From: a virus | Virus record (IMG/VR): IMGVR_UViG_3300025769_000077 | Location: 34,406-98,405 of that record | Reading direction: 5' to 3' (one strand) | DNA: 64,000 nt | In this document: positions 1 through 64,000 of the stretch, in pieces | How positions within the stretch are numbered: the stretch's first letter is position 1 | Layout of the letters: each line of letters begins with the position of its first letter | Program-made: the position numbers and the translations under genes | The notes under the pieces: generated by a model | Told to the model about the DNA's origin: nothing | The model's database searches: none | What the model saw: only the letters and a program-made list of their open reading frames with translations

Positions 1-16
1 TGATTATGAAATCACA

Positions 17-298
17 ATGCAATCATTAAATGATAACATTGAAGATGCAAAACAAGCATTGGATAATGCTTACGTAGACATTAAGATTGAAGAGTTGGAA
101 ACAAACATCTCTCAAAAAAGATACATGGAAACCTACTTAAGAAACATTAAGGATAAGGAACAACGTGTAGAGTCTTTGGAACAAGAAAAGAAAGACACAA
201 TTGAAGCTTTTGAAAAAAGTGTAGGAGAATTTAGAAAGTCTATTTCTACTATCGAAAGTAGACTTGATAAGATTTTAGCTGAAGAATCAGCTGAATAG
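17..298 (+). CDS. hypothetical coiled-coil protein
   Basis: 93-aa E/K-rich heptad-like ORF followed by a terminator hairpin; may start further upstream. Confidence 0.6.
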   Translation: MQSLNDNIEDAKQALDNAYVDIKIEELETNISQKRYMETYLRNIKDKEQRVESLEQEKKDTIEAFEKSVGEFRKSISTIESRLDKILAEESAE

Positions 299-319
299 GT
301 TGCAATTTTAATATTCATT

Positions 320-347
320 AAAGGAGTGGGGAAACTCACTCCTTTTT
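320..347 (+). terminator. intrinsic terminator
   Basis: AAAGGAGTGGG-GAAA-CTCACTCCTTTTT hairpin with U-tract after a stop codon. Confidence 0.8.
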
Positions 348-359
348 AATTTTAATATT

Positions 360-485
360 ATGGATGAAGTTTATATAGATTCGTATAAAAAGGCTATGCA
401 ATACTGGAGAATAAGGGAAAAAGCATATTTCAATAGAATATTGAAAACAGGAGATACTAAAGAAAATGAATATTATGAAAAATGA
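360..485 (+). CDS. small hypothetical protein (41 aa)
   Basis: manual translation MDEVYIDSYKKAMQYWRIREK...; fills the intergenic gap. Confidence 0.45.
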   Translation: MDEVYIDSYKKAMQYWRIREKAYFNRILKTGDTKENEYYEK

Positions 486-825
486 AATAATAAGTTTTGA
501 AACAGCTAAGTTAGCTAAAGAGAAAGGTGTAAATTTTACATCCGATGGAAAAGTTTATAATGATATAGGATTATTATGTGATAATGGATTTCATAATTTA
601 GATGAAATAGATATTGAATATGATATTCCTGCACCAACTCAAAGTCTATTACAACGTTGGTTAAGAGAAGTTCATAATATATTTTTAACAGTAGAATATA
701 GTTTATCAAATGATAATTGGTTTTATTATTTATACAAACAAGAATTTAATAAATATATTCATTTTAAAATATATGAAAAAGCTCTCGAAGCTGGATTATT
801 AGAAGCATTGAAACTAATAAAGTAA
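466..825 (+). CDS. conserved hypothetical Bacteroidota phage protein
   Basis: motifs ISFETAKLAKEKG, APTQSLLQRWLREVHNI, YEKALEAGLLEALKLI recognisable from Bacteroidota phage proteins. Confidence 0.7.
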   Translation: MNIMKNEIISFETAKLAKEKGVNFTSDGKVYNDIGLLCDNGFHNLDEIDIEYDIPAPTQSLLQRWLREVHNIFLTVEYSLSNDNWFYYLYKQEFNKYIHFKIYEKALEAGLLEALKLIK

Positions 826-830
826 AAACA

Positions 831-910
831 TACCGTAATGTGGAAGTGAGACCCTCATGAAGTCTTTGCGAGAATTCGCCACTGCTGTTCGATTCAGTAA
901 TACGGTACTA
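831..910 (+). tRNA. atypical tRNA-like element (CAT anticodon loop, long variable arm, no D-stem)
   Basis: 7-bp acceptor TACCGTA/TACGGTA; T-arm TGCTG-TTCGATT-CAGTA; anticodon arm AGAC(C)-CTCATGA-(A)GTCT; variable hairpin GCGA-GAAT-TCGC; only ~11 nt where the D-arm should be. Confidence 0.5.
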
Positions 911-1016
911 GACCAACCACACTTGGTACGTAAAGAAATGCCTGCAATAAAGCCGGTGGCACGAAATAGGATTGGTCTCCTATGGGTTCCGGTTCGTACA
1001 ATGAGTGTGGTTTTTT
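911..1016 (+). ncRNA. candidate structured non-coding RNA
   Basis: GC-rich island with closing stem AACCACACT/AGTGTGGTT, inner stems GTACG/CGTAC, TGCC/GGCA, ATAGGA/TCCTAT, and a trailing U-tract. Confidence 0.45.
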
Positions 1017-1033
1017 AATTAAAAACATTGAAA

Positions 1034-1195
1034 ATGAAAAGATTATTAAATGATTTTAAATTTGGATTTAAAAATCCTGATGAAGTTGTACAAGAAATTG
1101 AAGAAATGTACAAAAAACAGCACTCAGTGTATTTTGTATGTGGTTCGCTATGTACAATAATTATTATGTTAATTGTTAACTTTTTAATAAAATAG
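1034..1195 (+). CDS. small membrane protein (53 aa)
   Basis: manual translation; C-terminal hydrophobic segment VYFVCGSLCTIIIMLIVNFLI; abuts next ATG. Confidence 0.5.
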   Translation: MKRLLNDFKFGFKNPDEVVQEIEEMYKKQHSVYFVCGSLCTIIIMLIVNFLIK

Positions 1196-1196
1196 T

Positions 1197-2036
1197 ATGG
1201 AAATACGACAAGGACAAAAACATGTTATTTATGATAACAAAGAGTCTAAATTATTGCAAATTCCTATTGGAGCAGAATTAAGAAATGGTTTATCTTCAGG
1301 TTTTTATCAATTAAAAAAAATACCTACTATGATGGGTACTAAAGTACAATTAATTGACCATGAACCTAGAATACCAACTTCATCTATCTTAGTAGCACAA
1401 GAGATAGTTGATTTTAATTATTTAGATGAGTTATTTTCTAACTTATCTAAGAAACTACATGAAAACCTTAACTTGAATAGAAAAGTTGGTTATTTATTAC
1501 ATGGTAAACAAGGTAGTGGTAAAACTACTACAATGTATGCTATGGCTAAAAAACTAGTCGATTCTTATGATTGTTGTGTTTTCACTGTAGAAGAAAAAGA
1601 AGATTTTCATTTTTTAATTGATATGATACTTGAGTTTAGAGAAGTTAAAGACTTTAAAGCTGTTATTATATTAGATGAATGTGAAAATGAACTTAATAAT
1701 TACGAGAGTTATTTTAAATCTCTATTAGATGGTACAGATTCATTAAATGACTGTGTGTTTTTAATGTCTACTAATTATATTGATAATATTCCTAATACTA
1801 TAAAAAATAGACCTTCAAGGTTTAAGTATGTACTAAATATAGATGGTATAGAAGAAGAAAGTGTAATTTATGAAATTATGAAACACATGAATGACTCTCT
1901 TGATGAAAATGTTAGATTAGGTGATGAAAGTATAAGAAGTTATGTAAATGATCTTAAAGGTTCTACTTTGGATGAAATAAAAACTAAATTTATGGAAATT
2001 GCATTTTTTGAAAATAACTTAATACAAATGGTATGA
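1197..2036 (+). CDS. AAA+ ATPase (BCS1-like)
   Basis: Walker A GKQGSGKT, Walker B IILDE, sensor STNY, arginine finger NRPSRF. Confidence 0.85.
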   Translation: MEIRQGQKHVIYDNKESKLLQIPIGAELRNGLSSGFYQLKKIPTMMGTKVQLIDHEPRIPTSSILVAQEIVDFNYLDELFSNLSKKLHENLNLNRKVGYLLHGKQGSGKTTTMYAMAKKLVDSYDCCVFTVEEKEDFHFLIDMILEFREVKDFKAVIILDECENELNNYESYFKSLLDGTDSLNDCVFLMSTNYIDNIPNTIKNRPSRFKYVLNIDGIEEESVIYEIMKHMNDSLDENVRLGDESIRSYVNDLKGSTLDEIKTKFMEIAFFENNLIQMV

Positions 2037-2635
2037 AAATTTACTATAAAAAAGATTACAATGATCATTTTCTTTTAGTAATACATAAACTACCTGATGA
2101 AATTAAAAACAATTTTAATCTTTCTAGTTTAATTTTTAAATGTTATTCTAATTATTTTTTTCAAACAAAATACAATTTTAATGATTATAGTTTATTAGAA
2201 AAAAATCAAACTGAAGAAATTGTTAATAAAATATTTAATGGTAAAGATATTTCTTATAAAGATAATTTTTTTCAAATAGGAGATATGAAATTAGCACGTA
2301 ATGCACTTTTATATTCTTATACTCTTACTTATTCTCAAGTAATAACTAAAAGAATTGAAAAATCTTGTATTATAAGATATAAATCTCCATTATTCAAACA
2401 TCGTTCTATTAATTTAAATACTTACGCAGTTGTCCCTCGTTCTTTTGTTTTATTTAACACAGAAATAATTGGTTCACCTAAAGTAATTAAAAATCATGGA
2501 ATTGAATATTATCTTATAGATAATAATTATACTTCATTAAAAGGACATATATTAAAATTTGCTGAAGTTGATATTAATGAGGTACAATATGAAAATTTTA
2601 GTCCTGATGATATAGTTGATAAATTATATGTATGA
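2033..2635 (+). CDS. hypothetical protein
   Basis: 200-aa ORF with ATGA overlap to the ATPase. Confidence 0.55.
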   Translation: MKIYYKKDYNDHFLLVIHKLPDEIKNNFNLSSLIFKCYSNYFFQTKYNFNDYSLLEKNQTEEIVNKIFNGKDISYKDNFFQIGDMKLARNALLYSYTLTYSQVITKRIEKSCIIRYKSPLFKHRSINLNTYAVVPRSFVLFNTEIIGSPKVIKNHGIEYYLIDNNYTSLKGHILKFAEVDINEVQYENFSPDDIVDKLYV

Positions 2636-2918
2636 TAAAATCAAATTATTTGACATTGCACAAACTAAGGATTTAGTAAAAAAAACTACTAAAATTAAGA
2701 AAAAACCTAAGTTTGTGACTATTGAAAGAACTGAAGAAGAAATAAAAGAAAGGTTTATAAGATTTCTAAAAAATAAAAATAAACAATTTTTATTTAGTAG
2801 TCACTACAATGATTCCAATAGTAAATTATGGAATACCTTTTTAAACTATAACAAAAAATGGTTTAGTTATAAACTAAAAAGGGTTCCCACTCAACAAGTT
2901 TTCTATAATTTTAAATAA
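2616..2918 (+). CDS. hypothetical basic protein
   Basis: 100-aa ORF in operon context. Confidence 0.5.
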   Translation: MINYMYDKIKLFDIAQTKDLVKKTTKIKKKPKFVTIERTEEEIKERFIRFLKNKNKQFLFSSHYNDSNSKLWNTFLNYNKKWFSYKLKRVPTQQVFYNFK

Positions 2919-2926
2919 CTTTAAAA

Positions 2927-3550
2927 ATGGATTTATTAAATTCAGGCACTGCATTTGTAAGAAAGTGGTGGGTAAACGAAAACAGTTCTAAAAACCAGTG
3001 TGGTGTACAATTTGTACAAAAAGTATCTAAACCTGTAGAAGGAGCTTCTTTATTAGTAGCTTTAGCTCAAGGTAATGAAAATGCTGATAGTACAATTCCT
3101 ACTGCTGTAATGTCTTTCAGTAAAGATGTTGTAGTTCAACACTTAGGTAGTGAATCTGGTACTTTCTTAGATGAGAATGACAAACTTAAAGACAATGCTA
3201 TGACAGCAAAAGCTTTATTTTCTGCTATGCTCGGAAAAGAAATTCCAGAAGTAAACATTCAAATAGAAGAAAATTTCTCTTCTGTTACAGACAATGATGG
3301 AAATATTGTTAGAGATAGTGATAACAATCCTATCGGTAGAAAACAAAATCCATCTACTAATCAAACGGTTCGAGCATTCGATGAGAATGGTGAACTTAAA
3401 GATGTTTACAGACACACTACTATGGTAGCTGGTCCTGTTGAAAACATATTTGTAAAATCTGCTACTAGAGCTGAGATCAATGCTTATGAACGTCAAGGTT
3501 CACAAGTAGAAGAATCAACTTTAGTTGGTGCAGATGAACATGGTGTTTAA
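2927..3550 (+). CDS. hypothetical protein
   Basis: 207-aa ORF with strongly biased codon usage, followed by a terminator. Confidence 0.7.
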   Translation: MDLLNSGTAFVRKWWVNENSSKNQCGVQFVQKVSKPVEGASLLVALAQGNENADSTIPTAVMSFSKDVVVQHLGSESGTFLDENDKLKDNAMTAKALFSAMLGKEIPEVNIQIEENFSSVTDNDGNIVRDSDNNPIGRKQNPSTNQTVRAFDENGELKDVYRHTTMVAGPVENIFVKSATRAEINAYERQGSQVEESTLVGADEHGV

Positions 3551-3554
3551 TTTT

Positions 3555-3580
3555 AAGGGAGTGTAACAACTCCCTTTTTT
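3555..3580 (+). terminator. intrinsic terminator
   Basis: AAGGGAGT-GTAACA-ACTCCCTT plus T-tract. Confidence 0.8.
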
Positions 3581-3609
3581 CTAATTTTGTTTAATTTAAA
3601 TTATTAATA

Positions 3610-3936
3610 ATGTCACAGTACTCTGAAAGGTATGTTGCGTTGCATACAAAAAAAGACGCTGCTGCAATTGCACGTCAAAACGCAGAAATCGCATTAGATG
3701 AGATCGAATTAGCTATCTCTAATGCACAGTATCAAGCTAAACAAGCTGAAAGAACTTTGAAAAATTCTGAAAAGAACAGAGATCTTTCTTTGTTAGATGA
3801 GAAATTTTCTTCTAGCACAATTTCTAATTATCTAAGTTTAGATAGTGAAGTGGTTGATGCTCAAGCTGATCTTGAAAATGCAAATGCTGTAATTGAAAAA
3901 CTTACAGCATTGAAAACTATGTTTACTGAAGAGTAA
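3610..3936 (+). CDS. hypothetical coiled-coil protein
   Basis: 108-aa A/E/K-rich helical ORF flanked by terminators. Confidence 0.7.
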   Translation: MSQYSERYVALHTKKDAAAIARQNAEIALDEIELAISNAQYQAKQAERTLKNSEKNRDLSLLDEKFSSSTISNYLSLDSEVVDAQADLENANAVIEKLTALKTMFTEE

Positions 3937-3945
3937 ACCAAAACA

Positions 3946-3976
3946 GAAGGGGAGAGATTAAACTCTCCCTTTCTTT
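3946..3976 (+). terminator. intrinsic terminator / hairpin immediately upstream of DNA polymerase
   Basis: AAGGGGAGAG-ATTAAA-CTCTCCCTTT. Confidence 0.7.
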
Positions 3977-3979
3977 ACT

Positions 3980-5827
3980 ATGAATTATATTTACGATTTA
4001 GAACAGTTTAAAAACTTTAACTTAGGATTGTTTAAAAACGGTAATAACTATATAAGTTTTATCATACATGAAAGTAAAAACCAAATAAAAGAATATCTAA
4101 CATTTTTAAATGAATGTAGATTAAAAAATATAGGTATGATAGGATTCAATAACTTAGCTTATGATTATCCTTTATTACATTTTATGTTAGAAAATGAAAA
4201 AAAACTTAGAAATTTATCAGCTAACGAAATAAACAAACTACTTTATGAAAAATCTCAATCAATAATTGAGCAAGATAATTCTTCTATATGGAATCCTAAG
4301 ATTCCTCAGCTTGACTTATACAAAATAAGTCACTTTGATAATGCTGCTAGAAGAACATCTTTAAAACATTTACAAGTAGCTATGAATTGGCATAATGTAC
4401 AAGATTTACCTCTTGAACCATATGCTATGATTGATGAATCTCAGATAAACGATATTGTTTATTACTGTAAAAATGATGTTGATAGTACAGAAGCTTACTA
4501 TGAACATTGTAAAAAATCTATTGACTTAAGAAAAGAATTAAGGAAAGATTATGTCATTGGATTAAATTACAATGATGTGAAAATAGGAGAAGAAATATTA
4601 CTTCAAGAGTGTGCTAAGGACATGAAAATTGAGTTGAAAGAACTTAAGAAGCTTAGAACACATAGAAGTTTTATTGAAGTAAAGGAAATAATATTCCCTT
4701 ACGTTAAGTTTAAAACAAAAGAATTTCAAAAACTTCATGAATTTTTTAATGATAAAGTTATCAATGCAGATAGTTCTTTATCTTATTCTTTATATCATGA
4801 AGGTGTTACTTATGATTTTGGTCAAGGTGGTGTACATGGAACTTGTGGTTCCGGAGTATGGAAAAACACTAAGACTAAAAAGTTAATTAATGTCGATGTA
4901 AAATCTTACTACCCTAATCTTGCAATTAGAAATAACTTTCATCCTGAGCATTTAGGAATGACTTATTGTAAGGTTTATGAGTCCATATATGACCGTAGAC
5001 AGCTTGCAAAGCGTGAAGGTAATAAAAGTATCGACAAAGCTCTTAAGTTGAGCTTAAACGGCTCCTATGGTAAATCTAATGATAAGTATAGTGCATTGTA
5101 TGATCCACTTTATACAATGAAAACTACTATCAATGGACAATTGCTTTTAGCAATGTTAGCTGAAGATATCAGTATAGCAGGAATTGAGATAATTCAAATC
5201 AATACAGATGGTATTTTAGTCTATGTTGATACTGATAAAATAGGATTGTTAAGGGAACTTAATGAAAATTGGATGAATCTAACTGGTTTAGAGTTAGAAG
5301 AAGACCATTTTGAAATGATAGCACAAAGGGATGTAAATAACTACTTAGCTCAATTTCAAGATGGTTCTATCAAAGGAAAAGGTGCATATGAAATAGACAG
5401 GGATTGGCATAAAGATCATTCTATGAAGGTTGTAAGAAAAGCAGTTGCTGCTTATTTTACAGAAAAAACTAAAGTAGAAGACTTTATTAAGAATCATATA
5501 AATTTATCTGAGAATGCTATATATGATTTTTGTTTATCTAAGAGAATAGGTAAACAATTTAAACCTTTAATTAGGTCACTTAATTTAGAAACAAATACAA
5601 TAGAAGAAGATATACTTACTAAGACAACTAGACTTTACATTTCAAATTCAGGCGGAACATTTATTAAACAAAAAGCAGGTAAAGATCAACGATTATTTGT
5701 TGGTTTTAAAGTAACTAAGTTTAACAAATTTGAACCTGGACCATATGATATTAACTATAAATTCTACATAGAAGAAGCTTATAAGTTAATTAACCCACTA
5801 ATACTTCAACAAACTAAATTATTTTAA
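3980..5827 (+). CDS. polB: DNA polymerase family B (crAss-type)
   Basis: exonuclease motifs YDLE, GFNNLAYD, YCKNDV; polymerase motifs DVKSYYPN, KLSLNGSYGK, NTDG. Confidence 0.92.
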   Translation: MNYIYDLEQFKNFNLGLFKNGNNYISFIIHESKNQIKEYLTFLNECRLKNIGMIGFNNLAYDYPLLHFMLENEKKLRNLSANEINKLLYEKSQSIIEQDNSSIWNPKIPQLDLYKISHFDNAARRTSLKHLQVAMNWHNVQDLPLEPYAMIDESQINDIVYYCKNDVDSTEAYYEHCKKSIDLRKELRKDYVIGLNYNDVKIGEEILLQECAKDMKIELKELKKLRTHRSFIEVKEIIFPYVKFKTKEFQKLHEFFNDKVINADSSLSYSLYHEGVTYDFGQGGVHGTCGSGVWKNTKTKKLINVDVKSYYPNLAIRNNFHPEHLGMTYCKVYESIYDRRQLAKREGNKSIDKALKLSLNGSYGKSNDKYSALYDPLYTMKTTINGQLLLAMLAEDISIAGIEIIQINTDGILVYVDTDKIGLLRELNENWMNLTGLELEEDHFEMIAQRDVNNYLAQFQDGSIKGKGAYEIDRDWHKDHSMKVVRKAVAAYFTEKTKVEDFIKNHINLSENAIYDFCLSKRIGKQFKPLIRSLNLETNTIEEDILTKTTRLYISNSGGTFIKQKAGKDQRLFVGFKVTKFNKFEPGPYDINYKFYIEEAYKLINPLILQQTKLF

Positions 5828-5828
5828 A

Positions 5829-6011
5829 ATGGAAGACTTTTTATTAGTAGAAAAACTACTTAAATTTGAAAAACCTGATGATTCAGTTTTAACTGAAGAA
5901 CAGTATGTAGAATTACAAGAAGAATATGAACAACTTAGAAAGATTCATATTGACGAAATTCCACTTATTTACAATTTAAGAGAAGAATATGAAGAATTAG
6001 CAACATGTTAG
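5829..6011 (+). CDS. small acidic hypothetical protein
   Basis: 60-aa ORF packed between polymerase and helicase. Confidence 0.55.
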   Translation: MEDFLLVEKLLKFEKPDDSVLTEEQYVELQEEYEQLRKIHIDEIPLIYNLREEYEELATC

Positions 6012-6014
6012 ACA

Positions 6015-7025
6015 ATGAAAGATAGAATCCAAGGAAGAGCTGTAGAGTTAAGTAAAACATATAACAATATGTTACTTATGTGGGCTACCGGTACAGGTAA
6101 ATCCAGAGCAGCTTTAAAAATAGCAGAAGAACACGGTGGTAAATGGTACATAGTAGTAGCAGAAACTACACACATAAACAACTGGAAAAGAGAAATTAAA
6201 GATGCAGGAATAACACTAGATTGTGAAATATTCTGTTATCAAAGTTTACATAAGTATACTGATAAAGCAAATCTCATTCTAGATGAATGTCATCATGTTA
6301 CTGACTTACGTATGAAAACTATACGTGAGATAGCTGACAAGAAGATAGTTGGTTTAAGTGCTACTGTACCTCAAGAGAAACTTGAATTACTACAAGGATT
6401 TAGAAAATTTAAAGAGATCTTTATTCCTTTATCTACTGCTATAAAACTTGGATTGGTTCCAAAACCTGATATTAGGATTGTAAGGTATCATTTAACAGAT
6501 ATACAAAAGAAAGTGCTACGTAAGTTTGAACTAAAAATAGATGAATCTGTAGTCAATAAAGATGATTTATCAGCTAAGATTCATGGAAATAAACGTAAGA
6601 CATTTTTTGCTAATGTTAAATTACCGGTACTAAAAAGGATTATTAAAAAGAATAGAAATAAAAGAATGATATGTTTTACTGGATCTGTTGATCAATGTAA
6701 AGAAGTAGGTGGTAAATATATCATTTATTCTAGACTTAAAAAAGAAAGAATTAAGCAAGTAATAGAAAACTTTAATAAACAAACGAGTGATAAACTATTT
6801 TCTGTAAAGATGTTAAGAGAAGGTGTAAACCTCACTAACATTGAAATAGGAGTTATTACTCAACTTGATAAAAAAGAACTATCATTTATTCAAATGTTAG
6901 GTAGAACATTACGTGCTGAGTTTCCTTTATTGATAATTATAGTAGTGGCAGATACAAAGGATGAAGACACACTCAAACGTGTAATAAGAGGACTAAATGA
7001 GTATACAACAACTTACGATTTCTGA
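6015..7025 (+). CDS. superfamily II helicase (DExH)
   Basis: ATGTGKS, LDECH, LSAT, REGVN, QMLGRTLR motifs. Confidence 0.9.
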   Translation: MKDRIQGRAVELSKTYNNMLLMWATGTGKSRAALKIAEEHGGKWYIVVAETTHINNWKREIKDAGITLDCEIFCYQSLHKYTDKANLILDECHHVTDLRMKTIREIADKKIVGLSATVPQEKLELLQGFRKFKEIFIPLSTAIKLGLVPKPDIRIVRYHLTDIQKKVLRKFELKIDESVVNKDDLSAKIHGNKRKTFFANVKLPVLKRIIKKNRNKRMICFTGSVDQCKEVGGKYIIYSRLKKERIKQVIENFNKQTSDKLFSVKMLREGVNLTNIEIGVITQLDKKELSFIQMLGRTLRAEFPLLIIIVVADTKDEDTLKRVIRGLNEYTTTYDF

Positions 7026-7170
7026 TGCATTACAGTTAATAGCATTAGGAATACTTCTTATACTTTTTTTCACTTTTATAAAAAAAGAAAATGAAGCTCA
7101 AGAAAAACATTTTAAAAAGTGGGACGAAAGAAACAAGAAATGTAATGAAGAAAACCAAGAACATAGCTAA
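6997..7170 (+). CDS. small membrane protein (57 aa)
   Basis: manual translation; TM segment ALQLIALGILLILFFTFI. Confidence 0.45.
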   Translation: MSIQQLTISDALQLIALGILLILFFTFIKKENEAQEKHFKKWDERNKKCNEENQEHS

Positions 7171-7241
7171 ACCTATTTATGTAGAATACTATGATTCTTA
7201 TGATAAAGCAGTACATTTAGCTGCTTTAAACCAATTAGATT

Positions 7242-7742
7242 ATGACGGAGATATTAGAGATTTGTAAAAAATTTAATTTAACTGTTAATGAATATGCGTT
7301 TATTTACTTAAAATTTTATGGCTTTGATATACTTAATTTAGCTGATGTAGGTGACCTTGTAGAAAAAGGTTATGCTTTTAATGATAACACTATCAATATA
7401 AAAACAGCTAAAAAGATATTAGGTGTAGGAGATATCAACTTTTGGGAGTTTTATAACATATTTCCAAGTAAAGTAGACAGAGGAACACGTATTCTTAGAG
7501 CAGTTAATCCTGATTCTAAGATAGCAGATAAGCATAGAAGGAAATATTTATCTAAAGTAAAAAGTTTAAATGAACACAATAAAGCTTGTAGTCAAGCTAA
7601 GATATTTGTCAGTAGACAAATGAAAAAAGATGGTGGTTTATATATACCTACTTTAGATAGAATTCTTAACAATGCTGAATGGGAATCTTGGGATTTTAAA
7701 GAAGAAACTGGTGGACTAGCTTCTAAAATTAAAATGAAGTAA
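7242..7742 (+). CDS. putative replication initiator / helicase loader
   Basis: FWEFYNIFPSKV...RILR motif; directly upstream of DnaB as in crAss-like phages. Confidence 0.6.
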   Translation: MTEILEICKKFNLTVNEYAFIYLKFYGFDILNLADVGDLVEKGYAFNDNTINIKTAKKILGVGDINFWEFYNIFPSKVDRGTRILRAVNPDSKIADKHRRKYLSKVKSLNEHNKACSQAKIFVSRQMKKDGGLYIPTLDRILNNAEWESWDFKEETGGLASKIKMK

Positions 7743-8665
7743 TGGCTCAGAGAATAAAAAGTTACTACGAAGCGCAACTTGAAGAGAAGGAAATATTAGA
7801 AAAAATAAGAAGTGGTGAAATTAAACCACTTAGAACTTCTCTTACTAAATTTAACAATGCAACATTTGACGGTATGATAGCTGGTCATATATGGGGTATA
7901 GTTGGTATGTCAGGTGCAGGTAAAACTAGAATAATGTCTCAGTTAATAGATGAGTTTATCAACTTACCTATTAACAGAAGTGAAGCTGTAGAAGTATTGA
8001 ATTTTAATTACGAAATGCAAGCTAGACGACTAGTACTATTAGATATAGCTAGAGAATTAGGTAAAACAACTAGAGAGATATATGGTTTAGGAGATGTAGA
8101 AAGACTATCAGATGAAGAATTTGATAATCTTATGTCTCGTATGGCTATAGATCACAATGTTAAAGTTTATTTTGTAGATGATCCAGGTAACTCAACAGTA
8201 ATGAGAGAAACTATAGACGAGTTTATGTCAACTAGGCGGAATTCTCGCACAGTTCTAACTCTCGATCATACAGCTCTTACACCTTTTGGTGGACTGAGTG
8301 AGAAAGATGGTATACAAGATATAATGAAAATGTTTAATCAATCTAAGAAAGTTTACCCTAATTCAAGTTATATCATACTGTCTCAGATGAATAGAGATAT
8401 AGAATCTAAAGAAAGGATTCTAGATCCTCAACTACATTATCCTAAGAAAGGTGATATATACGGTTCTGATGCATTGTATCAGTTCTCAGATATGATTGTA
8501 GTTATTCATAGACCTGAGATACTTATGATTGAAAATTACGGACCTAACGGTGTAAATACCGAAGGTAAAGTTTTCTTGCACTTTATAAAAGCAAGAGATG
8601 GAGATAGAGAAATAGCAATATTAGAGAACTCTTTATCTACAGGAAAATTAGTACAAACGATCTAA
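7742..8665 (+). CDS. dnaB: DnaB-like replicative helicase
   Basis: GMSGAGKT, NYEM, LDH, LSQMNR, GSDALYQFSD, KARDG. Confidence 0.9.
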   Translation: MAQRIKSYYEAQLEEKEILEKIRSGEIKPLRTSLTKFNNATFDGMIAGHIWGIVGMSGAGKTRIMSQLIDEFINLPINRSEAVEVLNFNYEMQARRLVLLDIARELGKTTREIYGLGDVERLSDEEFDNLMSRMAIDHNVKVYFVDDPGNSTVMRETIDEFMSTRRNSRTVLTLDHTALTPFGGLSEKDGIQDIMKMFNQSKKVYPNSSYIILSQMNRDIESKERILDPQLHYPKKGDIYGSDALYQFSDMIVVIHRPEILMIENYGPNGVNTEGKVFLHFIKARDGDREIAILENSLSTGKLVQTI

Positions 8666-8667
8666 TT

Positions 8668-8682
8668 TTCGTATCTTTACAA
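8668..8682 (+). promoter_or_regulatory. Bacteroidota-type -7 promoter-like element
   Basis: TTCGTATCTTTAC, one mismatch from TAnnTTTG, 10 nt before the ATG at 8690. Confidence 0.45.
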
Positions 8683-8689
8683 AGAAGTA

Positions 8690-9376
8690 ATGGCAAATAA
8701 AATCTTAATTTTAGCTGAGTCTGGAAGCGGAAAGACTTACGCTCAGCGTACACTAGACCCGAAATCTACATTTTATATCAATGCTGATCAAAAATCTCTT
8801 TCATTTAAGGGATGGAGAAAGAATTATGTACAAGTAGATAAACCGGATGGGAAGTTGGATTTAGCAAAATCTAACTTATACTCAACTAAGAACCCTCAAA
8901 CTGTTCAAGCAGTACTGAAAGCAATAAGTGACACTAGACCTGAAATAAAGGTTGGAGTAGTGGATACCTTATCTTTATTAATGGTTCATAGTTTTATGAG
9001 TAAAGCTAAACAGACAGGCTATGGTAAGTTTACTGACATGGCTCTGGATGTTTATAATCTTATAGACTCAATAGATGGTCTTAGAGATGACTTAACTGTA
9101 GTATTTACAGCTCATATTGAAAAGAATGATCAAGGTGATGTTGATATTGCTATTCCAGGTGGTAAACTATTAAAAGACAAAGCTAAAATAGCTGCAATGT
9201 TTACAATAGTTCTTGGAATGGAAGTGCAATATAATAAAGAAGATAACAAATACTTCTTTAAAACAATGACCGAAGGTTCAGATGTTTATAAGTCACCATT
9301 TGGAATGTTTCCAAGTAGACTTATAGATAATGATATGAAGAAAGTAATTGAATATATACAGAAATATGAGTCATAA
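8690..9376 (+). CDS. Sak4-like / AAA_24 phage ATPase (recombinase)
   Basis: AESGSGKT, VVDT, TAH, KSPFGMF; precedes SSB. Confidence 0.85.
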   Translation: MANKILILAESGSGKTYAQRTLDPKSTFYINADQKSLSFKGWRKNYVQVDKPDGKLDLAKSNLYSTKNPQTVQAVLKAISDTRPEIKVGVVDTLSLLMVHSFMSKAKQTGYGKFTDMALDVYNLIDSIDGLRDDLTVVFTAHIEKNDQGDVDIAIPGGKLLKDKAKIAAMFTIVLGMEVQYNKEDNKYFFKTMTEGSDVYKSPFGMFPSRLIDNDMKKVIEYIQKYES

Positions 9377-9400
9377 TTTTTTAAAATATAATTCTAAATA

Positions 9401-9856
9401 ATGTTTGTAGGTTACAAAAGAAGAGCTGTCGTAACAGCTCCAACAGAAACAGAACCGCGTTTTACTTTACATGAGTTTAAAGGAACCGGTACAGCACGTA
9501 AGTTTGAATTAAACACCGTTGCTGGAGAAGCATTAGGTGTATCACAAGGTGACTATGTTACCTTTGGATGGCAAGAAGATGATGAAAATCTTTATCTATA
9601 TAAAGTAGATAGAGAAGCTCTTGCTGAAGATGAACAAAAATATGCTTTTAGGTTAACTAAAGAGTTAACTTTCTCTAACAAAGGAGCATATGAATCAATT
9701 GCAGAAGATTATTCTATTAACCCTGAAGAAGGTGGTAATGTGAATGTAGAAATTACTGAAATTGATGGAGTAAATTATTTAAAAATGGTTGTACCTACTG
9801 AAGGTGAACCAGAATTAACTGAAGAAGAAAAAGAAACCTGGAAAAATGGCATTTAG
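9401..9856 (+). CDS. hypothetical acidic protein
   Basis: 151-aa ORF in the replication block. Confidence 0.65.
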   Translation: MFVGYKRRAVVTAPTETEPRFTLHEFKGTGTARKFELNTVAGEALGVSQGDYVTFGWQEDDENLYLYKVDREALAEDEQKYAFRLTKELTFSNKGAYESIAEDYSINPEEGGNVNVEITEIDGVNYLKMVVPTEGEPELTEEEKETWKNGI

Positions 9857-10655
9857 CGGAAACGAAAGTGGTTCTACGGAATCACGTAAAAGACTTTATA
9901 TAGGTCTTGAAAAATTTAAAGTAACAGCATTTAACCCTAACAAAGCTCAATTAGCTGAGATGGGTATAATTGTTGATGATGAACTTAATTACATCTCTGA
10001 AGATGAAGGTGTAAAAACATCAAGAGTTGCAATTTACTTGGATAATGATGATACAGATAACAATGTTAAAACTGTATTGTCTATCTTCTTAAGAGATGAA
10101 CACCAAACTACTATGAGTGGTAAACTCAAGTGGATTAACAATGAAGGTATTAGCTTCTATGGTACTCAAGAAGATATTGATAACAAGAACTTTTATGATT
10201 GGATGAAACAAGAAGATGAAGAAGGTAATACCAAAGTAGATTTGGAAAGCTTTGTTCCTTGTAAATCTAATCAAGAAGAACTTGTTAATTTCATTAAAAC
10301 ATTTGCTAACGTAAAGAACGGTGATCCAGCTTATATTGAAAACATGGATGCATTGTTTAATGGTGACTTTAGCGAATTAAATGGTCTATTAGAACATTTT
10401 CCTAATAATAAAGTAGGTGTTCTATTAGGAGTTAAGACTAAAGACGATGGTACTTTAGTACAAACTCATTATTTGAAGAAGTTTGAGAGAGGTTTCTCTA
10501 CTGACATGTCTTATCTACAAACTAGTGTAAATAGCTGGAGAGAGAATGGTGGTGGATCTAATGTAGACTTTGGTAACTTCCCTTATAACTTTAGAGAATA
10601 TGTTCCAACTGCAGCAGGAGTTGATTCTTCTGCAGAAGACGATATACCTTTCTAG
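9846..10655 (+). CDS. putative single-stranded DNA-binding protein
   Basis: acidic C-terminal tail ...AEDDIPF; located between ATPase and primase. Confidence 0.75.
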   Translation: MAFSGNESGSTESRKRLYIGLEKFKVTAFNPNKAQLAEMGIIVDDELNYISEDEGVKTSRVAIYLDNDDTDNNVKTVLSIFLRDEHQTTMSGKLKWINNEGISFYGTQEDIDNKNFYDWMKQEDEEGNTKVDLESFVPCKSNQEELVNFIKTFANVKNGDPAYIENMDALFNGDFSELNGLLEHFPNNKVGVLLGVKTKDDGTLVQTHYLKKFERGFSTDMSYLQTSVNSWRENGGGSNVDFGNFPYNFREYVPTAAGVDSSAEDDIPF

Positions 10656-11633
10656 ATGTTTAAAGGTAGTGTAATCAAAACTGTAACAGAAGAGTTAATA
10701 TTATCACATACGACTGATTATGATATATATAATTATTACTTACCGGATTATACTCCAGGTAAAGGTTGTACAAACAGTCCTCTGAGAAATGATGGTATTC
10801 CTTCATTTGGTGTATTTTACGCTGACCGTTACAGTATATGGATGCACAAAGATCTTTCTACTGGAGAAAAAGGAAACTGCTTCACTTTTGTAAGAGATTT
10901 ATTCTCTTATGGTACGTATTATGAAGCATTATTAAGAATAGCTCAAGACTTTGGTATAGCTGAAACAAAGGTAAAGTTAAAACCAAAGGTTAAACCTAAA
11001 CCTTCTTATTCTTATGGGTCTATACAGATAAGTGTAGTAAACAAAGAATTTGAAGAATATGATTTAGAATATTGGGATCAATACAAGATATCGAAAGATG
11101 TACTTAATCTATATAAGGTTGAGTCAGTGAGATATCTTGTATTCTCATCCCATTTCTCAACATGGTCTAAACCAGTGGATAAATATGCTTATGCATATCC
11201 TGAAACTAAAGATGGTAATATTTGCTATAAGATATACCAACCTTATAGTAAAGACAAATGGATTAATAATTATAAACCTGGAACACATTCCGGATATGAA
11301 CAACTACCTTCAACAGGTGAACTCCTTATAATTACCAAATCTTTAAAGGATGTAATGAGTATATATGCTACTACTGGTATTCCAGCTATAGCTGTTCAAA
11401 GTGAAAGTGCTAGTATAAAACAAGAAGTATTCGAGGAATATAAATCTAGATTTGCTAACTTAAGACTACTGTTTGATAATGACAAAGCAGGTAGAAAACT
11501 ATCTAAAAAGTTTAGTGATAAGTATGATATTCCTGAAATGATTATACCTGAACAGTTTAAAAAAGATTATTCAGACAACGTCAAAGAATACGGATCTAAA
11601 ATCAGTAAAAATATTTTAATTGATTTAATATGA
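10656..11633 (+). CDS. dnaG: DNA primase (crAss-type DnaG/Toprim)
   Basis: SPLRNDGIPSF N-terminal motif; Toprim IITKSLKDVM...FDNDKAG...KDYSD. Confidence 0.88.
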   Translation: MFKGSVIKTVTEELILSHTTDYDIYNYYLPDYTPGKGCTNSPLRNDGIPSFGVFYADRYSIWMHKDLSTGEKGNCFTFVRDLFSYGTYYEALLRIAQDFGIAETKVKLKPKVKPKPSYSYGSIQISVVNKEFEEYDLEYWDQYKISKDVLNLYKVESVRYLVFSSHFSTWSKPVDKYAYAYPETKDGNICYKIYQPYSKDKWINNYKPGTHSGYEQLPSTGELLIITKSLKDVMSIYATTGIPAIAVQSESASIKQEVFEEYKSRFANLRLLFDNDKAGRKLSKKFSDKYDIPEMIIPEQFKKDYSDNVKEYGSKISKNILIDLI

Positions 11634-11920
11634 ACGTTGGAATAAGAAATGTAAGTTATTTTAACGGCTTATATGATAATAAAAGTGAAGAAATAATACT
11701 TCCTACTAACTTGTCTACCAAGTTAGATCTAAGTGCTGTTAAAATAATAAGAATGATGGGTTGCGTATATATGATTCCAACTAAAGAAGGATATTCTGTA
11801 AGGAATCATAAGATATCAATGCCTAGACAAATATTTAAGTTGTATTTTGGAACAACTAAAAAAACCAAGCTAAAATTAATTTTTAAAAAGAATAAAATTC
11901 AAATAACATGTCAAAATTAG
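11630..11920 (+). CDS. hypothetical protein
   Basis: 96-aa ORF overlapping both neighbours. Confidence 0.55.
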   Translation: MNVGIRNVSYFNGLYDNKSEEIILPTNLSTKLDLSAVKIIRMMGCVYMIPTKEGYSVRNHKISMPRQIFKLYFGTTKKTKLKLIFKKNKIQITCQN

Positions 11921-12156
11921 TAACAATTTATTCATCAGTAGGAGAGTCTAAAAAAGAAGTTAGAACTGATGCTGAAAACTGGGGAGAACTTCAAGTAGAC
12001 CTTAATGGAGCAGGTGTATCTATTGATGGAAAAAAAGTAATTCTTAAGCAAACAAAAGCAACTTTAGAAAGTTCTGAAGCTGTATTACCGACTACAGATT
12101 TTGCTATTATGCTTATTCCAGGTAAAGTAAAATCTGGTAACGAAAAAAAGCACTAA
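11908..12156 (+). CDS. ubiquitin-like (beta-grasp) protein with C-terminal ...KVKSG-NEKKH
   Basis: 82 aa; strand-strand-helix-strand pattern; final hydrophobic strand followed by KSG; directly upstream of E2-like, JAB and E1 genes. Confidence 0.7.
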   Translation: MSKLVTIYSSVGESKKEVRTDAENWGELQVDLNGAGVSIDGKKVILKQTKATLESSEAVLPTTDFAIMLIPGKVKSGNEKKH

Positions 12157-12231
12157 GTCCTTGTCGTACTAGAAAAGTCAATGATAATATTGCTAAGTTA
12201 TTTAGTAGTATTCCTAGACAAGACGATAAGG
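12144..12231 (+). promoter_or_regulatory. candidate -1 programmed ribosomal frameshift signal
   Basis: in-frame A_AAA_AAG at 12144-12150; stem CCTTGTCGT/ACGATAAGG begins 8 nt downstream; -1 frame open to TAG at 12288-12290. Confidence 0.6.
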
Positions 12232-12279
12232 AAGATAAAGATGCTCAAGCAGTTCTAAAAAGATTGAAGGAAGAATTCA

Positions 12280-13296
12280 ATGTCGACTAGTAATCAAAGA
12301 TATGAAGGGAGTTATACACTCCCTTCTTCTTATAACAAGGATAATTATGATAAACTAATAGATTTACTGAACTTATATTTTAAGGATAATTGGTGTTTTA
12401 ATAATGATGGTGTTGAATTTACAGGTATTGAGTTAGTTATTAAGTTTGATAGATTGACTATAAGTAATTCTAGAAATAGATCTCATACTATTAATGATTT
12501 ATATGTATTTTTATATATAAATGAACAAGGAATTCTTAACACTGCTAGTATTAAAGGTGGTCGTGGTAAATTAAGTTCAAGTGAATATGCTAGTAATTAT
12601 AAACATTCTCATTTAAGTGGAAATGTTTTAAAAAAAACATGGTTTTGTACCGGAAGTGGTCACATTAATGAAGCTTTAGCTAACTGTTGTGATGAATTTA
12701 ATATAGATAATTTTGATATTCTATTTGCTAATTTATTATCATTTGTTGAATGGGAATCCTTAGAAGGAGTTCCTTATAAATATATGAGTAATATTAGATT
12801 AAATGACGGAGTATCTTATTTATGTATTGATCAAGATTTAACACGTAGAATTATAGAAAAATTAAAAAAAGATGACTTTGATTTAAGTATTAGAACTAAT
12901 CCTACTGTTGTTATAAATCAGAAGTTTATAGATGCTTGTGTTAAAAACGGATGTCCTTTAGGTTACGAAGCAGATAATGGTAATTGGTGTACTGATATAT
13001 CACAACAATCTAGTAATAACTCATTAAAAACAGATTTTTCATTTAAAAACAAAAAAGTTATTTGTGAAATAACTTCAGATATAAATGATAAAAAAGAAAT
13101 TGAAAAAAAACCATATATTAAACAAATAGAAAATGTTGCAAGAACAATTGAAACAAGAATCAAGCTTGAAAGAATCAAAGATTCCTTCTACTCCAGCTCT
13201 GAGGTTAGTGAATTCTGGAAAGAAATTCAAATTAGTGATTTCACAAGAACTGAAGTTGACAATAGAGAAACTATGCAAAGAAATTTCGCATATTGA
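12280..13296 (+). CDS. prokaryotic E2 (ubiquitin-conjugating)-like protein
   Basis: YKHSHL...WFCTGSG resembles the E2 HxH/HPN motif followed by the catalytic Cys; WESLEGVPY; sits between Ubl and JAB. Confidence 0.7.
   Translation: MSTSNQRYEGSYTLPSSYNKDNYDKLIDLLNLYFKDNWCFNNDGVEFTGIELVIKFDRLTISNSRNRSHTINDLYVFLYINEQGILNTASIKGGRGKLSSSEYASNYKHSHLSGNVLKKTWFCTGSGHINEALANCCDEFNIDNFDILFANLLSFVEWESLEGVPYKYMSNIRLNDGVSYLCIDQDLTRRIIEKLKKDDFDLSIRTNPTVVINQKFIDACVKNGCPLGYEADNGNWCTDISQQSSNNSLKTDFSFKNKKVICEITSDINDKKEIEKKPYIKQIENVARTIETRIKLERIKDSFYSSSEVSEFWKEIQISDFTRTEVDNRETMQRNFAY
12304..12330 (+). terminator. terminator-like hairpin inside the 5' end of the E2-like ORF
   Basis: GAAGGGAGT-TATAC-ACTCCCTTC-TTCT. 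Confidence 0.55.
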
Positions 13297-14209
13297 GTGG
13301 TCAGGACCTATCTTTTACGAGATATTAGAAGGAAATATGAAAGATCCTTCTAAGTTGGTTATTAAAGCATTTGACTTTAGATTAATGGATATTGGTACTT
13401 CAGGATATACAGAGTATGAAACTGATGCTGATTTAGGTATGTTTATGTTTGATAATAATTACGTAGATAATATTAAGATGGGTCATATGCACTCTCATCA
13501 TACTATGAAAGCTTACTTTTCTGGTACAGATAATGGAGAATTAATTGACAACGCACCTAACCATAACATCTACTTAAGTCTTATTGTAAATAATAAGATG
13601 GAAAACGTAGCAAGAATTGCTTATGTTGTTAAATCAAATATAGGTGGAACAGTAACAGTAAAAGATATAGATGGTTCTGATTTAGTTCAAGGATATCAAG
13701 ACGAAGATTACATTGAGTATTTAGATGCTGATATTGAATATGAGCAACCTACAATGGATTTTACAGATCTTGAAGCAAGAATTAAAGAATTACGTCCTAA
13801 ACCTAAATCTTATGGTACTTTTATAACACCTGGAAAACATCGTCAAAGTGTATATGGTTTACAACAAACTTTAAAAGATACTCCTGGATTTGAAATTGAT
13901 AAGACTATAAAACTTAAACAATTTGTATCTAAGTTTCTTAAAGGAGTGAGTTTTAGTGGTACACTACAAGACGCAATGAGAGAATTAGCTCTAGCTTATC
14001 CTAGTTCTACTAGTTTTACTCCTTATGTGGAAAAACAACATAGAGAAGGATTTGGTAGAAGAGCTTATGAAACAGTATTTGGATTACCTTATAAACAACA
14101 AGAGTATTACATAATTTTACTTGAAGCTATAATGATGATGGATGATTTAACTTATTGTCAATATCATTTTAACATGTTAATGTCTTGTTTTGAATCATTT
14201 ACAGACTAA
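13133..14209 (+). CDS. JAB/MPN+ (JAMM) metallopeptidase
   Basis: EWSG...GHMHSHHTMKAYFSGTD matches E...HxHx7SxxD. Confidence 0.88.
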   Translation: MLQEQLKQESSLKESKIPSTPALRLVNSGKKFKLVISQELKLTIEKLCKEISHIEWSGPIFYEILEGNMKDPSKLVIKAFDFRLMDIGTSGYTEYETDADLGMFMFDNNYVDNIKMGHMHSHHTMKAYFSGTDNGELIDNAPNHNIYLSLIVNNKMENVARIAYVVKSNIGGTVTVKDIDGSDLVQGYQDEDYIEYLDADIEYEQPTMDFTDLEARIKELRPKPKSYGTFITPGKHRQSVYGLQQTLKDTPGFEIDKTIKLKQFVSKFLKGVSFSGTLQDAMRELALAYPSSTSFTPYVEKQHREGFGRRAYETVFGLPYKQQEYYIILLEAIMMMDDLTYCQYHFNMLMSCFESFTD

Positions 14210-14871
14210 TGAGTAGATTTGAAAGATTTAAAGAAGCAGCATGGTTCGGTATGAACGAATTACCTGTTGTTGTAGGTGGAGTAGGTGGAATCGGTTCTTG
14301 GGTAGCTTTATTGTTATCCAGAACCGGTTGTAACCTTATAATCTATGATATGGATATTGTAGAAGAAATAAATATGGCAGGACAATTATACAGTACAGAT
14401 AGTATAGATCAGTTAAAAATAGATGCTGTTACAGATATTGTAGATAAATTTAGTCCTGGCACTGAAATCGATTCTTTTGAAGAATACGATGAAGAAGGAA
14501 TGGTAACTCCTATTATGTTTTCTTGTTTTGATAATATGAAAGCTAGAAAGCAAATGTTTGAAAACTGGAAGAAACAAGAAGATAGAGAGTTATTTATAGA
14601 CGGTAGACTTTTAGCTGAACATTATCAAGTGTTTGCTGTAAGAAAAAGTCAAGAAAAAGAATACGAAAAACACTTATTTTCTGATGATGAAGTAGAAGAA
14701 GCTCCTTGTTCGTATAAACAAACTTCACATTATGCTGCAGGAATTGCATCTAAAATGGTTGCTTGTTATACAAATTACTTAGCTTTAAAAGCAGAAGATG
14801 AAACTGCTGAAGTTCCTTTCTATCATGAGTTTATGGGTAAAATATTTTATTTAGAATGTTATTACGTATAA
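14209..14871 (+). CDS. ThiF/E1-like adenylating enzyme
   Basis: GGVGGIGS, YDMDIVEEINMAGQ, CFDN, IDGR; candidate catalytic Cys in EAPCSYKQT. Confidence 0.9.
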   Translation: MSRFERFKEAAWFGMNELPVVVGGVGGIGSWVALLLSRTGCNLIIYDMDIVEEINMAGQLYSTDSIDQLKIDAVTDIVDKFSPGTEIDSFEEYDEEGMVTPIMFSCFDNMKARKQMFENWKKQEDRELFIDGRLLAEHYQVFAVRKSQEKEYEKHLFSDDEVEEAPCSYKQTSHYAAGIASKMVACYTNYLALKAEDETAEVPFYHEFMGKIFYLECYYV

Positions 14872-15434
14872 ATAATAGTAACTATTCAAATATTGATAGC
14901 AATACTTATTCTTTATGTAATTTTGCATTAAAACCTACAGATGATTATATTCCTTTACATTATCTAGTTAACATAGTGAATTTAAAGAGTAATCATCACA
15001 TAATTAACGTAGTTAAGCGTATTATTCCTTGTATATTTTCAATATCTGCAGTTGATTCTATGATTAACTTACATTATATGTATGCTCCTTTTAATTATAC
15101 AGTTAAAAATGTAAATTATAACGTTAATCCTGGTTTAATATTTGACAACAATGATAACATTATTGCATTAACTGTTGTAAAGAACATAGAAAACTTCTAT
15201 AAAAAAACAGAATACACAATTCTTTTAAATGATGAAGTAGGTAAATCTATGATAAGCAGATTAATCAATAAAATGAAATCTAATATATTAACAGGAAAAG
15301 TAGTTATTGAGTATAAAACTCAAGAAGAATTGAATTTATTTAAAAAGTTACCAGAGAAAGTTAAGATAAACACATTAAAACAAAAACAAGAATATGCTGA
15401 AAAGCTAAAATCATATGCATTCAGGAATAGTTGA
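14856..15434 (+). CDS. hypothetical protein overlapping E1
   Basis: 192-aa ORF; no recognisable motif. Confidence 0.55.
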   Translation: MLLRINNSNYSNIDSNTYSLCNFALKPTDDYIPLHYLVNIVNLKSNHHIINVVKRIIPCIFSISAVDSMINLHYMYAPFNYTVKNVNYNVNPGLIFDNNDNIIALTVVKNIENFYKKTEYTILLNDEVGKSMISRLINKMKSNILTGKVVIEYKTQEELNLFKKLPEKVKINTLKQKQEYAEKLKSYAFRNS

Positions 15435-15981
15435 AAAGGGTGAAGGGTACGTTAAAATCACGTACCCTTTATATCCTGTCCACGTTCAAATTAATGAACC
15501 TAAAAAAAACACTACTAAGAAAAAGTTTAAAAAAGTAAGTGGACAAAACATTTATTCACAAGGATCTCCTTTCTTTAGAAAGATAATAGTGCAAAAAATG
15601 CACGAATTCCTTTCTAACATAGAGAAGTTTGATTTGAGTTCATATCCAGTAGAAATAGAAATGGAATGGCACATGATACCGAACTTTCAAAGTATAAGAA
15701 TGATTGGGGAAAAACTATCATTAGGTAAACAAAAAGATCACTACAAACCTACATTTGATTGTATCAATCAATGGTTATGGGTGAAAACCTTTGAAGATGT
15801 CCTTGTTAAAGATTTAGAAATTTTACAGGATGATAATGTATCTTTTATATCATCAAGTGGTAAGATAACATTTGTACCTGTAGAAGAGTATGAAGATCGT
15901 AAATTGGTATTTATTATTAAAGAAAGTGATTTAGAAACAAGAGAAAAATGGTTAAATTTGTTCAACTATGAGTATGACTAA
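15415..15981 (+). CDS. RusA-like Holliday junction resolvase (putative)
   Basis: FDCINQ...KTFEDVL...ILQDDN resembles the RusA DxxN...KxxxD...DD pattern. Confidence 0.6.
   Translation: MHSGIVEKGEGYVKITYPLYPVHVQINEPKKNTTKKKFKKVSGQNIYSQGSPFFRKIIVQKMHEFLSNIEKFDLSSYPVEIEMEWHMIPNFQSIRMIGEKLSLGKQKDHYKPTFDCINQWLWVKTFEDVLVKDLEILQDDNVSFISSSGKITFVPVEEYEDRKLVFIIKESDLETREKWLNLFNYEYD
15443..15470 (+). terminator. hairpin just after the stop of the 192-aa ORF
   Basis: AAGGGTACGT-TAAAATC-ACGTACCCTTT. Confidence 0.55.
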
Positions 15982-16043
15982 AAGACTTATTGAGTTAATA
16001 GAGTCAGGACTCAGTGAGAGAGAAGCAGTAAATAAATTATATA

Positions 16044-16973
16044 ATGACCGATTATCGAAAAGTAGACGCGCTGAATCAAAGCAGTCTAAAATTACTACAA
16101 GCAGATCAGGATCCTTTGCTATTCAAAAAAGAACGAGATCCTAGTATCGCACCATGGTTTATATTTGGACAACTAGTTGATGTCCTTTTATTAGAACCAG
16201 ACAATTTTACAGATTATTTTTTTACCTGTAAAGATTATGAAGTACCTTCAGATACAATTAGAAAGATTGTAGATAATGTTTATGCTAATTCACCAGAAGG
16301 TGAATTGAAAGATAAAGATATAGATACAGTACTTAATAATATCGATTGGTATAACAATTGGAAACCTGCAACTAGAAAGAAGAAAGTTATTGATGAAGGA
16401 ACTACTTATTTCAACAATTTGAAAAGTGGTAAACTTATAGTTAAAGCTTCTGAAGTAAGATATGCAGGACAGTGTGTTGAGAAAATTAAATCAAATCCTT
16501 ATTGCTCTAGTTTATTGAATTCATTTGAACCTAAAGTTCAGATATATTTCAATTATAGAGATATAGATTGTAAAGCGGAACTTGATTTTATAGTAAGAAT
16601 CAACAATACAATAATACCTGTTGATGTTAAAACAACAAGTAAAGGTATTTATGACTTTAAGTATAGTTTCTATAAATATAGATACGATGTACAAGCAGCA
16701 TTCTACACCTTAGCATTGGAAAAACAATTTCCTGATGCTATAATTGCACCTTATGTTTTTATTGTGGTAGATAAAGATACACAGGATGTAATGGTCTTTG
16801 AAACAACAAAGAATGTTATTAAAGGTGGTAAAGAAGGATTCATGTCTAAAACCGGTAAAATATATGAAGGTTACGACAAAATGATTGACAGATATATATT
16901 TCATGAAGAGTTTGGATATGATTATCCAATGGAGTATATGGTCAATGGTGTTAGTACAATTGATTTAATATGA
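16044..16973 (+). CDS. PD-(D/E)xK exonuclease (RecE/ExoVIII-like)
   Basis: LNQSSLK, FGQLVDVLLLEP, CKAELD...DVKTT, YRYDVQAAFY. Confidence 0.85.
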   Translation: MTDYRKVDALNQSSLKLLQADQDPLLFKKERDPSIAPWFIFGQLVDVLLLEPDNFTDYFFTCKDYEVPSDTIRKIVDNVYANSPEGELKDKDIDTVLNNIDWYNNWKPATRKKKVIDEGTTYFNNLKSGKLIVKASEVRYAGQCVEKIKSNPYCSSLLNSFEPKVQIYFNYRDIDCKAELDFIVRINNTIIPVDVKTTSKGIYDFKYSFYKYRYDVQAAFYTLALEKQFPDAIIAPYVFIVVDKDTQDVMVFETTKNVIKGGKEGFMSKTGKIYEGYDKMIDRYIFHEEFGYDYPMEYMVNGVSTIDLI

Positions 16974-17500
16974 GAAGAACTAAAACTTATGGATTTTTAC
17001 TACCTTTATTAAAAATAAGTAAATTATCTTTTCAAAACAGGGTAATAAATGCTTATTTAGGAGATGATGAGTTCGACGGAGATCCTACTTATCGTATTTT
17101 TGTAGTTCACAGTAACTACCAAGATTCAAAGTTTTCCGAATGGGAAAACCAATTAATGAATTTAGATCATATTGTAGCAAGCTATGATATAAATGAATCA
17201 CAACAGTGTGTCAAAGTATTTGACATACCTGAAGAATTCCATAGGGATTATGAAAAGTTTTTATCGGGGAAATATTCTGAAATGTCTTTAGCTGCACAGA
17301 AAACAGTTGAATCATTTCATGGGGATAAATTCTATACAATGGTCTTTACTAAAGACCCTAAAAGAAAAGCTTATGTAGAAGCTTTAATAGGACAAAAAAT
17401 AGGAAAACAAGAAGTACACAGTATACCCAATATACAACAAGAGACTCTAGATAAAGAAAAGAAAACAAAAATTAAAAATATATCACATGTTAAGTCATGA
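16970..17500 (+). CDS. conserved crAss-like hypothetical protein
   Basis: FLLPLL...INAYL...FDIPEEF...GKYSEMS; commonly follows the nuclease. Confidence 0.65.
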   Translation: MRRTKTYGFLLPLLKISKLSFQNRVINAYLGDDEFDGDPTYRIFVVHSNYQDSKFSEWENQLMNLDHIVASYDINESQQCVKVFDIPEEFHRDYEKFLSGKYSEMSLAAQKTVESFHGDKFYTMVFTKDPKRKAYVEALIGQKIGKQEVHSIPNIQQETLDKEKKTKIKNISHVKS

Positions 17501-18197
17501 ATTTTATGAAAACAAGATTCATAAGAATTGGTTGTCTAAATACGATGACTTCTTCTTAGGTGACGACATGCAAAAAGCATTTAAAGACGTTGTAACGGAC
17601 GCAAAACAGTTTAAGATATATCCAAAGTCATTGGATATGTTTAACGCGTTTAAATACGATCCTAACAACGTTAAAGTCGTAATCTTAGGACAAGACCCTT
17701 ATCATAATTTTATGAATGGTAAAGCAGTAGCTCATGGTCTTTCCTTTTCGTATAAAAAAGCTTCTAATATAGATGCATACGAACCACCTTCTCTTCGTAA
17801 TATACTTAGAGAAGTAGAAACAGATATTTATGATGGTATGCAATTAGTACCTGGAGATACTAATTTAACAAGGTGGGCTGAACAAGGAGTATTACTTCTT
17901 AATACAGCATTAACCGTAAGAGCAGGTCAAGCAGGAAGTCATACAAATATTTGGAAAAAACCTATAAAGTTATTTATAGAACAATTTTCTAAAGATAATC
18001 CACATGTTATATGGATGTTATGGGGAAATCATGCTAAATCATTTAAGGATATAATTACACCTGGTCATATACTTGAATCAGGTCATCCTTCTCCTTTATC
18101 AGCTAATAAAGGATTATGGTTTGGTAATAAGCATTTCAGTAAAGCAAATGATATAATAGAAAAGCAAAATGGAAAAGATTACATTATTAAGTGGTAG
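17487..18197 (+). CDS. ung: uracil-DNA glycosylase family 1
   Basis: VILGQDPYH, GLSF, PPSLRNI, WAEQGVLLLN, HPSPLS. Confidence 0.95.
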   Translation: MLSHEFYENKIHKNWLSKYDDFFLGDDMQKAFKDVVTDAKQFKIYPKSLDMFNAFKYDPNNVKVVILGQDPYHNFMNGKAVAHGLSFSYKKASNIDAYEPPSLRNILREVETDIYDGMQLVPGDTNLTRWAEQGVLLLNTALTVRAGQAGSHTNIWKKPIKLFIEQFSKDNPHVIWMLWGNHAKSFKDIITPGHILESGHPSPLSANKGLWFGNKHFSKANDIIEKQNGKDYIIKW

Positions 18198-18531
18198 TGA
18201 ATTAGTATTTGACAAACACATTACTCTCGTTGACAAGAACAACAACAAGACTAATTTAGGTTTTATTACCGGTGATACTTATTTTAAAAATGAAAAAGAA
18301 TCTGGTAAACTTAAAAGACCTACTCTTGCTTGGACTGTATTAATGGAGATATATGAGAAGGTAAATCGTGTAGTATACGTTACTGATAAGTACACATATA
18401 CTTTTGATAAACCAGCTCATGATAATCCTATTATTAGAACATATCAAGGAGAGAGAAAAATAGTAATTCCAATTAAAAATTTTAAAGTAGAAGACAATGT
18501 TAAGGAAGCAAGTACAAGTAGTCAAGGTTAA
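18169..18531 (+). CDS. hypothetical protein
   Basis: 120-aa ORF overlapping neighbours. Confidence 0.55.
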   Translation: MEKITLLSGSELVFDKHITLVDKNNNKTNLGFITGDTYFKNEKESGKLKRPTLAWTVLMEIYEKVNRVVYVTDKYTYTFDKPAHDNPIIRTYQGERKIVIPIKNFKVEDNVKEASTSSQG

Positions 18532-18715
18532 TACCATGGCTGATGGAACAGTTCGTCTAACCATAGACTTATTAAGTGGTGATGGAGATGACATGAAAAC
18601 AGCTTATGAGATGATTAATGAGGGAGAAGTAACAATGATACTTACTCCTACTGAAACATTACCTCAAGCTATTATTGATGTAGGAAGAAGTTTAAGTGAT
18701 GAAGAATCACACTAA
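18497..18715 (+). CDS. hypothetical protein
   Basis: 72-aa ORF, TMADGTVRLTID motif. Confidence 0.55.
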   Translation: MLRKQVQVVKVNTMADGTVRLTIDLLSGDGDDMKTAYEMINEGEVTMILTPTETLPQAIIDVGRSLSDEESH

Positions 18716-18971
18716 GTTATACCTAGATACGTTTAATTATTCAACTGCAGATTGGATTCCGTGCGAAATGTGCGGATCCACTGCTGTTGATATTCATCAC
18801 ATCGATGCAAGAGGACAAGGTGGAGATCCACAAGGTAAAAAAGATGTTATAGAAAATCTTATGGCAGTTTGTAGAAATTGTCACATCAAATATGGTGATA
18901 AAAAACAGTATAAACAATTATTAAAAGAAGTACATGGGAAATTCATGGAGAAGAAAATACGCAGAAGCTAA
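18696..18971 (+). CDS. HNH endonuclease
   Basis: CEMC...DIHHI...ENLMAVCRNCH. Confidence 0.85.
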   Translation: MMKNHTKLYLDTFNYSTADWIPCEMCGSTAVDIHHIDARGQGGDPQGKKDVIENLMAVCRNCHIKYGDKKQYKQLLKEVHGKFMEKKIRRS

Positions 18972-19027
18972 GAAAAAGTTTACGCGTGAGAATCGTGGTA
19001 GAAAAATAGTAATGAAAAAAGACAGAG

Positions 19028-19351
19028 ATGATAACAGCCAAGGATCCAAACAATTTAAAGTGGGTGGTTAATTTTAACCATCTTACTGATAGACAAAAAG
19101 CTGTAGTTGCTTACTATAATGCTATTGTACATTTTATGGGAAATACTCCTAATGATTCTACTTTAGGAGCTAAAATAAGAACATTATTTCAAGAAAAAGA
19201 TGTAGTGGTATTAGGAAATAATTTATATAAAGAAAGTAAAACTCCTTGTACTTGTGAATGTCATTCATCTAATGAAACAATTGTTCATTTTACAGCATGT
19301 TGTAACAATGAAGAAGTAGTTACTTATTTACCTTTAAATGAAATAATATGA
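19028..19351 (+). CDS. hypothetical protein with Cys/His cluster
   Basis: CTCECH...HFTACC putative metal site. Confidence 0.55.
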   Translation: MITAKDPNNLKWVVNFNHLTDRQKAVVAYYNAIVHFMGNTPNDSTLGAKIRTLFQEKDVVVLGNNLYKESKTPCTCECHSSNETIVHFTACCNNEEVVTYLPLNEII

Positions 19352-19731
19352 AAAAAATATACTTAGCAATACCTTATACTGGTATGGAAGAATCTGCTTA
19401 TAAACAAGCAACTGAGATTACAGCATTGTTACTTAAATTAGGTAACTTAAATGTATTTAGTCCTATTACTCATTCACACCCTTTACATGCTGATTACGGA
19501 GTAGAAGGTACATGGGATTTTTGGTCTAAGATTGATTACCAATTTATAGATTGGTGTGACGAAGTATGGGTAGTTCACCCTAGAGAAGGTTTATCTAAAG
19601 TATTTTCATCTACCGGTGTAACAGCTGAAGTTAAATATGCAGAAGAGAACAATAAACCTGTAAAGGTATTACACATAGAAACAGTAATTGAAATGCTTAG
19701 AATTAAAGAACAAATTGAACAAGATGAGTAA
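19348..19731 (+). CDS. DUF1937 / nucleoside 2-deoxyribosyltransferase-like protein
   Basis: IYLAIPYT, VFSPITHSH, W...D...CDEVWV, STGVTAEVKYA. Confidence 0.8.
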   Translation: MKKIYLAIPYTGMEESAYKQATEITALLLKLGNLNVFSPITHSHPLHADYGVEGTWDFWSKIDYQFIDWCDEVWVVHPREGLSKVFSSTGVTAEVKYAEENNKPVKVLHIETVIEMLRIKEQIEQDE

Positions 19732-20035
19732 AGGAAGTAGATTCAATATTAATAAACCTAAATACTCTATTCTTAGTTTAAAAGAGTTAGAACCAGGTGT
19801 AAGAGTATTGGAATTTGGTGCAGAAAAATATTCAAGAGACAATTGGAAAAAAGGATTAAAGTTTTCTGAAATACTTGATTCTATGATGAGACATATTTCT
19901 GCATTACAATCTGGTGAATGGTTTGACCAAGAATCAAAATTACCTCACATTGGTCACATCCAATGTAATGCTTTATTTTTGGGTTGCAAGAATAACACGA
20001 TAGATTTAAAATTTGAAGATGGAAACAGTATATAA
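19724..20035 (+). CDS. dATP/dGTP diphosphohydrolase domain protein (DUF5664-like)
   Basis: RFNINKP...VLEFGAEKYSRDNWKKG...SMMRH...DQESKLPHIGHIQCNALFL; likely start MSKGSRF. Confidence 0.8.
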   Translation: MSKGSRFNINKPKYSILSLKELEPGVRVLEFGAEKYSRDNWKKGLKFSEILDSMMRHISALQSGEWFDQESKLPHIGHIQCNALFLGCKNNTIDLKFEDGNSI

Positions 20036-20117
20036 ACGGGATAGTAAGGGTAAACTACGTTATCTTAAGGTTTATACAGAAGTGGTGAACAACATGGTAT
20101 GCTATCAAGGTAAATAG
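20019..20117 (+). pseudogene. possible N-terminal remnant of a phage ATP-dependent DNA ligase
   Basis: 32-aa ORF METVYKRDSKGKLRYLKV... resembles the LYKxDSKGKxR start of phage ligases, then terminates. Confidence 0.4.
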
Positions 20118-20124
20118 ATTTTTT

Positions 20125-20988
20125 ATGAATTACAAACATCAAAAAACAAAAACACTTACAATTAAAAATAATGGTAGGAGTAGCGATTTTGTTACTCCTA
20201 ATTTTATACTAGGTTGTGAAGGCGGATGTCAGTATTGTTACGTAGAAAGATGGAATAGACCATCTATTTACTTTAACAGTAACGTTGATCAAATACTTCA
20301 GAGTATTAAAACTCATAGTGAGAGTTTAAGTCAAAAGCAACCAAATCAAGTAGATCCTAAATACTGGACTTACGATATTGGTTGTTCAACTGATGTTACT
20401 CTTTATTGGAATAAATATCCATTTGATAAAATTCTTAAGTACTTTAGGGATAATGGAATAAAATCTACATTCGCTACTAAGTATGTGAACAAGAAGATGT
20501 TAAGAGAAGCTCAAGCTAATGAGCAAAATCGAATAAGATTCAGTTTATCTCATGAACGTGTAAGAATGGGACTTGAACCTAAAACTACATCTATTCCATT
20601 ACGTATTGATGCTGTAAATTATGCAGTTGAGCATGGTTGGGATACTCATCTTAATTTTAGTCCTATTGTTTACTTTTCGGGTTGGTTAGATCTTTATCGA
20701 GAATTGTTTATAGATCTCGATAGAAATGTTATTAACAAGAAGAATGTAAAATGCGAATGTATTTTTCTTACTCATCATAAAGGACTTCATGAAAGAAACA
20801 TTTTAGATCCTCAAAAAGCAAAATTTGAATCTGTTTTATGGAACGAGTCTATTCAACAAAATAAAGTTTCAAATTATGGTGGAGAAAATGTTCGATACAA
20901 GTACATCTTAAAAAATGAGATGATTGAAGAATTTAAATTTCTTCATCAAGAACTTATACCATGGTGTGAAATAAGATACATTTTTTAA
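20125..20988 (+). CDS. spore photoproduct lyase family radical SAM protein
   Basis: CEGGCQYC (CxxxCxxC), YDIGCSTD, FATKYVN, RIRFSL, HLNFSPI, NVRY. Confidence 0.85.
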   Translation: MNYKHQKTKTLTIKNNGRSSDFVTPNFILGCEGGCQYCYVERWNRPSIYFNSNVDQILQSIKTHSESLSQKQPNQVDPKYWTYDIGCSTDVTLYWNKYPFDKILKYFRDNGIKSTFATKYVNKKMLREAQANEQNRIRFSLSHERVRMGLEPKTTSIPLRIDAVNYAVEHGWDTHLNFSPIVYFSGWLDLYRELFIDLDRNVINKKNVKCECIFLTHHKGLHERNILDPQKAKFESVLWNESIQQNKVSNYGGENVRYKYILKNEMIEEFKFLHQELIPWCEIRYIF

Positions 20989-21015
20989 TGAAATTTTAAT
21001 TAAGAGCTGAGATAG

Positions 21016-21198
21016 ATGAACGCTTATAAACTTAATTCTAAATCTAATTACTACATAAGATCTCTAATATGTAAACATTTTAACATTGGATTTTCTGAAG
21101 TCTATAGACAAATTAAAAGTATTGAAGTTAAAGAAGACATAATTGTAGAAACTAAAGACTTTGGTAAATACAAATTAATGTTAGAAAGATATGAGTAA
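21016..21198 (+). CDS. hypothetical protein
   Basis: 60-aa ORF in a tightly packed array. Confidence 0.5.
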   Translation: MNAYKLNSKSNYYIRSLICKHFNIGFSEVYRQIKSIEVKEDIIVETKDFGKYKLMLERYE

Positions 21199-21403
21199 AA
21201 GAGTACTAATTAAAGTACAAAATCCTGATAATAATCCTCCTCCAAAGAAGGGTTATTACCAAGGTATTGTAACAGTAGGTGATAAAAAATCTGTAGAAAC
21301 AGTATATTGGACCGGTAAGATATTCACTCAAGAAGAGTGGAAGTCATGTAAAGTTATAGGATGGTTTAATGCTAGTGATATATTAGAAAAATATGCACCT
21401 TAA
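21191..21403 (+). CDS. hypothetical protein (DUF551-like)
   Basis: PPPKKGYY...W...VIGW pattern. Confidence 0.5.
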   Translation: MSKRVLIKVQNPDNNPPPKKGYYQGIVTVGDKKSVETVYWTGKIFTQEEWKSCKVIGWFNASDILEKYAP

Positions 21404-21623
21404 CGAAGAAATTCTATTTATGGCATTTAGATATGCTTTAGGTAGACAAACATATGTAGTCAGTGATGTAGTTGAAACAATTATTAGAAATTGGGATGAA
21501 TTATCATCTAATGTACAACGCAGGATTAAAATGGAGATAGAAGAAGCTATATCAAAGAATATGGCTGGTCATGAAATGGATGTAAAAGAATGGAAAAAAA
21601 TATTGAAATGTATTTTAAAATAA
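21393..21623 (+). CDS. conserved phage hypothetical protein
   Basis: AFRYALGRQTY motif common in phages. Confidence 0.7.
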   Translation: MHLNEEILFMAFRYALGRQTYVVSDVVETIIRNWDELSSNVQRRIKMEIEEAISKNMAGHEMDVKEWKKILKCILK

Positions 21624-21741
21624 TAGCATCAATAATTATTTTAATATGTTATTTTTTAATAGTTTTTGATGTAAATATTGATACTGAAGAAGGTTTTATT
21701 ATTTATTACACAGTTAATTTTAAACGTAAAAGTTACAAGTT

Positions 21742-22416
21742 ATGGTAATATGGCATATTAGTGATACACATGGAATGCATAATTATTTAACTGTTCCTAA
21801 AGGAATAGATATGATTATTCACAGTGGAGATGCTTCTAATTATATGGATCCTATTATAAATCACAATGAAATGTGGGATTTTAAAGAATGGTGGAACAAT
21901 TTAGAAGTAAAGTATAAGATCTATGTAGCAGGTAATCATGACACAAGTATTGAAAAAGGAATATTTAGTAAAAATAATTTAGAAAACAATGATAATTCTT
22001 TTTATCTTGAAAACGATGAAGTAGAGATAGAAGGATTAAAATTTTATGGTAGTCCTTATCAACCTTTATTTGGTAATTGGTCATTTCAAAGAGCTGATAA
22101 TAAGTTATTTAAGATGTGGGAAAATATACCGGAAGATACTGATATTCTTATTACACATGGACCACCTAAAGGTATACTTGACTTAGCTGAAAAACCTAAC
22201 CATACTTTAGAATACTGTGGAGATAAACATTTATTTAATAGAGTGATAAAAATTAAACCTAAATACCATCTATTTGGACATATACATAATAATGGAAACC
22301 AAATAAATGTTGGTAAAAGAGTTTACAATGATATTACTTTTGTTAATTCAGCAGCAGTTACAGATAGAAAATTTGATTTAGGTATAACTTATCATGGAAC
22401 AACAATAGAATTATGA
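21742..22416 (+). CDS. calcineurin-like metallophosphoesterase
   Basis: ISDTHG, HSGD, AGNHD, ITHGPP, FGHIH. Confidence 0.9.
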   Translation: MVIWHISDTHGMHNYLTVPKGIDMIIHSGDASNYMDPIINHNEMWDFKEWWNNLEVKYKIYVAGNHDTSIEKGIFSKNNLENNDNSFYLENDEVEIEGLKFYGSPYQPLFGNWSFQRADNKLFKMWENIPEDTDILITHGPPKGILDLAEKPNHTLEYCGDKHLFNRVIKIKPKYHLFGHIHNNGNQINVGKRVYNDITFVNSAAVTDRKFDLGITYHGTTIEL

Positions 22417-22718
22417 GTATAAAAAATATAGTAAAGTTTAAAAAGCTTTTAAAAGAAGATGAAGAAGCTAAAGAATTTAATGAAAAACTTTATAAAGACG
22501 AATCAAGTTTTTATATGGACTATTTACTAAAAGATACTGTACAATTTAGTTTATGTTACATAAAAAATTATCACACTTTAGTATTACATAATCGTTACTC
22601 TTCACTAATTATTTTAGATGAAGAAGATAAGCAGTATTTTTTAAAAAAATATGTGACTCCTAAAGTACTTGAGTATGAAAGATTACAGAAAAAATTAAAT
22701 GATTTGAATGAAGATTAA
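22413..22718 (+). CDS. hypothetical protein
   Basis: 101-aa ORF, ATGA overlap. Confidence 0.55.
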   Translation: MSIKNIVKFKKLLKEDEEAKEFNEKLYKDESSFYMDYLLKDTVQFSLCYIKNYHTLVLHNRYSSLIILDEEDKQYFLKKYVTPKVLEYERLQKKLNDLNED

Positions 22719-22721
22719 ATT

Positions 22722-23120
22722 ATGAAACAAACAGATTTAGAAGAAGTAAGAAAGTATAGGTTTTTTCAAGAATTTGATGAACCTATACTTTATGAACCAC
22801 ATGATACAAATACAGGAGAATCTTTATTAATATATGGTATATTTCCTTATCACTCAGTTACTTTAATTGGAGATAAAGTTACTAACCACACTAGAGATGA
22901 ATTTGCTGATATAGAATATCATTTAAGTAAGAATACTAAATATTTTATTACTAATAAATACTTAATAGTAGGAGATAAATATTGTATATATTGTCATGAT
23001 GGTCATGCTAGAAAAGGTGACTACACTAATATTAAAGATTATGACAATAGACATATAAGACCTATATATGTAGATGAAGATTGGAGTGAATATAAAAAGA
23101 AATTTAATTTAAAAAAATGA
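22722..23120 (+). CDS. hypothetical protein
   Basis: 132-aa ORF. Confidence 0.55.
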   Translation: MKQTDLEEVRKYRFFQEFDEPILYEPHDTNTGESLLIYGIFPYHSVTLIGDKVTNHTRDEFADIEYHLSKNTKYFITNKYLIVGDKYCIYCHDGHARKGDYTNIKDYDNRHIRPIYVDEDWSEYKKKFNLKK

Positions 23121-23296
23121 GAACAATTTTAATTTTAGTACTTTATTTATTCCTTATTATAGGAGAAATAAGATGTATTGTGAAAGCAATACAATGTAAC
23201 TGGGAACCAATTGGTAAAGCAGAAGTAATTTATACTGGAGCAGCTTTAACCGGATTAGGTTCAATTATAGGATGGTTTAATATTGAAGACAAATAA
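23117..23296 (+). CDS. small membrane protein (59 aa)
   Basis: manual translation MRTILILVLYLFLIIGEIRCIVK...GLGSIIGWF; fills the gap exactly. Confidence 0.6.
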   Translation: MRTILILVLYLFLIIGEIRCIVKAIQCNWEPIGKAEVIYTGAALTGLGSIIGWFNIEDK

Positions 23297-23821
23297 ATGG
23301 AAATCAAAGATTATCAAAAGATTATTGAGCAAACAGCTGTGTATCCGACAACAGTACATAACTTTGGATTAGCTTATGCATGGTTAGGTCTTATAGACGA
23401 GACTGATGAGTTTCTTAATTCTTTATCAGAAGAAGATGAAGATGCATCTATTAAAGAAATGGGTGATGTAATTTGGTACATTACTGCTATCTGTAAAGAA
23501 TGTGATATTGAATTAGAAAATATAATGGAGTTAGTAGAAGATGAAGCTTTCTATATGTCTATAGATGAAGAAATAACTCCTATTCCTGGTTATACCGGTA
23601 AAATCAAAAAGCATTACAGAGATAAGAAAGTAATTGATATTGAAGAACTTACTGAAGTATTAGCTCATCACATTCTAACTTTAGAGAATCAGTTTGAAGG
23701 AGTTTATGATGATGTGTTTGATTACTCAGACGTATTAAATAGAAACTACGACAAACTTATAGCTCGTAGAGCAACTAATACTCTTCACGGAGATGGTGAT
23801 AATAGAGAATTAGAAGCTTAA
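23297..23821 (+). CDS. MazG-like nucleotide pyrophosphohydrolase
   Basis: TAVYP...LGLIDETDE...KEMGDVIWY...NYDKL..R...LHGDGDNR. Confidence 0.8.
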   Translation: MEIKDYQKIIEQTAVYPTTVHNFGLAYAWLGLIDETDEFLNSLSEEDEDASIKEMGDVIWYITAICKECDIELENIMELVEDEAFYMSIDEEITPIPGYTGKIKKHYRDKKVIDIEELTEVLAHHILTLENQFEGVYDDVFDYSDVLNRNYDKLIARRATNTLHGDGDNRELEA

Positions 23822-23864
23822 ATTTAATTGCGTCATTAATTTAGACTGAAGTTTTTAGTTTATT

Positions 23865-23900
23865 GGGAGTAGAAGGTACGGAAACGTACCTTTGCTATCC
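23865..23900 (+). promoter_or_regulatory. GNRA-capped hairpin upstream of RNR
   Basis: GAAGGTACG-GAAA-CGTACCTTT; weak U-tract. Confidence 0.5.
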
Positions 23901-23914
23901 TTAAAAATTAATAA

Positions 23915-25765
23915 ATGCAATTAAACAATGAAATTTTATCGGATATTATTGTGCATATGAAATATGCTCGATATATCCCAGAACTACAACGTAGAGAGAC
24001 TTACGAAGAGATTGTTAATCGGAACAAAGAAATGCATATTAGAAAGTTTCCAAACTTGGAAAGTGAAATTAACGAAGCATATGAATTTGTATACCGAAAA
24101 GAAATCCTTCCAGCTATGCGATCTTTTCAATTTGCGGGTAAACCTATTGAATTAAACAATGCACGAATGTTTAATTGTAGTTACGCACCTATAGATGATC
24201 ATAGAGTATTTTCTGAAGGTATGTTTCTACTATTAAGTGGTTGTGGATTTGGATATTCAGTACAAAAAAGTCACGTTGAACAATTACCTGAAATACAAAA
24301 ACCTACTAAAGAACGTAAATTTGTTATAGGTGATAGTATTGAAGGATGGAGTGATTCAGTTAAGTATCTAATTAAATCTTATATGGGAATGGGTTCTAAA
24401 CCTAGATTTGTATTTGATGATATTAGAGAAAAAGGAGCATTACTTGTAACATCAGGTGGTAAAGCTCCTGGTCCGGAACCATTAAAACGTTGTCTAAATG
24501 AAATTGAAATGATTTTAGATAGCAAAGAGAATGGTTCTAAGTTAACTCCTATTGAATGTCATTCTATTATGTGTCATATAGCAGATGCAGTATTAGCAGG
24601 TGGTATTCGTAGAAGTGCAATGATAGCTCTATTTTCATTTGATGATGAAGACATGCTTACATGTAAGTCAGGTAACTGGTGGGAGTTAAATCCTCATTTT
24701 GGTAGAGCTAACAATTCTGCTGTTGTATTGACAAACAGAGTAACTAAATCTGAATTTGAAAACTTTTGGAAAAAAGTTGAAGCATCTAAAGCAGGTGAAC
24801 CTGGTATCTATTTTACTAATGATCCGGAGTACGGAACCAACCCTTGCGTTGAGACCAGTCTTAGACGTAATACATTCTGTAACTTAGTAGAGATTAATGG
24901 AGCTAATGTAGATAATCAAGAAGACTTTAATGCAAGATGTAAAGCAGCATCTTTTATTAATACTCTTCAAGCTTCTTACACAGACTTTCATTATTTAAGA
25001 GAGATATGGAAACGTAATACAGAGAAAGATGCTCTTATTGGAGTTGGAATAACCGGTATAGCAGCAGGTAAATTAGATGAAATAAATATTCAAGAAGGAG
25101 CTGCTATTGTTAAGTTAGTCAATGAGATAACAGCTGAGAAAATAGGTATTAGACCTGCAGCAAGAACTACTGTTATTAAACCTGCAGGAACTTCATCTCT
25201 TGTATTAGGAACTTCGTCTGGTATTCATGACTATCATGATAAATATTGGATTAGAAGAATTAGAGTAGGAAAGAATGAAGCTATTTATTCGTACTTATCA
25301 ATTAATCATCCTGAAATATTAGAAGATGAAATATTCAGACCAACGGAACAAGCAGTTATTTCTGTTCCACAAATGGCTCCAGAAACGGGTACTACCCGTC
25401 ATGATTCTGTTAACAGTTTACTTAATAGGATATACAGATTCAATGAAAAGTGGGTACGAGCAGGACACAATACTGGTCCTAACTATCATAACGTATCTGC
25501 TACTGTCAACATTAAGGATGATGAGTGGAATCAAGTAGGAGAATGGATGTGGACGTTTAGAGACAAATTCCACGGATTAAGTGTTTTACCTTTTGATGGG
25601 GGAACTTATCAACAAGCTCCTTTTGAGTCTTGTACAAAAGAGACTTATGATGAATTGGTTAAACAATTACATTCAATTGACTTAACTAAAGTAGTTGAGT
25701 TACAAGATAATACAGACCTCAAAGGTGAAGCTGCGTGTGCAGGTGGAGCTTGTGAGATAGTATAA
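23915..25765 (+). CDS. nrdJ: class II (adenosylcobalamin-dependent) ribonucleotide reductase
   Basis: FNCSY, GGIRRSA, TNPCVE, FCNLVE, IKPAGTSS, C-terminal ACAGGACEI; no small-subunit gene nearby. Confidence 0.9.
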   Translation: MQLNNEILSDIIVHMKYARYIPELQRRETYEEIVNRNKEMHIRKFPNLESEINEAYEFVYRKEILPAMRSFQFAGKPIELNNARMFNCSYAPIDDHRVFSEGMFLLLSGCGFGYSVQKSHVEQLPEIQKPTKERKFVIGDSIEGWSDSVKYLIKSYMGMGSKPRFVFDDIREKGALLVTSGGKAPGPEPLKRCLNEIEMILDSKENGSKLTPIECHSIMCHIADAVLAGGIRRSAMIALFSFDDEDMLTCKSGNWWELNPHFGRANNSAVVLTNRVTKSEFENFWKKVEASKAGEPGIYFTNDPEYGTNPCVETSLRRNTFCNLVEINGANVDNQEDFNARCKAASFINTLQASYTDFHYLREIWKRNTEKDALIGVGITGIAAGKLDEINIQEGAAIVKLVNEITAEKIGIRPAARTTVIKPAGTSSLVLGTSSGIHDYHDKYWIRRIRVGKNEAIYSYLSINHPEILEDEIFRPTEQAVISVPQMAPETGTTRHDSVNSLLNRIYRFNEKWVRAGHNTGPNYHNVSATVNIKDDEWNQVGEWMWTFRDKFHGLSVLPFDGGTYQQAPFESCTKETYDELVKQLHSIDLTKVVELQDNTDLKGEAACAGGACEIV

Positions 25766-25771
25766 AAACAT

Positions 25772-25794
25772 ACAGGTGTTACCACCTGTTTTTT
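25772..25794 (+). terminator. intrinsic terminator
   Basis: ACAGGTG-TTAC-CACCTGT plus T-tract. Confidence 0.75.
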
Positions 25795-26032
25795 AAATTA
25801 AATAAAATGGAAAAGAATAAAGAATTTAATTGTGCTGATAAAGACATGGGTTTACGTAAATGTTCGGTACAATGTAATTATTGTAAAAAAAGAAACTAAT
25901 GTTTAACAGATTACCCAAACATTTCAAAGTTGAGGATATTATCCCTAATTCTCAAAAAGCTCTGTCTAATAATGACATAGAGTTATATGTACAGTATGTA
26001 ACGTTTTATAAATATTTTATAGCTTAATCAAA

Positions 26033-26959
26033 ATGGAAATGATTTTAAATTTAACACCAGGATTCAATCCTACAAATGCACTAGAAGAAGAATGTATCGA
26101 TTTTAAACATTTTAAGTTTGCTAGTGGTGAACATCACATAGTTATCAAGGATGACTTTAATGAGTTCGGTGAACCAACTGATGTGAATATTACTACTAGA
26201 ATTAATTCTATGGATGATTTAGGTAAGCTTATGGTAGCTGTAGATGCTTTAAGTCAAACTGGATGGTTGGGTAACAAGTGGTTAACTATACCTTATTTTC
26301 CTGGTAGTAGACAAGACAGAAGAAATCAATACGGAGAACCTTTAACTGTTAAGATTTATGCTGATATTATTAATGATATGGAATTTGATGGTGTAAGTAT
26401 ATGGGATCCACATTCAGATGTAACTTCTGCTTTACTTGAAAACGTATCAGTAATAAACAATCACAAATTTGTAGATAGATGTTTAACTGACATGGATCCA
26501 AATGATACAACAGATTACTTAATTGTATCTCCGGATGCAGGTTCTCTTAAGAAAGTTAATTCTTTATTAAAGCATTTCAATTTTGGTAGTAATAGATTAC
26601 TAAAGTGTGATAAAGATAGAAACCCTCTTACTGGTAAAATAGAATCATTTGAAGTACATTCTCCGGATTTAACCGGTAAGACATGTGTCATAGTAGATGA
26701 TATATGTTCAGGCGGTGGTACTTTCATAGGATTAGCTAAAGAACTTAAAGAGTTAGGTTGTCATGATATATATCTTATTGTAACTCATGGTGAGTTCGGT
26801 AGAGATGTATCTTCAACCTTAAATAAACTTAGTGATCATTTCAATAAAGTATACACATCTAATTCAATTAGAGATTACAATAAGAAATGGCATGAAGCTA
26901 TAGAACATTACAACGGAACTAATTATTCAAACTTTTTGATTACTAAAGACTATGTCTAA
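26033..26959 (+). CDS. PRPP synthetase-like protein (candidate ADPR-PP synthetase, Adps)
   Basis: FASGE, IPYFPGSRQDR, DPHS, VSPDAG, IVDDICSGGGTF, THG. Confidence 0.88.
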   Translation: MEMILNLTPGFNPTNALEEECIDFKHFKFASGEHHIVIKDDFNEFGEPTDVNITTRINSMDDLGKLMVAVDALSQTGWLGNKWLTIPYFPGSRQDRRNQYGEPLTVKIYADIINDMEFDGVSIWDPHSDVTSALLENVSVINNHKFVDRCLTDMDPNDTTDYLIVSPDAGSLKKVNSLLKHFNFGSNRLLKCDKDRNPLTGKIESFEVHSPDLTGKTCVIVDDICSGGGTFIGLAKELKELGCHDIYLIVTHGEFGRDVSSTLNKLSDHFNKVYTSNSIRDYNKKWHEAIEHYNGTNYSNFLITKDYV

Positions 26960-27329
26960 TCCTGTCAACGATCTACTTACTGTGTATGAAGAACACGGTA
27001 CTATAATCGTTGGAGTTGATTTTGATGACACAATATTCCCTTATAATAAGCGTAGTAAAACACAATGTGAAACTGTAAGGGAAGTATTGTTGCAAGCAAG
27101 ACCTTACATTACTATATGTCTATATACAATAGCAGATGAACAATCTCTAAAGTACAAATTAGCACTTATGGAAATGTGGGGTCTAACTCCCGATTATGTA
27201 AACGAATCACCGGTAAAGATGTCCGGTCCTAAACCTTATTTCAATTTACTATTGGATGATAAAGCAGGTTTATTTGAAGCTACATCTACTTTACGAAAAT
27301 TTAAAAATATGATAAATGAAATTAACTAA
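26952..27329 (+). CDS. capless HAD-superfamily hydrolase
   Basis: VDFDDTI (DxDxT), KPY, LLDDKAG. Confidence 0.75.
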   Translation: MSNPVNDLLTVYEEHGTIIVGVDFDDTIFPYNKRSKTQCETVREVLLQARPYITICLYTIADEQSLKYKLALMEMWGLTPDYVNESPVKMSGPKPYFNLLLDDKAGLFEATSTLRKFKNMINEIN

Positions 27330-27753
27330 CATGCAGTTAGATATACTAACTGATGAAATATACAAAAGTGTATTAGATAAAATAAACACTATTAAATCAA
27401 GTAAGAAGTTTCAAGCTTTACTTAAGAAAGTAAAGAAAGACTTTAAATTTGATCAATTAAATGAAATTATTGAAAAAAATAATTCACTTTCGGATCAGAT
27501 AAATAAACTTAGAGATGAACAATCTAAGTTGAGAAAAGAGTATTGCGATATATTAGGGACATCTCTTCATTATCGCAATGTAGATTCAGATACCTCTCGT
27601 ATAGAACAAGATTGTAAAGATAAAGCATTAAAAGAATTAACTTCTGATTTGCCTACTAAGAATTCAATCAAGTCAGCTATTGTATTAGAAGCAATGTCTG
27701 GTAGTAATAATATCCTTGAAGCTATAAAAACTAAATTTGAATTAAATGATTAA
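27316..27753 (+). CDS. hypothetical coiled-coil protein
   Basis: 145-aa helical ORF. Confidence 0.6.
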   Translation: MKLTNMQLDILTDEIYKSVLDKINTIKSSKKFQALLKKVKKDFKFDQLNEIIEKNNSLSDQINKLRDEQSKLRKEYCDILGTSLHYRNVDSDTSRIEQDCKDKALKELTSDLPTKNSIKSAIVLEAMSGSNNILEAIKTKFELND

Positions 27754-29287
27754 TCCATTTTTACTTACTGATGGTTATAAGACAAGTCATCATAAGATGT
27801 ATCCAGAAGGTACAACTTTAGTATTCTCTAATTTCACACCTAGAAGTGAAAAACATGCTTTAGTTAAGACCGGTTACATATTACACTTTGGTTCTCAAAT
27901 GGTAATACAACAAATTCATGAACTATTTCAAGAAGGTTTCTTTAATAGAAATAGACAAGAAGTTCTTGAAGAAATTAATAAAGAGTATTCTGCATACTTA
28001 GGTACAGATTATGATGTAAGTCATATAGATGCATTACATCAATTAGGTCACTTACCAATAAGTGTTCAAGCTCTTTCTGAAGGTGTACTAGTTCCTATAG
28101 GTATACCTGTAATGAAGGTATGGAATACTCATCCTGATTTCTATTGGATAACTAACTTCCTTGAAACTATTATTTCTAACTTATATTGGAAACCTATAAC
28201 CTCAGCAACTATAGCATATGAATATCGTAAGTTATTACAAGATTATGCTTTAGCTACTGATAAAGACAACTTAGGTGTAGTTGCTTTCCAAGGTCATGAT
28301 TTCTCTATGAGAGGTATGGATAGTGTAGAAGCTACTATGAGTAGTGGATTAGGTCATGCTGTATCTTTCTTAGGTTCTGATAGTTTACCTGTTATACATG
28401 CAGCACGTAAGTATTATGAAGCTGATGGAGATGTAGTGTATTCTGTACCAGCATCTGAACACTCAGTAATGTGTGCAGGTACTAAAGACGATGAGATAGA
28501 AACATTAAGATACTTAATGAAACAATATCCTACTGGTATTCTTTCAGTTGTGTCAGATACTTGGGACTTATGGAAACTTATTACTGAATACCTAGTAGAG
28601 CTTAAAGATGAAATCTTAGCAAGAGATGGTAAACTAGTAATTAGACCTGATTCAGGAGATCCAGTAGATATTATTTGTGGTACATTTAATTTTTCTAAAG
28701 ATAAAACAATATTTGGAGCAGATCCTACTTTAGATACAGTAAGAATTACTGAAGAAAAAGGAGTAGTAGAACTTCTTTGGGATATATTTGGTGGTACTGT
28801 AAACGAACAAGGTTACAAAGTGTTAGATTCACATATTGGATGTATCTATGGTGATTCAATTACCTTAGCAAGAGCTGAAGATATCTGTAGTAGATTAGAA
28901 GCTAAAGGATTTGCATCTACTAATGTTGTGTTAGGTATAGGTTCTTACACTTATCAGTATAACACAAGAGATACATATGGATTTGCAATGAAAGCTACTT
29001 ATGTAGAGGTTGAAAATCCAAATATAATGTTGATGTCTAACCCTCCTCAACCTAAAATTGAAGGTAGAGAAATCTTTAAAGATCCTGTTACTGATGATGG
29101 TACTAAGAAATCTGCTAAAGGTTTGTTAGCTGTACATGACAAAGACGGAATTTATGAACTTAAGCAACAATGTACTTGGGAAGAAGTTCAAGAAGACGAT
29201 ACCATTTTAATATACAAAGATGGTAAGATCTTAGAGAGAGTGTCATTAAATGATGTTAGAAATCGAGTATCTAAGTTACTTGAGTAA
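27746..29287 (+). CDS. nicotinamide phosphoribosyltransferase-like protein (candidate Namat)
   Basis: TDGYKTSH, HDFSMRG, PASEHS, VVSDTWD, IRPDSGDP, IYGDSI, KDPVTDDGTKKSAKG. Confidence 0.92.
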   Translation: MINPFLLTDGYKTSHHKMYPEGTTLVFSNFTPRSEKHALVKTGYILHFGSQMVIQQIHELFQEGFFNRNRQEVLEEINKEYSAYLGTDYDVSHIDALHQLGHLPISVQALSEGVLVPIGIPVMKVWNTHPDFYWITNFLETIISNLYWKPITSATIAYEYRKLLQDYALATDKDNLGVVAFQGHDFSMRGMDSVEATMSSGLGHAVSFLGSDSLPVIHAARKYYEADGDVVYSVPASEHSVMCAGTKDDEIETLRYLMKQYPTGILSVVSDTWDLWKLITEYLVELKDEILARDGKLVIRPDSGDPVDIICGTFNFSKDKTIFGADPTLDTVRITEEKGVVELLWDIFGGTVNEQGYKVLDSHIGCIYGDSITLARAEDICSRLEAKGFASTNVVLGIGSYTYQYNTRDTYGFAMKATYVEVENPNIMLMSNPPQPKIEGREIFKDPVTDDGTKKSAKGLLAVHDKDGIYELKQQCTWEEVQEDDTILIYKDGKILERVSLNDVRNRVSKLLE

Positions 29288-29290
29288 ATT

Positions 29291-29321
29291 AAAGGAGAGT
29301 ATAATTACTCTCCTTTTTTTT
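29291..29321. terminator. bidirectional terminator between the convergent genome arms
   Basis: AAAGGAGAGTA-TAAT-TACTCTCCTTTTTTTT between stops at 29287(+) and 29329(-). Confidence 0.85.
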
Positions 29322-29328
29322 ATACGCC

Positions 29329-32300
29329 TTATCTATTAAAGTATTTTAGTTTTTCATCCGGATCAAACCAGTCTTCTACTGTATCTACAATAGGAACAGT
29401 TTTCTTAAGTGAATGCCAGAAATAAGTATCTCCTGCATTAGGACCTGATTTGTATTCTCTGATAAAAGGATCATCTGAAAATATAGAATTTAAATCAAAA
29501 GATTTCGTAATTAAACCAATTGTAGTGTTTAACATGTCTACACCTGCAGCTGGTGATTTAAGTAACTTAGGTAATTCAGTAGGGTTCCAAAAGAACATCA
29601 TCTCAGTTTGTAGACGGTTCATTTGATAAGCTAACATTGTTACCAAGTAATCATCGTCATCATCTAATCCTGATTCTACAGCTGCAGCTAATAAAGTTAA
29701 TGCTAGTAAAGAAACAACTTCATAGTTGAATCTTATAACATTTGCTTTTTCTTCAGGAGTTAACTTCTCAAAGTTTTTTGTAAGAGAAAATCCATACTTT
29801 CTCATATCTTTAATAAGATTAATCCAAAATCTACCACCGGTTCTATAATACCCTTCTGTGTGGTGACCTAATTCATAGTTAAAATCTTTCTTATTCCATC
29901 TTCTATTGAATCCAGGTTTAATAAACTTACGGAATAAAAGAGCTGCTCTACCTAAAGAGTATTGTTGTATTGCTGATCTATCTATTTCGTTATAGATACC
30001 ATGTAGTCTTTTGTTTATACCTTTCAGTTTGATTTTAAAATCATTCAGACTGTCTTCTGAGAATTCATATCCTTCTTTTAGTTCTAATTGGTTAGGACCT
30101 TTAACCTCAAATGCATCATAAAGATTTACTTCTTTACCTTCTTTATTTTTTACTTTTACTTGATTAGCAAGGGCTAATGTCATTCTACCTCTCATTTCAT
30201 GTTCTCCAATATTGTTAAAAACAAAGAAACTAGAAGTAGCAAATGCTTTTTGCCATCTTTTGCGATCAGCATTCATACCACTCATTCTTGCATTAAAGTC
30301 ATCCATAGCATCTACTTTTTCCATAAACAACCTTAGTTTATTACGTGATGCTAGTTTACCTGTATCACTAAGAACTCCTAATATTTCTTTACCATATACT
30401 TTAGTTGCATAATGTAAATCTTTATGTGTAAAGTATTCTTTAGCAAATGCTTCTTGTCGTATAGTCCAGTTACCAATTAAAGGGTTAGCTATACCTGCAT
30501 ATAGGTTAAGAGCTAAGTTATTAATAGCTGTATATCTTGTAAAAGAATCAATAGCTTTTGCAGTATCTATCTCCATACCAAATACATTGAAAGAACCTTC
30601 ATCTTTACTTGTTTTTCCATAGATAACCATGTCAAGATATCTCTTATATCTTTCATAAGAGTTACCTCCTCTCTTCTCACTAAATACATCTTGGTCTTTA
30701 AATAAACTGTATATACGAGATAGTATATCTTTCTTACCAGTTTTAATTTTTCTTTCTCCTAATACATCTTTACCCATTTCTAAAATATCAACCAATCCAT
30801 TCATATTTTTATAGTTAATAGCCATTTCAGCAAACCTTGCCATAGTAGATGTAATATCTGTAGAAAGATCTTCCATATCACTTAGTTTATTCTTAAAGAA
30901 TATAGGTACAAAGTCAATAGGTACTCCACTAGCATCTGCTAAACCATATTGAGTATCATCTTCTCTTCGTTTTAAATCTTTCATTGATTCAATTAATGCT
31001 TGCTTTGGATTCTTTTTAAATCTTTCTAACCAATCTTTACGTATCTGTGGAACTAAATTATTTCTAAATTCTTCTGGAATATAAGATTCTAGTTCATTTT
31101 TAATTTCCATTATACCATCATAATAAGCTTGTTGAGCTGCATTTAGTTTAACGTTAGATTTGAAATGATCTGCAGGTAAAGCTAATTCTTTTTTATAGAA
31201 CTTATATGACTTACCGTTATTGTTATATTCTGTTACATTCTCATTATACCATTCTTCAAACATTTCTGCTGCTCTAGCTACTTGATTAGCATATAAAGGA
31301 CTATCCTTACTTACGGTAACTAGTTCATCATATAGTTGTTTCTTCTTAGCTTTAATTAAGTTTTCAGCTTCAGGGTTTGGTTTAGTGTTTTTCTTATACC
31401 ATGGTTTCCATAAATTCTTTCTATGGTCAGATAAGTTTTCTAAGAATATAGGATACAAGTATTCATCATATATACCTTTGTTATCATTCAATGCTTTTGT
31501 AAATATTTCTTTTACTTCTTTAGGCATTTTCTTTTGTATATAATCATCAAGTGCTTCATTATCCCCGTTAAAGATCATCTTTTCTTCCTTACGGGTCATA
31601 TTTAAACTCTCTCTTACTTTATCTCCCCATTCTTTTCTAGACTTCTCATATTCTCCTTTATTGTATTCACCTAAGAAGTTACCACTATACTTTCCATTCT
31701 TTAGTTTTTCTAATACAAATGAAGTATCTTTTATACCAGCTTGTTTAAGTTTAGTATCTAAATCAATTAGTCGGTATTGAATCATTTGAGCTTGATTTCT
31801 AGTTCTTTCTAAAGAATCTTTAACTAATCTATCTGTAGCTCCTAATATATCATCACCTGATTCAGCCATGGAATCAAACCATGTTCTAGCAAACGATATA
31901 TCATTTTCAGCTACACTTAATAGTTGATCAATGTTTTCCTTTTTGATATCAGGATTCATTGTTAGATACTTTTCAATAGCTTCTCCAAATATTCTTTTAG
32001 AATGCTTTTTATATCTACTCTCAATACCATTCAATAACTCAGATAGACTTCGTATAAGACCTCTTATTTCATCTGCTTTATCCAAGTTATTGTTGAACAT
32101 TAACTCTTCTTGTATCTTATCAATTAAAGGTTTGTAACCTGAATTCAATTGATAAGTAAGAGATATCAATCTTGCTTGTTCAGGTAAAGACAATTGAGAT
32201 CTTTCAATGGTTTTAATTCTTTCAATAGTAGACTTAGCATCTCCATATATTACGTTTATAAAGTCTAGCATTCCTTCAGCTGTCTTATTGTTAGCTATTT

Positions 32301-35300
32301 TAGCTTCAATGTTTTCTACTTCTTTTATCTTAGATTTACTGAATTCTTTCTTTCTATTTTTCTGTAGAACAACTAACTTTTTAAGACGAGTTTGAAGAGC
32401 TTCTCTAATTTCACTTTCAATTCCTTTTATCTGTTCAGCTTGTTCATTAAGCTGATAGTAATTGTTTTCTCCTAGTTCTTGTATTTCTATGTTATTGTCT
32501 AATACATCTAAAGCTACTTGACCAAGAGATTCTTTAATCATTTGATCAATTTTATCCGGATTAACTCTACCCTTAAATGTATTTAATATAGCTTTAAACA
32601 TAGTTTTTAATCTATTCCATATACTCTTGTTTGTTTCTTCATGAGTATCCATTATAGATTGAGCTAATAGTTTACCAAGAATTTCTTTTCTAACCATGTT
32701 TTCATCTCCGTATATCTTAAAGTATTCACTGTGATTTTTTTTATACGCCTCTGTTTGAGGTACGAGATTAAGTGCATTCTGCACAACACGGTTATCTAGT
32801 AATGATTCAATTACAAAGTGAGCTACTTCTTCCGGTAATGTATCTTCTTTTCTATGATCAGATAGATATACTGCACGTTTAGCTAAGTCTGCCATACCTA
32901 ATGCATCTACACCTATTCTACCTTGTAACTCTTTTATATTTTTTACATTGATTCCATTTGCGTTTAAGAAGTCAAATAGTTTAGATTCTAATGCTTTATT
33001 GGCTCCTTTACTTGATACTTTATTTTTTTCTTGTTTTTTAGGTTTTAAAGAATATAATATAGGTTGATTATAATGATAATTACTTAAATTTATTTTATAA
33101 CCACCTGCTGATTTTTTTGTGGCTCCTACATCTTTTACGTATTCTAATTCTATACCTTTTATTTTTTTCATTAATTTAAACAAAGGTCCTATTTTACCTC
33201 CGTTTTTATTAACTTCTTCTGGTCCGGTATATATAGCAGAAGATGATTTACTTTGTTGAGCTTCATAAGTTAACTCTTCACCTGCAAAGTATAACGGAGT
33301 TTCTTTACCATTTTCTTTTATATGTGTTTGTATGAGATGATGAACAAGTGGAGTAAAGTACTCTAATTGACCTTCTGAAAACTTTTTAAATTTTTTTTCT
33401 TTTTCTAAAGTTTTAGATTTAGAATCTTCAATTAGTTTTTTAATTTCTTTCTTTTGTTCCTCTATGCTTAATTTATCTTTAACTGATTCAGGTCTGAGTT
33501 TTTCTACTACTTCTAAAAATTTGTTTTTATAGACTTTAAAATCTTCTTGAATATTATCAATTAATTTAATTTTATCATGTTCAGATAAATCATCTATATT
33601 TTTCCAGTATTCAGCGTTTTTATTATTTAATAATTTACGTTGTTTATTTTGTATTAGACTATTGATAAATTCATTTATGGCTTTTTCATTAACGTTTGCT
33701 ACATATTTTTCTCTAGATCTTTCATTTTTAATTGCATTTAAAGCTTTATATTTAATACTTAAACCCATAAAATCTACTGTACCTGAACGTAGTTTATTTA
33801 TAAATTCGTTAAAAAAGTCAACAGTTTCTTTAGAGTATCCTTTATCTTTTAAATCTAAATTATATAAACCTATTCTTTTACTTGGATCTTTTATATACTC
33901 TTTATACAATTGTTTAGCGTTAATGTCTCTTATTATTCTTCTAAACCTATACGCTTCTTCTATATTAACATTTAATCTTTCAATAGATTCTTCTGAACTT
34001 TCATTTATAGCTTCAGCAAGACTTCTTTGTTCTTTTATACGTGAAAAAATAGAAATTGGTTGAACGATATCTAAAACTATACGTTGTAGTACATTGGTTG
34101 AGTATGTATCTTTTATGATTTCATTTACTTTAGAGTTGTCTAATTTTGAGTTATTGTTCAAATTTCTTTGATCTAACATATTTATAATAGCTGACTCTAT
34201 TCTATTGTAATTTATAGGTTCTAATTTTAAATCTTCATACATGTCTGATTGAATCTCATGTATCATGAAACTTCCATTTCCTAAATTAGTAAGACTACCC
34301 CACGCAGAAGGTACAGTTCCATGGTAGTTTGATAGATAAACTGCATTATTTAAAAGAATACCTATTCTTTTATGATTTATAGGATACTTAAATTGATTAG
34401 AGTTATAAGTATTAAATTGTTCTAATATTTCACCAAAAGCATATACTCTAGCTGTATTGACTAAATCAATAGCTTCTTCAACTAGTTGATTTACTGTTAC
34501 TGATTTATTGGTTTCAGATAAACTTCTTAATGCTTCATTGTAAATATCTAATTCTTTTTTACTTATACCGTCTACTTTTAGCTTATTTTTAGTAGATATT
34601 TTATTGTTTTTAAATTTATCAATAAGCTTATCTGAACTTGCTAATACAACTTGAGTTGGTTTATATGTTTGTTGAGTTGGTTTTAATTTTTTAAATTTTT
34701 GAGTTTTTATTTCAAATTGTCTTTCTACTGATTTTACTTCAGATTTAGCTATTGATAATGGATCTGATTGATCATTAACTAACATATCAATGTCTATTAA
34801 CTTTAAATCTTTAAGAATAGTAGACTCTTTTACAAACTTTCTATGTTTTTGATATTTTTTAGGTATAGTAGCTACTGTTTCTTCATTAACTATATTAATA
34901 GAATTAATATCACTTTGTAAGTTTTGATAGTCTTCTAAACTAAGTAAATCTGATTTATCAGCATTTAATATTCTTAAAGCTGCTACTCTATGAGGATTAC
35001 TTTGACCATCAACTAGTTTTTTTATTACATCTTTAACCCATTGAATGAATTTATCAATGAAAGTACTATTTTCAATATTAGCTATTTCTTCAGCTATTAA
35101 CTGTCCTATAGCTTCTTCGGTTAAACTTTCTTTGTCATAAATATCTTCATATTGATACAATGACATAGCTTTATCTCTAGTTTTATATGACTTTATAAGC
35201 TCTTTTTTTAATGAACTATTGTTATTAAGTAATCTATACCACCAGTGAGCAGTTTCTTCAGGAAGCGCGTTCCAGTTAGAAGCTCTCATGTCATCATCTA

Positions 35301-35814
35301 ATATTTCAATAGTACCGTTAACAAAGTTAGCAGCAGCTCTAGCATTTTCTACGATGTTTTTATTTACATCATATATTGCAGGGGTTAACTCAACACCTAT
35401 TCCTAAAGAATCAGTAAAGTCTAAAAGTTTATTTAGTGTATTTATATGAAAATTTTGTTCATCTTCTTTCATGCTGAACAAAAGATTTCTTCGTTTATTG
35501 GTTTTTTTAATTACTTCATAGTTCCAAAATGGTTTACCATTTTTACTTATTTTATTTATAATTGTTGTAAAAGAAGGAGCTATGTCTTTATTTAAAGCTG
35601 TTTGTGTTTTATTAGCTTCTGTGTAATTAAAAGTACCTTCTGGTAACTCATTATTTTTTTTCTGAATATACCCTTGAGCATATCTTTCTATGCGATTTAA
35701 GTCAGGTACACTCCTATCTTCTTTGATAAATATTTTCCAAGCATTTTTTTCACCAAATAGTTTAACCATTTGTTTCCATTCTGGTGAATTCTTATTAGGA
35801 CATCTTTTACTCAT
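29329..35814 (-). CDS. giant virion ejection/cargo protein with two degenerate zincin-like domains
   Basis: 2161 aa; LPEETAH and LPEEVAH modules; hydrophobic C-terminal region; follows the vRNAP as in crAss-like phages. Confidence 0.8.
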   Translation of the reverse strand: MSKRCPNKNSPEWKQMVKLFGEKNAWKIFIKEDRSVPDLNRIERYAQGYIQKKNNELPEGTFNYTEANKTQTALNKDIAPSFTTIINKISKNGKPFWNYEVIKKTNKRRNLLFSMKEDEQNFHINTLNKLLDFTDSLGIGVELTPAIYDVNKNIVENARAAANFVNGTIEILDDDMRASNWNALPEETAHWWYRLLNNNSSLKKELIKSYKTRDKAMSLYQYEDIYDKESLTEEAIGQLIAEEIANIENSTFIDKFIQWVKDVIKKLVDGQSNPHRVAALRILNADKSDLLSLEDYQNLQSDINSINIVNEETVATIPKKYQKHRKFVKESTILKDLKLIDIDMLVNDQSDPLSIAKSEVKSVERQFEIKTQKFKKLKPTQQTYKPTQVVLASSDKLIDKFKNNKISTKNKLKVDGISKKELDIYNEALRSLSETNKSVTVNQLVEEAIDLVNTARVYAFGEILEQFNTYNSNQFKYPINHKRIGILLNNAVYLSNYHGTVPSAWGSLTNLGNGSFMIHEIQSDMYEDLKLEPINYNRIESAIINMLDQRNLNNNSKLDNSKVNEIIKDTYSTNVLQRIVLDIVQPISIFSRIKEQRSLAEAINESSEESIERLNVNIEEAYRFRRIIRDINAKQLYKEYIKDPSKRIGLYNLDLKDKGYSKETVDFFNEFINKLRSGTVDFMGLSIKYKALNAIKNERSREKYVANVNEKAINEFINSLIQNKQRKLLNNKNAEYWKNIDDLSEHDKIKLIDNIQEDFKVYKNKFLEVVEKLRPESVKDKLSIEEQKKEIKKLIEDSKSKTLEKEKKFKKFSEGQLEYFTPLVHHLIQTHIKENGKETPLYFAGEELTYEAQQSKSSSAIYTGPEEVNKNGGKIGPLFKLMKKIKGIELEYVKDVGATKKSAGGYKINLSNYHYNQPILYSLKPKKQEKNKVSSKGANKALESKLFDFLNANGINVKNIKELQGRIGVDALGMADLAKRAVYLSDHRKEDTLPEEVAHFVIESLLDNRVVQNALNLVPQTEAYKKNHSEYFKIYGDENMVRKEILGKLLAQSIMDTHEETNKSIWNRLKTMFKAILNTFKGRVNPDKIDQMIKESLGQVALDVLDNNIEIQELGENNYYQLNEQAEQIKGIESEIREALQTRLKKLVVLQKNRKKEFSKSKIKEVENIEAKIANNKTAEGMLDFINVIYGDAKSTIERIKTIERSQLSLPEQARLISLTYQLNSGYKPLIDKIQEELMFNNNLDKADEIRGLIRSLSELLNGIESRYKKHSKRIFGEAIEKYLTMNPDIKKENIDQLLSVAENDISFARTWFDSMAESGDDILGATDRLVKDSLERTRNQAQMIQYRLIDLDTKLKQAGIKDTSFVLEKLKNGKYSGNFLGEYNKGEYEKSRKEWGDKVRESLNMTRKEEKMIFNGDNEALDDYIQKKMPKEVKEIFTKALNDNKGIYDEYLYPIFLENLSDHRKNLWKPWYKKNTKPNPEAENLIKAKKKQLYDELVTVSKDSPLYANQVARAAEMFEEWYNENVTEYNNNGKSYKFYKKELALPADHFKSNVKLNAAQQAYYDGIMEIKNELESYIPEEFRNNLVPQIRKDWLERFKKNPKQALIESMKDLKRREDDTQYGLADASGVPIDFVPIFFKNKLSDMEDLSTDITSTMARFAEMAINYKNMNGLVDILEMGKDVLGERKIKTGKKDILSRIYSLFKDQDVFSEKRGGNSYERYKRYLDMVIYGKTSKDEGSFNVFGMEIDTAKAIDSFTRYTAINNLALNLYAGIANPLIGNWTIRQEAFAKEYFTHKDLHYATKVYGKEILGVLSDTGKLASRNKLRLFMEKVDAMDDFNARMSGMNADRKRWQKAFATSSFFVFNNIGEHEMRGRMTLALANQVKVKNKEGKEVNLYDAFEVKGPNQLELKEGYEFSEDSLNDFKIKLKGINKRLHGIYNEIDRSAIQQYSLGRAALLFRKFIKPGFNRRWNKKDFNYELGHHTEGYYRTGGRFWINLIKDMRKYGFSLTKNFEKLTPEEKANVIRFNYEVVSLLALTLLAAAVESGLDDDDDYLVTMLAYQMNRLQTEMMFFWNPTELPKLLKSPAAGVDMLNTTIGLITKSFDLNSIFSDDPFIREYKSGPNAGDTYFWHSLKKTVPIVDTVEDWFDPDEKLKYFNR

Positions 35815-35817
35815 TGC

Positions 35818-38800
35818 TTAACATTCTTTATTTACTTCATCCGCTTGATCATCCGATACATCATCAAAGGTAAGATTATCACTTGAAGATTGTATAGCTG
35901 AAGTTGGTTTATTCAATTTGCCTGTATCAAACCATTCTTTACTAAATATTACATTAGGAGGTATTGGACCTGCTTGATTAAACATTTCAATCATTTCAAG
36001 TCCTGTATAACCATTAAGAGATCTTTCAGTAGTATTTCTATAAGCTATTTTAAATTGTCTACGTTTATTAAAGTTACCAGTTTGTGCTGTTTTATATAGT
36101 TTTTTAATATTTTCAACAATTTGTGCTGGAGTTAAACTTTTCTTTTTACCAGGTCCTGTAACAGTAGTTAACCCATAAGCTTGTCTACTATCAGATAATT
36201 TATTATCCATTTTCTCACCTTGTTTAACTCCAAATTGAGTACTAGCTACTAAAGCAGCTCCACCTGTACCTTTAGATGGATTACCATTTATTCCCAACGG
36301 ATTACTTCCAAATACAAATACTGTATTAGGTTCAGGTTTTATGTTACCTTCATAATATTGAGAACTTTTATTAGAACTTTTTGTATTCATTACATCTCTT
36401 AGACTAAGTTTTATACTCTTCTCTATCTTAGGAGCTTCTGTTAAGAATGAACTACCTGAGTTGTAAGCTACTGTTACCGGTAGAATAGCTATATTCTTAA
36501 CTTTCTCTGATGTAAGATTAGTAAACATTTGTCTATAAGCATTAACTTGATCAGTCCATTTCTCTGTATCTGATTTACCATACTTAAAGCTATCTTTATA
36601 TTTAAGACTTGTTTTAGTCTTAAGATCTAAGATGCTATAAGTACCATCTGAGTTTACCATAATAAGGTCTACAGTTCCTGCTACTTTCTTAACTGGATCA
36701 AATAGTACAATATCATTAGATACTATCTTAGAACCTTCAGGTAAACTAGCTTTAATGTTTTCAAGTTGCTTCTTAAGCTCCATGTAATGCTTAAGATTCT
36801 TAAAGATAGGATAGTTTTTAAATGTCTGTAGATTACCTTTAAAGAAATCTCTTACAAATTCGTCTATACCATTTCCTATGTCTTGAGCTGTTTTAAGAAT
36901 TTGTCTATTCTCATCAGTTTCTACTATCTTATTACCTACAAAGTCTGATACTCTAGTGTATAGGTCACCAGTAGGTATATGTCTATAGAACTTCTTATCT
37001 GCAGTTAATTCAAAGTCTTCAGAGCTTTCTATTAAATTATCAATAGTAAGGTCACCTGATGTAGGAGTAATGTTTTGTTCAATAGCTTCTGCAGGTAAGT
37101 TGAATCCTTTGTTATCAAACATATACTCACTTACTACGTTACCTTTTTTACTTCTTATACCAAGTGTATTTATCTTTTGGTATTCATACTTTCCTACTTT
37201 TTCAAATAGATCAAAACTTGTATCACCGGTTCTTCGTTTAATAAATCTTCCTTTGTTAACACCATCTTTTAATATTAGAATTTCGTCTTTAGATTTACCT
37301 ATATTAATCTCATCAGTCATTACGAAATCTACAAATGGTAACTTATTGAAGTTATTCTTTATGTACTGATCAACAAAGTTTGTAATATAAGAAGGTACTT
37401 CAGCTGTAGAAGGATCACCATGATATATTCTGTTTTCTAAGAATTCATTAAGTGACTGTCCTTCTTCATTCATTAAGCTTCTAAAATATGAAACCGGTAA
37501 TAGATTACCCATTCCATTAGGACTCACATTTAATCCTCCTGCATGAAAAGAGAAAGCAGCTAAGTCTTGACCCATCTTAGATACTTCAGGATTACTGTTT
37601 GTAATCATTTCTTCCCATATCTTAGATATGTGATCTTTATCTTGATGATCAAGTCCGGATGCTCCTCTAAATATAGGTACGAATATTCCAGAATCAGTTT
37701 GTACATCACCTATAAACTTAAAGAATGGTTCAAACTGTGGATATTTTTCTATGAATTTCTTTCTAGATTCGGAGTTAATTCTTGGTAATATAGTAGAATA
37801 GTGTTCTCTAAATGGACCAAAATCAGAAGCTAAGTATCTTAAGTATTCATTGTTTATAGTATTAATTTGTTCTGAACTTAAAGGTTGATTTGTTTCTTTA
37901 AGTGTGATTTCTTGCAATAAGTTCTTAACAGCTATAAAATCAGGTTCAAAGAAAGGAACATATTCTTTCAATATAGATAAAGGTTCTACAAATCCTTTCT
38001 GATAGAAAGAATCCATTGAAGGATTGTTCACAAATGTTAAGTAATCACGTAATCCGGATAACAATAAGCTTTCTCCTTTATCTAACAATAACTCTCTAGA
38101 TCTAATTACAGCTTCAGTATTAGCTGTTGATGGACCAGTAGGCATAGCATCTACTCTAGTAGCTTGTACTGTCTTAGATAGATGTGAAGCCATTAATTGA
38201 TACATCTCAAAAGCTTTAAATACTTTATGTTGAAAGTCTATGTCTTTCTCTAACTCTAAGTCACGATGTTTAATTAAATCAGAAGTATTGATGTTTTGAT
38301 ATTTAAAAGTAGACTTATCACCTTCTTTTACTTCAACGTCATTTTTAATACCTGCTCTTTTAAACATGTTTCTTACTTCAGTTAAAGCAGTACTTAAAGC
38401 TTTCTTACCTCCTCCATTTTTAAAGTATATCTCTGATATCTTTTTAACAACAGGTTGAGTTAAGAAGTAACTAGCAGTTTCTTCAGTATAACCAACTCTG
38501 TTAATAAGAGCAGCTATATCAGCAGTTAAAGGGTTAATGTTCAAGAATCCTAATACTGGGTTCTTACCGTTATCCACAGATGCAGCTAAGTAAGATGCCA
38601 TTACTTTAGATACCCTTTTTCCATTAGCGTTTCTTTTAAGAGATAAAGACATACCAATTGGTTTATCTTGTGTACTATCGTACTTGTTATCAAATAACAC
38701 AGGTAACTTAGTTTTAACATTATGGTTTTGCATAGTAGCATGTGAAGCATTATGGTTAGCAAATACACCTACTAATGACTTACCAGTCATCATTTGTTCA

Positions 38801-41800
38801 AATACTTTAAGTCTTGTTGAGTTATAAGTTAATCCTAAATCTCTATTACCTTTATCTATTTCTGCTCTTTGTAACTTATCAGCTAATCCTTCTAATTCTT
38901 TAAATTCGTTAGGGTTAAATATAGCTTCTAATGTTTGAGGAGCAGATAATACTTGTTCCATTAATTCAATACGTCTTGTATTGTTTGTATTCTGTACAGA
39001 GTAATAACCATTAGTTACATCCATATCCTTTTTGATAGCATAAACTTTATCAATATCAAAGTCAAGACCTGCAATAGAAGTAATTTCTGGAGGAAGTATT
39101 ATTGTACCACCACTTGCTTCAGGAGTAAAACCGGTAATCTTAACTTTAATCATTGAATATTTATCCTCAGTTGGAATACGATATGTGATTATATCTAAGA
39201 GAGATTTATCAAAATTAGGATCTCTTAATACTTTATCAATATCTGGTTCACCATCTGTCATATATTTTTCTGGTATATTCTTACCAAATATAAAAGAAGC
39301 AGGTACATATCCTTCAAAGTGATCTAATGCTCCATTTTCTTTAAATACAATTTTAGGTTGTTTATCCCAACCCCAAGCTGTTTGGTTAATTAATACACCA
39401 CCTGGAGCTTTTTGTTTAATTACTCTATTGGTAAAAAAAGATGTAAGTAAAGATTCTATTCTGTATACATGTACAGGATGCCATAAAGGTAAAGCAGTTT
39501 CTCCTGTTCTAGTATCAACTATTTCAAGAGCTTCTATATACTTTTCACCTAATCCTCTATCTTCTACTTCTTTAATTAATTCTTTAACTAATTCTGTTTT
39601 ATTATTGAAAGGAGCATTTTCTCCTTCAGTTAATTCTTTAAATGATTCTTCTATATCCTGTACAGTAATAGCTTCATATTCTTTAAGAATTTCTTCTGCA
39701 GATACTCCATTATAAGATCCTTCTATATCTGCCATTATAAGTTTACGTATCTGAGTACCTAATAGATTATTATGGTCTATATGATGTAAAGGAGTTTCTA
39801 ACTGAATACGATAATCTGCATTAGATAAGGTTACATACTTTCTTTCATCAGCTTGTTCTTTATAATCAAAATCTAAAGCTGGTATATTATCATTAGGTTG
39901 TACATTATGTATACCCACTTTGAATGTTTCAGATGTTTGTAATGCATCTATTTTTCTAGCATTAGGATTATACTGCCAACTATTACCACTGAATTCCCAA
40001 CCCATATGTTCCATTATCTCTCTCATTATTTTATTCTTAGCAGCAACTTGAGGTACTAATAATGCTTCAGAGTTTTTAACTTGTATAGGAACTCTTCTAC
40101 CGTGTGTAGTTATATGACCAAAATAGAAAGGTTTAAACACGTTGAATACAGAGTCGTTGAACTTTTCTCCATTAATCATTTTGTTATAGAGTTCTTCTTT
40201 TCTGTGATCCCATCTACCTGCTCCTATTTCTATATCTCTTAGTCTTACAATATCAATAAAACCTTGAGCATCAGTAACAGAAGAGCTTTTATAATGAAGT
40301 CTAATTATTTCATCAGCATCTCGTTTAGATACTCCTGTTTTAATTAAGTTTTCTCTTAATACTTCCTTAAATGGTCTACCATTTAATTCAGTTTCTATGT
40401 CAATGTCTTCTATAAAACCTACTCTATATTCATCTGAAATAGTATGTTGATTTCCTTTTACATCTTCATAAACAGCTTCTGTATCTAAATGCATACCTGG
40501 AGAAATAGTTTGTTTATTTCTTTTATAAAATGCTCCAGCTACAGTATGTCTATCTTCACCGGTTCCTTTTTCTGATGCTTTATATTTATCTCTTTTATAA
40601 AAAGCTGGATCACCTGAAAATAAAGATACAATTTGCGATTGCATTAGTAAGTCATTAATTAAGAATCTTCTTAAGTTATTCTTAAGATCTTTATTAAAGT
40701 TATGACTAAAGTTATCAGCTGCATCTACCCATTTACCATCTTTCATTTCAATCATACCTATTTCTTGTAGGTAATTGATTTCTCTTTCTACATAAGCTTC
40801 TATTTGAGCATCTAATTCATTTTCTTTTTTACCATCCATAAAAGGAAGTAAGAAAAAGTTCTTATTGTTTTTATTGTAGTTCTTAAATACTTCTTGTCTT
40901 TCACTAAAGTTTTTATTTCTTTCTACTTCTTGTTGATATACACTTCTTAATCTATCTTTAGCTTCTTCTACAGTATATTTCTTCCATCTAAACATTACCA
41001 TGGTAGGTGAATCAGAAAGTATTTGATGTGAATAATAAGCTTCATTACCTCTAAAGTCCCATGCATTTATAGTTACTTTAGCTAAAGTTGATTTATCCAT
41101 ATTTGCATACTTAATACCATTACTTACATTGTTTCCTCTATAACCATCAAGTATAGCAAAGTCCATATCTCTTTCTTCTAATTCATCTAATAAGAATGAA
41201 TTTTCATAGAAAGGATCTTTACGGTATTCATCTAGTTTATCTTTTAGTACTTTTAATTGCTTGGTAGTAAAAGAAGAGTTTATGTGAGAGTAAACTACTT
41301 TACCTTCTACGTTCCTAAAACCTAATTGATAGTATTGAGGTTTAGTTTTTTTGATAACATTTACTACATTATCTAAGTTAGAAGATTCTTCCTCAAATAC
41401 ATTCTTATTAGCTCTAGCTTGTTTGATGATTAGATCTAAACTATCATTTACTGTTGATTTGTCTGTATCATCTAAACCAATGAATGCTTTAGATTCTTCT
41501 TCATTCATTGTAATACCTACTTGATCAAGTATAAACTGTACTTCTTTAAAGTCTTCTGTGTACAGTAATCTTTTGATATCAATAGGTTCTTTAAGATTTC
41601 TCTTACTTGCTTCTATTTTCCAATCTTCAATTAATACATTTCTAACACTAGCTTGATTAGATGGAAATACATTGAAGTTGTTGTAAGTGACATTCCTTCC
41701 CTCATATTGATTAAATACTTTATTCTTTTTATTAGTTATCATTATAAACTCAGCATGAGCTTTAGCAGCTATCTGAGTATAGATATGAGTATCTAATCCG

Positions 41801-44800
41801 GTAGGTAATTGAGTAGTAGGTATATTTAATTCAGACCTTAATGATCCCTGAAAATCATCAACTAGGTCACTATAGATTATGGCTAGTTCAGGTTTAAGTT
41901 CAGTTAGTTTTTCTAACTTTTCCATCATATCTTTCTTACTGTAACTATCAGCTAATTCTCTTTGCAAATAGTTATACATGTAAGAAGGGTTATGGTAATC
42001 TACAAAACCAAACTCGTCTCTTACTATATCTAAATAACCTTCATTGTCTATTTTTACTTTAGGAATAGAAGTTAAGTACTTCTTAAGCTTATCACTTAAT
42101 CGATTCTTTAATGATATCTGCATATCTACGTTTTGCCAACCTTCGTAATGTTCTGAGTTTTCATCTAATTCAATATCAGCATAATCATCTAAGCTTTGTT
42201 TGAATTGATATCCATATACATCAACACCTCTTTTTATTCTTTCATATAGATTAGGTTTAAGTTTACCTGTTCTATTATCATATAGTTCATTAATCAAAGT
42301 ATTTAAGAATGATTTAGAAGCACCTTCTGGGAAACCTTCTTCATATTCCATTAATGTGCTAACTACATCTAAGTAAAGACTCTCAACACCTACTCTTCTA
42401 AATATTTGACTATCTGATAAAGTAGGATATTGTTCTCTTAAATCAGCTACTGTAGTAGTAAATAAAACTCTATTAACTAACTCTACTGCTTTAACAACTC
42501 CTTTAGGTCCTAACTCTGAACTAAATCTTGTAAACCTTTGTGAACCTGATATAGGAGTTTTATAAGTTTTAGTACTCATTTTAAAGAATAGATCTTCCAG
42601 TGAAGGATCCATAAATACTTCTTTAATAGTCAACCATAACTTTCTGAAAAAGTCTTTAATAGGTTGAGACCAAGAAGGATTCATTTCTCTAGTTATAGTA
42701 TACTCTTTATATCTTTCAGCTAACCATTCTTCTTTTTGAAGAGTAGTGCCTTCAGGGCTTAACTTTAAAAGTTGTTTCTTTTCACTAGCTGTACTGAACA
42801 TATTAAAGATAACGTGGAAACCTTCGTGATATGGAGTACCTTTAGCTGCATCAGATGATATGTAAACAGCACCATCTTTAAATACACCCCATGCTTTAAC
42901 ACCTCCATAACCATGAATTTCTCTTAGGTTATCTAACACGCTAATAGGTACATTAGGGAATTTCTTTTTAAACCAAGCTAGTTCTTTTTCTTCATTCCAT
43001 TTTTCAACTTGTTGACCGGTATCAATAGATAATAAGGACTTACCTCCTTTATTTGGATTTCTTCTAATTTTTACATTAGGTTTATTCCATTTACCTGATG
43101 ATGGTTTAGTTTCTTTTTGAGTCTCAAATGAATTAAAATCTATTCCTATTTTAGTTGAATGTACTTGTTCAGTTAAGTGTAGATTTGTTTTATATCTATT
43201 TGCAAACTTCTTACCATTAGATGTTATATCATTTAAAGGTAAGTGAGAAACTCTATTATCTAAGTTAAGTAAGTCATAAGCTTGTTGACCGTTTAATCCT
43301 TTAACAATCTTATTTTCTACTTTTACATTCCATCCACTTCCTTTAGTAAAGGATACATCTTTAATATCTTCCCAATATACAATAGTTCTTAATTGTTCTA
43401 GTTTATCTTTCCAATTATTCTCTGTTGCGTTATTAAGTAAAGACATTATACGTTCTTTTACTTCCGGAACATCTTTTATCTTTTTAGTAAATAATCTATG
43501 TGGAGTATAAGAACCATCTGCCATTGGTACTAATATGTAAACACCACCTTTGTTTACTGTACCAGAATTAACAAATATTCCTTTATGATTATGTTTAAGT
43601 ATCGTACCACCTTCAAGTTTAACACCAACAGCTAATTTAACATCCATATCTATTTCAGTTAAATCTCTAATAGCATCAGTTCTTACTCTACCTGGTTTTA
43701 CTTCATCTACTCTAATAGTCTTATCTAAAGTAACTACTCCTATTTTACCTTTTAATTCTTGATCAATTGCTTTTCTTAAATCAAGTAGTTGTTCATTTCC
43801 TGAACCTCGATATGCTTTTAGCATACCAACTACTTTTCTATTAGAAAGATCTTTGTTCTCTCTGTTACCGTCTATATACTTAACAAAAAGTACTTTACGT
43901 TTCATAAATCCTTCTGATTCAAATCGATCATTAGTATCTATTTCTAAGTGTAAAGTATCTCCTACTTTTACACCTCCTTTATTTAAGTAGTTCCAATCTA
44001 CTCCAATAGTATTTTTATCAGAAGGAATAGGTTTACCGGTTTCATCTACATTAGTTATCCAATACTTATCTTCTTTAACCATTTCCATTTCTTCTGCTTG
44101 AAGTAATGAAGGACTAGTTAAAGGTTGAGATGTAACATCAGTATTTCTATCGTGATGGTTAGTTAAAGTAGTTCTAATAGGAGCATGTTCTTCTACAGGT
44201 TCATAAACTTCTTCTTTTGTTTCTTGTCTTATTGAATCAAAGAATTCGTCTTGACGTTCTTGTAAGTCTATTTGTTCTCCTATCTCTTCTACTGTTTTAT
44301 TTAATTCTTCAAAATTCTTTTTTAGAATATCTTCAATTTTAGAAATATTATTGTTAAATATTGCTTGTTCTCTTTTACTTAATGGAGCATTTTGTTTAAC
44401 TTTTTTAGCAATACTTTCTAATATAGTATCAGAAACTTTACCTGTATTTACAAATTCATTAAAGATTTCTTCTGATATAGTTTCTTTTACTTCTTCATTG
44501 GAGAAAGGACTTTTTAATGCTTTTAATTCAGCACCATATTTAGCATTGATTTTATCTTGTACTGTTTCAGTACTATTTTGTGTAAAAGTAGCTTCTGTAA
44601 AATTTTGAATTTGGGGAGTAGTGATAATATCAGAAATAGCAGAATAAAGTGAATCTGCTGCATTATTTTTTACTTTTTTACCTGTAAATAAATCTGTAAT
44701 AAAAGAAATAATACTTTCAAATACATTTTTATTTTTAGAATTATACCTTAAATTTTCAGGTAGTTCTATTCTTTGTAATGCTGAAACAAATCCTTCATTA

Positions 44801-47800
44801 GACATCTCTGCCATTAATTCAGACATATTAACTAATCCATACTCTTGACCTCCAAAATATGTATTAGCATCTAGTGTTTTAAGGTAATTAAATATTTGTC
44901 CTATTTTTTGTACAGCTTCTACTTGTACAGTATTTAACTGTCCTTTATATTTACCTTTTTTTGTATTAGTATAAACGTCATTATATACAGTTTGTGTAAC
45001 ACCATGTATTAATTCATGTGTAATAGTATATTGTATAAAACTTTGAAAAGTAGTTAATCCTTTTACACCTAAGAGTTTACCACCTGCTCTTCCTTTATTT
45101 TGAAGCATATTTTGATAGCTTTCATAAAGAGCGTTTAGATTTATTGTTACAACTCCTGTTTGACTACTAAAACTACCACCTGCTCTGCTATCTAATTCTT
45201 GAACACCATTTGTAAATAAAACCTTGATGTTAAATTGATTAGCCGCATTTAATATTAAATTAAACAACTGCTGCCCAAAAAGAGAGTCACTTAATATTCC
45301 AATCTTTTTTAATTCATTTAAACTTATTTGTTGTTCTATTGGTAAACTATTTACAAAAGAAAGCTCTCTTCTTCTTTCTATATCAGCTTTTTGAGCTTTT
45401 ACTTTTGAAGTTTGCACTTCTTTCCTCCCTTGCGTGGTTTCTTTTTCATTTGGTCTTAATTTATTGTATAACTTAAGAGCTTCTATTGAATTAACACCTA
45501 ATATTCTAGATATCCTTTTAACATTCTGAGCTTTAGAGTATCTATCTAATCCTTGAGTAATTGATTTAATCTGTTTAGGAGTAGCGTTTATTCCTTCAAA
45601 TACTTTTTCATATTCAATATCTTGCTCAACTTCTTGTTCTTCAGCTTTGTTTCTTCTTATTATTTCTTCAACATCAGCTTGATATCCTTCAACATCATCT
45701 ATGTCTTGATAAGCTTCATCTAATTCTTGAAGTTGTTTTAATAGTTTTTCTTGTACTTCTCTAGCAGCTCTATTTTTTCTTTTAGAGTCTTTTTCTTGCT
45801 GAGTTCTTTTTGCAGCTTCAAAGGCAGTTTCTGCTGCATCTCTATTAGGTTCTTCATTTTTTACTTTTTCGTTTTGTTCTTTAACTTCAAATCTAGGTAA
45901 TTTAGTATGAAATAGTTCTGTTTTAATAACTAAGTTCATAGCTCTTAATTGACTAACTGCTTTCTTTTCATTAGTCAGTAATTCAGCTATATCTTGTTTA
46001 CTTAAACCGGCTCTACCAAGTACTTGTTCATTTTGAGCAATGTACTGTTTTAATGCAGCAATTGCATCTCTTATTTCATTATGTCGTTTACCTAATTCAA
46101 TAGTGTCTTTTATTTGAGTTATATCAAATAGTTCTACGTAATTGTCAGCTAATTCAGTAAACTCTTTAGCTAAACTAGGTGTAACTATATCTAAGGTTAC
46201 TTCATTTAATAAAGTAATATAGATTACTTGATCTATAATTATTTCATCTGTAAACTTAACTGGTCCTTGTGGACCTATAAGAGTAACTTCTTTAACGTAG
46301 TTCTTATTTCCTTTTCTGTCGTATAACTCTTCTATATCAGAAGGAATTGTATAATCTATTCCTCTTATTTTTAAAGTACCATTATCGTTTACATTAACTG
46401 TATAATCCTCTCTATTGATGTTTTTATATCCTGCAAATACTGATTCTAAATATTTTTCAGTAGCAGCAGCGTCGTCTTCATAAGGATCTATTTTATTGTC
46501 TCTAGCGAAGTACTCATCTATAATTTGTTGTTCTCTTAAGAATGCATAGTTCAATATAGATAAATGATTTTCTGATATATCTATAGTACTAGAAGCTTTA
46601 TACATTTCTTCTTTTACGTCCTTACCGTATCGTTCAATTATCTCATTTACTTTAATAGCTTCTTGGTTAAGATCTTCATTTGAAAGAGTTCTTAATCTAT
46701 TTCTATATTCTGAAAGTAATTGTTTATTAAATGCTTTGGTATTAGCATGTCTAATATGTTCTACGTTATTGATTACATTGTGTATTTCAATACCTTCTTT
46801 CATTAAGTAACCAATAGTTATATCGATACCTTTTATAACTTGATTTAAAGATTCAATCAACTCTTCAGCTTTTCTTATCTGATTAATCTTTCTATCAGTA
46901 AATCTATCTTTAGTTTCCTGGTTAAAGTTTTTATATTGAATGTTTTGAATACTTTCACGCATCTTAGGAATAGATGCTTTTACTTTTTCTATTTCATCCT
47001 TAGTTTCCTGAATACGTTCTTTAGATCTCTTTATGTTAGATTTGATTTCTTCTATCTTATCTTGTCTATTCTTTACAAATACAAAATCAATTAAGTCTTC
47101 TACAGTACTTAATTTAGCATCGTATTTTTTATTAAATTTACTTAGTTCATCTCTAAATAAAAGATCTCTACCTTCATATCTATTTTTAATATCCTTATCT
47201 GTAGGGTTTTCAGGTAAGGCAGGTGCTTGTTCTTTTTGCTCTTTTATCTTTTCATTTAAAATAGTATTAAGTTCCTGTTTACCGTTGTCAGATAAATCTT
47301 TAAAAAGATCTACAAATTCATCATAAGATTCAAAACTACTAGCAGCTTGTAACTTTTGTTTTTCTTCTCTTTGTTTCTTTTTAGTTAATCTGTCTTTTCT
47401 TCTACCGGTAATAGAATCAATAGCTGGATTGATTTCATGATCAATAAATGAACTAATATCTACAGCTTCAAATACTTTACTTAATAGTATTTCATCGTAC
47501 TCTGTAGAAATAGTATCTAATGGATTACCATTTTTATCTTTAGTTGCTTTATCGTATTTTATTCTATTGTTTTCTAAAGCTTTTATACGGTCATCGTATA
47601 TTCCATTTTCATTTTTCTCTTTAAGTCTTTCTATCAAAACATCAGTAGCATCTCTAGCTAACATATTATTATAAGCAGCTAATTGATCTGATGTATAATC
47701 ATCTCCTAGTTTACCTAAAGTTTCTTTTATAAAAGAACTTATTTCATCTTGTTGAACTTTAAATAGTTCTTTATGAGCCATTAAAGCAAGCTTTTCTATT

Positions 47801-49248
47801 TGCTCTTCTTTAGATAGAGTACCATCTTTCTTAATAGCATTAAAGTTTTTATGAAATTCATCAATTACTTTTACATATTTAGCTGCTTTAGGATTAGATT
47901 CACTAGCGTCTTGGTATTCTTCTCTTACTATATCTAATCTACCTCTATTAGCAGCATCGATTAACTGTGCTGTAAAAGATCTATCTGTTGCTATATTATA
48001 AGTTGTTTCATCACCAAGTAATTGACCAATCATAGCTTGAGCATTATCTCTTAGTTTTTGCTCTTGACTTGAATCACTTCCTTGTGATATATATCTAGCT
48101 AAAGAACCTGCTCCAGAAAATACTCCACCACCTATAGCACCAAACCAAGCTGATGTCCACATCTCAGGATCTTTTACATAGTTTTCAAATCTCTTTCCAA
48201 ATCCTTTACCATATACAGAATCAAGTTGTCCTAATCCTTTACCTACAGCTTCTTTATTTGTCATAAATTGATATGACTCTTCAATTGCTTCAGAACCCAT
48301 TTGACCGATACCTTCAGCTATCTTTCTACCTATTGACTTTTTAGCTTCTCTTGTTGCAACATTAGCTAAATCTGAGAAACCTCTATACATCATAATGTAT
48401 TGAGGTAAGTCTAATACAATAGCAGCACTGTTAGCTCTCCATGCTGAAGCAGCACCGTCAGATGCCATCTCTGTAGCTTTCATGTCATTAAGTCCCATTT
48501 GCTTAGCTTTCTGAAATATTTCATCATATGTTTGCTGAGCTTCCATGGTATTTTCCATATAACGAGAAACAATAGCACCGGTAATACCTTTAGTTAGTTT
48601 TTGAGCATTAGCTCCTTTTAAAAACTTAGAACCTGCTCCTAATAGCTTACCTGCTAAACCTAAGAGTCTTACTGTTCCTACTGCAGGAATCATTAATGAT
48701 AATGAAGTTGCTACTGATTTAATATTAGAACCCCACCATGTAGCATCCCATGGAGCAAATCCTTCTGCATCTTTAGTTTTAATTATACCTAAAACATCTT
48801 CTTGTAATGATTCTTTGTGTTCTGCAACCCAACTAGAAAACCAGTTAGAGTATTCTTGTGTAGCTTCTTTATAGTCTTCTTTACCTGCGTTAGCTATATC
48901 TTTAGCAATAGTTCCGTATTGTTCAAAGTCAAGTAAGTATCCAATACCTTCTGCTGTACCTAATACAACTTCTGCTAAACCTTGTCCAAAACCTTTTCCC
49001 CATACTTCCAATGCAGATTGACTTTGAGCAGCTTGTTCTTTTAGATCTATACCTGTAGCTTCTACAGGAGTGTCTAATTTAGAAAATACTTTATCAGCTA
49101 AATCAGCATCCATGGTTCTATATGGACGATCTGGAGAATAAGGTCTCTCAGGAGTGCTTTCAAATGCTAAGTTGTCTAAACCTCCCATCTTAACTGTAGA
49201 CTTAGGTTTACTATCCAGGTTAGTTATTGGATCAAGAAAATTACTCAT
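35818..49248 (-). CDS. virion-associated RNA polymerase polyprotein (crAss-type)
   Basis: catalytic GLDFDIDK, RIPT, TDAQG, GTQIRKLI, SVDNGK; also HELIH and HEGFH zincin motifs and a C-terminal PD-(D/E)xK domain. Confidence 0.92.
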   Translation of the reverse strand: MSNFLDPITNLDSKPKSTVKMGGLDNLAFESTPERPYSPDRPYRTMDADLADKVFSKLDTPVEATGIDLKEQAAQSQSALEVWGKGFGQGLAEVVLGTAEGIGYLLDFEQYGTIAKDIANAGKEDYKEATQEYSNWFSSWVAEHKESLQEDVLGIIKTKDAEGFAPWDATWWGSNIKSVATSLSLMIPAVGTVRLLGLAGKLLGAGSKFLKGANAQKLTKGITGAIVSRYMENTMEAQQTYDEIFQKAKQMGLNDMKATEMASDGAASAWRANSAAIVLDLPQYIMMYRGFSDLANVATREAKKSIGRKIAEGIGQMGSEAIEESYQFMTNKEAVGKGLGQLDSVYGKGFGKRFENYVKDPEMWTSAWFGAIGGGVFSGAGSLARYISQGSDSSQEQKLRDNAQAMIGQLLGDETTYNIATDRSFTAQLIDAANRGRLDIVREEYQDASESNPKAAKYVKVIDEFHKNFNAIKKDGTLSKEEQIEKLALMAHKELFKVQQDEISSFIKETLGKLGDDYTSDQLAAYNNMLARDATDVLIERLKEKNENGIYDDRIKALENNRIKYDKATKDKNGNPLDTISTEYDEILLSKVFEAVDISSFIDHEINPAIDSITGRRKDRLTKKKQREEKQKLQAASSFESYDEFVDLFKDLSDNGKQELNTILNEKIKEQKEQAPALPENPTDKDIKNRYEGRDLLFRDELSKFNKKYDAKLSTVEDLIDFVFVKNRQDKIEEIKSNIKRSKERIQETKDEIEKVKASIPKMRESIQNIQYKNFNQETKDRFTDRKINQIRKAEELIESLNQVIKGIDITIGYLMKEGIEIHNVINNVEHIRHANTKAFNKQLLSEYRNRLRTLSNEDLNQEAIKVNEIIERYGKDVKEEMYKASSTIDISENHLSILNYAFLREQQIIDEYFARDNKIDPYEDDAAATEKYLESVFAGYKNINREDYTVNVNDNGTLKIRGIDYTIPSDIEELYDRKGNKNYVKEVTLIGPQGPVKFTDEIIIDQVIYITLLNEVTLDIVTPSLAKEFTELADNYVELFDITQIKDTIELGKRHNEIRDAIAALKQYIAQNEQVLGRAGLSKQDIAELLTNEKKAVSQLRAMNLVIKTELFHTKLPRFEVKEQNEKVKNEEPNRDAAETAFEAAKRTQQEKDSKRKNRAAREVQEKLLKQLQELDEAYQDIDDVEGYQADVEEIIRRNKAEEQEVEQDIEYEKVFEGINATPKQIKSITQGLDRYSKAQNVKRISRILGVNSIEALKLYNKLRPNEKETTQGRKEVQTSKVKAQKADIERRRELSFVNSLPIEQQISLNELKKIGILSDSLFGQQLFNLILNAANQFNIKVLFTNGVQELDSRAGGSFSSQTGVVTINLNALYESYQNMLQNKGRAGGKLLGVKGLTTFQSFIQYTITHELIHGVTQTVYNDVYTNTKKGKYKGQLNTVQVEAVQKIGQIFNYLKTLDANTYFGGQEYGLVNMSELMAEMSNEGFVSALQRIELPENLRYNSKNKNVFESIISFITDLFTGKKVKNNAADSLYSAISDIITTPQIQNFTEATFTQNSTETVQDKINAKYGAELKALKSPFSNEEVKETISEEIFNEFVNTGKVSDTILESIAKKVKQNAPLSKREQAIFNNNISKIEDILKKNFEELNKTVEEIGEQIDLQERQDEFFDSIRQETKEEVYEPVEEHAPIRTTLTNHHDRNTDVTSQPLTSPSLLQAEEMEMVKEDKYWITNVDETGKPIPSDKNTIGVDWNYLNKGGVKVGDTLHLEIDTNDRFESEGFMKRKVLFVKYIDGNRENKDLSNRKVVGMLKAYRGSGNEQLLDLRKAIDQELKGKIGVVTLDKTIRVDEVKPGRVRTDAIRDLTEIDMDVKLAVGVKLEGGTILKHNHKGIFVNSGTVNKGGVYILVPMADGSYTPHRLFTKKIKDVPEVKERIMSLLNNATENNWKDKLEQLRTIVYWEDIKDVSFTKGSGWNVKVENKIVKGLNGQQAYDLLNLDNRVSHLPLNDITSNGKKFANRYKTNLHLTEQVHSTKIGIDFNSFETQKETKPSSGKWNKPNVKIRRNPNKGGKSLLSIDTGQQVEKWNEEKELAWFKKKFPNVPISVLDNLREIHGYGGVKAWGVFKDGAVYISSDAAKGTPYHEGFHVIFNMFSTASEKKQLLKLSPEGTTLQKEEWLAERYKEYTITREMNPSWSQPIKDFFRKLWLTIKEVFMDPSLEDLFFKMSTKTYKTPISGSQRFTRFSSELGPKGVVKAVELVNRVLFTTTVADLREQYPTLSDSQIFRRVGVESLYLDVVSTLMEYEEGFPEGASKSFLNTLINELYDNRTGKLKPNLYERIKRGVDVYGYQFKQSLDDYADIELDENSEHYEGWQNVDMQISLKNRLSDKLKKYLTSIPKVKIDNEGYLDIVRDEFGFVDYHNPSYMYNYLQRELADSYSKKDMMEKLEKLTELKPELAIIYSDLVDDFQGSLRSELNIPTTQLPTGLDTHIYTQIAAKAHAEFIMITNKKNKVFNQYEGRNVTYNNFNVFPSNQASVRNVLIEDWKIEASKRNLKEPIDIKRLLYTEDFKEVQFILDQVGITMNEEESKAFIGLDDTDKSTVNDSLDLIIKQARANKNVFEEESSNLDNVVNVIKKTKPQYYQLGFRNVEGKVVYSHINSSFTTKQLKVLKDKLDEYRKDPFYENSFLLDELEERDMDFAILDGYRGNNVSNGIKYANMDKSTLAKVTINAWDFRGNEAYYSHQILSDSPTMVMFRWKKYTVEEAKDRLRSVYQQEVERNKNFSERQEVFKNYNKNNKNFFLLPFMDGKKENELDAQIEAYVEREINYLQEIGMIEMKDGKWVDAADNFSHNFNKDLKNNLRRFLINDLLMQSQIVSLFSGDPAFYKRDKYKASEKGTGEDRHTVAGAFYKRNKQTISPGMHLDTEAVYEDVKGNQHTISDEYRVGFIEDIDIETELNGRPFKEVLRENLIKTGVSKRDADEIIRLHYKSSSVTDAQGFIDIVRLRDIEIGAGRWDHRKEELYNKMINGEKFNDSVFNVFKPFYFGHITTHGRRVPIQVKNSEALLVPQVAAKNKIMREIMEHMGWEFSGNSWQYNPNARKIDALQTSETFKVGIHNVQPNDNIPALDFDYKEQADERKYVTLSNADYRIQLETPLHHIDHNNLLGTQIRKLIMADIEGSYNGVSAEEILKEYEAITVQDIEESFKELTEGENAPFNNKTELVKELIKEVEDRGLGEKYIEALEIVDTRTGETALPLWHPVHVYRIESLLTSFFTNRVIKQKAPGGVLINQTAWGWDKQPKIVFKENGALDHFEGYVPASFIFGKNIPEKYMTDGEPDIDKVLRDPNFDKSLLDIITYRIPTEDKYSMIKVKITGFTPEASGGTIILPPEITSIAGLDFDIDKVYAIKKDMDVTNGYYSVQNTNNTRRIELMEQVLSAPQTLEAIFNPNEFKELEGLADKLQRAEIDKGNRDLGLTYNSTRLKVFEQMMTGKSLVGVFANHNASHATMQNHNVKTKLPVLFDNKYDSTQDKPIGMSLSLKRNANGKRVSKVMASYLAASVDNGKNPVLGFLNINPLTADIAALINRVGYTEETASYFLTQPVVKKISEIYFKNGGGKKALSTALTEVRNMFKRAGIKNDVEVKEGDKSTFKYQNINTSDLIKHRDLELEKDIDFQHKVFKAFEMYQLMASHLSKTVQATRVDAMPTGPSTANTEAVIRSRELLLDKGESLLLSGLRDYLTFVNNPSMDSFYQKGFVEPLSILKEYVPFFEPDFIAVKNLLQEITLKETNQPLSSEQINTINNEYLRYLASDFGPFREHYSTILPRINSESRKKFIEKYPQFEPFFKFIGDVQTDSGIFVPIFRGASGLDHQDKDHISKIWEEMITNSNPEVSKMGQDLAAFSFHAGGLNVSPNGMGNLLPVSYFRSLMNEEGQSLNEFLENRIYHGDPSTAEVPSYITNFVDQYIKNNFNKLPFVDFVMTDEINIGKSKDEILILKDGVNKGRFIKRRTGDTSFDLFEKVGKYEYQKINTLGIRSKKGNVVSEYMFDNKGFNLPAEAIEQNITPTSGDLTIDNLIESSEDFELTADKKFYRHIPTGDLYTRVSDFVGNKIVETDENRQILKTAQDIGNGIDEFVRDFFKGNLQTFKNYPIFKNLKHYMELKKQLENIKASLPEGSKIVSNDIVLFDPVKKVAGTVDLIMVNSDGTYSILDLKTKTSLKYKDSFKYGKSDTEKWTDQVNAYRQMFTNLTSEKVKNIAILPVTVAYNSGSSFLTEAPKIEKSIKLSLRDVMNTKSSNKSSQYYEGNIKPEPNTVFVFGSNPLGINGNPSKGTGGAALVASTQFGVKQGEKMDNKLSDSRQAYGLTTVTGPGKKKSLTPAQIVENIKKLYKTAQTGNFNKRRQFKIAYRNTTERSLNGYTGLEMIEMFNQAGPIPPNVIFSKEWFDTGKLNKPTSAIQSSSDNLTFDDVSDDQADEVNKEC

Positions 49249-49252
49249 ACTA

Positions 49253-49260
49253 CAAATATA
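49253..49260 (-). promoter_or_regulatory. Bacteroidota sigma70 -7 element (TATATTTG)
   Basis: exact TAnnTTTG 4 nt upstream of the vRNAP ATG. Confidence 0.65.
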
Positions 49261-49274
49261 TTACTTATCTGAGA

Positions 49275-51533
49275 CTAATTTTCTTTATTATACTCATATT
49301 GTGAGATATTAAAGAACTGTTGCTTTAAGTCAGCTTCAGTGAACTTATCAAACATAGTACCTGATTCATTAGTTAGGTTATATAGACCATAACTTCCATC
49401 GTTTTGTTTTGTATATATTTGGAATAATTTATTTCCATTATCATCCATACCTGCAGTTCTAATATCAATACTTAAAGGTCCTTTACCTGGTATATTTATT
49501 AATGTTTCTTCATGATCTCCATCAACCATATTAAGTACTTTAACAGGATCATAAGCTGTACCATAAAGTAGGTTATTTCTTAATCTTTCTCCTGTTGATC
49601 TACCTCCGGATGTTATATCATAACTCATATCTCCTTCTCCGTCATATGACATTGAAGTAGCTAGTCTTAAGAATTTACTGTTATCGGTAATATGGAAACT
49701 AAAGTTTTCTTGTTTTAATCTTACTCCATCTACAGTGGTTCCGTCATCATTTTTTCTTTCACCATAGTATGTAATCTGTACAATAGGATAACCAGTTCTA
49801 GGATCTACCTGATCAGTTAATACAGCTTCTTTACCTGATATTGTATAGTCTCTACCATTGAGTGAATAAGTGTTTCCATCTAAATCATTATCTTTTTCCC
49901 ATATATCTATTTGCATTCCATCTCTTGAGAATGAAGTAAGTTCTGATGTTTCTAATGCTTTATTTACTTCATTAGTTACTTCTGTGATAATAGATTTAGA
50001 ACCATCTTTTTCATCATCGTAAATAAGAGTAGGTGATTTATATATAGCTAGACTTTGTTTTTCTTTAACTGCGTTTTCTAATGCTTTTTTTCTAGAGTTA
50101 TACGCATCTTCTAAAACATCTTTAAATGCATCCCATTTGTCTGCTTCAAATTTTTGTTTTCTTACTTTTTCTCTAGAATCAGGATCTTTTAAATCACCCA
50201 TTAAACCTGAGTCAATGACAGGTCTATTACCAAATGAATTAACCATTGCATCTTCAACACTCATATTACTCATTAAGCCTATAGCTTTTCTCATCTTTTC
50301 ATTTATTTTTTTCATTTCAGGTTTACTTCCTTCTTCATACCATCCATCAATGTTAGAAAACTTTTGTATTAAAGCTTCTTGGTAGTCTTCCATATCCACA
50401 AAATTTATTAAGTCTTTAACACCTAATAAATTAAATCTTTCTTCTTGTTTAGCTATTAGGTTTTCTTGTAGTTTCTTTTGATCAAGTAATTGTTGATATC
50501 TTCCATTTAGTTTAAAGTTAGGATCATTTTTCTGAATGGTTGTCATTTCAGTATTTATATCCTTAATTAACTTTTTAGCATTATCTAAGTTTTTTTCCAT
50601 TTCTTTGAATGTCTTAGGAGTTAACATTTCTGCTTTACCTTGTGAGTACATTCCACTTAGAATATTTAAATTCTCTTGTCCTTTTCTCATTGCAGTTCTA
50701 GTTGCAGTGTCAAATTCCATATCAGTTTTAAATGTAGTAAAACCACTCTTTAAAGATTGTCCTAAGTTATCTGCAATGTCTTTGATTATTTTACTAGGTT
50801 CTTCTCCGTTCAAATATTTTTTATTAAAGTTTAAATAGTTTAAAGCTTCATTATCGTTACTTAATGTAGTTTCTACAGCTTTAGATATTGCTTCTGCAGT
50901 TGTTCCTTTCCATCCTTCTGTTTGATTAATCCATTTACCTGGATCATTTGGATCTTCAACCCACCCTGATTCTTTTAAATATCCTGATGGATTTTGAGCT
51001 GCAGCTTTTGCTATATCTAAACCTCTTTGTCCTACGTTAACCATAGTACCAGGAGTAATACCTTGATAAGAAGAACCTTCTAATACTCCTTTATAGTTAC
51101 TTAAAGATGCAGCTCTTGCTGCTTCTATTTGGTTCATATCAAACTTACCTGACGCTATCATCTTATCAAGCATATCATGATGCTTTAACATACTAGCGTA
51201 TTCGTTTTGCATTTTATATGCACTACCTCCAGGATTAAGTTCTGAATCTCTCATTCGTTTTACTTTTAAAAAGTCACGATAAGAATCTTTACTTATACCT
51301 TCGTTGAGTATTTTATCTGTAACAGAAGATTTTTGTTTAGTAAATTCTGATCTAATTCTATCTGCTTCTTCAGTATCTGCTCCTAAGTTTTGGAAATCCA
51401 AAGCTTGAGATTCTATTGCAGCTAATGTTTTATCATGACGCTCTTGCTGTAATTGTAAAGGCATCATCATCTCTTGCAATGTACTTGCTTGATAGATTGG
51501 TCTAACTTGTCTTGAAAAATATCTTCCTGCCAT
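49275..51533 (-). CDS. virion cargo/ejection protein
   Basis: 752 aa, no Cys seen; position between C1-like cargo and vRNAP. Confidence 0.7.
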   Translation of the reverse strand: MAGRYFSRQVRPIYQASTLQEMMMPLQLQQERHDKTLAAIESQALDFQNLGADTEEADRIRSEFTKQKSSVTDKILNEGISKDSYRDFLKVKRMRDSELNPGGSAYKMQNEYASMLKHHDMLDKMIASGKFDMNQIEAARAASLSNYKGVLEGSSYQGITPGTMVNVGQRGLDIAKAAAQNPSGYLKESGWVEDPNDPGKWINQTEGWKGTTAEAISKAVETTLSNDNEALNYLNFNKKYLNGEEPSKIIKDIADNLGQSLKSGFTTFKTDMEFDTATRTAMRKGQENLNILSGMYSQGKAEMLTPKTFKEMEKNLDNAKKLIKDINTEMTTIQKNDPNFKLNGRYQQLLDQKKLQENLIAKQEERFNLLGVKDLINFVDMEDYQEALIQKFSNIDGWYEEGSKPEMKKINEKMRKAIGLMSNMSVEDAMVNSFGNRPVIDSGLMGDLKDPDSREKVRKQKFEADKWDAFKDVLEDAYNSRKKALENAVKEKQSLAIYKSPTLIYDDEKDGSKSIITEVTNEVNKALETSELTSFSRDGMQIDIWEKDNDLDGNTYSLNGRDYTISGKEAVLTDQVDPRTGYPIVQITYYGERKNDDGTTVDGVRLKQENFSFHITDNSKFLRLATSMSYDGEGDMSYDITSGGRSTGERLRNNLLYGTAYDPVKVLNMVDGDHEETLINIPGKGPLSIDIRTAGMDDNGNKLFQIYTKQNDGSYGLYNLTNESGTMFDKFTEADLKQQFFNISQYEYNKEN

Positions 51534-53014
51534 TATTCCTTGTATTTAACTTTTCCTATTTTATCTAACATGTAATCATATACAGAGTTAGCTGTATTAC
51601 GATCCATTCCTTCTTTACCTATTGATCCTATATTTTGTCCGATAAGTCCTATTTGATCAGCAACTGCACTTTGATACATATCTAAATCTCTATCATTAAT
51701 GTCTTCTATTTGAAGTTTCATTCTTAAGTTGTTAGCATCTTGAGTATAGTTTGCATTCTGTACTCTTGCTAACTCTTGTGCATCTAATGCGTCTGATTGC
51801 ATATTAGCTTGAGCTAAAGATTGATTAGCTCTTGTGTTCAATCCCATACGAGAAGCTAAGAATCTAGCAGAGTTTCCACCACTTGCATCTCTTATGTTCC
51901 TAGAAGCAGTTGCTTCTGATTGTCTTATATCTCTATTAATCTGTTCTCTATCTACAAGATTAGCTTCAAACTCTACATTACTCATAAAGTCATTAGCGTC
52001 TTTCATTTCAGGTTTACTTCTAGTTAACCGGTATAAGTTAATAAGGTTAGAAGCTACTGGAGCCATTCTCATATAAGGATTAGCTTGATCCATGAATGTA
52101 TTTTCATCTGTATTTGGTTCTTTAGGTTTAGGTAAATTTTCATCATAAATAGGATTTTCTATATCTACATCATCAAACTCAACATTAGGAGTAGGAGTTT
52201 CAGGTTTACTAAACCCAAAGTCCATATTATTTACTATGTCTGAATCTTTATCTAAAAAATATGAATCTTTATATTTATCAAATGCTTTAGTTGTTAAAGG
52301 ACCAAAGTTTCCATAACCTTTTCCTTTATTTAAAGTTCCATTATCATATCCATCAGCCCATCCTGGTTGATTAATATCTAACCAGTCTTGAAAGTCTTGA
52401 GTTTGTTTTGTTTTCAGTGGACCTCCTAATGCCATGGTAATCTTACCACCATTAGATTTAAGGTAACCTCCATACTTCTTAGAGAATTCATTAAAGTCAT
52501 TATCCATAGCTAACATTCTTTCTGCTTCATGAGCTTCTTTTAATCTACTTAACTCTTTAATCATAGACTTTTGAGCTGTAGTATCATCTTCTCTACCTTT
52601 ATATTTATTCTTTATCTTCTTAGACGCATCTGCATAAGACATGTTACCTAAACTAAAACCTAGTTCTTTAGCTTTATCTTTAGATATCTGTAGTCTATTA
52701 GAAAATATATAGTTGTCAAAATTAGTTTCTCCTTCTTCTACTAAGAATTTACCTACTGGTATACCACCATTAGGATTCTGTTCATGAGTACCTCCACCTT
52801 CATATTCAGTAAGAGGACCACCATTAGCCATAATGTTATTCATTATAGATGAAGTCAATGCTCCTGCAGCTGCTCCACCTATTCCAGGTAGTAACATATT
52901 ACCTAGAGCTGCTGCTCCTACAGGTAACACAGCTTTAGCTGTATCTTTTAATACGTTACCTACTACGTTAGGGTTCTCTGCTTTTTGTTGTTGAGGTGGT
53001 TTATAATATGCCAT
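51533..53014 (-). CDS. crAss cargo protein (C1-like)
   Basis: GGTHEQNPNGGIP...VEEGET...IFSNRL and xxGG motifs; N-terminal glycine-zipper hydrophobic segment. Confidence 0.75.
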   Translation of the reverse strand: MAYYKPPQQQKAENPNVVGNVLKDTAKAVLPVGAAALGNMLLPGIGGAAAGALTSSIMNNIMANGGPLTEYEGGGTHEQNPNGGIPVGKFLVEEGETNFDNYIFSNRLQISKDKAKELGFSLGNMSYADASKKIKNKYKGREDDTTAQKSMIKELSRLKEAHEAERMLAMDNDFNEFSKKYGGYLKSNGGKITMALGGPLKTKQTQDFQDWLDINQPGWADGYDNGTLNKGKGYGNFGPLTTKAFDKYKDSYFLDKDSDIVNNMDFGFSKPETPTPNVEFDDVDIENPIYDENLPKPKEPNTDENTFMDQANPYMRMAPVASNLINLYRLTRSKPEMKDANDFMSNVEFEANLVDREQINRDIRQSEATASRNIRDASGGNSARFLASRMGLNTRANQSLAQANMQSDALDAQELARVQNANYTQDANNLRMKLQIEDINDRDLDMYQSAVADQIGLIGQNIGSIGKEGMDRNTANSVYDYMLDKIGKVKYKE

Positions 53015-53019
53015 AACTG

Positions 53020-53027
53020 CAAATTTA
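53020..53027 (-). promoter_or_regulatory. Bacteroidota sigma70 -7 element (TAAATTTG)
   Basis: exact TAnnTTTG 5 nt upstream of the ATG at 53014. Confidence 0.65.
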
Positions 53028-53028
53028 A

Positions 53029-56000
53029 TTAAATTCCATTAGGTTCATAAGAGAAGAAGAATTTTAAATGTCTGAACTTAAGTTTCTTAAATCCATCATT
53101 CAAGAATGAGAACTTAATAAAGAACCTTAAATCTCTTAATCTATCACTTCCTCCTTCGTTCCTTGGTATGAAAGCTCTCCACATTCTTAATCGTCTACGT
53201 GCGATATCAGATACATTCTTAACACCGGTATCTTGGTGATCAGTATAGAAACGAACAGTATCAAAAGTTACATCAGGTTTATCTATTCCTAACTCTTTAA
53301 CTTCTGTATCCCATTCTATATTGTTACCTACCTTAGTTACAAATGATTTAGGTGAAGACAATATAGTTACATCAGAGTTAACATAAGTACCGTAGTATTT
53401 ACCTAGTTCTCCAATACCTTCTTCCCATACACTATCTTTAGCGTTAGATTGCTGAGGATCTAATAGGTCATTATTAGTTACACTATATAGTTTGTTTATG
53501 TTTATCCACCAAGTAGGACAAGCATCTAATAGTGTTTCAAACAATCCTAAGTTCTCATTCAATACTAAAGTAAATGAATCAGTATCTTGTTTAAATGTAA
53601 AGAATACAAGGTTCCTTAGTCTATCGTAACCGGTTATGATACCTTTAGCTTTTGTATGCTTATCAAGTAACTTATCTAGTTGTACACTCTTATTTAGTTC
53701 AGACTTTATACCGGTAGCAGTAGATATTTCTGTACCATCGATTGTCTTAATTTCATTATCATATTCATCAAAGTAATAAAGCATCTTAGCTCCTTTGATA
53801 ATAGACCATCTATGTTTACATCCGGTAGATGTAGATAGATACTTAAAGTCATCTAATATTCCTCCTGTACCAATTACTGCATCACCTTCATCTGATTGAA
53901 CAGTATATCTAGGATTAATAGATAGAACACCTATTGCATTATCCTGGAAGTAAATAAGATTATCATTTAATTCTGCTATATGATTAATAGGTCCATAAGA
54001 ACCATTGATGTCTAAGAAGTTTAATGCAGGAAAGTTTAACCAACTATCTACTGACTCATTTGGTATCTTAGAGTTAGAAGCTCTTACAGTAGTCTCAAAG
54101 TTTGTTACAGTATTTGTAGTATCGTTATTGAAGTTAGTAATGATGTTATTTTGTTTCTGATAAATTTCATTTACCTTATAGTTACGATTGTTTCCATTAC
54201 CATCAAATTCTCTCCAGTTGTTTTTAATATAATCTATTCTATCAGCAATTCCACCATCAACAATTAAATTAGTCATATCGGTATCTAAGTGTTTACTTAA
54301 ATCATAGTCTGTTTCTACAGCAAGTAATACTGAATTAGTTCTACATACACTACCTGATCTATAATAAGATGGAAAGTGGTTCCATTCAGAAATAAATGTA
54401 TCTCCATATTTAGCAGTAACTGTTGCAGTAGAACCTGACTTAGCTTTAAATTCAGATGCAGGTATATAGTTGTTATTAAATCTTACATCGTAGGTTTGTC
54501 CTCCATATTGGTTAACTAAAGGTTTTTTGTAATTAACACAATGTAAGCTATAAGTACTTACTGGAAAGTCTGGAACTTCACTTGCTAATACAAATAAAGC
54601 AGTTCCTTTTCTTTCATTAAATATGTAGTCTACATTAAGTATATTTACATTTTTTTGATGATTTGAATTATTAATTGAGTAAGTTCCGTTTGATAATACA
54701 CCTGACTCATCTGGTTTTAATAAAACAGTATCTTCTATGTCAAACGTTCTTTCATCAAAACCAGCTGTTTGTATTAAATATTTTTCAAAATTATAAATAT
54801 CTTTTGCACTAGAAGCACTATAATCTGTATCAACATCTTTCATTCCTGCGTTTCCAGTGACTGAAGATCCTTCATAATAAACTAATCCACCAACTACTCC
54901 ACTGTTGTAAGAACTTAACTGTTGAGAGTAATTAAAATAATTATCTGGTGATTGGTTTATTGTTTTATTTATTGATATTTCTGGACTATAAAATGCAAGA
55001 ACTTTATTTTCTACAACTCCCCAAAAACTTATAGGTGATTCTCCAAACTGAGCTTCTCCTCCATTTACAGAATTCATTAACTCTCCTACAAACTTATCAT
55101 TACTAAATGATGAATGAGAAGGATTGTTTGTTATATTAGTAGAATATAAAACTAATTGAGTTGCTGTTACAGATAATCCAGGTCTACTGTTTACAAACCA
55201 TATTGTATCTTTTCTACTATCAGGATAACTTGGATCATTAGGAATATATACCCTATCTCCACTTGAATAATCGTTAGGTTCTTCAAATACATAGAAATCA
55301 TCTCCTTCAAGCATTTTTAAATAGTTTCTTCCTGAAGGATATAATTCATCTAGTTGATAAATAGTAGGTAACATATAACCTTGAGAAAGAATAGTTTTAT
55401 CTACATCTGTTCTTTCTACTCTTACAACTTCTACTCCTTGACAATCTGAAGGTAAATTTTTAAACTCAAATACAGGATAAATATAGTTAGAGTTTGCATT
55501 ACCTGAACTATGTTCAGTGATAGGAGATGACTGCGCACTTGGCATTCTTAAATCACATATCCATTTAGGTAAAGATTTACGTCCTTTATTATCTATAAGA
55601 ACTACTGCTACTCTATATATCTCATCTCTTCTCCAAGATCTTTTTTGAGAATTAATAGGGTCTGCAGTTGAATTAGTACTGATAACAGCTGCTGTATTAT
55701 TACCTACTGAATTATCTAATCTAATTGATTCGGTAGTAAAACTTATTGTTACATTAGGACCAGATGCACCTAAGTTTTCAAAAGCAGACGTTGAACTACT
55801 TTGTTTATACATTTGATCAGTAGTAGGATCAAAATACTTATTAGCATTGTCTGGGTTTATACAATCATAATTATCAGGTATGTTTTGACCACCTGATTGA
55901 AAACCTGTGCCTAAAGTTACAGTTTGTCCATTATGTAATATATCAGTAGTAGTAGAGTTTACAGGAAATCTATAAGCTCTTGAATCCCAATCAGGACTAT

Positions 56001-57072
56001 ATACTTCTTCTGTGTAATTGTAAGCAAATAATCTTTGATCTTTAATTACTAAACCTTGTGGTTTGAATGAATTCTTACTTATAAGAGTAAATGCTAATAA
56101 GTCAAAAGAATACAAGAATAAAGAACCATCGTCTGTAATAGATAAGTTTTGTGCATTTACTTGATCTACTATTACTGAAATAGTTGGTACAGTAAGATTA
56201 TCTGTGTACAGTATTCTAAATACTCTAATCTTATCCCATTGTGTATCTATGGTTATAGATAAGTCAAAGCTTTTATTTATAGTCTCAGTTGACTCATTAC
56301 CTTGGACTAATGAGTCACTAATAGGTATAGGATTAGTTACAGGAGATAAAGCTGATTCTGAACCACTAGTATTGTAATACTGATAAGCATATTGAACGAC
56401 TCCTGCAGAGAACGAACCACTTCTACCAACGGTATCAAGCGATATATTAGTGAGTGAAATATTTCCATTTATGTCTATTTTATTTACAGGTAGTTTATAA
56501 GCGTTACTATCTGCTATGTTTATTGATCTAAGTTCATTAACACCATCAACCCAATATACTTTTTGAATAGTAGATGATTCATAATTACCTATTGCTTGAA
56601 TAGGATTATCCATAGAAAAGTTAAGTACACCAGCGTAAACTAAATAAGGATTAGTATCTCCTGGGTTATACTTCCATATACAACCAACTCCGCCTAGTTC
56701 AGAATTAGTTGTAGTAAACAGTATAAGAGTATCTCTTATAAAAGTATATCCTACAATCTTCTGTCCTGTATTAGAAGCAGGTGATAATTCAGTCGTAGTA
56801 GAAGCTAAGTCAGCAAATGAATATGTCTGTAAAGCAGACTCTCCAGGATGTTTAACATTAAGTTGTCCATCACCTATAACTATAACTTCTAATCTAGGTA
56901 GAACGAATTTGAATTCATTTCCTTTAGGTACAGTAATATCACCTAACTCAGTGTCTTCACTTACAGTTAAAGTAATATTATTTCCTTCCCAGTATACATT
57001 AGGTTGTCTTTTACTAGAAGACAAGTCCTTGTTCATACCTCCTTCAAAACTATGTAATGTTCCTTCTAGCAT
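53029..57072 (-). CDS. tail stabilisation / muzzle protein
   Basis: 1347 aa; FEGGMNKD, KVYWVDG, RDEIYR, YGGQTY, GDTFI, RLRD motifs of the crAss muzzle/stabiliser family. Confidence 0.85.
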   Translation of the reverse strand: MLEGTLHSFEGGMNKDLSSSKRQPNVYWEGNNITLTVSEDTELGDITVPKGNEFKFVLPRLEVIVIGDGQLNVKHPGESALQTYSFADLASTTTELSPASNTGQKIVGYTFIRDTLILFTTTNSELGGVGCIWKYNPGDTNPYLVYAGVLNFSMDNPIQAIGNYESSTIQKVYWVDGVNELRSINIADSNAYKLPVNKIDINGNISLTNISLDTVGRSGSFSAGVVQYAYQYYNTSGSESALSPVTNPIPISDSLVQGNESTETINKSFDLSITIDTQWDKIRVFRILYTDNLTVPTISVIVDQVNAQNLSITDDGSLFLYSFDLLAFTLISKNSFKPQGLVIKDQRLFAYNYTEEVYSPDWDSRAYRFPVNSTTTDILHNGQTVTLGTGFQSGGQNIPDNYDCINPDNANKYFDPTTDQMYKQSSSTSAFENLGASGPNVTISFTTESIRLDNSVGNNTAAVISTNSTADPINSQKRSWRRDEIYRVAVVLIDNKGRKSLPKWICDLRMPSAQSSPITEHSSGNANSNYIYPVFEFKNLPSDCQGVEVVRVERTDVDKTILSQGYMLPTIYQLDELYPSGRNYLKMLEGDDFYVFEEPNDYSSGDRVYIPNDPSYPDSRKDTIWFVNSRPGLSVTATQLVLYSTNITNNPSHSSFSNDKFVGELMNSVNGGEAQFGESPISFWGVVENKVLAFYSPEISINKTINQSPDNYFNYSQQLSSYNSGVVGGLVYYEGSSVTGNAGMKDVDTDYSASSAKDIYNFEKYLIQTAGFDERTFDIEDTVLLKPDESGVLSNGTYSINNSNHQKNVNILNVDYIFNERKGTALFVLASEVPDFPVSTYSLHCVNYKKPLVNQYGGQTYDVRFNNNYIPASEFKAKSGSTATVTAKYGDTFISEWNHFPSYYRSGSVCRTNSVLLAVETDYDLSKHLDTDMTNLIVDGGIADRIDYIKNNWREFDGNGNNRNYKVNEIYQKQNNIITNFNNDTTNTVTNFETTVRASNSKIPNESVDSWLNFPALNFLDINGSYGPINHIAELNDNLIYFQDNAIGVLSINPRYTVQSDEGDAVIGTGGILDDFKYLSTSTGCKHRWSIIKGAKMLYYFDEYDNEIKTIDGTEISTATGIKSELNKSVQLDKLLDKHTKAKGIITGYDRLRNLVFFTFKQDTDSFTLVLNENLGLFETLLDACPTWWININKLYSVTNNDLLDPQQSNAKDSVWEEGIGELGKYYGTYVNSDVTILSSPKSFVTKVGNNIEWDTEVKELGIDKPDVTFDTVRFYTDHQDTGVKNVSDIARRRLRMWRAFIPRNEGGSDRLRDLRFFIKFSFLNDGFKKLKFRHLKFFFSYEPNGI

Positions 57073-57802
57073 ATGAGTTATTGTAAAAACTTTCTTCTTT
57101 GTTATCGTACTTATTAAAGTAATGCCATGAATCTAATTTAGGTACTAACCTTAACATATAGTTTCTAAGCATTTGCATTTCATCTTGACTAGGAGTTTGA
57201 ATAGAATTCTGAGCTGAAGGTATATACCAAGCTCTTTCTTGTTCAGACTTCTGATATACTTTATCTAATAGTAAACCTTTTCTCCATAACTTATAGTCTA
57301 CTTTTTCTTGTATATAAGCTTTTACACCTTGTTTGTATCTTTCATTATCCGGTATAAGAGGTAACCCACAAGAAGAAGTAGGTAAACATAGGTAAGTAAC
57401 TATTACTGAACCACTATCGAAGTTAGTGAATATGTATCTATCTTTTACTTGATATTCATAATCAAATATACTAGGAGCTTCTGGTTGAGTATGATCTAAG
57501 TGTTTTATACTATTAGATAGTTTCATACGTCTACCTGACTCTTTTTCTTCTACAGCTTCTAATCTATAAAGATCATCAGGTAGTACACCTCTATAATTAG
57601 TAATAGTTATAGGATCCGGATGATGAAGTTTTTCATCTCCGTTTGTAATCTTTGTTATTAAGGAACCAGGATATCCTATAAGCTCAATAGCTTCACCAGC
57701 CCATTCTGCCATATCAGAAGGGTTGAGTTCTTCTTTGTGATCACAATCTCTGTAGATCCTTTCAATTATAGATTCTAGTTCAACGTATTTAAAATTCCAC
57801 AT
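57050..57802 (-). CDS. tail ring / tubular protein
   Basis: EWAGEAIELIG...LPDD...TNF...Y...GLPLIPD; adjacent to muzzle gene. Confidence 0.75.
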   Translation of the reverse strand: MWNFKYVELESIIERIYRDCDHKEELNPSDMAEWAGEAIELIGYPGSLITKITNGDEKLHHPDPITITNYRGVLPDDLYRLEAVEEKESGRRMKLSNSIKHLDHTQPEAPSIFDYEYQVKDRYIFTNFDSGSVIVTYLCLPTSSCGLPLIPDNERYKQGVKAYIQEKVDYKLWRKGLLLDKVYQKSEQERAWYIPSAQNSIQTPSQDEMQMLRNYMLRLVPKLDSWHYFNKYDNKEESFYNNSYARRNIT

Positions 57803-58304
57803 AATCGTAATAAGTAGGTTTTTTAGGAGACTTTAATGCTTTGTTTAACTCAAGATTAAAACCTCTAGCTGGAACAAAGATACGATGATTTTGTCCTTTA
57901 TAGTTAGCTATAGTTTTATCGTATAATATTTTACATACATATCCATCTGTATGGTTATTCTCGTGGTAAAATATTTTAAGGTTATCTATTTCTTTAAGGG
58001 AATGTTTTACTTCATTATAAGTCTTACCTGGATTCTTCTCCATATAAAACTTAATAGTCTTATCCCAATCAATAGGTAAACCTCTTATTTTACCATCTTT
58101 TACTTTTAACTTTTGTTTCTTTCTCTTAATAGAGATAATACCTAATCTAAAAGGTAGAACAAACTCATAGTTATTCCATATAATTCTACTTTGTACTTCT
58201 TTAAAGAAGTTCTTTATTACTCTTCTATAGGTTTTTAAGTCTACAGGATTCTGAGCATTTTCTTTATAGTATTTATAGAAGTCTAATATCTTATGGGAGG
58301 TCAT
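57789..58304 (-). CDS. IHF/HU-like protein of the crAss structural module
   Basis: basic; FVLPFRLGIISI...IDWDKT...HTDGY. Confidence 0.7.
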   Translation of the reverse strand: MTSHKILDFYKYYKENAQNPVDLKTYRRVIKNFFKEVQSRIIWNNYEFVLPFRLGIISIKRKKQKLKVKDGKIRGLPIDWDKTIKFYMEKNPGKTYNEVKHSLKEIDNLKIFYHENNHTDGYVCKILYDKTIANYKGQNHRIFVPARGFNLELNKALKSPKKPTYYDYVEF

Positions 58305-58962
58305 TACTATCGTTCTTTTTATCTTCAGGTATTTGCATAGTTTGACCTAGTTGTTGTATAATCATACTTTCTAATTCAGGTATCATATCTGCAGAGATAG
58401 GATACTCATAATCGTAGTCAGTACAATCAAGACTTTTATTCTTAGCGTCTACAGTATCACAGTCTTCAAATAGACCTCTTACTATAATCTTATCTAAGTA
58501 TCTATATTCTTTACATCCTAAAGCTCCTTTTACATAAACATAGTTATTGAATACGTAAGAGAAAACTTGATTCTTATTATATCTTCCTTTTCCGGAATAT
58601 ATAGATTGAGCGTATGAAACAATATTAAATCCTGGATCATATAAGTTTAAAGAACCTATTCTAACTATTGATAGTTTATCTGCTATCTTAAGTAATTTAG
58701 GTAGCTTATTTACTGAGCGTAATATATTCTGTCCTACTGTTAAACTAGTATCCATAGATGCATCGTATTTGTTTACATCCATAGTAATAGTCTGTAGATC
58801 TATTTCACTAAATCCCTTACCTCGTTCAGCTCTACGTTTTAACAATAAAGCTCTAGTGTTATCTATATGATAAGAGATAATCTCAGCATTGTAGTTAGTA
58901 TCATCAGAATCAGCTTGTCTAAGCTTTTCCATGATAGAATATATGATCTCTGACTTAAGCAT
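58291..58962 (-). CDS. tail ring / structural protein
   Basis: SDD...RALL...LPK...GLFED...YPI...DKKNDS pattern typical of crAss ring proteins. Confidence 0.7.
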   Translation of the reverse strand: MLKSEIIYSIMEKLRQADSDDTNYNAEIISYHIDNTRALLLKRRAERGKGFSEIDLQTITMDVNKYDASMDTSLTVGQNILRSVNKLPKLLKIADKLSIVRIGSLNLYDPGFNIVSYAQSIYSGKGRYNKNQVFSYVFNNYVYVKGALGCKEYRYLDKIIVRGLFEDCDTVDAKNKSLDCTDYDYEYPISADMIPELESMIIQQLGQTMQIPEDKKNDSNDLP

Positions 58963-59726
58963 TATTCATGTTTTACAAATAAATTTGTTCCATCACTGAA
59001 TAAACATACTTTACCATAATTACTATTAATAACATAAGTAGCTGCACCATCTATGGTTTCTGCACCTTGTGTTGCAATAGTAATATTATTAGCAGCAGCG
59101 TTACCAGTTTCATCTTTAATGAACCATTCTCTACCTGCTTCTATGTCATCAGATTGAATAGTAAGAGTTGAAGCTACACTGTTTGTATTAACAAGTGCAT
59201 TGTAAACATTGGAACCGATATTGCTTGTTGAGTTATAATTATTTACTTTATTTACTATCTTACCATTAGTAGTTAAACCTCCATTAGGTATTGAAACATT
59301 TTCATTGGTATCTATAGTAATAAGTTTAACGTTATTTCCCGTAGCTAACTCAGTTCCACTATCGGACTCTACTGAATATAGTAACTGATCTCTTACTCCT
59401 ACTTTGGTAAATCTTTGATTTACTGCAGCATCAGGGTTATTGAATATTTGTAAAGGAGCTTGTTCATTAGCTGCACCTTTCATTAAAAGACCTAATCCAC
59501 TTCTTTCAATAATAATTATACCATCTCTGATAGTAAGGTCTCCTAATATGACATCACCTCCTTTAGATACTTTGTTGTTAATTGCATCTGATAATGATTC
59601 TGCAGATACTATTTTATCTACTAATATATGCTTCTTTTTATTATCCCTGTTATCAAAAACTTCTATTGCTAAGTAGTTACTTTGACCATCAGGTAATTGT
59701 TTTAAAATTGGATTTCTTTTAGACAT
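58962..59726 (-). CDS. tail-fibre-like structural protein
   Basis: VSKGGDVILGDL and C-terminal IKDETGNAAANNITI...ETIDG...SDGTN domain. Confidence 0.6.
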   Translation of the reverse strand: MSKRNPILKQLPDGQSNYLAIEVFDNRDNKKKHILVDKIVSAESLSDAINNKVSKGGDVILGDLTIRDGIIIIERSGLGLLMKGAANEQAPLQIFNNPDAAVNQRFTKVGVRDQLLYSVESDSGTELATGNNVKLITIDTNENVSIPNGGLTTNGKIVNKVNNYNSTSNIGSNVYNALVNTNSVASTLTIQSDDIEAGREWFIKDETGNAAANNITIATQGAETIDGAATYVINSNYGKVCLFSDGTNLFVKHE

Positions 59727-59740
59727 AATTTAATTTTTAA

Positions 59741-59748
59741 CAAATATA
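59741..59748 (-). promoter_or_regulatory. Bacteroidota sigma70 -7 element (TATATTTG)
   Basis: exact TAnnTTTG 14 nt upstream of the ATG at 59726. Confidence 0.6.
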
Positions 59749-59749
59749 C

Positions 59750-60907
59750 TTACTTTAAAGGAATATCGTGAACGTAAGGTAAATCATTGAAATTTTCTAT
59801 GATATAGAAACCTGCAGTTGATGTATACCCTAATGTTTCAGAGTAAAAGTTACCGGTAAACAAAGAAGGACAATGTATCATTCTAAAGTCAGTAGAGTTG
59901 TCATAAGTAGCATTGATTAGTTTTTTTCTAGAATGTAGATGACCTGCTAATACTACGTTGTAATGACCTTGTTTACCATAGTCCCATACAAGCTTAGTCA
60001 TGTCTTTATTGATACCTCTATCACCATGTGTATTGATATAACAGATATTATCTATTACTTCTGTGTATACATAAGAACTATAGTTAATTTGATAAGGAGT
60101 AGTCTTATCTAAGAAGTAAGCAACTAAGTTAGCTATCTCTCCTTCCGGTTCTAACTCTTTATTAGGTTGGGACCTATCGTGGTTTCCGGATATGATAGTG
60201 ATAGAAGCTACGTTGTTTATCTTTTCTAACCATCTTTTGATAATTTCGTATGCAGCGATGACAGCATTTGTACCCCATAGTTCTAGTTCTTTAAAAGTAT
60301 TCTGTTTACTTGTACCAGAAAATGATTCTATCAAATCTCCTAGTATAGATATATGTACTTCTTTATAGTTTTTAGAATTAATAATTGCAGCAATGTTAGC
60401 TAAGTATCTTTCTAACACGTCTAGATTATAGTTTTGACTTTTAACTAAGTCTTTAATATAAGCTCCTATATGCCAATCAGTAGTAACTACTTTAGCTATT
60501 CCTGTTCCTGGTACATTATTAGATATAATATGAGGTTTGTTTTCAAAGTATTTATCTAGTTCAATTTGAATCTTGTCTTTACCTGAACCTTTCTTAAATA
60601 CTACAGAATAGGTTTGCTCACCATTAGACATGGTCCAAGCTTTAACAGACTTAACATCTTTCTCTTTAATGTTGTTTTCTTTCAACCAGTTCTCATAATG
60701 TGAATCTGTTTTAGATAGTTTATGAATATCTGCAATCTTTCTTCTTAAAGTTCTATGTGAATATTCAGTTTCTTCCATTACTTCAGAAGCAATTTCTGAA
60801 TATTTCTTACCTACTTTGAGTTGTGTTTTGATGTAATTTATAACATCAAAAGTAAGACCAATATACTCGTTTCTATTATCATTACTGTTAGATATCGATT
60901 TCTCCAT
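59750..60907 (-). CDS. metallophosphoesterase with N-terminal HTH-like region
   Basis: TDWHIG, LGDLIE, SGNHDR, THGD, AGHLH. Confidence 0.85.
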   Translation of the reverse strand: MEKSISNSNDNRNEYIGLTFDVINYIKTQLKVGKKYSEIASEVMEETEYSHRTLRRKIADIHKLSKTDSHYENWLKENNIKEKDVKSVKAWTMSNGEQTYSVVFKKGSGKDKIQIELDKYFENKPHIISNNVPGTGIAKVVTTDWHIGAYIKDLVKSQNYNLDVLERYLANIAAIINSKNYKEVHISILGDLIESFSGTSKQNTFKELELWGTNAVIAAYEIIKRWLEKINNVASITIISGNHDRSQPNKELEPEGEIANLVAYFLDKTTPYQINYSSYVYTEVIDNICYINTHGDRGINKDMTKLVWDYGKQGHYNVVLAGHLHSRKKLINATYDNSTDFRMIHCPSLFTGNFYSETLGYTSTAGFYIIENFNDLPYVHDIPLK

Positions 60908-61257
60908 GTTTTTATTGTTTCTTTACGATCGTTACAATCTTTTAAGTCTTTTGTCAGACTGTTTATATTTCCTTCAAGTTTAATGATTTCTTTTCTAGAA
61001 TAAACAATAGCTACTGAATCTGCTATAACTTTCACTTTATAGCCTTCAATTGCTGTTTCGTATTGTGATTTGATTTTCTTTAACTCCTTTACTTCCTTCT
61101 TCGCTTTGTCTCCTGTAATTAACTCATAGTCTATTTGACTCCAGATACTGTCTGGTATACAGTCGCATTTAAGGAGTTCTTTTGGGATAGTACCTTGCGA
61201 GTACCCTACGTTTGTGAAGACTGTCAGGAACACTATAATAATCATCAAGTATTTCAT
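60838..61257 (-). CDS. secreted/membrane coiled-coil protein (spanin-like candidate)
   Basis: signal peptide, coiled coil, C-terminal hydrophobic tail; overlaps upstream TM protein in lysis cluster. Confidence 0.5.
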   Translation of the reverse strand: MKYLMIIIVFLTVFTNVGYSQGTIPKELLKCDCIPDSIWSQIDYELITGDKAKKEVKELKKIKSQYETAIEGYKVKVIADSVAIVYSRKEIIKLEGNINSLTKDLKDCNDRKETIKTWRNRYLTVMIIETSILVLLLML

Positions 61258-61519
61258 TGTATTCTCTTTTTAGTTGATAGTATCTTTGAAGAGCTATCCT
61301 AGCTTCTTTAGTCGCATTAGTAATACTATCAGAAGCCACATTACGGTATACACTAAGCTGATTGATAGTAACAAGATGAAGCGAATCTTGGTAAAGTAAT
61401 TCAGTAATTTCTTTTTCGTATTCTTCATTCTTCTTGTACAACTTATAGTTTGTAAATAATAGTACTAAAGTACTACTAATCAAAAAGATCATCACTGTCC
61501 AAGTTATCTTTTTTTCCAT
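61169..61519 (-). CDS. i-spanin-like protein
   Basis: N-terminal TM plus coiled coil, downstream of holin and lysin. Confidence 0.5.
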   Translation of the reverse strand: MEKKITWTVMIFLISSTLVLLFTNYKLYKKNEEYEKEITELLYQDSLHLVTINQLSVYRNVASDSITNATKEARIALQRYYQLKREYNEILDDYYSVPDSLHKRRVLARYYPKRTP

Positions 61520-61727
61520 TTGGTGTAAATTTAGTTGCTATGTTACCTCCTGCATAGATACCATAAACAATTGATAAAGTAGTTATTGATGTAGAAATAA
61601 TATTAGCATAGTTCTTTACCATACCGTATATTCCAAACATTGCAATGAGAGCAGTAACAATAAGAGCATATTTATACTTCCTATTCTTAACTTTGTTCAA
61701 CATTTTTAATTGTGATTGTGATTTCAT
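61476..61727 (-). CDS. putative holin
   Basis: two TM segments, NRK...YAGGNIATKF. Confidence 0.6.
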   Translation of the reverse strand: MKSQSQLKMLNKVKNRKYKYALIVTALIAMFGIYGMVKNYANIISTSITTLSIVYGIYAGGNIATKFTPNGKKDNLDSDDLFD

Positions 61728-62133
61728 TGGCTTGTTTTAGTTTCCGGTATAATCTCTCATACGCATTTCTAGAACTGCCTATTGCTCCTTTTTGTACTTT
61801 GTTATTGTATCCTATATCTCCTACTAGAATACAACCATCTGTGTGGTCATCATAGTTTCCTATATGAATGTATACATATTTAAAATTCGGTACATCTTGT
61901 AATTCAAAATGAAAGTCAAACCATGGGTATTTATCTCTGTACTTTTGGGTAAGTCCTGATACAACTTTACGTTGTTTAATTTCATATGTTCCTTCCGGTA
62001 TGCGAGTTTCTCCTTTTACTTTTATAGATCTTTTTTCATCTTCAAGAGTGTAACATTGGAATACTTCATCTACAAATAAAAGACCTTGAGTTGAATCTCC
62101 GTCATCTGAATATCTTAGTAGATGTAGTTTCAT
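61687..62133 (-). CDS. DUF5675 family protein (putative endolysin)
   Basis: TQGLL...CYTLED...TRIPEGTY...VPNF...IHIGN...TDGCILVG...SRNA. Confidence 0.85.
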   Translation of the reverse strand: MKLHLLRYSDDGDSTQGLLFVDEVFQCYTLEDEKRSIKVKGETRIPEGTYEIKQRKVVSGLTQKYRDKYPWFDFHFELQDVPNFKYVYIHIGNYDDHTDGCILVGDIGYNNKVQKGAIGSSRNAYERLYRKLKQANEITITIKNVEQS

Positions 62134-62432
62134 TATCTTTCTCTAATTAGTTCTTTAATTTCTCTAAATCCTTCTCTCATCATTTCTGTATTATCCTGAA
62201 CATCTTTTTGTATTTCCTTCAAAGTCTCTGTTTTAGCAGCATCATTTTTTAAAAGCTCTATTGTTTGCTCTTGTAAATTAAGAATTTTAGCATCTTGTAC
62301 TGCGTCGATTTCAGCTTGTCTATTAACATATGAGTTACTTACTGTAAACATAATTGTGATTATCAAACCTAAGAGAGTTTGTATTCCCCAAAATAAGTAT
62401 TTGTTCATGTGGATTTCTTGACTTTGATCCAT
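62133..62432 (-). CDS. single-TM coiled-coil protein (holin/antiholin-like)
   Basis: TM then coiled coil; immediately upstream of the lysin. Confidence 0.5.
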   Translation of the reverse strand: MDQSQEIHMNKYLFWGIQTLLGLIITIMFTVSNSYVNRQAEIDAVQDAKILNLQEQTIELLKNDAAKTETLKEIQKDVQDNTEMMREGFREIKELIRER

Positions 62433-62434
62433 AA

Positions 62435-62836
62435 TTATTTAGTTTTCCATTCGCCGAATAAACCGCCGAATACTCTTACAAAAATAAAATAAAGCATTGA
62501 CTTAGAAAAAGTAATTTCGTCTAACATAAGTAGAAAAATTATATCTGCTTGTAAACGAGATATGTTATGTTCTGATTTCCATTGATATAACACATCATGT
62601 ACTAAAGAACAATAGTAAGTTTTAGGTAGACCTGTTTCCATATTTAATGTACCATCAGGTGTACCAATGTAACCTAAGTCTCTTATTTTTAATTTAGGAG
62701 TACAACCATCCCATGAATATCCTTTTTTAATAGTAATCTTATTACCTGATATATGTACCCATTTATTTTTAAATCCAGGTAAACTTATTGGTAAAAATAA
62801 GGTTACATTTTCTGTAAGTGTGAATTTATATTTCAT
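62435..62836 (-). CDS. DUF1353-like protein
   Basis: GYSWDGCT...SLVHDVLYQ...RLQADIIF...VRVFG. Confidence 0.75.
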   Translation of the reverse strand: MKYKFTLTENVTLFLPISLPGFKNKWVHISGNKITIKKGYSWDGCTPKLKIRDLGYIGTPDGTLNMETGLPKTYYCSLVHDVLYQWKSEHNISRLQADIIFLLMLDEITFSKSMLYFIFVRVFGGLFGEWKTK

Positions 62837-63747
62837 TATTCAAAAGTAAGATAATCTACTAAGACTTTTTGTATTGTTGGACTTTTTCCTAATCCATGAT
62901 TATGAGTTAAGTGACTTGTATCATAAAGAGAAAATAAGAAATGAGTAGATGTATCATTAACATCATATACTTCACTAGCTATTTGGTCTCTAAACAGAGT
63001 ACCACCTGTTCTTTTATCCTGTTCTACTTTATCTGCATGTGTTAAGAAATAAGCATCTGCTGATAATTGAATAGCAGTACCAACAGTAAAAGCATAAGCT
63101 TCTTCAATAGCATTATTAGTTTGTTTAATTAAATCTGCTACTTGATCTGATTTAACAGGTATGTCTTTATCTTGTTGTTTAAGACATTCTTTAGTACCAT
63201 CAGCTTTATACCAATAAAACTTTTTAGTTTTAGATGTCTTTAATCCATTAGTTCTAGTATGAGAGTATTCTTTTTCTAGAATATCTAATCCATCTATTTC
63301 AAATGTTTTAGTTAGGATTTGTCCTTTCCATTTATAACTACGAGTAGTAAGACCTATGTTTAACTCTGAATTAAAGTCTATATGTTTAGGATTAGTTCCT
63401 AATGGATAGTCTGTGTATAGATGTATAAGATAATCATTAGTAGTATAGATTTTATATTCTCTATCACTAATCATTTCTAGTTTGTCATTAGAATAATCTA
63501 CTGGTACATTAATGGGATAACCATTTCTAGAGAAGGTAGCAAACTCGTGAGTAACTTCATCTTCTTCATTGAATAGTTGTGTCTTCCATACTCGTCTACC
63601 TTGAGTTAAATATTCTTTCCATTTTAGGACAGTCTCAGTAGGGTTTTTTTCATCTACTGTATAGTCTAAAACACTTCTGTCTTTGAACCCAACAGGAACA
63701 TCTTCTTCCCACCAAGTGCTATCTAGTATTTTTGCGTATTTAGTCAT
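62836..63747 (-). CDS. hypothetical protein (tail region)
   Basis: 303-aa ORF. Confidence 0.6.
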   Translation of the reverse strand: MTKYAKILDSTWWEEDVPVGFKDRSVLDYTVDEKNPTETVLKWKEYLTQGRRVWKTQLFNEEDEVTHEFATFSRNGYPINVPVDYSNDKLEMISDREYKIYTTNDYLIHLYTDYPLGTNPKHIDFNSELNIGLTTRSYKWKGQILTKTFEIDGLDILEKEYSHTRTNGLKTSKTKKFYWYKADGTKECLKQQDKDIPVKSDQVADLIKQTNNAIEEAYAFTVGTAIQLSADAYFLTHADKVEQDKRTGGTLFRDQIASEVYDVNDTSTHFLFSLYDTSHLTHNHGLGKSPTIQKVLVDYLTFE

Positions 63748-64000
63748 TATCTGTGTATTTTAGAGATTTTGTTCTTTCTTTACTACGTGGTGTGGTTAAG
63801 GTGTTATCAAATATATCTAAACCGTTGTATGGGTATTGGGGTAGTAATTTTACAGTTGGATAAGTAGCATCTACACCTAAACTAAACCCATCCACCAACG
63901 GATTAAACACATCTTGCTCTCCTTGATTAAGTGTTATATCTGCTGTTGTAATTGAACCATGATTGTCTCCTACAACATCTTGAACTAAGAATGAGTTGTT
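63740..64000 (-). CDS. C-terminal part of a tail-associated protein (truncated by window edge)
   Basis: open frame to the edge: ...VQDVVGDNHGSI...KYTDND*; DxxGxNHG resembles the end of LamG-like domains. Confidence 0.5.
   Translation of the reverse strand, partial: NNSFLVQDVVGDNHGSITTADITLNQGEQDVFNPLVDGFSLGVDATYPTVKLLPQYPYNGLDIFDNTLTTPRSKERTKSLKYTDND

Follow-up and report, generated by a model that had tools for sequence, protein, structure and literature searches.

The locus examined here raises the question of whether a phage gene coding for a ubiquitin-like (Ubl) protein is decoded in one way or in two. The gene lies within a stretch of 64,000 nucleotides from an IMG/VR virus record (hereafter the window) and ends shortly behind a run of adenines, past which the -1 frame stays open until it overlaps the start of the next gene, encoding an E2-like protein. 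We lean towards programmed -1 ribosomal frameshifting near the 3' terminus of the Ubl gene, which would give rise to precursors (pro-Ubl) of 82 and 127 aa.

Signals at the 3' end of the Ubl gene

According to the list of open reading frames, the Ubl gene extends from 11908 to 12156 on the + strand and encodes 82 aa, comprising a beta-grasp domain that ends in KVKSG, followed by the tail NEKKH. Its 3' end reads ...TCT GGT AAC GAA AAA AAG CAC TAA, with the codon of Gly77 at 12136-12138 and the TAA stop at 12154-12156. W25 and G77 are invariant among the approximately 600 relatives of the protein. When the AlphaFold model (pLDDT 81) was compared with the PDB, ubiquitin or Ubl domains made up most of the top matches (TM 0.6-0.66), and the predicted beta-grasp fold with its conserved terminal Gly is that of a ubiquitin-like modifier. 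The E2 gene shares the Ubl frame and three 0-frame stops intervene, which rules out read-through from Ubl into E2.

Sites of -1 frameshifting are recognised by a slippery sequence of the type X_XXY_YYZ in the upstream reading frame, a stable RNA structure after a spacer of 5-9 nt, and an open, coding -1 frame without a start of its own. The first of these is the heptamer A_AAA_AAG at 12144-12150 (+ strand), which is set in the Ubl frame one codon 5' of the stop and lies inside an A7 run at 12143-12149, as read in the assembly sequence. Six in-frame copies of this heptamer occur in ORFs of at least 60 aa in the 98-kb genome, and only the Ubl copy both lies beside a stop and leads into a -1 frame that stays open for long (46 codons versus 2-11 codons at the other five sites). 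The combination of heptamer and long open -1 frame is more than chance.

Downstream of the heptamer, folding revealed an extended hairpin of 75 nt at 12158-12232 (+ strand), a candidate frameshift stimulator. A 10-bp basal stem, CCUUGUCGU/ACGAUAAGG, forms the base of this minimum-free-energy structure, and the same hairpin was recovered when 231 nt were folded. With a dG of -21.5 kcal/mol and a z-score of -4.2, it was equalled by none of 200 shuffled sequences and ranked in the top 1.1% of 13,112 segments of 75 nt genome-wide. The spacer between heptamer and hairpin amounts to 7 nt when the stem is taken to include the closing U-A pair and to 8 nt otherwise. The first-pass annotation had described the heptamer at this position and a stem 8 nt past it; both were found in the sequence. 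No U-tract follows the hairpin, which rules it out as a terminator, and an Rfam search at the frameshift site matched no family. Strong RNA structure 3' of Ubl is common in relatives and mostly represents a terminator there.

The -1 reading frame and its counterparts in related phages

Upstream, a TAA at 12138-12140 bounds the -1 frame, which is open from 12150 to 12287 and ends with TAG at 12288-12290. The resulting ORF (12150-12290, + strand) comprises 46 sense codons (ALSPCRTRKV...LKEEFNVD) plus the TAG, and a slip into it would lengthen Ubl to 127 aa. It holds neither ATG nor GTG, and its sole TTG lies 8 codons from the stop. These boundaries, the missing ATG and the overlap with the E2 ATG at 12280 had all been read correctly at the outset. 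Of the off-frame pieces between two stops, no more than 0.23% are 49 codons or longer. Scored on sense-codon usage, the -1 ORF obtained 16.75, compared with 19.3±7.2 for true genes and -19.3±9.0 for open off-frame segments, none of which (0/13; maximum -4.4) reached its value. With stops included, the score was 24.6 versus 25.1±7.4 for in-frame sequence and was matched by none of 1088 off-frame segments. By codon usage, the -1 ORF is coding. Its first 13 codons, which precede the first ATT, are already gene-like (equalled by 0.9% of open off-frame segments, p ~0.009), and therefore entry at the slip site is favoured over an internal start. An open and coding -1 frame without a start of its own is thus present behind the heptamer.

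In most of the approximately 600 relatives, the invariant Gly is followed by an in-frame C-terminal extension; others have a separate small ORF at this place. An in-frame extension of at least 12 aa follows KVKSG in 115 of the top 150 relatives, and 34 of 46 IMG/VR loci are fused, with nine having a separate small ORF. The ATG of the small ORF overlaps the Ubl stop (TAATG) in five of these nine split loci, which places it in the -1 frame; at the equivalent place, the window reads TAAGT. The extensions attain lengths of 20-270 aa and contain no Pfam domains. For extensions and small ORFs of the relatives dN/dS values of 0.15-0.47 were obtained, showing that both are under purifying selection. 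Directly behind the extension or small ORF and 5' of E2, a terminator-like hairpin was found in 23 of 24 loci scanned. The -1 ORF of the window occupies this same slot, and 14 nt past its stop a consensus scan and folding identified a terminator-like hairpin with a U-rich tail (12304-12336, + strand; 9-bp stem with 5 G-C pairs), situated within codons 9-16 of E2.

The equivalence between the -1 ORF and the extensions of the relatives is positional only, and homology is not claimed. By eye, ...LKEEFNVD resembled ...IKREFNIFD at the end of relatives' extensions. However, the -1 peptide was not matched by an HMM of 107 extension C-termini, ranked third of 626 decoys (22 bits) in a BLAST search, scored below zero with a Gibbs-sampled PSSM and had no counterpart in 5.8 billion proteins and INPHARED, and homology was rejected. 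Similarity to the small ORFs of split-form relatives was likewise not detected.

The closest relative, P0002, stems from a different virus, is 83% identical and also has a short ORF with its stop right after ...SGNEKK; its DNA was not found among viral and metagenome contigs, searched at the protein and the nucleotide level. This ending is compatible with a conserved heptamer in the only close relative, while distant relatives use a fusion or a separate ORF. The frameshift arrangement was present in none of the 46 IMG/VR loci and was absent from Flavobacterium phage FpV4 (Fipvunavirus) as well. FpV4 encodes a homologous Ubl domain (34% identity) in a protein of 289 aa (ALN97166.1, phrog_15560) that is annotated as hypothetical only, and its gene order, primase - Ubl - E2 - JAB - E1, is that of the window. 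Unlike the window, it has one continuous ORF with an extension of ~200 aa and no slippery site. Two relatives, L013 and L027, have no extension at all, judging by which its loss may be tolerated. P0077 (1111 aa, 10 matched stretches) was considered as a poly-Ubl and is in fact an unrelated repeat protein. Phages of the Bacteroidota type with the order primase - Ubl - E2 - JAB - E1 thus form a large group that lacks annotation. Their Ubl is usually made as a precursor, either with a long C-terminal extension that evolves fast yet is under selection or with a coupled small ORF, and a terminator comes next.

Neighbouring enzyme genes and the start of E2

The E2-like gene (12280-13296, + strand) begins, with its ATG, inside the 3' end of the -1 ORF, the two sharing 11 nt. 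Residues H109, S110, H111, L112, F122, C123 and G125 are invariant in 19 homologues, and of the 50 best structural matches to the model (pLDDT 76), 49 were UEV or UBC folds, with middling Z-scores of 7.1-5.2. A close relative of the E2 protein was not found among viral contigs. The JAB/JAMM peptidase gene (13133-14209, + strand), whose longest ORF has 164 nt in common with E2, gave weak Prok-JAB and PADLOC JAB matches; its translation carries the motif H-S-H-x7-S-x-x-D and is homologous to the neighbouring protein in FpV4 and in the IMG/VR loci. It is expected to cleave pro-Ubl after Gly77. The E1 gene (14209-14871, + strand) encodes a ThiF-family adenylating enzyme (PF00899, E 4e-17; phrog_15670, E 2e-56). 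Ubl is thus adjoined by a ThiF-type E1, an E2 of the UBC fold whose Cys is conserved, and a JAMM peptidase that combines a weak family match with the HxH...SxxD motif. PADLOC models matched neither Ubl nor E2, and E1 was hit by generic E1-E2 models only, at 5e-9 or weaker. The module would work like Bil, although judged by Bil/CBASS membership in PADLOC its sequences do not place it in the Bil family.

It had been proposed that only frameshifted ribosomes reach the start of E2. As a general principle this is unsupported, since in 22 of 24 relatives E2 starts past a terminator-like hairpin and a spacer, and hence on its own. In the genome studied here, E2 overlaps the -1 stop, and a weak hairpin engages the first two bases of its AUG in pairing; both allow coupling, without demonstrating it. 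Judging from the relatives' sequences, such coupling is no family trait.

Decoding of the Ubl gene and comparison with known systems

Under programmed frameshifting, most ribosomes would read A_AAA_AAG, CAC and the stop, yielding the 82-aa pro-Ubl with a tail of 5 residues past the reactive Gly77. Some would pause at the hairpin 7 nt downstream, slip one base back on the two Lys codons and translate 46 further codons, resulting in the 127-aa pro-Ubl with a charged C-terminal extension. Cleavage of both forms after Gly77 by the neighbouring JAB peptidase would then release identical mature Ubl together with either a pentapeptide or a peptide of ~50 aa. The frameshift would therefore set the ratio of extension to Ubl below 1:1. 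For the relatives, this ratio would be fixed at 1:1 by in-frame fusion and variable where a separate small ORF is used. The first-pass proposal of two isoforms that share one mature Ubl has gained from the codon usage of the -1 ORF, from the relatives, in which the same slot holds an extension or small ORF with a terminator behind it, and from the occurrence of the exact 82-aa product on nine contigs; the slipping itself is what we infer.

The tRNA complement of the host bears on this mechanism. In E. coli, the cognate CUU tRNA reduces slippage on AAG, and a host with tRNA-Lys(CUU) would count against slippage at this codon. Both tRNA-Lys(CTT) and tRNA-Lys(TTT) are present in a Capnocytophaga (Flavobacteriaceae) genome, and TTT alone was found in the 15 loci sampled from a Psychroflexus MAG. 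No tRNA was found in the phage genome.

A further-reaching version would make the frameshift a stoichiometry valve for the whole operon, in which the fraction of slipping ribosomes sets the amount of released ~50-aa peptide, the read-through of the terminator and the translation of E2, JAB and E1. Slipped ribosomes would reach 12290, open the weak hairpin on the E2 AUG and stand beside the terminator hairpin, so that terminator read-through and E2-JAB-E1 translation would both rise. Recoding would then set the ratio of Ubl to enzymes, as relatives would do by a plain terminator. We regard this version as speculative and improbable.

Frameshifting has to be weighed against the loss of an ancestral in-frame fusion of Ubl and extension, either by a real 1-nt deletion or by phase variation of the A tract. 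Genomes with A7 would then make no extension, and the -1 ORF would still be open owing either to the recency of the event or to selection maintained through A8 variants. In favour of such a loss, fusion is the usual state in the family, an extension is dispensed with by two relatives, and no other relative uses a frameshift. Shortening of A8 to A7 in GAA AAA AAA GCA gives the observed sequence, including exactly the same in-frame heptamer and the nearby off-frame stop, and the heptamer is therefore no independent argument against an indel. This origin of the in-frame heptamer had been overlooked in the earlier reading. Against a deletion stands a hairpin of the top 1% at the optimal 7-nt spacing that is no terminator; of 23 relatives with long fusions, a single lineage has a comparable structure at this position. 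The -1 ORF has decayed neither in its openness nor in its codon usage, and an A8 or fused product occurs in no assembly of the protein collection. Moreover, as the 83%-identical relative also has the short form, this state is not very recent. Taken together, we consider a deletion unlikely.

It is less probable still that the -1 ORF is translated alone as a small protein, starting at an ATT (12189 or 12210) or through re-initiation behind the UAA at 12154-12156. A small ORF of its own does fill this slot in nine relatives, in five of them starting at a -1-frame TAATG overlap, for which the window offers TAAGT. Yet no ATG, GTG or TTG lies near the 5' end of the -1 ORF, ATT is a weak start, the 13 codons 5' of the first ATT are already gene-like, and the heptamer and the spacing of the hairpin would be left unexplained.

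Slippage of RNA polymerase on A7, adding an A to some transcripts and thus recoding at the level of transcription, is very doubtful. Thermus dnaX and some IS elements employ transcriptional slippage and the site is an A run, but known cases involve runs of ~9 or more, and a hairpin 7 nt past an A7 run that has G behind it is the ribosomal signature. Similarly, a homopolymer error that hides a true A8 and a single 127-aa ORF, conceivable at such a site in a metagenome-assembled record of a family with mostly fused forms, can hardly be reconciled with the identical 82-aa product in three independent collections (JGI/IMG, Logan and ENA), the absence of the 127-aa form from 5.8 billion proteins and the short ORF of P0002.

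The mechanism of a programmed -1 frameshift is itself textbook knowledge. E. coli dnaX and the IS3-family elements IS911 and IS150 resemble the Ubl site in having a 0-frame A_AAA_AAG with a stable stem-loop few nt downstream and two products with a common N-terminal part. In contrast to them, the Ubl site has no evident upstream Shine-Dalgarno-like stimulator and no sequence or Rfam similarity, the likely host belongs to the Bacteroidota and not to the enterobacteria, and the shift would lengthen the protein, whereas the dnaX shift shortens it. T7 gene 10A/10B and lambda G/GT are also similar, as a -1 shift just 5' of the stop extends the C-terminus of some molecules and fixes the ratio of two isoforms, as proposed for Ubl. 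Their products are capsid and tail-chaperone proteins made with other slippery sequences, while the Ubl extension should be removed again by cleavage.

For Bil (BilABCD), we know of no description of a frameshift. Like the phage module, Bil comprises genes for a Ubl, an E2, a JAB peptidase and an E1, and its Ubl has residues past the reactive Gly. The JAB peptidase of Bil cleaves after this Gly, also in a Ubl-GFP fusion (PMC10557695), and overhangs of 2-9 aa are found in BilA homologues (bioRxiv 10.1101/2023.09.04.556158). The module described here differs in being phage-encoded, in adjoining a primase and in its extensions of 20-270 aa. Eukaryotic ubiquitin-ribosomal protein fusions and polyubiquitin are, like pro-Ubl, precursors from which a C-terminal polypeptide is freed by a peptidase at the terminal Gly. 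Their in-frame fusion gives a 1:1 ratio, whereas a frameshift in Ubl would be substoichiometric, and the extensions are non-homologous.

No earlier recoding event in a prokaryotic or viral ubiquitin-like system is known to us. If programmed frameshifting is true for this gene, it would be the first such case, and the phage would tune the ratio of Ubl to a polypeptide made along with it. The picture of the family may outweigh the frameshift in importance, as its Ubl precursors parallel the ubiquitin fusion precursors of eukaryotes and raise the question of which role the released extension plays.

Slippery heptamer and open -1 frame at the Ubl 3' end

The window comprises the final 64 kb of a 98,405-bp IMG/VR virus record (completeness ~98%, G+C ~31%), and its minus strand holds a single ORF of ~4,480 codons for a giant predicted protein (35821-49260). 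The gene of the ubiquitin-like protein Ubl (11908-12156, plus strand, 82 aa) ends in ...GGT AAC GAA AAA AAG CAC TAA and carries the heptamer A_AAA_AAG in its own frame, one codon ahead of the stop (12144-12150). In the -1 frame, the upstream stop TAA (12138-12140) is followed by a stretch that is open up to TAG at 12288-12290; a slip on the heptamer would add 46 sense codons and yield a fusion of 127 aa (81 + 46). The -1 frame contains no ATG or GTG, its sole TTG lies 8 codons from its end, and the E2 start codon (ATG, 12280) sits within the end of the -1 ORF, giving an overlap of 11 nt. Re-reading of the sequence confirmed all coordinates in the first-pass annotation. Genome-wide, A_AAA_AAG was found in frame in ORFs of at least 60 aa six times; none of the other five sites is close to a stop, and their -1 frames stay open for 2-11 codons, compared to 46 at the Ubl site. 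Off-frame stop-to-stop pieces in this A+T-rich genome average 6.9 codons and 0.23% of them reach 49 codons. The combination of heptamer and open -1 frame is real and non-random.

Codon tables were trained on 57 ORFs of at least 150 aa. With stops included, the 46 codons of the -1 ORF scored 24.6 vs 25.1 ± 7.4 for in-frame 46-codon gene windows, a score matched by none of 1088 off-frame windows. The stop-free score was 16.75, compared to 19.3 ± 7.2 for in-frame windows, while the few open off-frame windows scored -19.3 ± 9.0 (maximum -4.4). By codon usage, the -1 ORF is coding.

The predicted minimum-free-energy structure behind the heptamer is an extended hairpin of 75 nt (12158-12232, plus strand), which begins 7 nt past the heptamer and has as its base the stem reported in the initial reading. 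Its stability (-21.5 kcal/mol, z -4.2) was equaled in 0 of 200 shuffles, and it was recovered unchanged in a 231-nt fold; 1.1% of 13,112 overlapping 75-nt genome windows on both strands fold equally well or better. No Rfam family matched the hairpin, and a role as intrinsic terminator was ruled out because no U-tract follows. Among 23 long relatives with an extension in frame with Ubl (fused form), one lineage (L036, L041, L046) has a comparable structure at this position; the remaining strong structure signals in these relatives were mostly terminators.

Extensions, small ORFs and terminators in the Ubl family

With Ubl as query, HMMER run in full against 1.84 billion representatives yielded 599 relatives. 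In the best 150 of these, the Ubl domain sits at the N-terminus and closes with KVKSG, whose Gly is invariant; at least 12 further in-frame residues follow in 115 (total length 98-354 aa), tails of 1-11 residues in 17, and 20 fell outside the motif filter. The homologue in Flavobacterium phage FpV4 forms the first ~85 residues of a single 289-aa ORF (L001:2360-3229). Of 46 IMG/VR loci, 34 were fused, 11 had a short tail and one (L008) was outside the filter. Immediately behind Ubl, nine of the 11 short-tail loci harbor a small ORF of its own (41-137 aa; split form) and two do not; in five of the nine, its ATG overlaps the Ubl stop (TAATG), so that it is read in the -1 frame. With dN/dS values of 0.15-0.47 vs 0.11-0.28 for the Ubl domain, extensions and small ORFs are fast-evolving yet selected. 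Neither contained a Pfam domain. The extensions, carried by most of the ~600 homologues, span 20-270 aa and are strongly acidic in some relatives and lysine/alanine-rich (histone-H1-like) in others.

Our own scan of 24 relatives for G+C-rich hairpins with a T-run behind them detected such a terminator-like element in 23, always a few to ~35 nt past the end of the extension ORF. Shuffling led to an expectation of 1.2 sites per 4.6 kb on both strands, so the pattern is far above chance. In split forms the hairpin follows the small ORF and not Ubl, and in 22 of 23 loci (exception L030) it lies ahead of the E2 start. The family unit therefore consists of Ubl, extension or small ORF, terminator and E2-JAB-E1. 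In the window, a terminator-like hairpin (12304-12326, plus strand, U-rich tail to 12336) is located 14 nt past the -1 stop, and the -1 ORF thus occupies exactly the slot held by extensions elsewhere. This hairpin falls in E2 codons 9-16; the E2 ATG lies upstream of it, as in L030. The -1 peptide and the C-termini of the relatives' extensions are alike by eye; all homology tests failed or were marginal, and therefore positional equivalence alone is claimed.

Proposed recoding and alternative explanations

The first-pass annotation had proposed that -1 frameshifting yields pro-Ubl forms of 82 and 127 aa. This interpretation is plausible and was strengthened by codon usage, family slot and terminator, though it is unproven; we give programmed frameshifting at this candidate site slightly better than even chances. 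A real indel or phase-variable A tract is harder to exclude than an assembly error and keeps a minor share of the probability: if GAA AAA AAA GCA lost one A, the result would be identical to the observed sequence and would already contain the heptamer in frame, and two relatives show that loss of the extension is possible. Frameshifting is favored over a silent indel by the hairpin at the right spacing, a structure with a counterpart in just one fused lineage, by the -1 ORF without decay, and by the short form in a diverged relative: P0002, the closest relative (83% identity, on another contig of 64.6 kb), also ends right after ...SGNEKK.

Independent translation of the -1 ORF from a non-AUG codon is improbable. 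Codons 1-13, upstream of the first possible ATT start, are already gene-like in usage (score 2.3, reached by 0.9% of 1504 open off-frame windows); together with the whole-ORF score, this indicates that the -1 frame seems to be entered at or near the heptamer rather than at an internal codon. An assembly error in the A run (a true A8 at 12143-12149) has very little probability. The exact 82-aa product was present on nine contigs, which derive from JGI/IMG, Logan and ENA; among 5.8 billion proteins searched, the -1 peptide had no homologue, whether fused or separate, and that collection therefore contains no A8 assembly. Given also the short P0002, simple assembly error is unlikely. Transcriptional slippage on the A run is comparably remote.

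In E. coli, a cognate tRNA-Lys(CUU) lowers slippage on AAG, and by analogy it may do so here if present in the host. The best cellular homologues of the phage uracil-DNA glycosylase are almost all from Bacteroidota; a Capnocytophaga genome encodes both tRNA-Lys(CUU) and tRNA-Lys(UUU). ARAGORN detected no tRNA genes in the 98-kb phage genome.

The Ubl-E2-JAB-E1 module and the E2 start

The Ubl model (pLDDT 81) matched mostly ubiquitin or Ubl domains in the PDB (best matches, TM 0.6-0.66). For E2, the model predicts a UBC/UEV-like fold (VIA Z 7.1-5.2; 49 of the 50 top rows UBC or UEV folds), which is supported, short of proof, because the Z values are middling; H109, S110, H111, L112, F122, C123 and G125 are invariant in 19 E2 homologues. 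It is followed by the JAMM peptidase JAB (motif H-S-H-x7-S-x-x-D; weak Pfam and PADLOC matches) and, as last member, by a ThiF-family E1 (PF00899, E 4e-17). The longest JAB ORF overlaps the E2 ORF end by 164 nt (13133-13296), and FpV4 has a similar overlap of 125 nt (L001:4439-4563). Near the 5' end of the E1 coding sequence, in the GxGxxG region, there is a very stable hairpin (14267-14350; -38.1 kcal/mol over 111 nt, z -5.0), and no 75-nt window of the genome is more stable than the one it contains. PHROGs annotates all four proteins as 'unknown function', and PADLOC defence models gave no match for Ubl or E2. Relatives share the gene order primase - Ubl - E2 - JAB wherever the locus or contig extends far enough downstream.

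It had further been suggested that ribosomes arrive at the E2 start only after a shift. This is possible in the window, given the 11-nt overlap and a weak A/U-rich hairpin (AUUGAA/UUCAAU, 12264-12281; purine-rich loop GGAAGAA) whose stem includes the first two bases of the E2 AUG. The family as a whole does not share this trait, because E2 of most relatives starts independently, downstream of the terminator.

The cassette is of the same type as those of dnaX and IS3, and the outcome would resemble T7 10A/10B and lambda G/GT, in which a fraction of the molecules carries a C-terminal extension. In the bacterial Ubl conjugation system Bil, JAB peptidase processing after the reactive Gly was shown, including a Ubl-GFP fusion (PMC10557695), and overhangs of BilA homologues are only 2-9 aa (bioRxiv 10.1101/2023.09.04.556158). 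No paper on this phage module or on a frameshift in a Ubl gene was found in the literature library, which is incomplete. The mechanism belongs to a known type, and its setting is new. The terminator placement suggests that the Ubl transcript is in excess over the enzymes.
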